From positions 33,976,001 to 34,040,000 of the forward strand of contig OX597817.1 in NCBI GenBank assembly GCA_951406725.2: a DNA stretch of 64,000 nt, read 5' to 3'. This DNA comes from Octopus vulgaris (taxonomy: Eukaryota). The notes beneath the pieces are model-generated. The model was not told where the DNA came from and ran no database searches. It saw only the letters and a list, made by a program, of their open reading frames with translations. The position numbers and the translations under genes were made by a program. Shown piece after piece: positions 1 to 64,000 of the stretch; within the stretch, counting starts at the first letter, position 1; each line of letters begins with the position of its first letter.

Positions 1-420
1 TACATGCAACACATATACACAATAAATTGTGGTACTTGTAAGGATAATTTATGGACACCCTGTACAAACTTTCAATATTCAATTAAGAATGGAAGCTGAC
101 ATTTAGTACACAGAATCTTTTGAGAATTCCTATTATTGGTTTAATGGTAAAAGTCACAAGCAGCATGTATTCAGTAATTTGCAACCAGTCAACTAAATTT
201 CTCTCAAAAAATATTAGTCAATCTGAGACTACGGTGAAAATACTTGCTCAAGCTGACATGCAATGGGATTAAACCTAGAACTATGCAGTTTCAAAGGGAA
301 CTTTTCAACCATACAACTATATACTACACTCTTAATGATAATGAAAGTAACAAAAATTCTGATAATTACGATGATATTTGTATCTATTGTGCGTACCTTT
401 CTTTCATTGGACACTAAACT

Positions 421-931
421 CTGCTTGTGAAGACCTGTTGAGGCAAGTGAAATTGAAATCAAATTCGATGACTGGCATCCGTGCTAGTGGAGCGCTAAGA
501 GCATCATCCGAGCATGATTGTTGCCAGAGCGGCTAACTGGCTTCCGTGCTGGTGACATGTAAAAAGCACCATTAAAAGCGTGATTGTTACCAGTGTCGCC
601 TTACTGGCACTTGTACTGGTGGCACATGAAAAAATATTCAAGCGAGGTCATTGCCAGTGCCGCTGGACTGGCTCCTGTGAAGGTGGCACATAAAAAACAC
701 CATTTGAGCATGGCCGTTGCCAGTACTGCTTGACTGGCCCTCGTGCCATTGGCAAGTAAAAGCACCCACTACACTCTCGAAGTGACTGGCATTAGGAAGG
801 GCATCCAGCTGTAGAAACTCTGCCAGATCAAGATTGGAGCCTGGTGCAGTCATCTGGTTTGCCAGTCCTCAGTCAAATCGTCCAACCCATGCTAGCATGG
901 AAAGCGGACATTAAACGATGATGATGATGAT
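421..931 (+). mobile_element. RTE-type LINE 3' UTR fragment (family A), 5'-truncated
   Basis: Internal GTGCC-NNN-GGCAC/TAAAAAGCACC subrepeats, TTAGGAAGGGCATCCAGCTGTAGAAAC, and a CCAACCCATGCTAGCATGGAAAGCGGAC end with (GAT)n tail. The same UTR is attached to RTE coding sequence at 30971-31672. Confidence 0.8.
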
Positions 932-1199
932 GTTGTTGAGATCCTGGTTAGCACTGTTGGAGAAAACTTATTGCCAAAAGTGTTCCAGCCATAATCATCT
1001 CATATTTCTGTATAACTTAAATTACATTATCTCATGTAATGCTTCTCTTTTCAAGAGGATAACTTGATTTGAAGGAGATCTATACAGAGCTCCAGCATTG
1101 GCTTGTCAATGTGAATAACAGTGATGGTGGTGGGTGGGGCCAGAAGTAGTGGTGACAATGTGTTAATGATGAAGCAGGTGATAATTGTGACAATGAGAG

Positions 1200-1609
1200 A
1201 ATGATGATGATGATGACGATGGCAACAACAATGACGACGGCAACAACGACGACGACGACAACGACGATGATGACGACAATGATGATGATGATGATGACGA
1301 TGATGATGATGAGGATGATGATGATGACAACGACAACAACATTGACAATGACGATGACGATGACAACGATGACGATGACGACGACGATGACGACAATGAT
1401 GATGACGACGACGATGATGATGATGATGACAACGATGACAATGACGACGACGACAACAACATTGACAATGACGATGACGATGACAACGATGATGATGATG
1501 ACGATGACGACGACGACAACGACAATGATGACGACAATGATGATGATGATGATGACGATGACGATGACAACAACGATGATGATGACGACGACGACGATGA
1601 CGACGATGA
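1200..1609. repeat. Compound (GAT/GAC/AAC)n trinucleotide array with internal ~120-bp duplication
   Basis: Read directly; ACAACAACATTGACAATGACG occurs twice (~1333, ~1453). Source of the poly-M/T, poly-S and poly-H/R ORFs. Confidence 0.95.
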
Positions 1610-2280
1610 TTTTTCAAACTTAGTTAACCAGTGAAAGTAGAGGTAACGTCCATTTCCTTTTCCGTTTTTCCTAGATAACCAAATGATAATACATTTACGG
1701 ATAAGTTTGAATCATGGAAGAACATAAACATAGATGGAATTCTAGAGACTGTGGTTAACGGTGATGGTGGTGCTACTGCTGGTAGGAACGGATAAAGAAA
1801 AACACATGAGAGAGGTCCAGTGAGAGTCATGTGATGAGCATCCTGTTATTGTTTATAGTATTGAATTATACCACCAACAGTTTAAGGTTAAGTAAGGGCA
1901 AAATAGTGTTCGTGCTATAAATTCCAAATAGTACTGGTGCTAAATGTGTGTGTGTGTGTGAGTTGTGCATGAAGCAGTGGAGAATGAAATATGTGTGTGT
2001 GTGTGTGTGCAGTCTGTGCCTCCAATTAATTAATTCTAGGTTGCCTAAGCTTTGCACATATCAGCAAATGTACTATCTGCTTTTCTTATGTAAAGGAACA
2101 ATTGTTTTTACAGGGCTATGGATGACAGATTTGTTACTCGCAGCTGATGAAGCAATAACAATGCAGAAATGAATGTATCTTACCATCTGATGACATCGTT
2201 TGCAGCCTAATTATGAGTCTTCATGTATATTGTCTACTAGAATTTTTTATTGAGACTATTGCCCACATCTGAGAGTACAC

Positions 2281-2425
2281 ATCATCATCATCATTGTTTA
2301 ACGTCCGTTTTCCATGCTAGCATGGGTTGGACGGTTTGACCAGGGTCTGGGAAGCCAGGAGGCTGCACCAGGCTCCAGTCTAATCTGGCAATGTTTCTAC
2401 AGCTGGATGCCCTTCCTAACGCCAA

Positions 2426-2481
<56 letters not shown>

Positions 2482-2580
2482 GTCGCTTTTTATGTGCCAC
2501 CGGCACAGGTACCAGACGAGGCTGGCAACAGCAGCGATTGCTTGGTGCTTTTTACGTGCCACCAGCATGGAAGCCAGTGT
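2281..2580 (-). mobile_element. Family A RTE 3' UTR interrupted by a (TA)n run
   Basis: Reverse complement of the family A tail; TA run at ~2428-2478. Confidence 0.8.
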
Positions 2581-2634
2581 TAGATATGTGTTAAATATGA
2601 TTACATACACACACATAGATATATGCTAATTGTG

Positions 2635-3733
2635 ACCAGAACTTGCAAATGATGGCAACCCAGGAAGATATGGGATGAAGTGGTTCAGGCTGATCCCAGG
2701 ATCCTGAACCTGAGTGAGTAGATGACAAAATAACCCCAAATCTCTGGTGATGTGAGACCTGTCCTTGTCAGTGAAAGTGCTATGAATTGTGCTCGCCACC
2801 CATGTTACAGTGACTCATCCTTCTTCCCATGCATTTGATCTCCCTCTTCTTCACCCCTTCAGCTTCTACAGACCACCCAGCCTCGTCTCTCTCCTTTCCT
2901 CCCCTTGACAACTATATTATGTTTACTACTGCTGCTCACCCCACCCTACTCTCTTCAACATTCTTCTATCTTCCCTAATCCATGGCTCCTTGCTCATCCA
3001 CCCTTTGACCTTTCTCATTTTGTTAGTCTGCCTCCCTATCCTCTCATTCTTCATCAACACTTGTTGACACTACATCGAAGAGGCCAGGGAACAGAAGAAA
3101 GATGAAGAAAGAAGACATGCACCCAACACCAGAGTTGAAGACACTTCCGAAAGGTTGGGGGGGGGGGGGGACCACGTCAAAATGGTTCCTCCTGATGATG
3201 TCTTGAGCTAACTGGATCCTATAAAGGAGCTGTTGTGGTAGAAGACCACGAAACATGGTTGAAATTCCTCCTTCAACTCATTCTGTTCCTCATGGGACTA
3301 CCTGGGCACCTCATTGTCATTATCTATCTCTTACAGCACCTACTGTCTATTTTCTTTTTTTTCTCCCCTTTCCCTTTTAGATCTGAGTAGCCATGCAGAT
3401 TCTCTACTAGAACCTGCTCTGCTTTACCTTCTCATAATTCAATCCTTTTGTCCCCTGGCATGAGGCTGAGACCCTCTCTAGTATTTGTGGTTGCATGGCA
3501 ACCTCAAGAGCACAACTGGCACAAAAAAAGCTCTCAGTCTATTCCGAAAAGTTGTAGACATTAAAAAGGGCATCCAACCATAGAAGCCATGCCAAAGCAG
3601 ATACTGAAGCACGATACAATCCTTGGACACATTGGATCCTGTCAAACCATCCAACCCATGCTAGCATGGAACACAGATGTTAAATGCTGCACCTGCTCCT
3701 GCTCCTGCTGCTGCTGCTGATGATGATGATGAT
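2635..3733 (+). mobile_element. Older RTE 3' end with long pyrimidine-rich 3' UTR
   Basis: Degenerate PRKIWDEVVQAD near 2660-2700, then a pyrimidine-rich UTR and family A-like tail. Contains an insertion at 3051-3276. Confidence 0.6.
3051..3276 (+). mobile_element. Penelope-derived insert carrying a hammerhead motif
   Basis: Flanking direct repeat CTCATTCT (3043-3050, 3277-3284). CTGATGA at 3192-3198, GTCTT/AAGAC stem II, GAAACATGGTT at 3250-3260. Confidence 0.6.
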
Positions 3734-4670
3734 TTTACCAACCCTACAATTGCCTTTCTGGTAACTTATCATGACAATTCATACTCCCCAAAATAAAAGT
3801 ACACAAGCAAGTTAGTATTATACTTCTTTTGTACTTTGTACTTGAAATTTCCAGTCATAGTCAATACTCTGGAGATAGGTGAGCTCTACAGTGCTGACAT
3901 GTCATCAACTGTCTACACGAAGACAAAGTATGTATGGTTTGGCTACCCAATAAGCCACAAAAGGCTTATATGACATTTTTATTACATATATTACATAAAG
4001 ACACGCATCCAGCCATATATACATTATATATATATATATATATATACATACATATATATATATATATAATATTAATAAATCTAAGGGTAGCAAAAAAAAT
4101 TTTAGAAAAATTCTTTGCTACCAGTGGTCTAGCAGGAAGGAAAAATTAGTCAATAGAATAATATATATTATTCTATGAATAATATACATTGTATTTTTCT
4201 ATGAATTATATATATATATATATAAAATCTTGCACAACAAATATATATATATATACATACATACATAACATTACATTACATACATATTCTTTGTATAGTT
4301 TTCTATGAACTAGAAGGTCTTCTGGTGTGACTCACTAGAAGTTTTTCAAATTTTTCAACTGGCACCACATTAGCTTCTAGTGACAGGAATATATATACAT
4401 GATGAATGATTAATCATTCAGGTATGTTCATTTCTTTCCAGTATGTTGTAGTTCTATCTTTCAAACACCCTTTACATGCAATTTCTCAATTTGTTTTAAA
4501 ACTTTTTTCCTATTCAGTCTCTGTCCAGCTATTTTAGATTTAGTATTGGTTTTCTTGAATTTATTTATTTTTCAATTATTTTATTTTTTTTTTGCATAGC
4601 TCAAATTATATTATTTTTTGTCACAGTAACTCCTTCCTATCCATTTGAAAACGAATATTCAGCTGGTTAT

Positions 4671-5048
4671 GGTGGAACTCCATCGGTTACAACGACGAGT
4701 GTTCCTGTTGAGCTGATCAATGGAACAGCCTGCTCATGAAATTAACGTACAAGTGGCTGAGTACTCCACAGACACGTGAACCCTTAAAGTAGTTCTCAGG
4801 GAGATTCAGCGTGACACAGAGTGTGACAAGGCTGGCTCTTTGAAATACAGGTACAACAGAAACAGGAAGAAAGAGTGTGAGAAAGTTGTGGTGAAAGAGT
4901 ACAGCAGGGTTCACCACCACCCCCTGCTGGAGCCCTGTGGAGCTTTAGGTGTTTTCGCTTAATAAACACTCACAACAGCTGGTCTGGGAATTGAAACCGC
5001 AATCCTAAGTCTGCGAGTCCGCTGCCCTAACCACTGGGCCATTGCACC
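4671..5048 (-). mobile_element. tRNA-derived SINE, family E
   Basis: 12-bp TSD TCAGCTGGTTAT (4659-4670, 5049-5060); Pol III A/B box head; homologous to 34890-35272. Confidence 0.85.
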
Positions 5049-5955
5049 TCAGCTGGTTATACAACTCTACTAAATAACCATAGAATTAGTCTTGTCATAC
5101 ATTGTATCATGTTGTTCATGAAATACTCAGACATCATCATTATTGTTTTAATGTCCCCCTTTTCCATGCTTGCATGGGTTGGACAAAATTTATTGAAGCA
5201 TATTTTCTATTGCTGGGTGCTTTTCCTGATGCCAACCCTTACCTGTTTCCAAGCAATGTAATGTTTCCCCATGACCAGATATGTTTTCACAGAATATTGG
5301 AAATGAATGACATTCATTTACAACAATCACATGATATCAAACCAAGGAGACACAAGCACACACCCACATACATTTATATACATATACAAGGGGCTTCTTT
5401 CAGTTTCCACCCAGAAGGCTTTGGTTGGCCCAGAGCTACAGTAGAAGACACTTGCCCAAGGTACCACCATGCAGTGGGACTGAACCTGAAAGCATGTAAT
5501 TGGGTAGAAAATTTCTTAACCACACAACCACATGATGAGCTGGTAGTTCTGTGGATAAAAACTGACAGAGATTCATGAACTTATGTATGTATGTATGTAT
5601 GTATGTATGTATGTATGTATGTATGTATGTATGTATGTATGTATGTATGTATGCATGTATGTATATGTGTGTATGTGCGCAATTTTGTGAGTATGTATGT
5701 ACATCTCTGAACATATCAGCTTTTAAGATGTGTTTGACATATGAATATGAATGTGTGTCTGTATCAGACTCATTCACCAAATACTAGCATGAGAGAGCTT
5801 CTATAAAGTCAATCAGGCTGTTAGAAATAACAGTTAAATCTCCCTCAAATCACATCTTTCAAAATGGTTGTATTGAATAATTTAGTCCTTAATTCACAAA
5901 GTTTGTATAAAAAAACTGTACCAACATGACTGGAATGCTTTTGATCATATATATA

Positions 5956-6433
5956 CAGAGTGGCTAACTGGCACATCTGCCAGTGGCACGTAAAAGACAC
6001 CATTTGAGTGTGATCGTTACCAGCGTCGCCTTACTGGCAGTTGTGCCTGTGCTAGTAGGGTGCCAAGAGCACCATCCGAGCATGATCATTGCCAGAGCGG
6101 CTAACTGGCTTCCATGTCGGTGACACGTAAAAGGCACCATTCGAGCATGATCGTCACCAGTGTCGCTTTACTGGCACCTGTGCCAGTGGCATGTGTAAAA
6201 AGATTCGAGCGAGGTCGTTGCCAGTACCGCCCGACTGACCCCATGCTGGTGGCACGTAAAAAGCATCCACTACACTCTTGGAGTAGTTAGCATTAGGAAA
6301 GACATCCGGCTGTAGAAACTCTGCCAGATCAAGATTGGAGCCTGGTGCAGCCATCTGGTTCACCAGCCCTCAGTCAAAATCATCCAAACCATGCTAGCAT
6401 GGAAAGCGGATGTTAAACGATGATGATGATGAT
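5956..6433 (+). mobile_element. Family A RTE 3' UTR
   Basis: Subrepeats plus conserved tail and (GAT)n. Confidence 0.8.
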
Positions 6434-7094
6434 ATCTGTATGATCACAATTCTAACTCAGGTTGTCACTTGGGTTGTTGTGTTGTTGTTGTTGGTTAGTC
6501 TGTGGTGATAAATGAAAGTATGTTTCTTGGGCAGCAAACATTTAAGAGAAGATTTTATTACCACGTTTAAAGTCAAGCTGCATTGGTCATTTACAAAGAA
6601 CAACAGCAATAGTTACATACTGGGAGAGATGTACTACTTGGAATTTACAGCAAGCTATTAATACAGCAACATGGGGCTTGCCCACCATAACTGGAAACAT
6701 TTGTGCTATATTCATGGCAACGGAGGTTCTTGATTATCTATCTAGCCTGTCTGTGAGAGCCATTTGGTACAGCAAGAATGGAGACACATTGCACAGCTGT
6801 CTCAACATTCTGCAATTAATTACTGCCAAAAGTGACCTTTTATAGGGCACAGAAAAAGATTGTAGAAGATTGAAGCATGTGATCACTTGATGCTGATTGA
6901 CTGCTTAATAGACTGATCATGTGAATTATTGTGCTTTGGTTGTGATGTCTGACCAGGTTATCCAGAGATTCGGTTTCAAATCCCCACTACAAGGCTAATC
7001 AATAACAACAACAGATGTTGAGACCATAATGATGACAACAATCATTATGATTATGATGATAATGATGATAATGATTATGTTACAACTGCTGCTA

Positions 7095-7593
7095 TGTGAA
7101 ACTCCTGCACCAGTTTCATATAGCAGCCCCAGCCCATCCAAAGTATCTTGGATCGCAGAATGGCCTGCTGTGCTTACCTTGGATCGTCGGGCAACCTGCT
7201 GTGCTTGAGGAGACCTATTGAGTCAAGTACATCCATATCAAAATAAAAAATCAATGGAAACTGTAGTTGTGATACTTGTGCCGGTGGCACATAAAAAGCA
7301 CCATCCGAACGTGGCCAAAGCCAGCGCTGCCTTGACTTGCTTCCATGCCGATGGCACGTAAAAAGCACCAACCAATCGAGATCACTGCCAGCCTCCCCTG
7401 GCACATACAAAGCACCCACTACACTCACGGAGTGGTTGGCGTTAGGAAGGGCATCCAGCTGTAGAAACATTGCCAGATCAGACTGGAGCCTGGTGCAGCC
7501 TCCTGGCTTCCCAGACCTCGGTCAAACCGTCCAACCCATGCTAGCATAGAAAACGGACGTTAAACAACAATGATGATGATGATGATGATGATG
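7095..7593 (+). mobile_element. Family A RTE 3' UTR (variant subfamily)
   Basis: GAAGACCTATTGAGTCAAGT-like block, subrepeats and (GAT)n tail. Confidence 0.8.
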
Positions 7594-8844
7594 CTGTTGA
7601 TAATGATGATAACATGCTTATGTATGTCAAAAAGATAATTGGGGAAATTAAATAAGAAGGACAGTGATTTCAAGAATTCCCTTCTCTATATGATCAAATT
7701 GTTTATATCAGAAGTTATCATCAAGCTTGTGAACAACAATGTGTAGCAATGACCTGACGCTATTTCTTATTTCATATTCAAAGAAAAAGCAATAAACTCT
7801 TAGTAATAGATTGTATTTTAAATGATACGATAAGCAACTTATTATTTATTGATCGGTTGGCAATAATACTTATACAGCTAACTTTTAGACGTCATTATTT
7901 AATAGGTTTGAAAGAGGTTAGTTTTAATCTCTCATTAGTAAGATAATTGCCTGTAATATGTTGTTTACACATGGAGAAAAATTAAATATCTTATATTTAA
8001 GATGAAATAATAGATGAAAGGAAGATGAAAGAAGAAAAACACAAGCAAATATTTAAAATCTTTTTATTTATATGTTGTTTAGTCACAAAGATACAAAGAC
8101 TAATGATTTAAATTTTTATTAAGTAGGAAATCTGAAAGTATTGTGCTTTTATTTTTCATAAGCTCCAAGATTTAGAGAAGAAATATAACAAAACTGTGTG
8201 ATGTTCAGGCTTTTCCAATCAGTCTTAGTAACAATTTTAAGTGGAATGAAATGGTTCAAACATTGATTTAAAATTTGTTGCAGCTCTAGTAGTTGTTGTA
8301 TAATATAAGGTCAGCCCTGATCAAGCAGACCAATGATCAAAGGTGTTACAGCCAGGACCACCCTGTCTGTTAAAGGATATCTAAGAATACATCACCCAAT
8401 ATATTCTTCTCTTTCTTAAGACTGTGTGCATGTGCATATGTATGCGTGTGTGAGAGAGAGAGAGAGGGGTGAAGAGAAAGAGGGAGAAAGGAAGGAGAGT
8501 TTTACATCTGTGAGAGAGTGAGACACAGTGTGTGTGTGAGAGAGAGAGAGAGAGAAAAAGAGAGAGTGTGTGTGTGACTGTGAAAGAGACTGAGAGAGCT
8601 TTTGTTGTTAACATCTGTTCTTTTCTTCAAGCATGACTACCACGAATGCAAGTTATTCTTCCCTAAACCACACAGTCCTTTTCAGCTTAGTTAAAAAGAA
8701 ATCAATGTGTTGATTCAGGTTTGCTGTGAACACCACAGGCTAAGAGATAAAATTTCCTACATGACCAAATCATGGAACAAGTTTCAATTTCCAGCTTGTT
8801 TCACTAAAGCTACTTGACAAAAGCTTTTGCTAAATTTCTCTTGA

Positions 8845-9149
8845 TGATTGAGCGAGGTTGTTGCCAGTGCCACTGGACTGGCTTCTGTGCAGATGGCATG
8901 TAAAAAACACCATTTCAAGCGTGGCCGTTGCCAGTACTGCCAGACTGGCCCTCGTGCCAGTGGCACATAAAAGCACCCACTACACTCTCGGAGTGGTTGG
9001 CGTTAGGAAGAGCATCCAGCTATAGAAACTCTGCCAGATCAGATTGGAGCCTGGTGCAGCCATCTGGTTCACCAGTCCTCAGTCAAATCGTCCAACCCAT
9101 GCTAGCATAGAAAGCGAACGTAAAACTTTGATGATGATGATGATGATGA
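8845..9149 (+). mobile_element. Family A RTE 3' UTR
   Basis: Conserved tail and (GAT)n. Confidence 0.8.
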
Positions 9150-9449
9150 AGGGAGCTGGACTTATTGTAATATCTTCTAGCAACTGTTTACTGGTGGCAC
9201 ACCTAAGACTTTTTGCATATGCCGTCTTCAAATTATGAATATTAAGATTATTGTATAACCCTGAGCTTCCACAAACTGGTCTCAAGTTAAGAAATTATGT
9301 ATGGTCTTCTTAGTATTCTGTTTATTCGAGCTATGCTCGAAACGTCAAAACCCTCTCTTTTTACAGAGCGCCAAATGACTATATTCCATGTGCACGTCCT
9401 CTTGTTGTTTGCTATTATTATTTTTAATGTTTGTTTATTTGATTTGACT

Positions 9450-9705
9450 ACTGGCACCTGTGCCAGCGGCATATGTAAAAAGATTTGAGTGAGGTCATTG
9501 CCAGTACTGCCTGACTGGCCCCCGTGCCAGTGGCACATAAAAAGCACCCACTACACTCTCAGAGTTAGGAAGGGCATCCAGCAGTAGAAACTCTGCCAGA
9601 TCAAGATTGGAGCCTGGTGCACCCATCTGGTTCGCCAGCCCTCATTCAAAATCGTCCAACCCATGCTAGCATGGAAAGTGGACGTTAAATGATGATGATG
9701 ATGAG
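9450..9705 (+). mobile_element. Family A RTE 3' UTR
   Basis: Conserved tail and (GAT)n. Confidence 0.8.
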
Positions 9706-9730
9706 GAGGATATATATATATATATGTGCT

Positions 9731-10063
9731 GAGACCCCCTTCAGTCATAAATGACCATGGAATTGCACCTAGAAAGTTACCCTCCGAGGTACAAGTCCGG
9801 GTAAGGTTGGTTATGGAAGACCAGCAGTCGCCCATGCGTACTGGCCTCCCTTCTCCACGCCACCAGTGTTGTCCAAGGGAAAAGCAAAGACCGATACAGC
9901 TTGGCACCTGTGATGTCGCAACTCATTTCTACAGGTGAGTGAACTGGAGCAACTTGAAATAAAATGTCTGGCTCAAGAACACAACACGTAATCCGGTCCG
10001 GGTATCAAACTCACAACCTCACAATCGTAAGCTCAACGCTCTAACCACTGAGCCATGTGCCTT

Positions 10064-10066
<3 letters not shown>
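9731..10066 (-). mobile_element. tRNA-derived SINE, family D (CORE-like TTGAGCAAGACAC block)
   Basis: Homologous over its full length to 61247-61592; A box TGGCTCAGTGG and a B box on the minus strand. Confidence 0.85.
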
Positions 10067-10117
<51 letters not shown>

Positions 10118-10199
10118 CATACATACATTCATACATACATACATACATACATACATACATACATACATACATACATACATACATACATACATACATACA

Positions 10200-10278
<79 letters not shown>

Positions 10279-10288
10279 ACATACATAT

Positions 10289-10322
<34 letters not shown>
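10067..10322. repeat. Compound (CA)/(TA)/(TACA)n microsatellite
   Basis: Read directly. Confidence 0.95.
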
Positions 10323-11430
10323 CCAACCCATGCTAGCATGGAAAGCGGACGTTAAACGATGATGATGATGATATATAATGGACTCTCTTGTCAAAGACAA
10401 TGTATGAGCATTCAAATACTACTGATCAACCTGCACAAATGGTTTGTTTATAGTGATCAAATATTCATGCCACACATTAGCTCATTCTCTCCATCAAAAT
10501 GACATTGTCTGAACAGGTGTGCTGTGTACCATATGTCAAGTGTCAAAGTAATTGCAGAGCAACATGAGGTGAAGTGTTTTGCTCAAGAATGCAATGCATC
10601 ATCCAGTCTAGGAACTGAAACCATAATCTCGTGATCCTGAGCGCAACACCCTAACCACTAGACCATGCGCTCTCATCCCCACCCCCACACACATTGGTGT
10701 TAGGAAAGGCATCCAGCAGTAAAAGACCATGCCAAAACAGACACAGAAGCATGGCGTAAGTTCCTGCCTATCCAACGGAGGATGTTAACTAATGATGGTG
10801 ATGATGATGATGATGGTGAGTGTGTGTGTGTGGAAATACATTTTAAGAGTATATATATTATTATATATCAAATATAGAAATTATAAAATTTACCAATAGT
10901 AGACATATTGCCTGTGTTTTTGAAATAGATATTCATAAGCCTTTAAATTATTTTATCAAAGTCAAGTACATCAAAGAAAAACTACTGTTAGTTATCTTAT
11001 TATCATCTAACAGAAGACTGCTTTTTTTGTTTTTGTGTTAGTTTTTCACACTATCATTAGTATTTGGACCTCTGTTTCTCAATTTATTATTTCTTTTTAT
11101 TTTGATTATTTGAAACATTCCTGTATATTGTTATTTCAGAAATACCATACGTTAACATTGTAGCAATTATAATTGTTGAAAGATTTTTTGTTTTTGTTAT
11201 TATTTTAGTATTACTGCTGTTGTTCATGTTGTTTTGTTGTTGTTATTGTTGATTAACACGAGAACTATCATCACTCAGGATTAAAGCAGTAGAAATAACT
11301 GTTTGCTCTATAAATTAACCAGCTAAAATCCGCTGGTCTGATTTCAGTAGTTAAAATGTCACATACACACTCACACACCAGAAGGCTAGTAGAACAGCTG
11401 AGACATTTTATGATCTCATTTTATTCTTAC

Positions 11431-11523
11431 CTCTTCAATCTGTCCCATTAAGACATAATTTATAATGAAGACACTATACAAATAAAGTAGTGAGAATAAC
11501 CTCTACTGTCAGGAGACATGGAA
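11431..11523 (-). other. Candidate 93-nt exon of a minus-strand transcript
   Basis: Minus strand ttttaactatttcag|TTCC...GAAGAG|gtaaga. Stops in all three frames except a terminal ATG GGA CAG ATT GAA GAG. Splice signals only. Confidence 0.3.
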
Positions 11524-11663
11524 CTGAAATAGTTAAAACTATCTTGAAGTACTCTGATTATTTAACTGTGTGTGTGTGTGTTTGTGTGTGCGTGTGTGTG
11601 TGTGTGTGTGTGTGAGCATGTGTGCATACACATGCACAGACACACACACACAGACACACAAAC

Positions 11664-11718
<55 letters not shown>

Positions 11719-11930
11719 TATATATATATATATTCATATATTTTTATATATATATGTATATATATATATTAGAAGGTTTGGAGATGATGTACAGGTATTA
11801 TATATTAGATGAAATGAGGAACTCAGAAATCTGGATGGTTTTATATTTACAAATATTTATTAGTATGCTACATATATGATATATGATTTATAAAAACATG
11901 TAACATACTAATAAATATCTGTAAATATAA

Positions 11931-12182
11931 AGTGCCGGTGGCACGTAAAAACCACCATCCGATTGTGGCCGTTTGCCAGCCTCGTCTGACTCCTGTGCCG
12001 GTGGCACGTAAAAAGCACCCACTACACTCACGGAGTGGTTGGCGTTAGGAAGGGCATCCAGCCGTAGAAACATTGCCAGATCAGACTGGGCCTGGTGCAG
12101 CCTTCTGGCTTCCCAGACCCCAGTTGAACCGTCCAACCCATGCTAGCATGGAAAGCGGACGCTAAATGATGATGATGATGAT
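11931..12182 (+). mobile_element. Family A RTE 3' UTR, young copy (CpGs intact)
   Basis: Conserved tail and (GAT)n. Confidence 0.8.
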
Positions 12183-12635
12183 AAAACCATCCAGATTTCT
12201 GAGTACCTCATTTCTTCTAATATATATATATATATATATAAATATATAAAATAATATATCATATATGCATATATATATATTAATATAAATATATATATAT
12301 ATATGACGACCCTGCATGCCTGGAATCCAATGAAGGACAAACAAACAGAAACTGCAAACATCGTTGACCCTAAAAATAGCACTGAAAAAGAATCTACAAA
12401 CACCACAGGCCCCAAAAAGAACACTGACAGCAACAACAGCTGCAATAAGAATAATCAAAGTTGGACTGTGGTGATAAACAGAGGCAGACTAAAAACTGAC
12501 ACATCCTGGAAAACTGATGTCCTGATGTCCAAAGTTAACAGGAAGGACAAGCAAAAAGACAAAAATCCAAAATGCCAAAAGTAAAAACAAAGAAGCATAA
12601 GGATAGAAACTGACAGAGCCCCGCTTGTATATGAA

Positions 12636-13019
12636 TCTCTATATAAAGCTGAAGTTGTCTGTGTATGGCAGGTTTGGTAGCCTTCAACTAACACTATCTC
12701 CTCTGAGACCCTGCGGCGCAAGTTGACCAAAATTGAGAGTATGATAAAAGGCTTGCTCTTCCTTCCGTAGATGAAAAAAATCAAATTGGACCATGTTAAC
12801 AACAAAAATTATTTACATCAAAAGGTGCTTTTTTTCTATGAAAATCCATATTTTTTACGATTTTTTGACTGCTGTGTCACCATTTTTTGGTGTATTTCAA
12901 CCAGAAAAATGTTCACTTAAAGAGAATAACAAGCTACATTATGCAAAATATTTACTTTTCAAAAATTCCAATTCTAAAGGGTCGAAACAAACCTGAGCAA
13001 CGCCGGGCAATACTGCTAG
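12636..13019 (+). mobile_element. Non-autonomous Helitron
   Basis: 5' TCTCTATATAAA, subterminal hairpin CCTGAGCAACGCCGGG, 3' CTAG; sits between A and T with no TSD. Confidence 0.8.
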
Positions 13020-13593
13020 TTTTACCTAAATGGCACCTGCTAGCATGGAGAAACAGGAGAGAGCTGCAGCTTTACCCATCCCAAAACTTATCAGAACAAC
13101 AAGCAGGGAAACCTGAAACAAAACTAGCAAAAACATAGAGGGAAATCATCAAGCAAGGATCTGCTGACTAATGCTGCACCAACTGGAATAAACACATCTC
13201 AGAAGGGTAGGAAATGAGATCAACACATGCGTTCTGCACCCCTCAAAAGGCAATATGCAGAGGCTGTACGAACTGCAGCTACCGAACAACAGTCTTTTTT
13301 TAACATGACCCAGAAGATAGTACAGCAGCTGACATGGATGAACAGGATGCAAGCTTAAAGCAATGCATTCCAATGCACAAGATCACCTCAGGTGACAGGC
13401 CCAGGATGGCCACCACTAACACCTACCCTGATATCAAACCCATATTCCTACTGAACATTGGAGGTCTGCTACAACTCAGCAACAGAGGTAAAATTCTCTA
13501 TCTAAAAGAGCTTGCAGTTCTATATTTAGGTGATGAGGAATTATGTACATTATTTATATTTGATGGATATTTGTCCTCATCTTGTTTGTTGTT

Positions 13594-13639
13594 AACACAA
13601 CGTTTCAGCTGATATACCCTCCAGCCTTCATCAGGTGTC
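13594..13639 (-). ncRNA. Minimal type I hammerhead ribozyme in a Penelope-derived insert
   Basis: Minus strand GACAC-CUGAUGA-A-GGCUG(gaggguauau)CAGCU-GAAAC-GUU-GUGUU: intact core, stems I and II, palindromic stem III (AACGUU). Confidence 0.75.
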
Positions 13640-14329
13640 TTGGGGAAATTTCGAACCTGCGTTCTCATTCCTAAGGTATTTTTTGATATTATTATTATTA
13701 TTATTATTATTATTTAGGTCACTGCCTCGAATCGAACTCAGAATCTTGGGCTTAGTAGCCCGTGCTCTTAACCACTATGCCATATGCCCGTGGGCTATTA
13801 TGGAGTGAATTTTAGGGATTATGGAGCAAGTGATACTCAAGCCAACCAGGGGGAACAACATATTGGACCTATGCTTCATAAATAATGTGGACCTTATCCA
13901 TAATGTGAAAGTGATACCAACATTGTTGAACTAACTTTGTATGGTCCTGTGAAAACTGTTGATATTTACCCTATCAGAAGGACTCAAGCCTTATCCAACC
14001 TGAATTTCCATAAGGTAAAAAGGGAATCAATCCGCAAAGAGATCTACAAATGAAACTGGTCCAACATTCTGGGTATGCAAGACGTTGATCTGAAATTCAG
14101 CCAGTTTATGTCAACAGTGCAAGCTATATGCACTAAATATATCCCAGAAAGAAAGGCCAGCGCACTGTATGTTGGGGTCAATGTAATTAACTTGGCCCAA
14201 AGCTTGAAATTGCTGGCCTAGAACCAAAATTTGGAACCATTATTATTATAATTATGATCTTGTATCTATATCAAATCTTTCTACTTTTTATTCAATCTTG
14301 TGCACGTTTTGTGTTATTTCTGAAATCAT

Positions 14330-14830
14330 TCAGACATCAAAGAGAATCCTAATATGGAAAGACCAGTAGGTAATTCATGATTTGGATGGTTCCACAATTA
14401 CAAAAAGATTCCCTATTGGGTCACCGTTTCACTTTGGTGTCACAAGTTAAGCCAAATATAATGCAGAGTTGGTTCAAACATTTTTATTCACTTCAAGTAG
14501 ACTCTGAAACCTTTGGTGAAATTTTCTCCTGGTTCCATTTTCATATCTAACATTGGAGGGACATTTATGAGTTTTTCCTTCCAGAACTGCAAGGAGGTAA
14601 GTTCTGGAAATATCTTACAGAAATGGTAAGATATTATAACACAATTTTTGCAATTCTAACTTTTTTCGTATATGTTAACATTCCTATAATGATTGTTTTT
14701 GCATCAAACATTTGCTTCTGTTTTTCATCTTTTCTGGCAACATTTCTCTTGATATTAGGTGGAGCAATGCCAGCCAATGAAATGGTGTTCAGAAATCTTA
14801 TATCTAAATATCTTGCCCATAAGAATGGAC
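14330..14830 (-). mobile_element. Degenerate Vingi/Ingi-like LINE C-terminal remnant
   Basis: Minus strand LAGIAPPNIKRNVARKDEKQKQ (~14700-14775), then a frameshifted KCLNQL, matching the IAPP..RR and WxxLNRLR motifs of this clade. Confidence 0.55.
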
Positions 14831-15111
14831 ATATAATCGATATAAGAAGTTGCTTTAGTTATCAATCATGTAGCTGTGTATATGTCATAACATCAAAATT
14901 TACAAAATTTAATTATGATGCAGTTTTAATAAACGGAACCCTTTTTCTTCAATTAACACACAGTACAAACAAAAGACTTTATAAAAAGAAAATATTTCAA
15001 GTGTTTTAAAATGGCTTGTTGCTAATGTTGTGTGACATTATTAAACTCCACAATTAATCTATGGGGGAAAAAAAAAACATTTAAAAGTAAAACAAATAAT
15101 ATCAAAAAGTA

Positions 15112-15527
15112 TTCTCTTTCTCTTTTCTCTTTTACTTGTTTCAGTCATTTGACTGCGGCCATGCTGGAGCACCGCCTTTTTTTTAGTCGAGCAAATCGAC
15201 CCCGGGACTTATTCTTTATAAGCTCAGTACTTATTCTATCGGTCTCTTTTTTGCCGAACCTCTAAGTGACGGGGACGTAAACACACCAGCATCGGTTGTC
15301 AAGCAATGCTAGGGGGACAAACACAGACACACAAACACACACACATACATACATATATATATACACATATATTTCTTTCAGTTTCCGTCTACCAAATCCA
15401 CTCACAAGGCATTGGTCGGCCCGGGGCTATAGCAGAAGACACTTGCCCAAGAAGCCACGCAGTAGGACTGAACCCGGAACCATGTGGTTGGTTAGCAAGC
15501 TACTTACCACACAGCCACTCCTGCGCC
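15112..15527 (-). mobile_element. tRNA-derived SINE, family B, full length
   Basis: Head GGCGCAGGAGTGGCTGTGTGGTAAG, internal CA/TA microsatellite, tail CAGCATGGCCGCAGTCAAATGACTGAAACAAGTAAAAGAG. Confidence 0.9.
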
Positions 15528-16170
15528 TATGCTGACATTTGATCATAAAGCAAGCTTAAAGAAAGCATGTTTGTCACAGGTGCTTTTACAAGAGACATTC
15601 CGATTCAAAGAAAACTATTTGAAATAAAAAGAAAAGAAGAACATGAAATAATACAACTCAAAGACTAATTAATTTCTTTTCTTTTTGGGTATGATAATTT
15701 GTGTAAATATTTACAGACTAGTTTTCTGTTAAAATCTTACACACATTCTTTTATTAGAATATAGGGTAGTGTAAGAAGTTTAACAGAAAGGCCTAAAGTC
15801 CTAACTACATAATATATAAATACCACAAAGACACCATCCACTTGAAGAACAACAATTAAACAAGGGTAAAACGTGTTGTCGGAAACAATAAAAAGCTAAC
15901 TGGAATTGGATAATTAAATAATTAAAACAATATTTATCATTAACTAATATTGTTTTATCTTCACCGTATAATTGCTTCTCATTAGCTTTTTAATTATCCA
16001 TGCATTAAATACGTTAATAAAACTTTAACCGTAATACATAAATGTGTGTGTGTGTGTGTGTTTATATATACATACATATATATAGGCATGTGTATGTGCA
16101 TGTGTGTGTATGTATATATATATATATATATATCATTTCGTTTAACATCCGCTTTCCATGCTAGCATGAT

Positions 16171-16203
<33 letters not shown>

Positions 16204-16210
16204 CATATAT

Positions 16211-16366
16211 GAGTGGCTGTGTGGTAAGTACCTAGCTTACGAACCACATGGTTCTGGGTTCAGTCCCACTGCGTGGCACCTTGGGCAAGTGTCTTCTACT
16301 ATAGCCTCGGGCCGACCTAAGCCTTGTGAGTGGATTTGGTTGACGGAAACTGAAAGAAGCCCATCG

Positions 16367-16439
<73 letters not shown>

Positions 16440-16580
16440 GATTGTATATGTTTGTGTGTCTGTATTTGTCCCTCCCCCCCAACATTTCTTGACAATCAAT
16501 GGTGGTATGTTTACGTCCCTGTAACTTAGCGGTTCAGCAAAAGAGACCGATAGATTAATAGAATAAGTACTAGGCTTACA
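16211..16580 (+). mobile_element. Family B SINE, 3'-truncated
   Basis: Homology to 18429-18845. Confidence 0.8.
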
Positions 16581-16814
16581 GAAGTAGTCTATAAACAGAC
16601 ACATAAGTCTGGTGCAGAAGCCTGCACCAGACTTCTGTGTCTGTTTTGGCATGGTTTTCACTGATGGATGTTCTTCCAAATGCCAACCACGTTACAGTGC
16701 AGACTGGATACTTTTTATGTGGCACCAGCACTGTTACTAACAGACATGTATATGTGTATGTATATATATATATTTATATATATACACACATATTTATGTG
16801 TGTGTGTGTGTATT

Positions 16815-18255
16815 TCATCATCATCATCATCCTCATTTAACATCCATGTTCCATGCTGGCATGAGTTGGATCCTTTTACAGAATCCAGAGAACCATTGGG
16901 ATGTGCCAACCTCTAGATTCTGCATTGGTAAGGTTTCAATACTGGATGCCCTTTCTTATGCCAATCACTTTACAGGTGTACTGAATGCATTTTTCTTGAG
17001 TCACTAGCACCAGAAAGATTATCAAGTAACTTATGAGACAGGAAAAGAACAGGGAAAGAGGAAAAGAAAATGTTCCTTTTATTACTAAGTGTATGTGAGT
17101 GGGAGAAGGTGATTTTATGCCAAAGGTTGAAAGTCTAATGTATAATAGAGAGACAAGCACAGGCATCTTGCTACTGAGGAGAATCAGAGCTGCAATACAT
17201 TGTATAGGGGTGACTGGGAGTAGATGGGAAGAAGATGAAGATGGTAGTGGAGTGTATTTCGTCTGCCGTTACGTTGCCAGTTCAAATTCCACCGAGGTCG
17301 ACTTTACCTTTCATCCTTTCGGGGTCGATAAATTAAGTACCAGTTACGCACTGGGGTCGATGTAATCGACTTAATACCTATGTCTGTCCTTGTTTGTCCC
17401 CTCTATGTTTAGCCCCTTGTGGGTAATAAAGAAATAGGTAGTGGAGTACTAGAGTAAATTCTCATGATACAAGAAAGTGAGCATGAGGGAGGATACAGAC
17501 AGTAGGTCAGGGTCGGGGAGGAAAGAGTGGGTAATGGGAGAGCAACAGGTGGAGATGGAGGGAGAGGTGAATGTAGCGACTGATGGACGAGGATTGAGGT
17601 GTGGTTGATGGGAAATATGAGTATGGAGAAAGGGCTTAGGTGAGAGAGATAAAAGTGGTGCAGGATGGATAGATCAGAAGGTAGGGGAATGATGTACAAG
17701 ATGTAAGAGTGGTAAGGAAGGAGATATAGGGGTACAAAAGGGTGGTTTTAATGCGTGTGGAATGATGGTGTACATGAAGGGGGTCTGAGAATGAAAAGTC
17801 GATACATGAGGTGTTAAATGGGAATATGGCATAGGGGAGAGATAACTGAAGGTACAGAAAGGGGGTGGTTGGTGAAAAACAGTGTGAATGGAGGAGGATA
17901 ATGTAGGGGAGGTAATTGATACAGCAAAAAGAGAAGTACCATAGACAGGGGAGTGATGTAAGGGTGGATTTAAAAGAATGAGATATGGAGAATGCTTGAG
18001 GGAACAGAATGGGTTACAAGCATATACAAAATGTTTTTAGGGACATCATTTTTGGTGTAGTGGGTGGGCCATCTTGAGCACATCAAATTGCCAAGCCATC
18101 TTAGTCCTTTGTCACTGCCTCTGTAATGCTCAATATCTTGAGATCAGCCTTCACAACTTTGCCCCATGTCTTTCTCGGCCTTACTCTTCTACAAATTCTA
18201 TCCACCTTAAGTGACCAGCACTTCTTTATGTAGCTATCCTCACACACACATGCAC
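16815..18255 (-). mobile_element. Older RTE 3' end with long UTR (purine-rich on +)
   Basis: Minus strand GRPRKTWGKVVKADLKILSITEAVTKD at ~18105-18190; family A-like tail at 16815-16870. Confidence 0.6.
17255..17436 (+). mobile_element. Family C SINE, 5'-truncated
   Basis: TSD GGTAGTGGAGT on both sides; CCTTTCATCCTTTCGGGGTCGATAAATTAAGTACC core. Confidence 0.85.
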
Positions 18256-18401
18256 AAGGTTTTACAATACATTAAAAAACTCACTTTAAACTTCACAACA
18301 GTGAATATCAGCCCTAAATTTTCTTCCACAGCAAAACTTTTTTTTGACTCCAACATACACGAAAGTTTATTTAATAAATTTTTTTATACAAGAACTTTTA
18401 A

Positions 18402-19042
18402 CCCTTTTGTTACCATATTGTTACCATAGGCGCAGGAGTGGCTGTGTGGTAAGTAGCTTGCTTACCAACCACATGGTTCTGGGTTCAGTCCCACTGCGTG
18501 GCACCTTGGGAAAGTGTCTTCTACTATAGCCTCGGGCCGACCGAAGCCTTGTGAGTGGATTTGGTAAACGGAAACTGAAAGAAGCCCGTTGTATATATGT
18601 ATATATATATGTGTGTGCATGTGTGTTTGTGTGTCTGTGTTTGTCTCCCTAGCATTGCTTGACAACCGATGCTGGTGTGTTTATGTCCCCGTAACTTAGC
18701 AGTTCGGCAAAAGAGACCGATAGAATAAGTACTGGGCTTACAAAGAATAAGTTCCAGGGTTGAGTTGCTCGATTAAAGGCGGTGCTCCAGCATGGCCGCA
18801 GTCAAATGACTGAAACAAGTAAAAGAGTACAGAGAGTAAAGAGTATATTTATTTTGAGATGCTCTGTGTTTCTTTCAATTAATTTTAAATATAACGAAGA
18901 ATTTAATAAAATAACTTAATTATCATTAGGAACATAAATTGTGACTAAGGTTTGGTGAAAGATTTTAATTAAAAACTTATAATAACAAGGCATCTGTACT
19001 ACAGAACCAGAGGCAGTTTCAGCCAGGTTGGTATTGAAAGGG
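18402..19042. mobile_element. piggyBac-like MITE containing a SINE
   Basis: TTAA|CCCTTTTGTTACC ... GGTATTGAAAGGG|TTAA; same family as 50246-50467 in the opposite orientation. Confidence 0.75.
18429..18845 (+). mobile_element. Family B SINE, full length
   Basis: Complete head, internal microsatellite and (AAAGAGT)-type tail. Confidence 0.9.
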
Positions 19043-19256
19043 TTAAGTTACATGAAATTTTTATCTCTCTTTTGTGTTATGTGCAAAATTCACCTTGTGA
19101 AAACATACACTTATGTTTTTGTTTTTTTTTATATGAAAACATTTGTTATGTGAAAACACATTTTTGCATTTTTAATTTCATATGTATAAATATATGATAA
19201 AAATATTTACCTTCTACGTTAAAAAATAAAACTTGTTTTATTCAAACAAATGAATA

Positions 19257-19537
19257 TTCTTTTATTCTCTTATTCTCTTACTTGTTTCAGTCATGTGACT
19301 GCGGCCAAGCTGGAGCACTGCCTTAAAGGGTTTTAGTCAAAGAAATTGACCCCAGGACTTATTCTTTGTAAGTCTTGTACCTATTCTATTGGTCTCTTTT
19401 GCCAAACCACTAGGTTACGGGGACATAAACACACCATCATTTGTTGTCAAGCAACGGCGGTGGGGGGGGGGGACAAACACACACACACAGATGTGTATAC
19501 ACACGCATGCGCACACACACACAGATGTCTATACACA

Positions 19538-19573
<36 letters not shown>

Positions 19574-19708
19574 TACAACAGGCTTCTTTCAGTTTCCATT
19601 TACCAAATCCACTCACAAGGCTCTGGTCAGCCTGAAGCTATAGTAAAAAACACTTACCCAAGGTGTCACGCAGTGGGACTGAAGCCGGAACCATGTGGTT
19701 GGGAAGCA
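19257..19708 (-). mobile_element. Family B SINE, older copy
   Basis: Homology to other B copies. Confidence 0.8.
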
Positions 19709-20466
19709 ATAAAAACTTAATGCATTTTCAGTCCTTTCTTATTTTTTTTCACCAAATTCCCTACTCCTCAAGACTTCCATCACCCACTACATCACAAACT
19801 GCAATTCCTCTTTGTCAAGATACCCTCCACACTTCACATTCTTAATTGCAGTTCATCAGTGATAATCACATTTCTTACTACCCAGAACCCTTCGCTTGTT
19901 ATCCATTGTTCATCCATTAATTTGACCCCCCATTGTGCTACCAAATTCTCTTACATCCTCACATTCTACCTTCTGCATACATTGTGCTCCTCTCTCTCTC
20001 TCTTTCTCCATCCACACCTACAATCCAGCCAACAACATATCACTTCTTTCTTCTACCCGTTTACTGTATCATTATCTTTATTCTGCTGTCCCCACACCCC
20101 ACCATATATCCCTTACTCCTACACACTTCTGGCACCATTGGCCTACCCAATTTTAACCGCCTTGTTCCTTGAAGGTCCACTTTGTTGCTTCATCACCAAT
20201 TTCTAGCTCCACCCCTATCACTTCTAAAACGTGGGTAGTCATGTAGCTCTCTTCAGCAAGAAACCTGTTTTGCTCTGACTTATTTCTTATACTTTACTCT
20301 TCACTACTCCTTATTCTTCTAGCATGAAGTTACTCCTTCCCAATTGAGGTTCAAAGTCTTGCAAACTGCATGGTGATCTTACCACTGCTGGCATGAAAAA
20401 GGCACCTAGTACACAATGCAAAGTGGTTGGTATTAGAAAGACACATCCAGCCGTAGAAACCATACC

Positions 20467-20864
20467 TATTTCTTTACTACCCACAAGGGGCTAAACACAG
20501 AGAGGACAAACAAGGACAGACAAACAGATTAAGTTGATTATATCGACTCCAGTGCGTAACTGGTACTTATTTAATCGTCCCCCAAAAGGATGAAAGGCAA
20601 AGTCAACCTCGGTGGAATTTGAACTCAGAACGTAGTGGGCAGACGAAATACCTATTTCTTTACTACCCACAAGGGGCTAAACACAGAGAGGACAAACAAG
20701 GACAGACAAACAGATTAAGTCGATAATATCGACCCCAGTGCGTAACTGGTACTTATTTAATCGACCCCAAAAGGATGAAAGGTAAAGTCGACCTTGGCGG
20801 AATTTGAACTCACAATGTAGCGGCAGACGAAATACCACTAAGCATTTCGCCTGGCATGCTAGCT
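20467..20864 (-). mobile_element. Family C SINE tandem dimer
   Basis: Two units joined at GAAATACC|TATTTC (~20652); TSD CGTAGAAACCATACC flanks the pair. Confidence 0.85.
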
Positions 20865-21160
20865 CGTAGAAACCATACCAAACAGATACTGTAGTCTTTG
20901 AAGCTGTCAGATCCTGTCAAACCATCTAACCTGTTCCAACATGGACATTAGATAATGATGATGGTGGTGGTGGTGATGATGGTGATGATGATGATGTTAT
21001 ATATATCATCATTGTTTAACATCCACCTCCCATGCTGGCATAGGTGGGATGGTTTGACAGGAGCCAGCTGGGCAGAAGCCTGTACCAGACTTCTACGACT
21101 GTATTAGCAAGATGCCCTTCCTAACACCAGCCACTTAGCAGAGTATATATATATATACAT

Positions 21161-21640
21161 AGGCATAGGAGTAGCTGTGAGGCAAATAGCTTGCTTACGA
21201 ACCACATGATTCTGGGTTCAGTCCCACTGCGTGGCACCTTGGGCAAGTGTCTTCTGCTATAGCATCGGGCCGACCAAAGCCTTGTGAGTCGATTTGGTAG
21301 ACGGAATCTGAAAGAAGCCCGTTGTATATATGTGTATGTAGATCCTGTCAAACCATCTAACCTGTTCCAACATGGACATTAGATAATGATGATGGTGGTG
21401 GTGGTGATGATGATGATGTTATATATATCATCATTGTTTAACATCACTTGACAACTGATACTGGTGTGTTAACATCCCCGTAACCTAGCGGTTCAGCAAA
21501 AGAGACCAAAAGAATAAGTACTAGGCTTACAACGAATAAACCCTGGGGTCGATTTGCTTGACTAAAGGCGGTGTTCCAGCATGGCCACAGTCAAATGACT
21601 GAAACAAGTAAAAGAATAAAAAGAGAGAGTAAAAGAGTAT
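21161..21640 (+). mobile_element. Family B SINE with an internal templated insertion
   Basis: Head and tail present; 21340-21445 is a copy of 20909-21023. Confidence 0.8.
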
Positions 21641-22521
21641 ACATCATCACCATTTAACATCCATTGTCCATGCTGGTATGGGTTGGACAGTTTGACTAAA
21701 CTGGCATGCAGGAAAGCTGTGCCTGGCTCCAGTCTGATTTGGCATGGTTTTCTATGGCTTGATGCCCTTCCTAATGCCAATCACTCCATGAGTGTAATGG
21801 GTGCTTTTACACACCACATTGTCATAACTGAAGGATTGCTAGTAGGAATTTACTAACACACATTTTGGTCTCTGGCCTACAGGGATATTGTTTCTTCCTT
21901 CTGTCTTTTTTTATTGTACTATATAATGGTTTCTGCTTCAGGGTTGGGTGGCATCTCATACCTCCACCACTCAGGCACCCACAACCCACTCATCCCTCCT
22001 GTTGCAACCCAAAGTCTTCCCTCAGCCTCACAGTAACTACTTTTCTCAGTCCTGTTCTTTCATCCCAGTATATCAACCCTCTGGAATCTTCTCCCAGTTG
22101 ATGTCATTCTTGTAGATATTAACCTGCAACCGTATAAACAGATCATTGATATAAGCTCACTGGTTGCAGAGAACTTATAAAAGCCAAGGGCACTGTCCCT
22201 TCCTCAAGACTCAATGATAAATTAAATAAATATGAAAACATTAATGACCAGCATCTCTTTCAGATCTCTTAATATTTGTGTAATATCTGCTAATATATAT
22301 ATATATATCCTTGTCAAAAAATTTAGAAAAAAATAAAGAAAAAAGATAAATTGTACTAAAATGTTGCTTATTGAGTTTTGTTAGTCAATTGATAGCAACA
22401 GATGGGTGGAGACTTAATCATCAAGTAGTTAATATTAATACGTGATTAGCGTATAGATGCAATTTAGCATATTTGATTCTGTTGCGACTCCGACCTTGAA
22501 TGTGATACAGAGAAAAAGGTA

Positions 22522-22898
22522 TACTCTTTTACTCTTTTACTTGTTTCAGTCATTTGACTGCGGCCATGCTGGAGCACCGCCTTTAGTCGAGCAAATCGAC
22601 CCCGGGACTTATTCTTTGTAAGCCCAGTACTTATTCTATCGGTCTCTTTTGCCGAACCGCTAAGTGACGGGGACGTAAACACACCAGCATCGGTTGTCAA
22701 GCAATGCTAGGGGGACAAACACAGACACATATATACGACAGGCTTCTTTCAGTTTCCGTCTACCAAATCCACTCACAAGGCATTGGTCGGCCCGGGGCTA
22801 TAGCAGAAGACACTTGCCCAAGATGCCACGCAGTAGGACTGAACCCGGAACTATGTGGTTGGTTAGTAAGCTACTTACCACACAGCCACTCCTGCGCC
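22522..22898 (-). mobile_element. Family B SINE, young copy
   Basis: Nearly identical to 15112-15527 and 56008-56383. Confidence 0.9.
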
Positions 22899-23151
22899 TA
22901 TATTCATATCAATATAACAAGAGAGGGAGAGGGTTTTAAAATTTATCAACTGTGATTAGTAGCTATTGAAGTTGTTTTTTAATAAACGTCTGCCTTTTTC
23001 ATCACATGTATTGAGTTTGTATTTAACGAAAGAATATGTCTTGCTGACGATATCCATTTTGCTGCACATACGTACTGTGGGGAGATAAAGTACCAACCAA
23101 TATAGACAAAGGAACTCGACGTAATTAATCACAGTTAAATTAGCTTGTATT

Positions 23152-23548
23152 AAATAATAATAATGAAATTATTGTATACAGTTCTCAGGTGCACCACAAC
23201 TTGTCAAAAGTGCATATAAACCATATGCAATAATGTACAAATGTCTGGGAAGTGAACAGTGTATGAGTCAGATACATGCTTGCGTGTGTATGGAAGGGAG
23301 AAAATCAGGTGTAGTGTTGGCGAATCTCAGGAAGCATGGAAGTTTTGAAGGATGCAGTGCTCCGACAACTAACAACTGATGCCCGCAGTTTGTTCCATGC
23401 TTCAGCAACTCTTAGCGTGAAAAAATGTTTCCGAAAGTCATGGGAGCTGTGCTGTTTCCTGACTTTGTAAACATGTCCACGGGTGTTTTAGACAGGTGGA
23501 GTTTGAAAAGGTGCTCAGAGTTATTGCTAGTAAGATGGTTAATAATTT
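23152..23548 (-). mobile_element. CR1 LINE 3' end
   Basis: Minus strand TRGHVYKVRKQHSSHDFRKHFFTLRVAEAWNKLRASVVSCRSTASFKTSM, then UTR and (ATT)n tail. The same UTR occurs at 62215-62340. Confidence 0.85.
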
Positions 23549-23683
23549 GCTGAACTCATTTCTTCTGAAAGGCAATTTATTAAAGAGAAGACAAACATTC
23601 CTTTTCCTGAAGTTAATCTGTCAGTAAGACATTCATGGATACCCCCAGATTAGGAGTCAAACGGCTGGATCACTTGATCGTAC

Positions 23684-23876
23684 CTGCATGAGGGAAAAAA
23701 AAGTGGATACTTTACTTGAATAATATAGAGGTGCTATTGAAAGAGGGAACAGAGGCGGTTGAACAATATTCCTGGAGTACGTCTCTGGTGGGGATGGGGT
23801 TTTTAAGTTCTCTACAATTCTACAGCCAGAGTAGATAGAACCTCTTCCTGCAGTACAAACATTAACAATGGTTCTT
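23684..23876 (-). other. Candidate exon of a minus-strand transcript
   Basis: Minus-strand acceptor ttttttcccag|AAGAACC and possible donor CAG|gtacga. One frame is open but I do not recognise the peptide. Confidence 0.25.
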
Positions 23877-24159
23877 CTGGGAAAAAACCCCCCAAAAAGC
23901 AAGAAAATTAATAAAGTAAAACAAAATTGTAATTAAAAACACAACTTGAATGACATCAATAAAACACTTAACTAAAACAAGCTGGAAATACACAGACTTC
24001 TTTAGTACTTTATCTTCAGTACTTCAGTTCTTTATCGTGTCAGATGACTTAAACTCTCCAAATTAACGAAAGGAGATTACGTTCTTTTCCCTGCACAAAA
24101 CATTTTATATTTATCTTTTTCTCTCTGATCATTATTCTTGTAACTTGGGTTCAGTTATC

Positions 24160-24295
24160 GGCGAAGGTAAAGAATACGCACACCCGGTGTTTAGGGTGTA
24201 GGTTGGGTGGAGGGATCAGGCTTAGGGTTAAGGGTTTAGGGTTAGGGTTTAGGTTACGCCGAAAACGGGTGGTGTACGTATTCTTTACCTCCGCC
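24160..24295. mobile_element. 136-bp MITE, Merlin-like (GG termini, 8-bp TSD), with internal TTAGGG-like repeats
   Basis: TSD CAGTTATC (24152-24159, 24296-24303); ~25-bp TIRs GGCGAAGGTAAAGAATACGCACACC / GGTGTACGTATTCTTTACCTCCGCC. Confidence 0.85.
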
Positions 24296-25399
24296 CAGTT
24301 ATCTCTCAAGTTTCTCCATTCTTAAACCAGCAACCGCTTACTTCAGTCATTCTTATCACTTCATTTTCTCTCGAACTTTTTCCACACACGAATATCATCC
24401 AGATGGACGTTTAACAATTTGAACACAATGGAACCTCTGCATGGTCACTCGATCGGTTAGAAATAGCAGCTGAATTTTTCTTAAACCACATCGTGATCTT
24501 AAAAATATGGGAAAGCACATTGCATAATGCTGTTTTTGTACACATTATGTCTGAGTAACAGACAAGTTGATCATAGGGTCTGCTTAATCAGAACCGTTTG
24601 GGGTCTAAATAACAACAATTTGAACTGAGATCGTAAGAAAACCTAACCTCATAGAATAAAATCGAAATATAGACACTAGATCCCAAGAAAACGATTCAGA
24701 ATCGGAGAAGGGCTGCCGAGCCCGAGGGATAACAATAGGTAGGGAAAATTCAAACATCCTTGACTTTCTACTCTTGTGCATGAAGAATCAGACTTAACAG
24801 ATATATTGTCTATGCAGAAATTTGTGTTTAGTTCCTTTAAAAGTAACTTGCTGTTTTAGTAAACATTACTGGGGCATTTGGGTACGCATAACCAGATGTT
24901 GGAACTTTCTTCTCTAGACCCGCTTTTTAGCCAAACCATTAATGGGTTAATGTATGTATAGAAACACGTGTTTATATTTGCCCACGTTATCCTGTTATTC
25001 CATGTAATTTATATAAAAAAAAAAATACTGTATATAAATTGTGCCTGTACCAGTGTGTTATAGTTATAAAATATATACTACTTTAATTGCTATAACTGCT
25101 TTTGTTGCTTTCGCAACTTTTATTTGTATATATCAAATTTAGTTGAATTTGATGAAATCAAAGAAATATATTAATGCCTTGTCTAACATCTGCGTGGATG
25201 AATATTTAGTTGTCAGACATCAACGTCACCTATTTCTTCAATAATGCAGATTTTTACTTCTATCCATTCACTTTTCTCTAAGAGTCTTGTTTTCATTCTC
25301 GAATCTCACCCCCTAACCTTTCCTATTCTGTCATTTCTTCTCTCTTTGTGTTTATCTTTTTTCTTTCTCAATCCCCCCCCCCCCCTCTGCCTCTTTTAT

Positions 25400-26488
25400 T
25401 TCAATAAAAACACGACTACCAGCTTTATTTTTTAATTCCTTTATTTTTATCACAATCACCATCGTAACTGTTAAACACTCGTTTTAATCATCACGAAAAC
25501 AACTCAGACGGTCGTCGCATCGTCCCTGCCACCACCGCCGCCACCACCACAACAATAACATTACTCACACATACACACACTCACACGCACGCACGCACGT
25601 ACACACGCAATAACAACAACAATAACCAATACCATCATCACTGCAACTAGTATCGGGTTTGTTGGATTAATGTTGATATTATTGTAACGGTGTTAGTTGG
25701 GTGTTAACTATGTATGAGTGTGTAGTCTGTTATATGGATGGATACATGTGTGAGCGCACGTACGCCAGCATGAATGTGTGTACGTTGTGAAATGTGTTTC
25801 CAAATTGTACATGTACCTCTTTCTGTAAAACGTGTGTTTGTTTTGTTTTGTTTTGGTGTTGTCTTTCCTTTTTTTTTTTTTTACATAAAAATCCGCGAAG
25901 TAAGAAGGGTGGGTGTTTATGTACTTAGAGCGAACGTAATCGTTGGTGATATCTGTAACAATGCGGATCACTCTTTGGTCAGCCGTAGTTACAAGTCTCT
26001 CTGAGAGAGATTTCCTATTATAACACGCCCTCAATCATCCACGATCGACTGAAAGAAACTCTCACTCACACAGATCTCCTCCTCACTATAAACACCAACG
26101 AACATACAAACATAAACATTTACGTACAGCTATCTACGTAGACATACACACACATACACCTATATATATATCTACGTAGACACACACATACACCTATATA
26201 TATCTACGTAGACACACACATACACCTATATATATATCTACGTAGACACACACATACACCTATATATATACAAACAACATCACAACCACTCATACACACA
26301 CATATATATATTACAAGCAGCTACGTTGTTGAACCAAAATAACAGCCACGAGGACAAAAGATTTCCCCAACCTGGAATTATACATGGTGTATAAATACAA
26401 CTAATATATACCTATGTAGATACATCTATTTTTTATATTCATACATGTTATAGATGAAAATACAATTAATTAAAAACTTGAACTTAAG
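25400..26488 (+). promoter_or_regulatory. Candidate promoter and non-coding first exon
   Basis: TE-poor, CpG-retaining stretch ending in consensus donor AAG|GTAAGT (GT at 26489). TSS position unknown. Confidence 0.45.
26131..26270. repeat. 4-copy ~32-38 bp minisatellite (TATCTACGTAGACACACACATACACCTATATA)
   Basis: Read directly; each unit holds the palindrome TCTACGTAGA. Confidence 0.9.
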
Positions 26489-26779
26489 GTAAGTAGTAGT
26501 TTTGTTTTATTCAGTTACTGATTTTTCATTTGTACACACACACACACACACACACAGAGCATACCAAACAATAACAAAAATCAGACAGACTTCGTGTGCT
26601 TGTTTACATGGTATCTTCATTGAAAGAAAAAGGAAGCATAAAATTAAAAGTTATATAATTGCGTGATTGTTATTGTGTCTGTCATGTTTACATGTCTACC
26701 TGTACGTTTGTAAATGAGTTTATCTTGCTGAATTAACGCGGTTGATTCATTTCCAGAAGTCCGATTCTACTACAAGCAT

Positions 26780-26840
<61 letters not shown>

Positions 26841-27018
26841 TTCGACAAGCATCCTGAAAGGTTGTTTTTTTCCCCTATAAAATGAACATATACATACATA
26901 CGTACGTATATGTATGTATGTACGTGTGTTATAAATATATAAATAAATGTAAATAAGTGCGTGTGAGTGTATTTACATATATATAAATACGTGTAAATAT
27001 ATATATATATATACATGC

Positions 27019-27063
<45 letters not shown>

Positions 27064-28574
27064 CACACAAACTCACGCATATATATATACATACATACAC
27101 TTATATATATGAACACACATCAGCATCATTTTACATCTCCTGTCGATGGCTGGCATGGGTCAGACTGGTCGTCATGATCTCAATTCTTATTTTTTTGTGT
27201 CTGCCCTTCTAGACCTATGCGTGTGTTATGTATCACGTTTTGCTCGAACGTTTTATTTTGGTATGCTTTCTACGCTTAATGTACTTTCTAACATCAACCA
27301 TTATACAAAGTGTGCTGGCGGTATTTTATCGTGGCGCCAACACAGGGTCTTTTCAATCTTAACGTTGTCTATGCTCGTTCGCTAGTCTCTTTAGAGAGTG
27401 ACCCCGGTACGCTTGCTTTATCAGTACTTATGGGGACTTTTGAGGTTGCCCTTTACTCTGCAAGACAAGATCTTCACCACTGAAAGAGGTTTCTGTTCGG
27501 GGTTACGTGACTCATAGATTTGGTAGGACAGATGGTGACAGCAGATGATAAATGATGATAGGAAGAGAGACTGATGCGAGAAGATGTTGGAGGAGACAAA
27601 GTGATGGTGTTACATTGTGTAAGTGGGGTACACAGGGATGTTATAGTGCTTGAAAGTATGATGAAGAGGAACAATAACGGCAGGGTGAAACGAGTGACTA
27701 ACTGCTGAGGGTAATGAGTGAGTGGACAAGTCAGTCGTAGAAATGAGTGACTAACTGCTGAGGGTAATGAAAGAATGGACAAGTCATAGTCGTAGGAATG
27801 GTTGGTAGTATGAATGTGATAGATTTCAATAGTTAGTGTGTAGCGAGGGGGAGTAGTGGATAGTAGTATAGAAGAGTAATGCTGCACTTGCTGTTTAGGT
27901 GGAACTCAAGTGATGAATAGTGAGACAGCAATGCTAAGAGAGTGATGGATGTCAATAAAGAAGCAACTTGAGTGGAATAAACATGAATGGTAGCTACATG
28001 TTTGCATGTAAGAGAGAGAGATTTGGGGCTGTCAGATATTGCTAGATCCAATGCAATCTTTCATTACTCAGGCATCATGATAAGAGAGATACTAAGGTCC
28101 CTACATCAAATAGACAGTTTGATAGATAGATAGACAGACAGACAGATGTGATAGAGATAGATGTGATAGATGTCAGTAAAGTATAACCAATCAGAGAGGG
28201 AATGGAAGTGACTGCCTAGAAAGGTAATTTTTTTATTGCTAAGAGAGTGTTGGATGTCAATAAAGGAGAGGCGGAAAAGATGGGAGTGCTGATCAGCCGT
28301 AAATAGGAGAGAAAGAATAGTTGTATTGGATATCAAAGGACTGATGCAATTCCTCATTACTTAAGCATCATGATTTGGGAAGAGAGAGAGAGCACTAGTG
28401 AAATACATGTGGTAGTGGAGGATATATTGAGCAGGGATACCTGGGAAGCGAGAGAGAGAGAGAAAGAGCAGATGGTGACTTGAGATATACAAAGGCCCAA
28501 ACGTAGATACAGATACTGTATACATCTCAGCCCTCACCACTACTACCTCTTACATTTTTACATGTTTTACCAAG

Positions 28575-28810
28575 CTTTCACAGATGATCAGGTCTTCTGA
28601 AGCACTGCATATTACTATTCGACATGGTCCTTTGTCATCTTCATGAGATGCAATGATGCAATATCTTGAGATCGGTCTTCACCACTTCATCTCATATCTT
28701 TGTCAGTCTCCCTCTTCTTCAGGCTTCATTAGCTTCCTTATGCAGTTGTTACTCTACATACTTATCTCATGACCATCCCAGCAGTCTTCTCTCTTGTGCA
28801 TTCTCTCTGA
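28575..28810 (-). mobile_element. Degenerate RTE C-terminal fragment
   Basis: Minus strand RRLTKI*DEVVKTDLKI; the purine-rich UTR extends leftward. Confidence 0.55.
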
Positions 28811-30529
28811 TTCCTTTGATACACAATTTTTCTCTTGGATCAATTGTATTCTGTCATTCATACCCACACATCCAGTGAATCATACCTGCTTAATTTCTTT
28901 CTAACCTTCGCAAATCCTCTGCATTTAAGGCTTACATCTCACTACTAAACGGCACTGCAGTTCACACACAACCATCATACTGTTCCTGTGTGAACTGTGA
29001 TGTTGCATAACAAGCAGGCTTTAGCAATAATTCACTAAAGACCTTTTCAAAGCTTCCTGACAAGGGTAAAATATCATCTATATTTTTCATCTATTTTCAT
29101 GCAGGCATATGTTGGATGAGTCGTTGCTCTTCTGACTGGTTGGAGGACCACATCTCATTTGTAAGATTCATTTTTGGATTGGTTTCCACAGCTTGATATC
29201 CATTCTGATTTCAAGCACTTTACAGAGTGGCACCAGCACTAGAAAATCTTTTCATATATTTGTCAAGAGTAGAAGGGCTGTTTGACGTATTCTTAGCTGT
29301 GTATTCTGGGTGTACTTTATCTTGGCCCCAGCACTAGAGAAAATAGGGGTGAGAGAGAGATGCATAACATAAATGTTGATAGGGAATAGTGGCAAATAGA
29401 TAGGTTGGGGTATGTAAAGAGAAATGGTAGAATGTTGGGGTACATGTGGAGCTGGTGAGATCCTTTGTGTATATGCCTTGTTGTTAGGCAAGGGAGCTAG
29501 GGTGATGAGAAAGAGAGAGATTGGGTGTTGGAGAAAGAGACAGATATATCCTGTGACCTCCCAAGTTACACGGGAAGTCATATATGGTGAACAGAAGAGA
29601 CTCATTGTCATTGTTAGTTGCATTGACAGCATAATAGAGTGGAAGTAAAAGAAAGAAAAGGAGTGATTGCGAGATGAGTCATAGAGGCAAGAGTGTTAGA
29701 AGCATAAATGACTAACGGATGATAAAGGAATGAGTGATAGTGGCCTCCCTTGTTTCCCTATTACATATCCCTCCATCACTCTTCTATCTCCTGTGTCTAC
29801 ACTTTTGGCTTCTTTGATCGTCTTTCATCTCTCTGTCACAACTATTGCTTACCTCTCCATCACCCCCCCCCTCTTATCATACACTTCATTAATCTTTTTT
29901 CTGTCACCTATTCCACAGTCACCCATACCTCATTGTCTATGTTTTTCTCATCTGTGCCTTTATCACTCATGCTATTTTTATATCTTCTCAATCTTTCCCG
30001 CTTCTTTTCCTTGCATTGTATTAGGCTATTGTTCTGCTACATTAATTAATGAAATCAAAACCCATTACTAAATATTATCACATATTCTATACTACCAATC
30101 ATTACTCCCTCTTCCCTAAGTCACTTCCTGTTAATATCCATTCCTTATTCTTACAATCAATCGGACTATCCCTTTTCACTGTTGTCTACTTTTACTCTTA
30201 TTTCCTTCTGACCACTTGCACTCTTGGACTGAGAGTGTATCTATGCCTGCTTACAACATTGGTCCTTTAAACAATCAACTAATGCATAGTACTTATTGCT
30301 AAGTTATAGTTGCTTGTGAGTGACAACTATGCTATTTATATATATAAAATCAAAAAATGTTTCATTTGAATATTGATTGGATCAATGATTGTATCAACCA
30401 TTTCAAGTTCATATTTACACTCTGCTTAGGGGTACAATAGTATTGAAACTAGTTGTTAGTTGTCTTTTATGCAAATTTTAAAATTACCAATATATATGTA
30501 TGTATGTATATATATATATACATATATAT

Positions 30530-30658
30530 ACCGGAGTAAGCACATAAATGTGAAACAAGGTCGAAAACAGTACTCAAATACTAGGGGTAGAGTAATATGC
30601 TTTGTTTAAAAGCAGCAGAAATTCAACAAAAGCTGTTACTCAGAGTTTCACGTTCCCG

Positions 30659-30662
<4 letters not shown>
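30530..30662. mobile_element. Penelope-derived fragment (family G) within TA runs
   Basis: Homologous to 60284-60420; carries a half hammerhead on the minus strand. Confidence 0.6.
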
Positions 30663-30722
<60 letters not shown>

Positions 30723-30724
30723 TA

Positions 30725-30957
30725 AAGGGTTGGCCAAAAGTCACCTGACAGTATATCAAAAACATTTAATTCCAAGATTTATTTATGTTTAACAACTGAA
30801 TGAATTTAATAAAAGCATCTAAATATGAAACATCATGAAAATAGTTCAAACTGAAGTCCTTCTTGACTGACACATTTTTCCATTCATGTCAATAGAGAAT
30901 TACATATAATATTTATGGAATTTTGATTTACTGTTGGGTGACTTTTGGCCAACCCTG
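30725..30957. mobile_element. Tc1/mariner-type MITE
   Basis: ~29-bp TIRs AGGGTTGGCCAAAAGTCACC...GGTGACTTTTGGCCAACCCTG with TA flanks. Confidence 0.85.
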
Positions 30958-30970
30958 TATATATATACTT

Positions 30971-31672
30971 TCATCCTCAGCATTGTCGTTTAACATTCAC
31001 TCTTCATGCTGGCATGGACTGGATGGTTTGACTGAGGGCTGGCAAGCCAGAAGGCTGCACTAGGCTTCAATCTGATCTGGCAAAGTTCTTATAGCTGGAT
31101 GCCCTTCCTAATGCCAACCACTCCGCAAGTGTAGTAGGTGCTTTTTATGTGCCACCGGCGCAAGGGCCAGTCAGGCGGTACTGGCATCAACCATGCTTGA
31201 ATGGTACTTTTTATGTGCCACTGGCATGGGAACCAGTCAGGTGGCATTGGCATGATCACGCTTGAATTGTGCATTTCATGTGCCAATCAGGCGGTAATGT
31301 CATCGGCTACGACAATGACTTTACTTGACTCAACAGGTCTTTGCAAGCACAGTTTATTACCCAATGATTGAAGGGTACTCTTAAATGGACCAGTTGTGCT
31401 GCGCTGGCATAGGCCATGGTTATGGTCTCACTTGGCTTGCTGCGTCTTCTCAAGCACAGCATATCTCCAAAGATCTTGGTCACTTGTCATCGCCTCTGTG
31501 AGGCCCAATGTTCGAAGGTCATGCTTCACCACCTCATCCCAGGTCTTCCACAGGTTCCCTCTACTGCTAGGGTGTGATTCTTTTTCGCTGTCCTCATCCA
31601 TATGCAACACATGACCATACCAGCACAGTCATCTCTCTTGCACACCACATCTGATGCTTCTTATGTTCAAAT
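30971..31672 (-). mobile_element. RTE LINE 3' end: ORF C-terminus plus family A 3' UTR
   Basis: WYGHVLHMDED...RGNLWKTWDEVVKHDLRTLGLTEAMTSDQDLWRYAVLEKT* runs directly into family A subrepeats and tail. Confidence 0.85.
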
Positions 31673-32480
31673 GACAACACAACATATCTTCTTTGAGCTA
31701 CAGTGTGTGTGTGTGTGCGCGTGCATGTGAACGAAGTGTGTATGAATAAGTTATGACTTACAACTGCTTTGAATGAGAACCTGGCTACATAGCAACTACA
31801 CAATAGAATACTCTGTAATAGAATGAATTTCCCTTCTGACATGATAATTCTAAAGAGTTTACTATGATTGTATTTAAATATCTTTTAAGTATTACTTTTG
31901 GCAAAAAGATTAATTTAATAATTTAATAGGATGTTCTTAGAATATAAATACAATTTTTTTCCTTCTGATGCTAGGTTGATGACAATTATGACAAAAGTTA
32001 TTAAATTACTACCTACAATAATATATTTTCAATGACTGTAATTAGTGAGCTCTTGTTTACTTAATGGTTTAAACAGAAAATTCCTACAAAATTTCAAATA
32101 TGTTTGAACATATAATTACAATACACTTAGTTGTTTTTCTAATAAATTTTACCATTTTTAAAAATTTCATAATGGAGGAATTCATATGTTCACAGGATTT
32201 CATTTATTTAAGCAAATATTAATTTCGATAGTTATTAAAAATGTATGTAATATTAATATATCCTGAATTATGAATGTATGAATCTGTAACATCGGAATAT
32301 TTTGTAAATGTAGAAAACATGATGCAAAGAACACTGATAAGAATCTGCTAGCATGTATGTCATCTTTAGACATGTTTACACTTTTTTGTATTATTTTGTA
32401 GCTATTTTTAAAATATTTTTTAATATAGCTGTAACTCTTAATAGCATTCAGTAATTATTGGAGATATGTATGCATATATA

Positions 32481-32711
32481 TATTTCTTTACTATCCACAA
32501 GGGGCTAAACACAGAGGGGACAAACAAGGACAGACAAAGGGATTAAGTCGACTACATCGACACCAGTGCATAACTGGTACTTAATTTATCGACCCCGAAA
32601 GGATGAAAGGCAAAGTCGACCTCGGTGGAATTTGAACTCGGAACGTAACGACAGACGAATTACGGCTACCAATTTCGCCCAGCGTGCTAATGTTTCTACC
32701 AGCTCGCCGCC
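32481..32711 (-). mobile_element. Family C SINE, full length
   Basis: Homology to 40734-40964; flanking repeat TATGTATGCATATATA. Confidence 0.9.
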
Positions 32712-32732
32712 TTTTATGTATGCATATATATA

Positions 32733-33132
32733 TTCTCGTTTACTCTTTTATTCCTTTACTTGTTTCATTCATTAAACTGTGGCCATGCTGGGGCACCAGC
32801 TTAAAGAATTTTAGTCAAACAAATCAACCCCATTATTCATTTTTTAAGCCTGGTATTTGTTCTGTCAGTCTCTTTTGCCAAACTGTTAAGTGACAGGGAT
32901 ATAAACACACCAACACCAGTTGTCAAGCAGTGGTGGGGGTCTCAAAGAAACACACACACACACACACACATATATGATGGGCTTCTTTCAGTTTCCATCA
33001 ACCAGATCCACTCACAAGAATTTGGTCAGCCTGAGGCTATAGTAGAAGACACTTGCCCAAGGTGCCATGCAGTGGGACTGAACCTGGAACCTTGAGGTTG
33101 CGAAGCAAACTTCTTACCAAACAGCCATACCT
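32733..33132 (-). mobile_element. Family B SINE, older copy
   Basis: Homology to other B copies with CpG decay. Confidence 0.8.
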
Positions 33133-33752
33133 ATCATTAATGATTTTAAATATTAAGTCCTTTATTAGAATGAATAAGATTGATCAAATTGTGACAATCC
33201 GTATTTGGTGTTTAATATCAAAAATTATAATCTACACAAGTTTTAAATGTACAAAGCAAATGTTTGTTTTATAAATTTACAAATTACTTTTAGTATTAAC
33301 ATGCTTATGGTATTGCACTATAAAAATAACCAGGCAAAGTTATCCATCTTTATAATTCTATAAATCAATTGGACATTAAACGATGATAGTGGCAGTGGTG
33401 GTGATGGCGATGATGACAACAACAACAATTCTAACCAATCTGAGTGATTTAATTATTTTTTTGCAGCAGAATGTTTAAAGCATCAAACAAGATACCTTGT
33501 GGTAGTTCTTCTGGCACTTTACATTCTAAGTTTATATCCTGCCAAGAATAATTTTGGTTTCATTCATTTAGGGTTGATAAAATAAAGTGCCATTATAGTA
33601 CTGTAATTAACTAACCACTTCACTCAAAATAACTGACCTTGTACCTAAAATAGAAACAATTGTAATTTAAATATGTCCTTTATATAACTCACGTTATATA
33701 TTCTTTATGAAGTGATATTTAGTAATATCATTTTCTTTCTCTCTCTCTCTCT

Positions 33753-33810
<58 letters not shown>

Positions 33811-33814
<4 letters not shown>

Positions 33815-34290
33815 TCATCGTCGTTTAACGTCTGCTCTCCATGCTAGCATGGGTTGGATGATTCGACTGAGGACTAGCGAACCAGATGGCTGCACCGGCT
33901 CCAATCTGATCTGGCAGAGTTTCTACAGCTGGATGCCCTTCCTAATGCCAGCTGCTCCAAGAGTGTAGTGGGTGCTTTTACATGCCACCGGCATGAGGGC
34001 CAGTCAGGCGGTACTGGCAACAGCCATGCTCAAAATGGTGTTTTTTATGTGCCACCTGCACAGGAGCCAGTCCAGCGGCACTGGCAACAACCTTGCTTGA
34101 ATGTTTTTCACATGCCACCAGCACAAGTGCCAGTAAGGCAACACTGGTAACGATCACACTCGAATGGTGCTTTTTATGTGTCACCAGCATGGAAGCCAGT
34201 TCGTTGCTCTGGCAACGATCTTGCTCGGATGATGCTCTTAGCACTCCACTAGAATGGATGCCAGTCATCAAATTTGATTTCGATTTCGAT
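33811..34290 (-). mobile_element. Family A RTE 3' UTR
   Basis: Reverse complement of 421-931. Confidence 0.8.
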
Positions 34291-34304
34291 TATATATATA
34301 TTTA

Positions 34305-34889
34305 TGAATCAAAGGGCCTTAGAATTGAAGGGCCTTAGAGTCAATCTAATAAAAACTAAAGTCTTAATAAGTAGGAAGGTAGACAAATCACAAATCTCTT
34401 CAGGTACATGACCCTGCTTGATCTATAGAAAAGGCGTAGGTAGAAACTCTATAAGGTGTACTCAGTATAAGCTATGGACACATAAGAGGTGCAGCAATAT
34501 CAAAGGAAGGCTAACTGGAAAGATAGTTTTTGTGTGTGGCAAATGCTCGGGCAATAAACACTGAAAATGTGCCGAAAACAGCTTCTGTCACATGCCAGGG
34601 GGAAAATACTAGTAGTTGATAGCTTCCATTACCTAGGTGACCAAGTCAGTAGTAGGCGGGGTGGATGCTCCGAAAGTGTAGCTGCTAGAATAAGAATAGC
34701 CTGGGTAAAGTTCAGAGAGCTCCTACTGCTACTGGTGAGAAAGGGCCTCTCGCTCAGGGTAAAAAGTAGACTGTATGATGCAAACAGCCATACTACATAG
34801 CAGTGAAACATGGGCGTGACTGCTGAGGACATGCTTAAGCTTATAAGGAATGAAGCTAGTATGCTCTGCTGGATGTGTAATGTCAGTGT
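34305..34889 (+). mobile_element. RTE reverse-transcriptase remnant with Cys-rich insertion
   Basis: KGLRVNLIKTKVL...PCLIYRKGVGRNSIRCTQYKLWTHKRCS...VVDSFHYLGD...AARIRIAWVKFRELL...SETW; stops and frameshifts. Confidence 0.85.
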
Positions 34890-35272
34890 GCGCACAATGG
34901 CCCAGTGGTTAGGGCAGTGGACTTGCGGTCATAGGATCGCGGTTTCGATTCCCAGACCGGGCGTTGTGAGTGTTTATTGAGCGAAAACACCTAAAGCTCC
35001 ACGAGGCTCCGGCAGGGGGTGGAGGCGACTCCTATTGTACTCTTTCACCACAACTTTCTCTCACTCTTACTTCCTGTTTCTGTTGTACCTGTATTTTCAA
35101 AGGGCCGGCCTTGTCACTCTCTGTGTCACGCTGAATATCCCCGAGAACTATGTTAAGAGTACATGTGTCTGTGGAGTGCTCAGCCACTTTCACGTTAATT
35201 TCACGAGCAGGCTGTTCCGTTGATTCGGATCAACCGGAACTCTCGTCGTCGTAACTGACAGAGTGCTTCCAC
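34890..35272 (+). mobile_element. tRNA-derived SINE, family E
   Basis: TSD ATGTCAGTGT (34880-34889, 35273-35282); A box TGGCCCAGTGG, B box GTTTCGATTCCC. Confidence 0.9.
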
Positions 35273-35559
35273 ATGTCAGTGTAACTGACATATGAACTTC
35301 TAAGGCTGAAGTAAAATGCATTGTTATGGTTGCAGTTTAACCATGAAATACTGCTTATTGGGACAAGAGCAGATGCCTTTCTGTCATAGCTTGTTTAAAG
35401 CACCACATACCTATTATAGCTTGCTTAAGGCACTATCATAGCTTGCTATCATGAATTGCTTTAGGCTCTACAAGCATTCTTAAAAGTTGCAGGCTGCTTG
35501 GGATCATCAGTGGAGCCACTCATATCAGTTTACAACCATAATCTCAAAATGGCTGGAAT

Positions 35560-35900
35560 TTGGCTCACTTTAAGTTGTACTTGTTGGTGTTTGTCTTACT
35601 CAATCTTTCCATAGAATAACTGTCATGACATCCTGGACTCACTCATACAGAGTATGTAGTCTGTCCATCAAAGATCATTGAACCATCTCTTGGATGCATG
35701 TGGTTTTGGGCCTGCCCAGGTCTTCTGGAGAATTTACATGATAAGTCGTAGGGAATGGTTGTGAAGTTGCTCAAACCATTTGGTGCATCAGCAATACAAC
35801 ATCCAAGTCTCACAGCTGTACAAAAGTGCAAAGAATTCAACAACTCAACAGATTTTCAATTTAGTGGAGAAGTGAATGTTTTTGTGCTGTTGTACTTTGA
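35560..35900 (-). mobile_element. Old RTE (BovB-like) RT remnant
   Basis: Minus strand TKLKI...LLYSCETWMLY motif at ~35790-35870. Confidence 0.55.
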
Positions 35901-36562
35901 TGTAAAGCATTTCAAATCACTAATAATTCAAAACCTACTGTTTTAGAGAGTTATGTGTGGGGAATCAAAATCAATTAAAGCAACTTACTATATAATATTT
36001 ATCTTATAAATATTAATAATTATGTGTTAAATAAAACTCATTGTAGCAAGTCAGATGTAATTATCAATCCATTAATGTTCAGGGACATAGCAATGAGTGT
36101 TAATTGGGGAAAATACTATTAAGATAAACAGCACATTATTTTAAAAACATTAAGTATAGCCAATCTGATTATAATATTTCTGAAGGAAAAATGAAGTTCA
36201 GTTCTTTATGAATACTAACTGGTTATGTCTGTAGAAATAGTCTGGTTCATACTTTATGTATGTTGAGAGTTTATAACCAAAATTGTATTTACAGTAGTAC
36301 CATTAATACAAAATGTAATATGTATGCTTAAATTTTCAGAGATTTAAAGTTAGCTGTTTATTATCAGCCATTAGGTTATTATGGTTAATAATACAGGTAT
36401 AACCTACATATTTTATGTCTACATATAATGATTTTCTCCAAGTTCTTATTGATTAATAGAATTTCCATCACTTTAGCCTTATATAAGTCAGAGCTTTCTG
36501 TTACCTTATAAGACTTCCAGTAAATGCTATTTGAAGTTGTAATAATTATTGGTGTTTTTCAG

Positions 36563-36617
36563 CTTCTAGAAGTACCCAGAAAAGAATGTAACATTCTTTT
36601 TAGCAGAATTTCTGAAG
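36563..36617 (+). other. Candidate 55-nt exon
   Basis: gtttttcag|CTTC...GAAG|gtatgc; one open frame LLEVPRKECNILFSRISE, not recognised. Confidence 0.3.
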
Positions 36618-37111
36618 GTATGCCTGTGGTTGTAGTTTCTGAGTTTAAAATTAATGGTGGCTAAGTCAATATTTGTCATTGTATCAGTCCGTAGATATTT
36701 ATAGACAGTTTCTTTAATTTAGTAATTAGAGTTAAGAGGACAGGTATTAGAGTTCATATAAATATAACTATAAGACCTACTATTGTTTAGTTTAGCTAAA
36801 TTAGAAGCAGTATTCTGGGCTATGCATGTAGTAGAGGCAGATGGTTTCACAGTTTTTCTGATTTTATGGTATCTATCTCTTAGAGGAAAATGCTTACTAA
36901 ATAAAGAAAAAGTACCTTGAACTGTTTTTCTGTTCTCACTTATTATATTTTAAGTTGAAATGTATGATATTTTATCCTTAAACCTGTTTCTATGTAAAGT
37001 TTCATTATTAACCATTAAAAATTTGTTCATTCACTGATATGCTACAAATTTTCAGATTTTCTTTACTATGTTATTAGTTATGAATTTAATAAAAAGAAAA
37101 AACCCAGTAAA

Positions 37112-37355
37112 ATTCCTTTCCGAGTCTTATAGACTCATAGGGCCAGTTTCCCTGTTTCCATGCTGTATATATTACCCACCTAGACAGGACACCGATCTCT
37201 CACAACATTTCTCATTTTTGCCAGCTGAGTGGACTGAAGCAACTTGAAGTGAAGTGCTTTGCTCAAGAACACAATGCCTCACCAGTCCAGGAATCAAAAC
37301 CACAATCTTACAGTCATGAGTCCAACACCCTAACCATTAAGCCACGTGCTTCCAC
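37112..37355 (-). mobile_element. tRNA-derived SINE related to family D (different 3' half)
   Basis: Shares head and TTGAGCAAAGCAC core; homologous to 53522-53775. Confidence 0.8.
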
Positions 37356-37651
37356 TATGAATCTAGAGTAGCCACAAAATTCATTAATATTATTTTAAAA
37401 TGCATCGGGTTTTCTTTATGGGTAGAAGCCATAAATCAAATTCAAAGTTATATCTAAAAAACTAACACTACTAATGACCTAATGTTAGCTTCTAAGGATA
37501 TATTGAAGCTTCTACTACTACTAGAGCTCTTTTGTACCCATGGTACTAGGAGTTACTAATTCTATCCTAAAGACTAGAAGCTTTTAAGTTTATGAAATAA
37601 AGTCCAGTCAAATCTCTGACCCCATCTGAATCATTTTCTCCCATGCTTACA

Positions 37652-37800
37652 TCTTACTATAATAGGTATTGTCCGTCTGTCTGTCTGTTCCCTCTTCACG
37701 GTCAAATGACTGGACCAATGGTCACAGTAGTTTTCAGGATTATGAAGGAGGTAACCAGGAAGATTTTTAGTGAAAAAATTGTGAAAAATGATGATTATTT
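37652..37800 (+). mobile_element. Helitron/DINE-like 5' fragment
   Basis: TCTTACTATAATA followed by (GTCT)n and CACGGTCAAATGACTGGACC. Confidence 0.45.
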
Positions 37801-38150
37801 TAGTGGATATTGAGTTTTGTATTGATAATTTACCTTTGACTTTTTTGTTAAAATTCTGGCGATGAGTGTAAAAATTAAAACCTGGATTGGTTTTTAGGTT
37901 TTATAAAGTAAATATTTTTGATATATTTCTTTATGTCAGGAATGAGTCCTAGTTGCAATACCTTTATGGTATATTTTCAACAAAAGTTAACTAATCAAAG
38001 TTATTCCCCTTCTCTATGATTCTGTAATTTTAATCAGTACAAATAGTTTAATAATTGTATGTGTTGATGACTTTATTGAATAGTGGTTGTCAAAAGTTAC
38101 TCATTTAATTTAGATCCTTGTCTGTCATTCTCTGTAAACGTATATATAAT

Positions 38151-38439
38151 CAGTGGTTCCAAACCATTTTTTATCTATGGATCCCTTTGATTACTATTTT
38201 ATTCTGGTGGACCCCTATAGTTTAATAGATGATACCTTCAGAATTCCTATTTTGTTTATCATGCATTCACATGAGACAGAAACCTAGCTGTTTCGTGCAA
38301 TATATGCATCTAAATCAAAATTTTTACATAGACCCTTAAAATACTACTGTGGACCCAGTTTACTATTTTGCCTGTGTGGACCCCTAAAATTCTTATATGG
38401 ACCCCAAGGGGCCAAAAGGGCCCAGGTTGAGAACCATTT
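38151..38439. mobile_element. hAT MITE
   Basis: CAGTGGTTCCAAACC ... GGTTGAGAACCATT termini. Confidence 0.7.
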
Positions 38440-38494
38440 ATATATAATGTGCGTGTATGTATGTGTGTGCGTGTGTATATAAATATATATATAT

Positions 38495-38702
38495 AAAGTT
38501 AATCCAAACAAGAAAGCACAAAAAAACACAACAACGCGAGGACGTGGAACAAATATAGTATTATTGGATGCTCAGGAAAGAAGGAAAGTTTAACGTTTCG
38601 AGCGGAGCTCTTTGTCAGAAACATAGGAGAAGGAAAGATCCAGAGAAGGGAAGACAGAGGAAAAAAAATCGCCAACAGTACACACGAGGTCACATTTTGA
38701 AA
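38495..38702 (-). mobile_element. Penelope-derived fragment with a decayed hammerhead (38588-38622)
   Basis: Minus strand GUUU-CUGACAA-A-GAGC(ucc)GCUC-GAAAC-GUU-AAAC; related half copy at ~9326-9440. Confidence 0.65.
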
Positions 38703-39108
38703 TATATACATGTATACATGTGTGTGTGTCTGTCATCATCATTGAACATCTGTCTTCCATGCTGGCATGGGTTAGGTATTTCTACAGGGTCTGATGAGTT
38801 GAGCCCCAATGTCTGCTTTGGCCTGGTTTTTATAGCTGAATGTCCTCTTCCTAATACCAAACCACTTTCCTATGGTACTGGCTCTAGCATAGTCACCAAA
38901 TATTTTACAAGACAAGACCTGTCAACGAGTGGGTATACAGTATTGAGGGAAATAGCTTTGTACTAAAGTATGAGAGAGGGAACAGTCGTCTTATAGAAGA
39001 GATGCATGTTTACTCCAGCTGGAAAGAGAGAAATGATAGTGATGATGAGGTTTTATGGCATACCTTCAAGGTATAAGAAAGTGGATATAAGAGAAAATAG
39101 GTCTAGTG

Positions 39109-39309
39109 CTGTGGTTTTCAACCAGGGTTCCGCCAGTACAGTCCAGGGATTCTGCCAGAAGTTACAAAACTGCTAAAATCGGCAGTAATTTTTAATTCTC
39201 CTGTGCAGATATGTGTGCATAAGACCATTAAATTATTGCACAGGGGTTCCTCGAGCCAGTGGAATGTTTCCTTGGGGTTCCACTCCAGCAAAAAGTTTGA
39301 AAAGCACTG
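39109..39309. mobile_element. hAT-Charlie-type MITE
   Basis: 8-bp TSD GTCTAGTG (39101-39108, 39310-39317) and TIRs. Confidence 0.85.
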
Positions 39310-39654
39310 GTCTAGTGGATCGAGGATGAAAAGGTTCATGAGACAGTGAGAAGAGAGTGACTGATGGTTAGAGATTGGAAGAGAGGTGAATGCTTTGAAT
39401 GCTGAATGTGGTCAATGGTGAATCTCAGTTTTAGATGGGGAAAGTAACGGAATGTAGAAGTGGTGTGTGTGTGTGTGTGTGAAAAGTGCAAGCATAGCTG
39501 TGTGGTAGGAAGTTTGTTTCCCAACCACAATGGTTCTAGGTTCAGTCCCTCTGTGTGTCATTTTTCGCAAGTAACTTCTACAATGGTCCCAGCCCAAACT
39601 AAATCTTGGGAGTGGATTTGGTAGATGGAAACTGAAAGAAGCCTGCCGTTTATT

Positions 39655-40070
39655 TATTTTTTTATTGCCCACAGGGGGCTAAACATAGAGGGGAAAAACA
39701 AGGACAGACAAAGGGATTAAGTTGATTACATCGACCCCAGTGTGTAACTGGTACTTATTTAATCGACCCCGAAAGGATGAAAGGCAAAGTCGACCTCGGT
39801 GGATTTTGAACTCAGAACGTAGCGGCAGATGAAATACCTATTTCTTTACTGCCCACAAGGGGCTACACACAGAGGGGACAAACAAGGACAGACAAACGGA
39901 TTAAGTCGATTATATCGACCCCAGTGCATAACTGGTACTTATTTAATCGACCCCGAAAGGATGAAAAGCAAAGTCGACTTCGGCAGAATTTGAACTCAGA
40001 ATGTAACGGCAGACGAAATACCGCTAAGCATTTCGCCCAGCGCGCTAACGTTTCTACCAGCTCGCTGCCC
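39655..40070 (-). mobile_element. Family C SINE tandem dimer inside a family B SINE
   Basis: Junction GAAATACC|TATTTC at ~39838; B head at ~39487-39648. Confidence 0.85.
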
Positions 40071-40121
40071 TCCTGCCATATATATTTGTGTGTGTGTGTG
40101 TGTGTGTGAATATATATATAT

Positions 40122-40167
40122 GGTAGTACCTTGGTTTTCGAACAACTCTGATCACAAATAAATTGTG

Positions 40168-40214
<47 letters not shown>

Positions 40215-40388
40215 GAGATATAGATATATATATATTGGGAGATATAGATATATATAAATCATAATTTGTTCTTAATCAGAGGCCTTCGTAAACCGAGGTA
40301 CTACTGTATTGAATGAATATGAGAAAGACAGGAGATAAAGTACAATTTAGTCATGATCAGAGTTGTTTGAAAGCTGAGCTTCTACTGT
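40122..40388. mobile_element. Tigger/pogo-like MITE(s)
   Basis: GTAGTACCTTGGTTTTCGAA ... TTCGTAAACCGAGGTACTACTGTA, plus a second right end at 40340-40388. Confidence 0.65.
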
Positions 40389-40733
40389 ATATCATATATC
40401 TATATATATGTGTGTGTGTACATACATATATGCGTACACGTATGCCTGTGAATGTTTGTGTCTCCTTGTCTTGACATTGTATGATAGTTGTAAACGAGTG
40501 TGTCTGACATTCCAGCAACGTCATTCATTTCCTATATTCTGCGAGAATATGTTTGTTATTACCTTGCTTGGAAACAGGTGAGGGTTGGCTTTAGGAAGGG
40601 CATTCAGCTGTGGAAAATCTGCCGGGGAAAATAAACACGGAAAAGTCGACGTTAAAATGATAATAGATGTAAAATATACGTGAAAATATGTGCAGGGATG
40701 TGTGTGTCTTTGTGTGTCTATAGTTTTAAAAGA

Positions 40734-40964
40734 GGCGGCGAGCTGGCAGAATCGTTAGCCCGCCGGGCGAAATGCTTAGCAGTATTTCGTCTGCCGCTAC
40801 GTTCTGAGTTCAAATTCCGCCGAGGTCGACTTTGCCTTTCATCCTTTCGGGGTCGATAAATAAAGTACCAGTTTCGCACTGGGGTCGATGTAATCGACTT
40901 AATCCCTTTGTCTGTCCTTGTTTGTCCCCTCTATGTTTAGCCCCTTGTGGGTAGTAAAGAAATA
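40734..40964 (+). mobile_element. Family C SINE, full length, young (Nin-domain-like core)
   Basis: TSD TATAG(T/C)TTTAAAAGAG; head GGCGGCGAGCTGGCAGAATCG, B box GAGTTCAAATTCC, core GCCTTTCATCCTTTCGGGGTCGATAAA. Confidence 0.9.
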
Positions 40965-41252
40965 TATAGCTTTAAAAGAGCTAATGTATTTGAATACTTA
41001 TAGACTACCATACTTTTTCACCTCTCGCGTAACATTCATTCCACCTCATGTCAATATTTATAATTGCTGATTACTGCCGACATCGTTCCTCGTTCTCTCG
41101 TAGTAATTGTTGCGAATAACAGAATGTGTGTTGTGATGGGTCATTGCTGTTTCTATTTAGTAATCAACTTTTGGGGAGGGGAAAACATTGTTTTTTTTTT
41201 CTTTTAAATTTTCTTTGACGATGCTTTCAAGGGTTTACTTCTTGTTTCTTAG

Positions 41253-41301
41253 ATTCAGTTTTGTTCATCAATAAACTGGTTCATTTTCGATTGTAGCTAA
41301 G
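41253..41301 (+). other. Candidate 49-nt non-coding exon
   Basis: ttcttgtttcttag|ATTC...CTAAG|gtaact; stops in all three frames. Confidence 0.4.
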
Positions 41302-43454
41302 GTAACTCTGAAAGTTTGTTACGATATTTTTAGCTTATCCAATTATTTGCATCAGAACTCAAAACAAAAGACGATAAATCTAAACCTATCCATCTATAGT
41401 AAAAACGTACAATCATTATAGTCATCACCATCATGAACCTTATTGATAAGAACAATTATAATATTTAGGAAAGAAAAACATGTTTATAAGAGCAATAGTA
41501 AAAAAAACAAAACAATTAGGCATAAACAAACAAAAAATAATAAGCCAAGCAAATTGGAAATAGCAGTTGTATAAAACCAGAACAATAGCAATAATGTAAT
41601 TCTGACACAGAAACCCAACAAGTGGTGACAAGAGAGCGAGGGGACCTCTACGTGGTCGTTTGACCTGCTAGAAATAGTAACCGAATTACCCTCATCAAAC
41701 TAAATCGTTTTAGAAAAGAACATTGTATTACGTGGTATTTGGTTTTCTGTATAAGAAAAAATGATAGGATGGTTACGGCTGGAACGCTTTTGATCATAGC
41801 TTGCTCGGTCTGGGTCAACATAGGCTAAACGGCAAAAACAATAAAAACATTGGTTAACGTGTGTGCATGTGTGTCGGAGTGTTCTTAGCGGTCGCTCGAA
41901 ATAGCAAATAAATCTCCCTCAAATCATGCCCCACTGCCCGTGTAAAAAAAAAAGAAGACCACTTTAAATAATACAGTCTACTGTCTCGAAAACCTAAGAC
42001 TGGATGATCAATGTTTGAGTGCTTTTGGTCGTAGGTCTACTCGGTCAGAATTGGCATGGGGTTAAAATAAAAACTAACCCCACAATATTCGCTCGATTTG
42101 CAAGAAATGGCAGCTAAATCACACACTGAACGGTATAGTACTGGCTGTACAAAGTGCAGTAGTCATGGCTGGGATATTTTTGATCCTAAGTTTGCTTACA
42201 CGGGGTTGGTCGGATCTAAATATTATCCAGCCTCGAATCAGTCCTGATTTGATCAAAGCATTCCAAGAGTGACCATCTCGTCTTTGTTTTGGATTATGTG
42301 AAGGATTACAGTATTCAGTATGCCCTTTCATTATTTAAGACAAAGAACGACTTGAGGGATACTTGCCTGCTATTTTTAACAGTTAGACCGACCACACACA
42401 CACAAATGTAATTAAATAGATGACAATAGGATGTTATGCAGTGAACTTCTTTAGCTTGCAGCTGTTTCTGCTATGACAAGCAATGCATTCAGAGCTGAGT
42501 TCTTGTGCACCTTATAGCAGAAACAGGTTAGCTGATGAAGTTCATTGTATAATTTCCTTGTTATGTATTTAATTTCGTACTACACTCTGTACTCAACTAA
42601 CGCTTTATTCTCAAACACGTGTATATAGCTGAATTTTAGGTATAAAAGGTGAGGATCGCATCGCATTCGAGATCGCATAGTACTTGATTAAATATGGTAA
42701 CGAAGAATGAAGACTGTCGATTCCCAAGCTATTATTAATCACCTTTTTTGTTATAAGTACAAGGCCCGTAATTTTGGGGAGGAGACCAGTCGATTACCAG
42801 GAGGCCCCAATACTTAGCTGGCATTTAATTTATTGACCCCGAAATACTGAAAAGCTAAATCGACCTCGGCGGAATTTGAACTCAGAACGTAAAGCCAGAC
42901 GATTCTACCATCTTACCGCCTTGGTAGTATTAACAAAGATTATAACAACATTACTGAAACTATAACTACTACCAATAATAGGTCGCTCGACTTACTAAAA
43001 AGAGCAGCTAAATTTCCCTGAAATCACACCCTACCGCCTTAGAAAAGGACTCTTTAGATAATGTGGTGTACGGTTCCTTGCATACAGGAAAAAGACGGGA
43101 TTGCTATGGTTGGAATACCTTTAATCATAAATCTCCTCTGTCAGGAATGGTCTAAGACTAAGCAGCAACTATAACTATGAACCTGTGAAGAAGCTTCTAT
43201 CCGGCTACTGGACATAGGCCCCAAAATAGGGGGTGTAGTGGATGCAAACGCACCCCTTAACATTTTTGTGGGGCAATGGAAACGCTTGGAACATCCTCCT
43301 GAAAATCTTCATTACAAAATCGAACGAGCGAAGAAACATTTTTGACTGATTTGAAACATTACTTTTCCATTATTGGATTTATATAATTTGATTACGTACA
43401 ACAACAACAAGAACAACAGTAATTATAATAATAATAATAATTATACTATTATTA

Positions 43455-44030
43455 TGATCACACTGCCGCCCTCCTTCAATTGGGCAGGCAAGGCAGTTTT
43501 CCTTTGCCTGGTGGCTGTGGCGAAAGAGGTTGTTTGGTGGACAAGACTGAAAGGCATGAGAACAGATACATTCCTCTTTGGTAGAGCTTCCATTGACTTC
43601 TTCAAGTTTCACTTGAAAAGGAAATTGAGAATGGAGAGCGAAGTGCTGCCCTCGAGTGAGTTTCTTGAAAGGTGGGAGAAAGTTGCAAAAATGGCAAGAG
43701 TGGATGGTACTTCTCAAAGTGTAGACCTGTGAGTCGGAGAGAAGGAATTGTCGAGGGCACTAGGGTTTCAGGGAAATCTCGGACAGTGGGGTTCCTTGAC
43801 TGTCCCTAGAAGCATTCCTGTATCAAGAAGGTCACATTTCTATCATCCCCCCTGCTACTTTTTTTAAAACCTTTGTATGCTATGCATATGTCCCTTCTTT
43901 TTACTGTATACTTTCCTTTATATGTAAACCCCCACACTTTATGTCTGTCTTTATATTGTCCCCTCATCCTTCGCCCTTGTAGCAAATAAATGAAATTATT
44001 ATTATTATTATTATTATTATCATTATTATG
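43455..44030 (+). mobile_element. L1/Tx1-clade LINE 3' end
   Basis: LVAVAKEVVWWTRLK...EFLERW C-terminus, UTR, AATAAA and (ATT)n tail. Confidence 0.7.
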
Positions 44031-44255
44031 TTTTTTCCTTCTTTCTTCAAATTTTCTTCCGTTTCTCGCCGAGTGTTTTCCATACACCTCGGGCAGAGAA
44101 TGGCATTGTATGCATTCCCAGATTACACGCGCAAATTTACAGATAAAATAGGTATTTAAAAATTAATAAATAAATAAATTCAGGGGTGGATGTTATTTTC
44201 ACAACGATAGTGCTCTTCTCAGTACATTATTATTATTATTTTATTATTATTATTA

Positions 44256-44601
44256 TATGTTTGACTTTTGCTTTGTATTTTTACAAGTTGACTCCAAGTC
44301 TCACCCAGAGACCTCAAGAGACAACAAGTTCAAGTTGGTGTTATGCCTAAGGTGTCATATATTTGGTTTTGCACATTGTATTGTTCTAGAGAATGTTTAA
44401 GAAAGCATAAGAAAATTATAAGTTTGTTTTAAAATTTGAGATTACATAGACAATGTTTTACGTAGGATATGGGTAGTTTCCATGAGCACTATCTTTTGAA
44501 TTTCTGCCATTTGGGGGTTTCCTGGTATCTGAGCTAGGTAGGAATCAGCCCCTTTTGCTATAATTCCTCGGGCACCCATGACAACAGGTATTGTTTTAGT
44601 C
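44256..44601 (-). mobile_element. R4/Dong-like RLE retrotransposon 3' end inserted in (TAA)n
   Basis: Minus strand KTIPVVMGARGIIAKG...EIQKIVLMETTHILRKTLSM*; ATT repeats on both sides. Confidence 0.75.
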
Positions 44602-44634
<33 letters not shown>

Positions 44635-44648
44635 CATCATCATTATCA

Positions 44649-44695
<47 letters not shown>

Positions 44696-45780
44696 GCACC
44701 CGTATTTATTTTGATATTAAAATTGAAAAGATCGACCTTGTTCGTAAAATATTTTGGATCTAAGTCTACACCCACTAAGCAGATTTCTTTTTCGCACTTA
44801 TGCCACTTGCCTAACTAGAAATAGCAGCCAAATATTTTAAAATCGTATCCGTACTGTCTTAAAAAGAGGAAGGTTACATTAGATGATATCATCTTAATTA
44901 TACAAAAAGGCGGAGCAGTCATAGCTGGAAGGCTTTTGTCGTAGGTCTGCTCGATCAAGACTGACTTGGATCTAAACAACAGTGTGCTGATTTTCATACT
45001 TCCACGTTATGTTAGACAGGACACAGAAGAAAGAAACAATAAACAGCTAAATATTGGGTAGCATGTCGGTGTTGGTATTTAGAATAACATTCACTGAATA
45101 GCATTGTTACGTTGTAGCACACTACATCCGAATTGCTAGAAACAGCAACTAATTTCTCCCTCATACCACTGCTGTCTTAAGGTATGGCCACACTGAGCAA
45201 TTGCTCAGGAGGTCACGAGTCTAGGGGCTCAATGTTAATCAATGTATGCTGTGTTTAAAAATGTAGTACCCCAGTACATCGCTTTGCCTCGGGCGGAACA
45301 CTCAATGCTTTTAAGACTGTTCTACCTTAAACCATGCTTTACTCTGTTGGAGAAAAGGAAATGTCATAATAGTCGAAAATATCCCTTAAAATGACAGCAT
45401 AAAGTCAAGGCCAGAATGCTTTTCATTCTAGGTCTGCTTGATCACAATTGACCCAGGGCAAAACAACACGAACGACTCTTAACAATAAGCAAAGCTTTAC
45501 ACGCTTCTCGGATAACATCCACTACCACCATCACCAGCAATAAATGATTGCTGTAACAGATAAAGCTAAAAATAGCGGTGATAGCCCTTAACGTCATTAA
45601 CGATCGGCTGTAAACATCGATAACATTCAGTTTGCAACATAAACAATGAAAAACCGCAGCAAACAGTGAAATAACGAAATGACCATCGATGATAACAACA
45701 TCGATATATATACATCTACAAATACCCACCCCCTAATTCTATCAATAACAGTCGCATTTGCCATCACTCTTGCTGTTGCA

Positions 45781-45837
<57 letters not shown>

Positions 45838-45899
45838 GTCGATTTATCTATCTATCTATCTATCTGTCGATTTATCTATCTATCTATCTATCTGTCGAT

Positions 45900-45939
<40 letters not shown>

Positions 45940-45984
45940 GAAACAGGTTCTCTCTCCCTCTATCTATCTATCTATGAAACAGGT

Positions 45985-46040
<56 letters not shown>

Positions 46041-46100
46041 CCTATCTATCTGTCTATCTATCTATCTATCTATCTATCTATCCGTCTATCTATCTATCCG

Positions 46101-46135
<35 letters not shown>

Positions 46136-46192
46136 GTCTATCTATCTATGAAACAGGTTCTCTCTCCCTCTCTCTCTATCTATGAAACAGGT

Positions 46193-46274
<82 letters not shown>

Positions 46275-46282
46275 CATCTATC
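45781..46282. repeat. (TATC)n array with interspersed GAAACAGGTTC and TGTCGATT cassettes
   Basis: Read directly. Confidence 0.95.
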
Positions 46283-46422
46283 TGCCTGTGTCTGTCTGTT
46301 GTTTATATCTAATTCCATATTTATCTATTTTTGTCTTCCTATCCAGCTAATATTGTTTGCCTGTCTTCGTATTTGTTTATATCACGTTCTGTGAAGTGTC
46401 TGGGTGTTTTTTTTTTTTCAAG

Positions 46423-46802
46423 TTGTTAACCACCCACTGTCGATGCAATTCTGAAAATACTTCCCGAGGCCGCATCGACCCTCCTTAATATATCTGAAGA
46501 GATACTGTCATCTAAAACTGTCACAGAGTTTTCTCAAGATATACTTCCAAAATATACAATATAAATATAAGGACAAGGGAGATATCGACCTTACATTATA
46601 TTAAATGTAACTTAACAGCTGGGTGGATCTGTGTATGCATATATCGTGTAACATACATGACAAGGACTTTGTAAAGTTCTGCGGCGGTTAATTTATTGAA
46701 TGAGTTAGATATATGTATAAATATTTTATTTGTTTGTCTGCAAAATTTACTACGAAAGCGTATATAGAAGCAAGAAAGGTAAACAGTTGCAGGAAAACCG
46801 AG
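46423..46802 (+). other. Candidate non-coding exon or alternative 5' end
   Basis: T-tract acceptor ttttcaag|TTG, donors AAG|gtaaac (~46779) and GAG|gtaatg (46803), in a CpG-retaining block. Confidence 0.3.
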
Positions 46803-49265
46803 GTAATGTTCTTAGCTTGAAGTGTTTTTCCGTTTAAAGAAAAATAAGATTGCATGCCCTAAAGTTAGTTTAACTAGCTTACAATGTCAACTAAAACAGA
46901 AAATTTAAAGAAAGAATGTGTGTGTGTGTGTGTGAATCAGGAACAGCTTTTCTTGTAAACAAGTTATATTAAAAACATGACTGTGTCTTAGTTTGATTAT
47001 TTTTTTATAAAAAAAAAAATTTCGTGCTTCCTTATTTGGACCTTTATTTTGAAAATGAGAGTGTGAAAGTCTTGAAAGGTCAGACCAATGGATTTTGGAA
47101 CGTTATTGTTCCAAACCTAACTTAGATCACTGATAAGGAAATATGAAAAATATTCCGTAAAAAAGACCAAACATAAACATAATCGTGTTACACACACACA
47201 CATAATTGTCCGAGCATGGTTCGTATGTTAGAAAAAAGAACACTTATTAGACAGAAAGTGGATATAATTTTCATGCAAACACACATATTCATACATGTAT
47301 GCATGTTTGTACATATTGTATATATATGCATGTATAAATACAAAGGAAAAAAAATAAAGGCAATGCAAGAAACTTGCGACAAAGATAAATAAATTATGAC
47401 TTTTGTGTTCCACACAGCCGGATAGATAGACAGATTGAGAGAGAGAGGGACAGAGAGAGAGAGAGAGAGAGATGTTTATACATGTGGTTTATATGTATGT
47501 ATATATTTTCAATTTATTGTGTACATGTTTATGTGTATGATATACATTTTATAAATACAGACTCGTATATATATATGAAAATAAATATATGTGCATGTGC
47601 GCATTTTGTCCCCATAAAACAGGTTCTTGACATAATACAGCATTCTTCATTCATTCGTTTTTGCTAGAAAGCTAAAAAAAAATTTCTCAAGTGCCATGAC
47701 AATTGTTATTTGGAATGTAATCTTGTTTACTAAGAGTGATCTATGTTTGGTTTGGAACAAAAAAAAAGAAAAGAAAGCTACAGTTGAAATTATACAACGA
47801 AGTTTTATAATTTCTTTGTAATAAACATTTAAAAAGGGAATGAATTTGAAACACTGGAAATATTTCTATTAATTTATAAGTCTACCTGTGTGTATTTACC
47901 TTATTTAAATTCGGTGTGTGTTCTTCTGTAGCTGTTGTGTAATCATGTATCTATTCTTGAATAAAATGTTATGTGCATATTTGTTTATGTGCATGTAAGT
48001 TCGAGCATATAATTTGTAAAGCACCGGACTAAATGCTTCAAAGTATTTAACTACGTTTGTATATTTAAAATGCAAATTCCGTCGAGGTCGACTTTTTTAC
48101 ATTTCCAAAATTGTTAGAATAACCAATTGCATCGAAGCCGATTCGATCAGCTCTACTCAGCTGCAAAATGCGTGGCCTTGAAGTCATGTAAATTATTATT
48201 ATATATATATATATATATATATATACGCACGCACACATACGAACGTGGATTTCAATATATTAACAATGTATTGAAAATATTGTATTTCTGTGACGTCTTT
48301 CTGTGTTTCACATGACTGTAACAATGTGAATTCCGTAACAAAGAGGAAAAGATTAAAAAATGCCAGTTTCTTTGTATATAATAAATGTGTGTGAGTACCG
48401 TAGATTGTTGGTATGTTCGTCGCGACCATTTCATATTTTATTCAGTCGTCCAGTGTGTTTTGCTGTTTAAGTGAGTAAGTAGAGTGTGATTTAAGGCAGA
48501 TCATGCTGCTATTTCTAGCCAGTCGGGCGACTACATAGAGATTCGTTGGTGATGTTTAGTGTAGAATAATGGTCTGTGTCTATGACTTGGGTTCAGTCTT
48601 CGATTACTCTTCTCGACTGTGCCCATTCTTTTCTATTAAAAGAAAAATAATACTGCATGTCCTAAAGTTACTTCAATTAACAAAGTCAAAACTAAAATTG
48701 AAAATTTAAAGAAAGAATATAATAAATTCTAGTTTTAAAAAAAAATATGTGTATATGTGATTACCATTGAGTCCGTGCATAATTCCCTTTTCGTTGCTCA
48801 TGCATACTTGTAACAGGTTTGGTAGCATTTCTGCCATTGAGTCTCAGATGACTAACTAACCCCGATTTTGTTTTAAATTTTTTATGACAAATTTAGTGAA
48901 TAGTTTGGTCAACATCACTCTAACAGTAGTCCTGCTCTGCCCTTGTGCATTTGTCCAAAATGCATTTTCAGCTCATCAGTAGATGAGCATCACTTAGACA
49001 AAAGGAACAGCTGTGTACCATAAGTGTGGTTATAACTGTACACATATAATCATCTTATGCTGGTCTCCTGATATGTGGCCTTTCATGGATGACATATCCA
49101 TTTTTTGAAAGTGTAATGCAACCAGGTGAGATTATCTCTTGACTCTCTATGATTCAGAACTTTGATATCCTGCAGTTTTCTGATATTACATTTCAATATT
49201 TAATGGGAAACCAGGATTTTCTGAAAACTGCTAGTTACAGTATTATAGGCTGCCTTTTATTTCTT

Positions 49266-49495
49266 ATTTCTTTACTGTCCACAAGGGGCTACACACGGAG
49301 GTGACAAACAAGGACAGACGAATGGATTAAGTCAATTATATCGACTCCAGTGCATGACTGGTACTTATTTAATCGACCCCAAAAGGATGAAAGGCAAAGT
49401 CAACCTTGGCAGAATTTGAACTCAGAATGTAGCGGCAGACGAAATACCGATAAACATTTTGACTGGCGTGCTAGCGTTTCTGCCAGCTTGCTGCC
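49266..49495 (-). mobile_element. Family C SINE
   Basis: Full-length homology. Confidence 0.85.
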
Positions 49496-49819
49496 TTTTT
49501 ATTTCTATTCAATACAATATGTTCCCTATGTACAGCAAAAATGTTCAACAATTTAAAATTGTATATTGTAGCATTACAAATTCTCATTCTAGATGCTTAC
49601 ATAAAGCTACTTTGCCATAAAATAATCACTTTGGAAGCCTGAAATCAAAAGCTTAATGACATGACCAACCCATTACAAATGGTACTTAATGAGGTGAGCT
49701 TCCATACTGAGACGACCTGCTTTTCCCTGCACTTCTGTGTTCAGGTGTAAAAGATTTCCAACTGATGTTTAACCTACACCTTAGATACTTCTGGTGAAAT
49801 CTCCTTTTTTTCTTTCACT

Positions 49820-50190
49820 TGCTAAGTTATGAAGGAAGAGCAGCGCTCACGAAGCTGGTAAAATTAATACTGTTAATGTTCTGTTTAAACTGTTGCAGGT
49901 CAACATTTGCAGGAAAGACATAAGGAGGGAGGAAATTCCAGAAGGATGATGTTCTAGGAATGAAAGATTGGGCATAGAGATTAGGGCAAGAAAAGGGTGT
50001 TTGGCTACATTAAGGTTGACAAAAAGTGGAGAGGTGAGTGGGATGGAGTTGCCCGAGCAGTGGCGCTACAAGACTAGTGTACTTTGAGGAGCAGAGGCCA
50101 TTCATTTCAAAAATGGTGGAAAAATCAGTTAAAACAGTTCTTTATGAACAGAGGATGGAATGCATCTGTTAGTGATGGAGTACTCATCTG
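49820..50190 (-). mobile_element. CR1/L2 LINE 3' remnant
   Basis: Minus strand SFIPRTSSFWNFLPPYVFPANVDLQQFKQNIN. Confidence 0.7.
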
Positions 50191-50245
50191 TACTCCATCA
50201 CTGTCACATCACATCTCTCTTTAGCTAATTGCTTTGCAGTCTTAA

Positions 50246-50467
50246 CCTTTCTGATACCAAACTGCCTGAAACTTCCCCTGGTTCTATGATACAAACTTCC
50301 TGCTTTAAAGTAAGCTAAATTAAAACCTTCCCACAAAATTTCTTGTTAATTTATGTAACAAACACCAGGTTAATAATGATAAAATTATTTTAATAAATTC
50401 TTTGTTATTTTCAAAATCAGTTGAAACTAAGGCAGTGTATTTCAACAGAAATATGGTAACAAAAGGG
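50246..50467. mobile_element. piggyBac-like MITE
   Basis: TTAA flanks; CCTTTCTGATACC...GGTAACAAAAGGG termini. Confidence 0.75.
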
Positions 50468-51415
50468 TTAAACACTCCTATTCTCCTTTTCTCCATACAA
50501 TCTCTAAATGCTTTTGTCTGTGCCTCTTGGCTGCTTTGTATCTTCCATGCACTGCTTCTTTGGTTACCATACTCCTAACTCTCAGCCATTCTCTGAACCT
50601 CTTCCTTTTCTCATCTATTCTCTCTCCACTTTCATTATTCAATAACCACATTTCGAATTGTCTTTGTAATTTATCTTCATTTGTGCATCACCAATACCTT
50701 CTAACAAACTACCTTTCAGTGGCTTCCAACCAGTTTCAACCTCAACCATACACAGTTTCTCTCACAGAACCTCCCTCACAATCAACTCTTTCAATACCCA
50801 CATCTTCAGCTATGGTTGGTATTTCATTTGCCGAGAGCTTTCTTCCTATTTTTTACTTTCAAGTCACACACATCTAAATGGTGATGTATAACAACTTCCT
50901 CCCATGCAAATACCTTTAAATCTCAAGGAAATACAGGCATTTGCATGGGAGATATACTGGCAAATACCGTCATATCTCAAAGTTACCTCATCTCGCCTAC
51001 GTACCAAGTAGTCAGGTAGCCAACAATTGGCATCGACCCACCTGATGTGTATGTAATAAGTTTATGATTAGATTTTTGTAACCAAGTATTACAGATTTAT
51101 AAACCAGTTCTGTTGACAAAATCATTTCACCATTTTCAAGAATAGGCTGCATAAATAACCAATGAGCCAAGTTATTTTCATCTGAATACATATCATAAAA
51201 TCCGCATTATAACACTTTCCAAAATTAGGTTTTAATTCAAGATATATGTTGATATTCTTCCCACAGCTAGTTTAATAGGTAACTACATAGTTTCACTGTT
51301 TATATGAATTTTTAATAGTTATCTCCATCTTTAATTGTCTGTTATAGGTCTTTATAAGCCATCTGTCTTAATGACAAAAGAGAAAACCATTTATGTGTTT
51401 CTGCTGCATAAGAAA

Positions 51416-51795
51416 CTCGTACTATGACCTGGCGTTGCCGGGTCATAGTGCTAGTGCATGCATATACAGTTGCGTGTGTGCGCACATACACGCGAGTACT
51501 GTCCAAATCTCCGACCAATCACATACAGCTAGCTGGCATTCAATTGGCGTATCAAGTTTTGGGTATTTTGATTGGGTTTTGGATAAAAAATTCACAAAAA
51601 AGTCACTTCTATTGATTTTTTAATGCCTTTGCTGGGTGACTGGGGAAATGTAAAGATGTGCATGACAACCCTTGGATGGTTTTGAATGACCATAGAAAGT
51701 GTGAACCCTCTAACTGAAAAATTGTGGATTTGTATAAAGGATACACACACACACACACACAGACAGAGGCATTTTGTCGTTTATATATATAGAGA
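51416..51795 (-). mobile_element. Non-autonomous Helitron
   Basis: Minus strand 5' TCTCTATATATATAAA, (GT)n, 3' hairpin ACCCGGCAACGCCAGGT and a CGAG end (decayed CTAG). Confidence 0.7.
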
Positions 51796-52799
51796 TTTCA
51801 AGCATTTTGGTAGACATTGCTAACTGGTGTGACTGACATAGGTAACTAATTAAATTAGGAGAAAGCATTTTGGATTTAAGCTTTAGATATACATCACTGT
51901 TAATCTCAGCTATGACGCTAGCATTATCTGTTTAATAGCTCCAGGTTTCTTTATATGTATTTTTTGTAATTAAACCAGATTTTAAAATGTAGTGGTGTAG
52001 CCTCTTCCATTAACAGGATCATTTCAACAAATTACTCTATACTCCTCAGGTACTTATGCCACACATCAGTGATGGTCTTTTCCTTATATAATTTGATGTC
52101 TTATTTTGACAGATTTTGCACAAAATCTTCAAACAGGTTTGTTGGCATATTGGCTTACTGACAATATTGAGTTTTACTGGCCATATATGATCATGTTTGT
52201 ATGAATGCAATAGTGAAAACCTAGAAATGTTATTGGAGACAGTTTGTTTTTGAACTGCCTGTATCAGATAAAAAGCTGTGGGTTTTTTTTAAGGGATAAT
52301 CAAGGATTATCATAGTGCTTCCCAGTATAGCTGGAGGAAGACAAGGGTGCAGTTTACTCTGGGTAACGCTTTTATGAGGGTGGTGCTTTTGGGTCTGCTA
52401 TATAAGCCTGTATAGACTTGGGGGCCTGGGTGGGGAGGTACCAAACTGAAGGTCTTCTCTGGGCTGTATATAGACTAGCTAAGCCACTGTGCTGGACCAT
52501 GCAATGGAAAAGACATTGTCTTACATACATTCTGTCACCACACAATATGAATAGAACACTATTACTCTCCTGGCATGTTGGTCAGCTAGATGCTGTAATG
52601 ACATTCTCTGATACAGACATGTTACATACTGAGACACACAAAATGAAAAGACCACTCTCACTCACATGCCATCTCATAACTGAGAACTGTACAAATGTTC
52701 TCTTGCACTGATTTATACATACTGGCACAGTAAATTATGATAAAACAAAAATTATTTTATATTGTTGGGGGTATTTGTCTCCCCTTCGTAAATATATAA

Positions 52800-52927
52800 G
52801 GACACAGGAAATGTGTCAAGGCTGACAGGAAGCGTCGATGCTTCCTAGGGCTAAACAGCGGTGGTGTAATTCCCTTACTGTCACGTTAAGTTGACAGTAT
52901 ACAACCACTCTATCACCCCACCACCGT
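52800..52927 (+). ncRNA. Candidate structured RNA element, class unknown
   Basis: GACACA/TGTGTC; GCTG/CAGC enclosing AGGAAGC/GCTTCCT; CGGTGGTG/CACCACCG enclosing TACTGTCA/TGACAGTA. Confidence 0.45.
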
Positions 52928-53521
52928 ACATATCTCTATGAGATATTTAGAAATTTAATATTTCTTATTTTATATTGTTGTTTGAAATATTATTTCATTA
53001 ATTTTTTTATGAACATTAGTGTTATTATCAACTCCGTCATATTTTTGTAAATGTAAACTTTATGCTATAATTGCTGTTATTTTTATCCTGTGTTGTACTG
53101 TCAAGCCTCTTGTTCTGTTTTGATCTGTTGCAATCAACTTAATCTTCTTAATGGAATAAAAAAAAAAAGAATCTATTGATAACATTTGTCATTATCTTTA
53201 TCACTAATCTTGATATATTTTGTTATCATCATTTATTTTGTTAAAAATGCTTTCATTTATCTAATTCCACTAGATCAAGATATATAGAGATAACTACATT
53301 ACATCTTTTATTGTAATATATTATAGCCGACCCATGTATTTTCACAACAGTGATATTATTCAATTTGGTAATACATTAAAGTTTACATCTCCTATGTCAT
53401 TAATAAAGTCATACTCAAAATGAAAACTGATTATGTTTCTGAATTAAAAAAAAAATTTTTTTTATCAGTTCTGAAAACTCTAATGCATTCTTAATTTGGA
53501 TGTCATTTTACTATTATAATA

Positions 53522-53775
53522 AATAAATGCACCCTTTTAAAGCCTAGCCAGGCTCATAGGCCCGATTTCCCGGTTTCTATGGCACATGTGTTCCCCAGCT
53601 GGACAAGACGCCAGTCCATCGCAGCATTACTCAATTTTGCCAGCTGAGTGGACTGGAGCAACGTGAAATTAAGTGTTTTGCTCAAGAACACAATGCGTCG
53701 CCTGGTCCAGGAATCGAAACCACAATCTTATGATCATGGTGCTGACACCTTAACCACTAAGCCACGTGCCTCCAC
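53522..53775 (-). mobile_element. tRNA-derived SINE related to family D
   Basis: Homologous to 37112-37355. Confidence 0.85.
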
Positions 53776-53976
53776 CATTTTACTATTAATATAATTTTTC
53801 ACATAAATCGAGTAAATTATTGTGAATTCATTTTTGCAAAAATGGCAGCTCATAAACTTGGTAATGGTCCCTTTAAGCCAAGTAGTTTTGTTGCATTTTG
53901 GTTCAATATATTGAAGCAATGGCACTGTTTTCATAGGACTGGTACGGATATGCAATTTTGATTTCATACATATAAT

Positions 53977-54441
53977 CAAAATTGAACCAAATTCGATGAC
54001 TGGCACCCATGCCAGTGGAGCGCTAACAGCTCCATCCAAGCGGGATCACTGCCAGAGCAGCTGTCCGGCATGTAAAGAGCACCATTTGAGCGTGATCGTT
54101 GTCAGCGTCGCCTCACTGGCTCTTGTGGCGGTGGCATGTGAACGAAACTTTTGAGCGAGATCGTTGCCAGTGCTGCTGGACTGACTCCTGTGCAGGTGGC
54201 ACGTAAAAAACACCATTTTCGAGCGTGGCCGTTGCCAGTATCGTCAGACTGGCTCTCGTGCCGGTGGCACTTTAAAAGCACCCACTACAGTCTCGGAGTG
54301 GTTGGCGTTAGGAAGGGCATCCAGCTGTAGAAACTCTGCCAGATCAAGATTGGAGCCTGGCGCAACCATCTGGTTCACCAGTCCCCAGTCAAATCGTCCA
54401 ACCCATGCTAGCATGGAAAGCGGACGTTAAACGATGATGAA
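53977..54441 (+). mobile_element. Family A RTE 3' UTR
   Basis: Collinear with 421-931. Confidence 0.85.
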
Positions 54442-55012
54442 TCACATCATATTTCTTTCCATTTATATTATGCTTACAAAATTTGTAATGGGCCAAATGA
54501 ATATTTCTTTCAAATTTCCCTAATCAATTTTCATAAAAAGAAAGTTTCGTCTCAGAGGTTCCAAAAATTAGTAGCTTAACCATTTAGCATTTAAACTGGC
54601 CTTATCTGATCCCAGTATTTTCCCTGTTTTTTTTTTTTTTGAGAATCTCTAATAATTCACCAAATCCACTGCCATAACTTCAATGGTATATTATGGTCCT
54701 GTAGGTAGAATTATCTTGATATATGTTATTAAATAAATGAGCAAAGAGAATATTAAGAATATGCTCTACTTGTTGGAAGTATGTTCTACAATTCCAGCCT
54801 GTTTGGAAGCTGCTGCTTTTTCTTTTGTCATTTCCTGTTAATTGAGATTAATATAGGAAAATATAATAATTGATAATTAATGATGTATCCCTTGTTATAA
54901 AGTTACTGAAACTTAATATATATATTGAAAATTGAAGTGTACTGAATAAACATACTTGAATATTAATTGTATATTACATACAGTTAATGTATTTTATAAC
55001 GTGAACTTTTAA

Positions 55013-55490
55013 GCTAGCTCCTACTGAGGGCTAATTGGGCCTGCAGCCCCAAACTTAAGGGAGCTAAATAGCATAACTATAATTCGTCTATAATGACTAT
55101 ATGCCCCGGTGGTGTTTGATCAGAGGTTAAGGATGGATGAGAAGAGAATTAATTCTGTGATGCAGTCATTCTCTTGTTCTAGTCCCAAGTTGAATTCCAA
55201 CTGTTAAGCAAATTTGCCCTAAAGTTCTTATAGACGTAAAATTAACGAAGCAAATGTCATTTATATCTCCCCCTTGATCTCTGACGTCATCTGACAAACA
55301 CCACCAAATTGGTAAATCAGCCATGCTTTACCTGCTAGAAGTAGCAACCCAAATGCTTTTAAATCAGATCCCAATGCTGGATGTTCAAGAACCAAATGAA
55401 GGGCAAATTTTCAATCCCAGGATCATTCCAGTTCCAAAGAGGTATATGTCTATGTAGAGAAAATGTAGGCCCAGGAGTCCCAGATGGACA
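55013..55490 (+). ncRNA. Candidate large structured RNA with three kissing-loop helices, class unknown
   Basis: About ten local stems plus loop-loop pairings 55035-44/55465-74, 55085-93/55228-36 and 55210-20/55400-10. G-U pairs favour the + strand. Confidence 0.6.
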
Positions 55491-56007
55491 GGCAGACTTT
55501 CACTTTTATTATTATAAATTGTTAATTTATTACTCATAGTTTCTTTACTTTGGAACCTCTGAGACAAAACTTCTTTACTTTATATATCACTTATGTCTGC
55601 CATATCCACTAACTTTTTAAAACTTATATTGCATTTTGAGAACAATAGCATCATTGGTTGTAAGATTTACTATAGACCAGTCACTAATTCAATGTATTTA
55701 TGATCATGGGAGTGGCAAGGAAGCGTCTGTGTAACTCGTGTAACAAATACCACACAAGGTCTTTTTGTTTGAAATAGTTGGGTTTTCTATTATCTAGCTG
55801 ATATTTTTCATTGAAGTTTATGGGTGAAAGGACATGCAATGTATGCACATGATAGTCTTCCTGATACCTTACTGCATTCACAGAACTGGTTAACCTTGGC
55901 TATTTGTAAAACACACTTACCAAAGGTGCATCACTGTGGAATTGAACTTGGCTCTAAGTGGATTTGAAACGAACTTCTTAGCTCATCTGAAATCATCATT
56001 GGTTACA

Positions 56008-56171
56008 TTTACTCTTTTACTTGTTCCAGTCATTTGACTGCGGCCATGCTGGAGCACCGCCTTTAGTCGAGCAAATTGACCCCGGGACTTATTCTTTGTA
56101 AGCCCAGTACTTATTCTATCGGTCTCTTTTGCCGAACCAGCATCGGTTGTCAAGCAATGCTAGGGGGACAA

Positions 56172-56205
<34 letters not shown>

Positions 56206-56383
56206 ATATATACATATATACGACAGGCTTCTTTCAGTTTCTGTCTACCAAATCCACTCACAAGGCATTGGTCGGCCCGGGGCTATAGCAGAAGACACTT
56301 GCCCAAGATGCCATGCAGTGGGACTGAACCCGGAACCATGTGGTTGATTAGCAAGCTACTTACCACACAGCCACTCCTGCGCC
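56008..56383 (-). mobile_element. Family B SINE, young, with internal deletion
   Basis: Lacks the GCTAAGTGACGGGGACGTAAACAC segment seen in the 22522-22898 copy. Confidence 0.9.
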
Positions 56384-56699
56384 TACTAAAGAATTATTAA
56401 AAAGAATATGATGTTTATTACATCATATTCCTTTGATGGAAAAGAAAAAAATAAACATCTACGTAATTCCCGATTTAAAGATATATTTATTTTTTGTTGA
56501 CATGAAATCATTTGTTATATTTGAGTTTTCAAAGACACAGAGTTTATGCTTAGTTTTAACCAAAATTTAATAATCAATACTTCTAGCATGGTTACCTTGT
56601 AATTAAAAACAAAATAAAATATTTTTAATGAAACCGTTTCTCGGTAATTTTTTTTCAATAATGCAGGTTCTAACTTGTACCATTCTTTCTGTACTGCAG

Positions 56700-56781
56700 C
56701 ATATAATGATTTCCTGCATTTAAAAGTTCCTCAATTCTGTTTTGATTTAATGATCTGCCATAAATTATCAATATGGTTCAG
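56700..56781 (+). other. Candidate 82-nt exon
   Basis: Branch-like TTCTAAC, ttctttctgtactgcag acceptor, CAG|gtcagg donor; one open frame, not recognised. Confidence 0.25.
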
Positions 56782-57782
56782 GTCAGGAGACTGTCCAACC
56801 AAAATAAAATCTCATGATTTTGGAGAAATATTGTGATTAATTTAAGAGAGAACGATCAGTAGCTTTATCATCTGAGTTGTACTGCCTGTCTGGGTTGACT
56901 TAGCTTTTATCAAGCTAATTCAGAAGAGAGAGGCTTTTGTAAGCTTTTCTCCTATTATCTTGTAGTAACTATGGCGTAATATTATGTGTATGTACTTTAA
57001 AAAGTGCTCAGGGCACTTTGAATCATAGCAAGGGGGTGTTGAAAAAGTGTTTGAAATAAAAGAGGGTTGATGGTTAAAATAGGTTTGATAGGCTCTAAGA
57101 TGTTAAGGTGTGATATGAGGAAAGTTGGTTGCTATTTTTAGCAGATTTAACCACCAGGCTATTCCCCTTCCCCCTGGCTGCTATCACTTTTTCTTAATTT
57201 TGATACTTTACAGATAGTATTAATAGCATTTCCAACTTAATATTCTTTTTCAGCTTTTTCTTTTGTTATTCTTGTAGCCATGACCTTTTATCATGATATG
57301 AAAGAATCCTTCCTTTCTTGGAAGGCGGAAAATATTTATTTCCTTTGTGGAGAGCTAACAAACCTAAAATAGATAGAGACCTTCTACTGTTTATTCAGAA
57401 CAAAAACAAATTAACAAATGTTAATGAAAAGGGAAGAGGTCATACAAGAACTATAACAAAGGAACAAGATTCAGGTTATGGAAATAAAGGAATGAAATAC
57501 GAAACAATAAATTTATCAAATAAAAAAGAAAAAATAGAGAACCTCAATACAGTATTAATTAAAAAAGTAACAAAACACTTTGGTTTCCTCTGCAACTATT
57601 GTATATATTTTTTATTGAATTTTGTAGGTGTTTGATTTAAAAAAACAAAAACAAAGCAAGACTGAGTTTACACGTACACATAGATATAATACAGAGATAT
57701 AGTTAATCATGTTGCATATGGGTTTGGGGTTTAAATTTGAATTTAGCGAAGAGAGTCTTACGAGCTCTGGTGTAGATTGATT

Positions 57783-58222
57783 ACCGTAAATCCCTGAATA
57801 TAATCCGCATTTTTTCCCCAAAATTTAACGGTCAAAATCCCTGGTGCGTATTATACACGAGGTTAAAAATGAAAATTATTTTCTAAGCAATGTTCGAGTC
57901 TCTATTTGCTGTCCGGCAATGTTTATTTAGACGCATTTTGTGATGTTGGGCACGAAAATACCTTAAGCTAAGCCTGAAAGCAATGAAATCATAAAAGAAT
58001 CATCCTTAATTTCTGCAAACAAAATGCACAAAAAAGCTACTCGTTTGCATTACGTTATATATACAATAATAATAAAGTACGTTACCATATACAATTTTAC
58101 AAACCAATGACGTTATATAGACCTCCATGACTCAAGTTAGAGAAGGGGTGTGTATTATACACAAGGTTTAGGTTTTTCAGAGGTACAGCTCCCTAAAAAT
58201 CCCCTGTGTATCATACTCAAGG
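57783..58222. mobile_element. Tc1/mariner-pogo-type non-autonomous element (partial)
   Basis: TACCGTAAATCCCTGAATATAATCCGC start; repeated GTGYGTATTATACAC subterminal motifs. Confidence 0.55.
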
Positions 58223-58902
58223 GCATTTAAACCAGCCACATCCAACCCAAAATATTCCACCTGTTTTACATTCAAACTGACTTGATCCAGCCTCTCACAC
58301 CTATCCTACAATCTCATTCTAAAAATAAACCATCACATCATTGAAATCTTGAAATTACATGATAATGCATGATTAATTCAAAACAATATGAATAAAAAGA
58401 GATTACATTTGACAGTAACCTGAATCCTAAAGAATTAAGTAACAACCAAAGCTGTCAGCTCAATCCTCATTCCAATCTGCTGGAAATGCTTCCGTGAGTC
58501 TAATTTCATAGTGAGACAAAACACACAGGAATATGAATCCATTTTCAAAATCTGTTACCAAATTTGCATTTTTTGTCTCTGAAAATAATAATCTTCCATG
58601 CTGGGTTCCACCTATTTGGTTACGCCCAAACACCATTTCAACTTCCTCAAACTCTCTGTTTGGTCATGCAGAGTTATTAAGTTTCATTGAATCTCTCAAT
58701 TATCAAAAATTTTGATAATTTAAAAATCCTTAAGCTGTAATATAATCAGTTGTTGGAATGTTGTAATTGAGTGCTGTTAAGCATTTCCTCAAAGTTATGT
58801 TGGAATGCCTAGAAATTTTGCAGAAATTCATTTCAGACCTTTTACTCAAAATTTTAGATACAATCTAATTTAAAAGTATATTTTTACTTCTATTTCAAGC
58901 AT

Positions 58903-59438
58903 CTTTTATCTTTTACTTGTTTCAGTCATTAGATTGTGGCTGTGCTGGGGCTCCACTTTGAAGAATTTTTAGTTGACCAAGTGAACCCCTGTACTTTTTT
59001 TTAAGCCGGATTCTATCAGTTTCCTTTGCTGAACTGCTAAGTTACAGGGATGTAAAGACACTAACACTGGTTGTCAAGCAGTGGTGGAGGGACAAACACA
59101 GAGGCACATACATTGACTTATATGTATGTATATGTATATATATATGTATATGTACATGTATGCAGCGCTATGCGTGTGGCAAGTTTTCTACGGCCGGATG
59201 CCCTTCCTGACGCCAACCCCCACCTGTTGCCAAATATATATATATATATATATATACATACATACATACATACGGCACGTAAAAAGCACCCACTACACTC
59301 ACAGAGTGGTTGGCGTTAGGAAGGGCATTCAGCTGTAGGAACACTGCCAGATCAGACTGGAACCTGGTGCAGCCCCTGGCTTCCCAGACCCCGGTCGAAC
59401 CATCCAACCCATGCTAGCACGGAAAACGGACGTTAAAC

Positions 59439-59471
<33 letters not shown>

Positions 59472-59481
59472 ATACACACAC

Positions 59482-59541
<60 letters not shown>

Positions 59542-59742
59542 ACTGGCCCTCATGCTGGTGGCATGTAAAAGCACCCACTACACTCTCAGAGTTGTTGGCG
59601 TTAGGAAGGGCCTCCAGCTGTAGAAACTCTGCTAGATCAGATTGGAGCCTGGTGCAGCCATCTGGCTCAACAGTCTTCAATCAAACCGTCCAACCCATGC
59701 CAGCATGGAAAGCAGACACGTTAAACAATGATAATGGTGATG

Positions 59743-59745
<3 letters not shown>
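58903..59745. mobile_element. Patchwork of family B and family A fragments joined at TA/TACA runs
   Basis: B 3' half (-) at 58903-59100; A tails at 59270-59470 and 59540-59745. Confidence 0.75.
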
Positions 59746-59777
<32 letters not shown>

Positions 59778-59789
59778 GAGGTGAGCATA

Positions 59790-60056
59790 TAAGTGCAAAT
59801 CAATGTGGGAAAAATAGTACTTGAATAATGAAGGTAGAATAATATGCTATTATTAAAACTGCGAAATTATCACAAAATTATTACTCAGAGTTTCACATTC
59901 CCATTCATTGGACAGTTGCGATGAAAACAGGAATATGAATCTATGTTCAAAATCCGTAACCGAATCTGCATTTGTGTTATCACAACTGCCAGACAAATGG
60001 GAATGTGAAAATCTGAGTAACTGTTTTGTGATAATTTTGCAGCTTTAATAAAAGTG
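59790..60056. mobile_element. Family G palindromic Penelope-derived element, older
   Basis: Inverted arms ~59850-59930 and ~59975-60055. Confidence 0.6.
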
Positions 60057-60224
60057 TATATATGATGGGCTTTCAGTTTCAGTCTACCAAATCCACTCAC
60101 AAGGCTTTAGTTGGCTCAAGAGTATAGTATAAGACACTTGCCTAAGATGTCGCACACTGGGAATGAACCCAGAACCATATGCAGTTTGGATGCAAACTTC
60201 TTATCACATAGCCATGCCGGTGTC

Positions 60225-60283
<59 letters not shown>

Positions 60284-60285
<2 letters not shown>

Positions 60286-60505
60286 GGAGTAAACACATAA
60301 ATGTGAAACAAGGTGGAAAAAAGAGTACTCAAATACAAGTGGTAGAGTAATATGCTTTATTTAAAGCAGCAGAAAATTCAACAAAACCTGTTACTCTGAG
60401 TTTCACGTTCCTGTTCATCGGACAGTAGCAAAAACTGTCCGACGAACGTGAAACTCAGAGTAACAGGTTTTGTTGAATTTTCTGCTGCTTTAAATAAAGT
60501 ATATA
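60284..60505. mobile_element. Family G palindromic Penelope-derived element with two inverted hammerhead-like motifs
   Basis: ~60-bp near-perfect inverted arms; CCGAUGA/CCGACGA ... GAAACUCAGAGUA on both strands. Confidence 0.7.
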
Positions 60506-60736
60506 TGTATATATTCGACAACGACCTCGAACCCACAAGAGTAAACAAGAGAGACAGAGACAGCAGAAACAAGGAAAATGCCACTTATATTCTTTTAAAA
60601 AAACTTTTCTTTTAATTTTTCTAAATTTAATTATTTAATTGTTACAGTTGAAAAAGTCTCAATGACTGAAACCGGTACTGAAATGTTCTTTATAAAATCA
60701 TTTTAGCATTTTCTATCCTCACTTGTTTTTTCATAA

Positions 60737-60792
<56 letters not shown>

Positions 60793-61149
60793 GGTGTGTG
60801 ATTTCACATCTTGCGATATCTCTGGCTTGACTGGTTTGGTAAGTTAATGGTCTTTTAGGACAAGTAAAACACCAGTACTAAAAGTGAATTATATATGATC
60901 AATAATAAAAGTGATGTCATACTTTTGGAATTTCTGTTAATTGTCCATCCTAAAGGCAAGTGGGCTGATTCTTTAAACAGAACATCTATAAGATGAATAA
61001 GTTGTTAAGTAATAAAGTATGTACAAAGCCACAATAAATAAAAGCCTTTCCTTCCTATATCTTTTGGGTGGGGTTAGTTTGTATCCTATCTGCAGAGTTA
61101 CACAGGAACTTTTGTCAAAGAATCCAACTCTACTTTAGTATATCTAGAT

Positions 61150-61735
61150 CAGTGGTTCTCCACTGGATTCCAGATGGCTATTAGGGGATCCCATAAGGTA
61201 TTGTTGTTAAAGCTTGTGAACAATAAATTGGTTATACTTGTACAATGTGAAGGCTCAGTGGTTAGAGTGTCGAACTTACGATCGTGAGGTTGTGAGCTCG
61301 AATCCCGGACCGGGCTGCGTGTTGTGTTCTTGAGCAAGACACTTTATTTCACGTTGCTCCAGTTAACTCAGCTGTAGAAATGAGTTGCGACGTCACGGGT
61401 GCCAAGCTGTATCGGCCCCTTTGCCTTTCCCTTGGATAACACTGGTGGCGTGGAGTGGGGAGGCCGGTATGCATGGGCGACTGCTGGTCTTCCATAAAAC
61501 CACCTTGCCCAGACTTGTGACTAGGAGGGTAACTTTCTTGGTGCAATCCCATGGTCAGTATCGTGACTGAAGGGGGTCCCAGAATCCCAGAAACTTGTAC
61601 AATATGCAAAATATTTTAACAATTTTTTAAACATAGTCTCTAATAATATTCAATTATTAAAATGTAACAGGGTTTCCAGAAGAATAAAATAGGAATCAAA
61701 GGAGACCATAAGCAAAAAATGGTCAAGAATCACTG
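61150..61735. mobile_element. hAT-Charlie-type MITE containing a SINE
   Basis: TSD ATCTAGAT/TTCTAGAT; CAGTGGTTCT...AGAATCACTG termini. Confidence 0.8.
61247..61592 (+). mobile_element. Family D SINE
   Basis: TSD ACTTGTACAAT (61236-61246, 61593-61603). Confidence 0.9.
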
Positions 61736-61835
61736 TTCTAGATAAATATTAAAATTATCTTTAGTATCTAAATGTTTCAGGTAAGTTATTGTTAATGCAA
61801 TTATAATTTCTTGGACTTGTTTTTAGAGTTTTAAA

Positions 61836-61940
<105 letters not shown>

Positions 61941-62636
61941 ATGTACACTTGTATACTACATGTGATTTAACTTAATCTCCAAATAATATAAAGTATTTTT
62001 TATTCCTAGATGTGTACATTGTTCACAACAAAATTTGAACCTAGAACCTATATTTCTAAAATAAGGGTTATGACTTGATAATCATTTTAAAACATTATAA
62101 ACTGAAATTGTGGCAGAATATAATTACACATTTTTATTTTCAAGTATCGAGTTACAAAACTTCAAGAACACCAATTTCATTAACTTCACCAGTCTGGAAA
62201 AATCTTCATAAGTTATAATAATAATAATAATAAAACATTGTGTACAGTGCTCAGGTGCACTACAACTCATCTAAAGTGTATGTATAGTACATAGGGTAAT
62301 GTACAAGCGTCAGGGAAAGAACAGTGCATGAGTCATGACATACACATATGTGTATGAGTATGCGCACAAAGCTTTTTCTTTGGACTACAGAATAAAAGAA
62401 AGAAAGAAAGAGAGAGAGAAAGAGAATCATGTTAAGCTACTCATCTCAGTTGTCTTTCAGGAATATTATGTTCAATTATTCAAATATAGGTTTACATCTG
62501 TAGATTATTAGTATAGAAATGTAGTAAACTTTCCATTTTTGATTACCCTCATTCAAAGCATTCTCTGTAGCATATACTATTTCTCTATGTTGTAAGAGTA
62601 ATATATTCATTTGTTGATATTAAGGTGTAAGAGTAA

Positions 62637-63022
62637 GGCGGCGTGCTGGCTGAAGCATTAGCACGCTGGGCGAAATGTTTTGTGGTATTTCGTCTGCGGT
62701 TACGTTCTGAGTTCAAATTCCGCCGAGGTCGACTTTGCCTTTCATCCTTTAGGGGTCGATAAATTAAGTACCAGTTACACACTGAGGTCGATGTAATCGA
62801 CTTAATCCGTTTGTCTGTCCTTGTTTGTCCCCTCTATGTTTAGCCCCTTGTGGGCAATAAAGAAATAAGAATTGTTAGCATGCTGGGCAAAATGCTTAGT
62901 GGCATTTCATCCATCTTTGCAGTCTGAGTTCAAATTTTGCTGAGGTTGACTATCTTTCATCCTTTTGGAGTTTATGAAATAAGTGCCCCTCAAAACTGCT
63001 GGCCTTATGCCAAAATTTGAAA
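62637..63022 (+). mobile_element. Young family C SINE fused to an older C-type copy
   Basis: Second unit starts AGAATTGTTAGC at ~62868; outer repeat GATATTAAGGTGTAAG flanks both. Confidence 0.8.
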
Positions 63023-63129
63023 CTGATATTAAGGTGTAAGTGTGGTAAAGTGATCAATTTCAATGGAAACTCTTTGCTGTTGTGCTATTTCATTGTTGGG
63101 AAATGACGTAACAAACAATATAATCAAAT

Positions 63130-63310
63130 AATATAATCAAATGATTTCTAGCATCTGAGTATATTGGTGATCTTGAACACCACCAGACTGGATTGTAGTG
63201 ATGGCAAATACCCAGATGGGATGACCTATTTTCTATATACCTTTGGTCACTCTTTGGTCAAGGATGCAACTGTTACTGATACTTTTGGTGACAGTCACAT
63301 CTTGGAGGCT
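63130..63310 (+). mobile_element. CRE-like RLE endonuclease remnant
   Basis: LDCSDGKYPDGMTY...LVKDATVTDTFGDSH resembles the DGKRPDGxT...WDATxxDTxAxS motif. Confidence 0.6.
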
Positions 63311-63911
63311 ACAATCCACTTATTTTTCTTTTATCTCTTTTAGTGTCATGGTATAAAAGTATTGTACATTATATGTTTGTAGAGAAAAAGAAGAGATATC
63401 TTCAGACCATAGGCCTGGGTGGAATGCTGGTAATAGATTCTGTTGAAGGCATTCAAAGGCCAGTGTTAAGTTCCATGGAAATTAAGCAGCACTGGTTGTG
63501 ATAGAAACAAATATGTTGCTGGTAAATTGACAAAGGATTTTCTTAACACCGTTCAGACAAAGGTAGTTGAAGTAGGAGTGAAGCTGCTAAAAGTATTCAA
63601 AGCTTAGTGCTGAAGAAAGCACTAGGCTTCAAATGTCATCATCATTGAAGCAAAAATTCACTGAAAGGTCCAGTCCTTGTGACATGGTGACTTGTATACT
63701 TCAGTGACACTGAGAGCTATGCAAGTAGAGTGCAAGCTCCTGGTAGGGCCTCCTATGCTGGACAGAGACCACATTAATATGGATCACTTCTTTCCAGAGG
63801 TAAAAATGAGTTTGTATAGGGCCAACACACCTACCCAGAAAAAGACAGAAAAGTATCAAATACAATTCAAAACTGACAAGACCTGGTGGGAGAGATAGAA
63901 ATGACAGCCCA

Positions 63912-64000
63912 GGCGGTGAGCTGGCAGAAATGTTAGCACACCGGCAAAATGCTTAGCAGTATTTCGTCTGCCGTTACGTTCTGAGTTCAAATTCCGCAGA
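63912..64000 (+). mobile_element. Family C SINE head, cut by the window edge
   Basis: GGCGGTGAGCTGGCAGAAATG...GAGTTCAAATTCCGC. Confidence 0.85.

Follow-up and report, generated by a model that had tools for sequence, protein, structure and literature searches.

Helitrons such as Helraiser and Helibat have 5′-TC and CTAG-3′ ends and a subterminal hairpin, and they insert at A|T targets without duplication and with an AT-rich 3′ flank (PMC4778049). The family described here shares these features. It differs from the Helitrons described there in that its subterminal hairpin forms part of a longer palindrome, and the copy at our locus lacks the 3′ end and carries an antisense fold that its siblings lack. 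Transposon fragments have also been proposed to act through RNA secondary structure in non-coding transcripts, as RIDLs (PMC4114693); there, Alu brings its own fold, whereas at our locus a single copy gained most of its perfect helices after it had inserted, and the host lncRNA is hypothetical. Recent evolution, a single locus, a pseudoknotted fold and a scarcity of informative homologs also characterise the hovlinc ribozyme (PMC12016570). Unlike our segment, it is 168 nt long, has two pseudoknots and proven self-cleavage, and we found no sequence likeness to it through Rfam; the analogy would cover recent origin only. Large RNAs with long-range contacts, for which the term 'kissing loop' is used, are known in ROOL, GOLLD and OLE (10.1101/2024.12.08.627333) and resemble an earlier suggestion, made from our sequence alone, that the RNA could multimerise through its loops. 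Those RNAs are bacterial and have solved structures, whereas our segment has no Rfam match and its multimer is purely hypothetical.

RNA stems are known to arise by template switching (PMC8794818, PMC5453318, PMC7954356), in which mutation clusters are replaced by the perfect reverse complement of a partner (PMC8794818, PMC5453318). Our locus shows clusters of this kind, although the rRNA study required source and target to lie within 8 bp (PMC8794818, PMC5453318) and here the candidate templates lie ~150-1,000 nt away. We tentatively propose, at somewhat less than an even chance, that a ~480-nt pseudoknotted RNA, now within a 1-kb fold, is arising de novo in one transposon copy, with long-range template switching writing the changes, selection keeping them, and about a thousand sister copies preserving the ancestral sequence and so serving as an internal control. 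The origin of large pseudoknotted RNAs from unfolded sequence is difficult to investigate, since the ancestral sequence has usually disappeared. In this family it is readable from hundreds of sister copies and each change is datable against related species, which would allow a direct comparison by probing of ancestral, intermediate and present forms. Searches of the open-access literature turned up no report of the element, nor of any fold that had formed within one copy of a Helitron.

Helitron origin and direction of change

The window is the whole 64,000-nt stretch of DNA that was analysed, and positions 55000-55518 on its minus strand are one copy (the window copy) of a non-autonomous Helitron family with a unit of ~547 bp and ~800-1,600 copies in the window's own 2.8-Gb genome. 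A genome search with the segment returned 1,569 candidate places; the best 40 were scored, at 81-85% identity, with the window itself among them and the 39 others matching most or all of the query. A conserved family 19-mer had 157 exact genome occurrences and was present in 15 of 78 siblings, which suggests ~800 family copies. The sibling set came from 101 loci, which gave 79 distinct copies once 7 duplicates and 15 partial ones were left out. The segment is Helitron in origin: the sequence-only reading had called it unrecognised, and the whole of it lies inside a dispersed repeat with Helitron ends.

Among the siblings with a recognisable 5′ end (78 examined), 31/37 began with TC and 25/37 showed A|TC. 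This end is present in the window copy, with TC changed to TT at 55518-17 (context A|TT). CTAG|T closed 35 of the 50 siblings with a recognisable 3′ end (78 examined); here the window copy is missing ~21 bp, and with them the second arm of the terminal hairpin and CTAG. Folded as DNA, the family-majority 3′ end is predicted to form a hairpin of -18.3 kcal/mol, in which a 6-bp GC-rich stem is extended by 12 bp. Target-site duplications were absent: in each of the 22 copies that retain both ends, the flanks overlapped by 0-3 nt. The 12 loci recovered with the 3′-end motif all matched the short family, whole or in part. Coding Helitrons, candidates for an autonomous RepHel partner, were abundant in the genome by Helitron_like_N matches (150 of 1,172 candidates scored).

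Elsewhere in the genome, many Helitron Rep domains occurred in long open frames of up to 1,744 aa (for example at C5:109429133 and C2:110867221); several scored identically, which suggests young, possibly active autonomous Helitrons. One sibling copy (L007) abuts, beyond its 5′ end, the apparent CTAG end of a different Helitron family, and a large-subunit rRNA fragment adjoins another (L122:1-1099). Within the family majority, the stretch equivalent to 55285-55315 contains a CRE-like palindrome and a YY1-like motif. Their presence in siblings suggests a captured promoter piece, and the window copy no longer has an intact YY1-like motif.

The window copy differs from the family majority by 46 substitutions, compared with a mean of 47.8 in 64 full-length siblings, and by 7 indels, compared with a sibling mean of 2.7 and a maximum of 7. 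Its CpG decay equals that of the siblings (5/13 kept; sibling mean 5.1), and tandem duplication accounts for the insertions it carries at 55139 and 55262. Because of the CpG decay, these duplications and the ortholog state at 55430 described below, the family state is ancestral and the window state derived. If the order were reversed, an old structured RNA gene would have been captured by a Helitron and the family would be its decayed, amplified copy. Most helices are indeed present in imperfect form (mismatches, wobbles) in the family majority, and Helitrons capture flanking DNA by read-through (PMC4778049). The window copy nevertheless has a Helitron 5′ end, its CpGs decayed at the siblings' rate, its two insertions are tandem duplications and its orthologs keep the family letter at 55430, and we consider the reversed order very improbable. 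A young subfamily with the same fold was ruled out, as the best match to the window-specific core reached 88%.

Predicted fold and its stability

Table 1. Coordinates of the predicted RNA domain, its helices and the inverted repeat around it
Feature	Position in window	Strand	Remarks
Upstream arm of 24-bp inverted repeat	54542..54565	+	Encloses domain
Downstream arm (55549-72)	55541..55581	+	Between 11-nt direct repeats 55541-51 and 55571-81
Predicted structured RNA domain	55013..55493	+	Antisense to Helitron
Outer closing stem, 5′ strand	55024..55044	+	Pairs with 55465-55483; pair probability 0.99-1.0
Outer closing stem, 3′ strand	55465..55483	+	6-nt deletion at 55472 also in organisms B and C
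Inner rod strand	55083..55107	+	Pairs with 55439-55461; excludes hairpin P2 and K2
P3 domain	55108..55305	+	Encloses hairpins 55142-75, 55188-202 and 55203-46
Pseudoknot helix K3	55210..55220 / 55400..55410	+	11 perfect bp
K2 strand	55228..55238	+	K2 is 55085-93/55228-36; alternative partner 55445-54
Hairpins P6 (55311-32), P7 (55333-46), P8 (55376-81/55427-32)	55311..55432	+	

The 12 local helices and three long-range complements proposed from the sequence alone were found at the positions given and pair as described, and the 'at least six' G-U pairs counted there number exactly 6. That skeleton scores -80.6, plus -54.2 for kiss stacking, before any pseudoknot cost. The nested minimum, at -141.0, is instead a rod (55024-44/55465-83, 55083-107/55439-61) around the P3 domain. 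The three long-range complements had been read as kissing-loop helices. K3 survives as a strong predicted pseudoknot, the sole one accepted at a penalty of 7 kcal, while the set of three loop-loop kisses does not: the first (55035-44/55465-74) is better read within the nested closing stem, with a probability of 0.99, and the second, K2, and the inner rod are mutually exclusive. A hybrid fold combines K3 and the closing stem with the P2 hairpin, K2 and one more helix (55262-69/55439-46), and scores -143.5 against -147.3 for the rod at a penalty of 7, and -155.5 against -151.3 at a penalty of 3. The similar energies of rod and P2/K2 hybrid would permit switching between folds. In the predicted fold, then, a long rod closes off a core of several hairpins, and one or more pseudoknots are present.

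Many of these helices trace to changes private to the window copy. The ~20-bp closing stem was completed by four changes (55025 G>T, 55471 T>C, the 6-nt deletion at 55472 and 55476 G>A), and 55084 A>T and 55460 C>A jointly make one U-A pair in the inner rod. Of the two P3 stems, the 11 bp of 55108-18/55295-305 were perfected in the window copy and are fully paired in 0/78 siblings, and the 13 bp of 55120-32/55272-84 are ancestral and fully paired in 28/78. K3 carries 3 changes on its first strand and 1 on its second and is fully paired in 1/78 siblings, as is K2; hairpin 55142-75, which like K3 changed on both strands, is fully paired in 0/78. These sibling counts are descriptive, the helices having been defined on the window copy.

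As plus-strand RNA, the domain is predicted to fold at -137.8 kcal/mol (z -5.0), and none of 100 shuffles did as well. Minus-strand RNA gave a z of -1.1, and the two strands folded as DNA gave -1.5 and -1.4. In these models the stability is specific to the RNA form of the plus strand, antisense to the Helitron, in agreement with the strand-specific RNA-type fold that the sequence-only reading had proposed. The window copy is also a predicted outlier among its siblings. With 8 shuffles each, its nested z was -5.4, and 29 siblings ranged from -2.5 to +1.3; after correction for composition, it was -4.5 against -0.45 ± 1.07 in 78 siblings (best -2.54). When pseudoknots were allowed at a penalty of 7 kcal, the window copy reached -147.3 and the siblings -115.3 ± 8.6 (best -137.7). 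Reverting its 35 private changes singly had a summed cost of +33.0 kcal/mol, compared with -23 to +18 in 19 siblings. The window copy contains perfect helices of 11, 11, 9 and 8 bp. A transposon consensus, which by the sequence-only reading would refute its proposal if it explained the whole segment, accounts for the origin of the sequence and leaves the fold unexplained. The family majority folds at a z of about -1.3 with no perfect helix of at least 8 bp.

The fold did not match an Rfam family. The sequence-only reading had seen no motifs of RNase P/MRP, 7SK, telomerase RNA, introns or small ribozymes, and a search of Rfam, IRES families included, bore this out, with nothing above noise: the sole overlapping hit at permissive thresholds had an E of 9.8 and 14.8 bits against a cut-off of 60. 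In five sibling loci, Rfam likewise gave no family for the element. The hammerhead and retrozyme core, CUGANGA, matched once in the 3,017 bases scanned, at a site that is not part of the element. A tRNA-headed SINE was ruled out, as the window contains no tRNA, and a phage origin was rejected, as phage records gave only noise of 27-35 nt. Internal TTTT runs at 55357-60 and 55408-11 make a polymerase III gene unlikely. Telomerase RNA is also unlikely under the template-length rule for such RNAs, as the sole CCCUAA (55216-21) is 6 nt long and lies within K3.

Chance, templating and the enclosing repeat

A fold of this kind could be a chance extreme, that is, one neutrally decaying copy out of about a thousand, with latent complementarity, that was picked for folding well. 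The sequence-only reading did pick the segment from very many windows. The nested energy of the window copy was reached by 1/508 neutral mosaics, so energy alone is attainable by the best of about a thousand copies, and with pseudoknots at a penalty of 4 kcal, of the 14 pre-selected simulations that ranked best, one exceeded the window copy and 2 came close. Helix-stacking sums were just 2-2.5 SD above those of siblings and near that of the family majority. Blind per-change tests of helix improvement were not significant, either for indels (window copy 1/7; siblings 15/149) or for substitutions (10/28; 117/541 in 22 siblings), because such sequence offers a helix of -10 kcal almost anywhere. 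The gain fraction was 0.69 against 0.55 ± 0.08 (maximum 0.77; not significant), and the window copy was not separable from its siblings by greedy helix gain fraction, improved-pair counts or clustering of changes. Its divergence and CpG decay are sibling-like, and matches below 12-13 bp are often due to chance (PMC5453318).

Against chance stands the combination of features. The score of the perfect helices of 11, 11, 9 and 8 bp was reached in 17/72,608 mosaic and 7/72,354 point-mutation simulations, and jointly with a z of at most -4.4 in 2/110,142 neutral simulations, of which the 327 with a helix score of at least 8 were folded. This joint rarity corresponds to ~0.02-0.03 expected in the family, before allowing for thresholds that were chosen after seeing the window. 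The 24-bp inverted repeat that encloses the domain is, in addition, an independent rare feature, found afterwards. We rate a chance origin as unlikely; were it true, it would serve as a warning that a folding z of -5 together with loop complements can occur in transposon copies.

The arms of this enclosing repeat are complementary at 23/24 positions, with one mismatch left uncorrected, and the 17-mer core has two sites in the genome, both of them the arms, and no others. The 30 nt at 55541-70 are absent in organisms B and C, and with the direct repeats that flank them they are probably a templated insertion, to judge from the sequence. Across 323 kb of unmasked DNA, in which masking was incomplete, we found 27 inverted pairs of at least 20 bp; no sibling copy lies inside any of them, and a spacer above 500 nt occurs in only one other short pair. 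Between the upstream arm and the Helitron copy sits a 55-bp piece (54576-54630) of another dispersed repeat, with 115 candidate places at 81-91% identity. Also in unmasked DNA, a 61-nt inverted repeat at 60350-60504 (98% complementary; 33-nt spacer) is possibly a template-switch hairpin or a small MITE.

Within the domain, the 11 nt of 55228-38 are exactly the reverse complement of 55083-93 as it stands in the family. The match arose by a 2-nt deletion and one change, a template-switch footprint, and K2 has since lost the pair at 55084. Mutation clusters lay under perfect 11-nt reverse complements in 2/7 cases in the window copy, compared with 3/346 in 64 siblings. Distances to the candidate templates are ~150, 190, 430 and 1,000 nt; two of these templates cross main stems. 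The locus contains reverse-complement footprints at a range of 150-1,000 nt.

Such footprints could come from a neutral hotspot of templated mutation, with the fold as a by-product that has no RNA function. Single-stranded DNA would fold during repair or replication, and the polymerase would switch to the reverse-complement partner and copy it, each event lengthening the complementarity and inviting the next. The outer repeat fits this well, since the 24-bp arm and the 11-nt flanking duplication, missing in B and C, would amount to a clear templated copy across ~1 kb. That K2 equals the ancestral state of its partner and then lost the 55084 pair, that the mismatch in the outer repeat stayed uncorrected and that overall divergence is neutral also favor this reading, and inverted repeats are known to become perfect through template switching (PMC5453318, PMC8794818). 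However, siblings share the latent complements and show few footprints (3/346 clusters), and the DNA itself does not fold unusually well. For K3, changes were required at each end and in each strand, and P8 appears to have advanced stepwise through a wobble. In a fly assay, moreover, the templates used in snap-back repair lay no farther than ~30 bp from the break (PMC5728401), not 150-1,000 nt. We regard the neutral hotspot as fairly unlikely on this balance; if it is correct, one locus has undergone repeated templating over 150-1,000 nt, far beyond the cited ranges.

Orthologs, transcription and a possible role

Four of 24 listed sequencing runs were compared with the locus. In organisms B and C, contigs run from the unique flanks into the element at either end, at ~2% divergence, and share with the window copy the deletions at 55444 and 55472. 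These shared flank junctions and deletions indicate that the locus is natural and older than the split of these organisms, and an artefact or planted sequence was ruled out, as B and C come from independent runs with unique flanks and private alleles. The ortholog sequence covers ~240 of the 480 nt of the element; among the contigs listed for runs X2 and X3, no ortholog piece falls in 55115-55397, and run X9 gave no flank cover at 89%. One X3 contig that skips 55316-59 could be a paralog or the ortholog.

Orthologs differed at 3-4 positions in ~240 nt of the element, a rate no lower than the 11 in ~570 nt of flank, and with so few differences constraint could not be demonstrated. Contig-end distances and depth totals allowed two of the differences to be assigned probable positions, 55044 T and 55430 G, and both keep pairing as U-G. 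At 55430, B and C keep the family G (U-G wobble) and the window copy has U-A, a state that reads as a stepwise route through a wobble in P8. Double-sided covariation was not seen between species in the ~240 nt covered in B and C.

Our preferred explanation is a domesticated Helitron-derived RNA fold, kept by selection and built partly by long-range template switching, a reading that we place just below an even chance. A 3′-truncated, immobilised Helitron copy would have been transcribed antisense at a low level. The latent complementarity of the family sequence would then have been perfected stepwise by point changes, template-switch jumps in register with the fold would have added reverse complements, and selection would have retained these changes since the folded RNA was useful. 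Plus-strand transcription, selection and function are what we infer. Selection is open to doubt because 1/508 mosaics reach the energy, the per-change tests are null and divergence looks neutral. If the preferred explanation holds, the most likely role would be that of a stabilising or protein-binding domain, in line with proposals for lncRNA domains of transposon origin (PMC4114693). The transcript would be a polymerase II product at low abundance, either non-coding or deep-intronic, and a small ribozyme would be disfavored.

None of the listed runs is recorded as RNA, a point given no weight here. A possible sign of transcription came from run X7, which we guess to be RNA and in which two unstranded contigs are identical to 55207-55354 and leave the unique flanks uncovered. 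The run was found because it carries words of the element, and other family copies also occur in it, which makes these contigs a weak hint. A metagenome scan for a private 22-mer gave 0 matches. The sequence-only reading had placed the RNA in an intron of a candidate host transcript; we found no host gene and no exon in the window or in the 120 kb rightward of it. None of 150 ORFs in the window passed the Pfam cut-off, and among 32 further candidates, only exons of alanyl-tRNA synthetase matched, searches from which small exons may escape. This gene, the nearest found, lies ~105 kb to the left on the minus strand and points away from the element. Its exons are in L119-L120 (G000:C4:33906001-33926000), where 4 of the 5 candidates tested matched PF01411.
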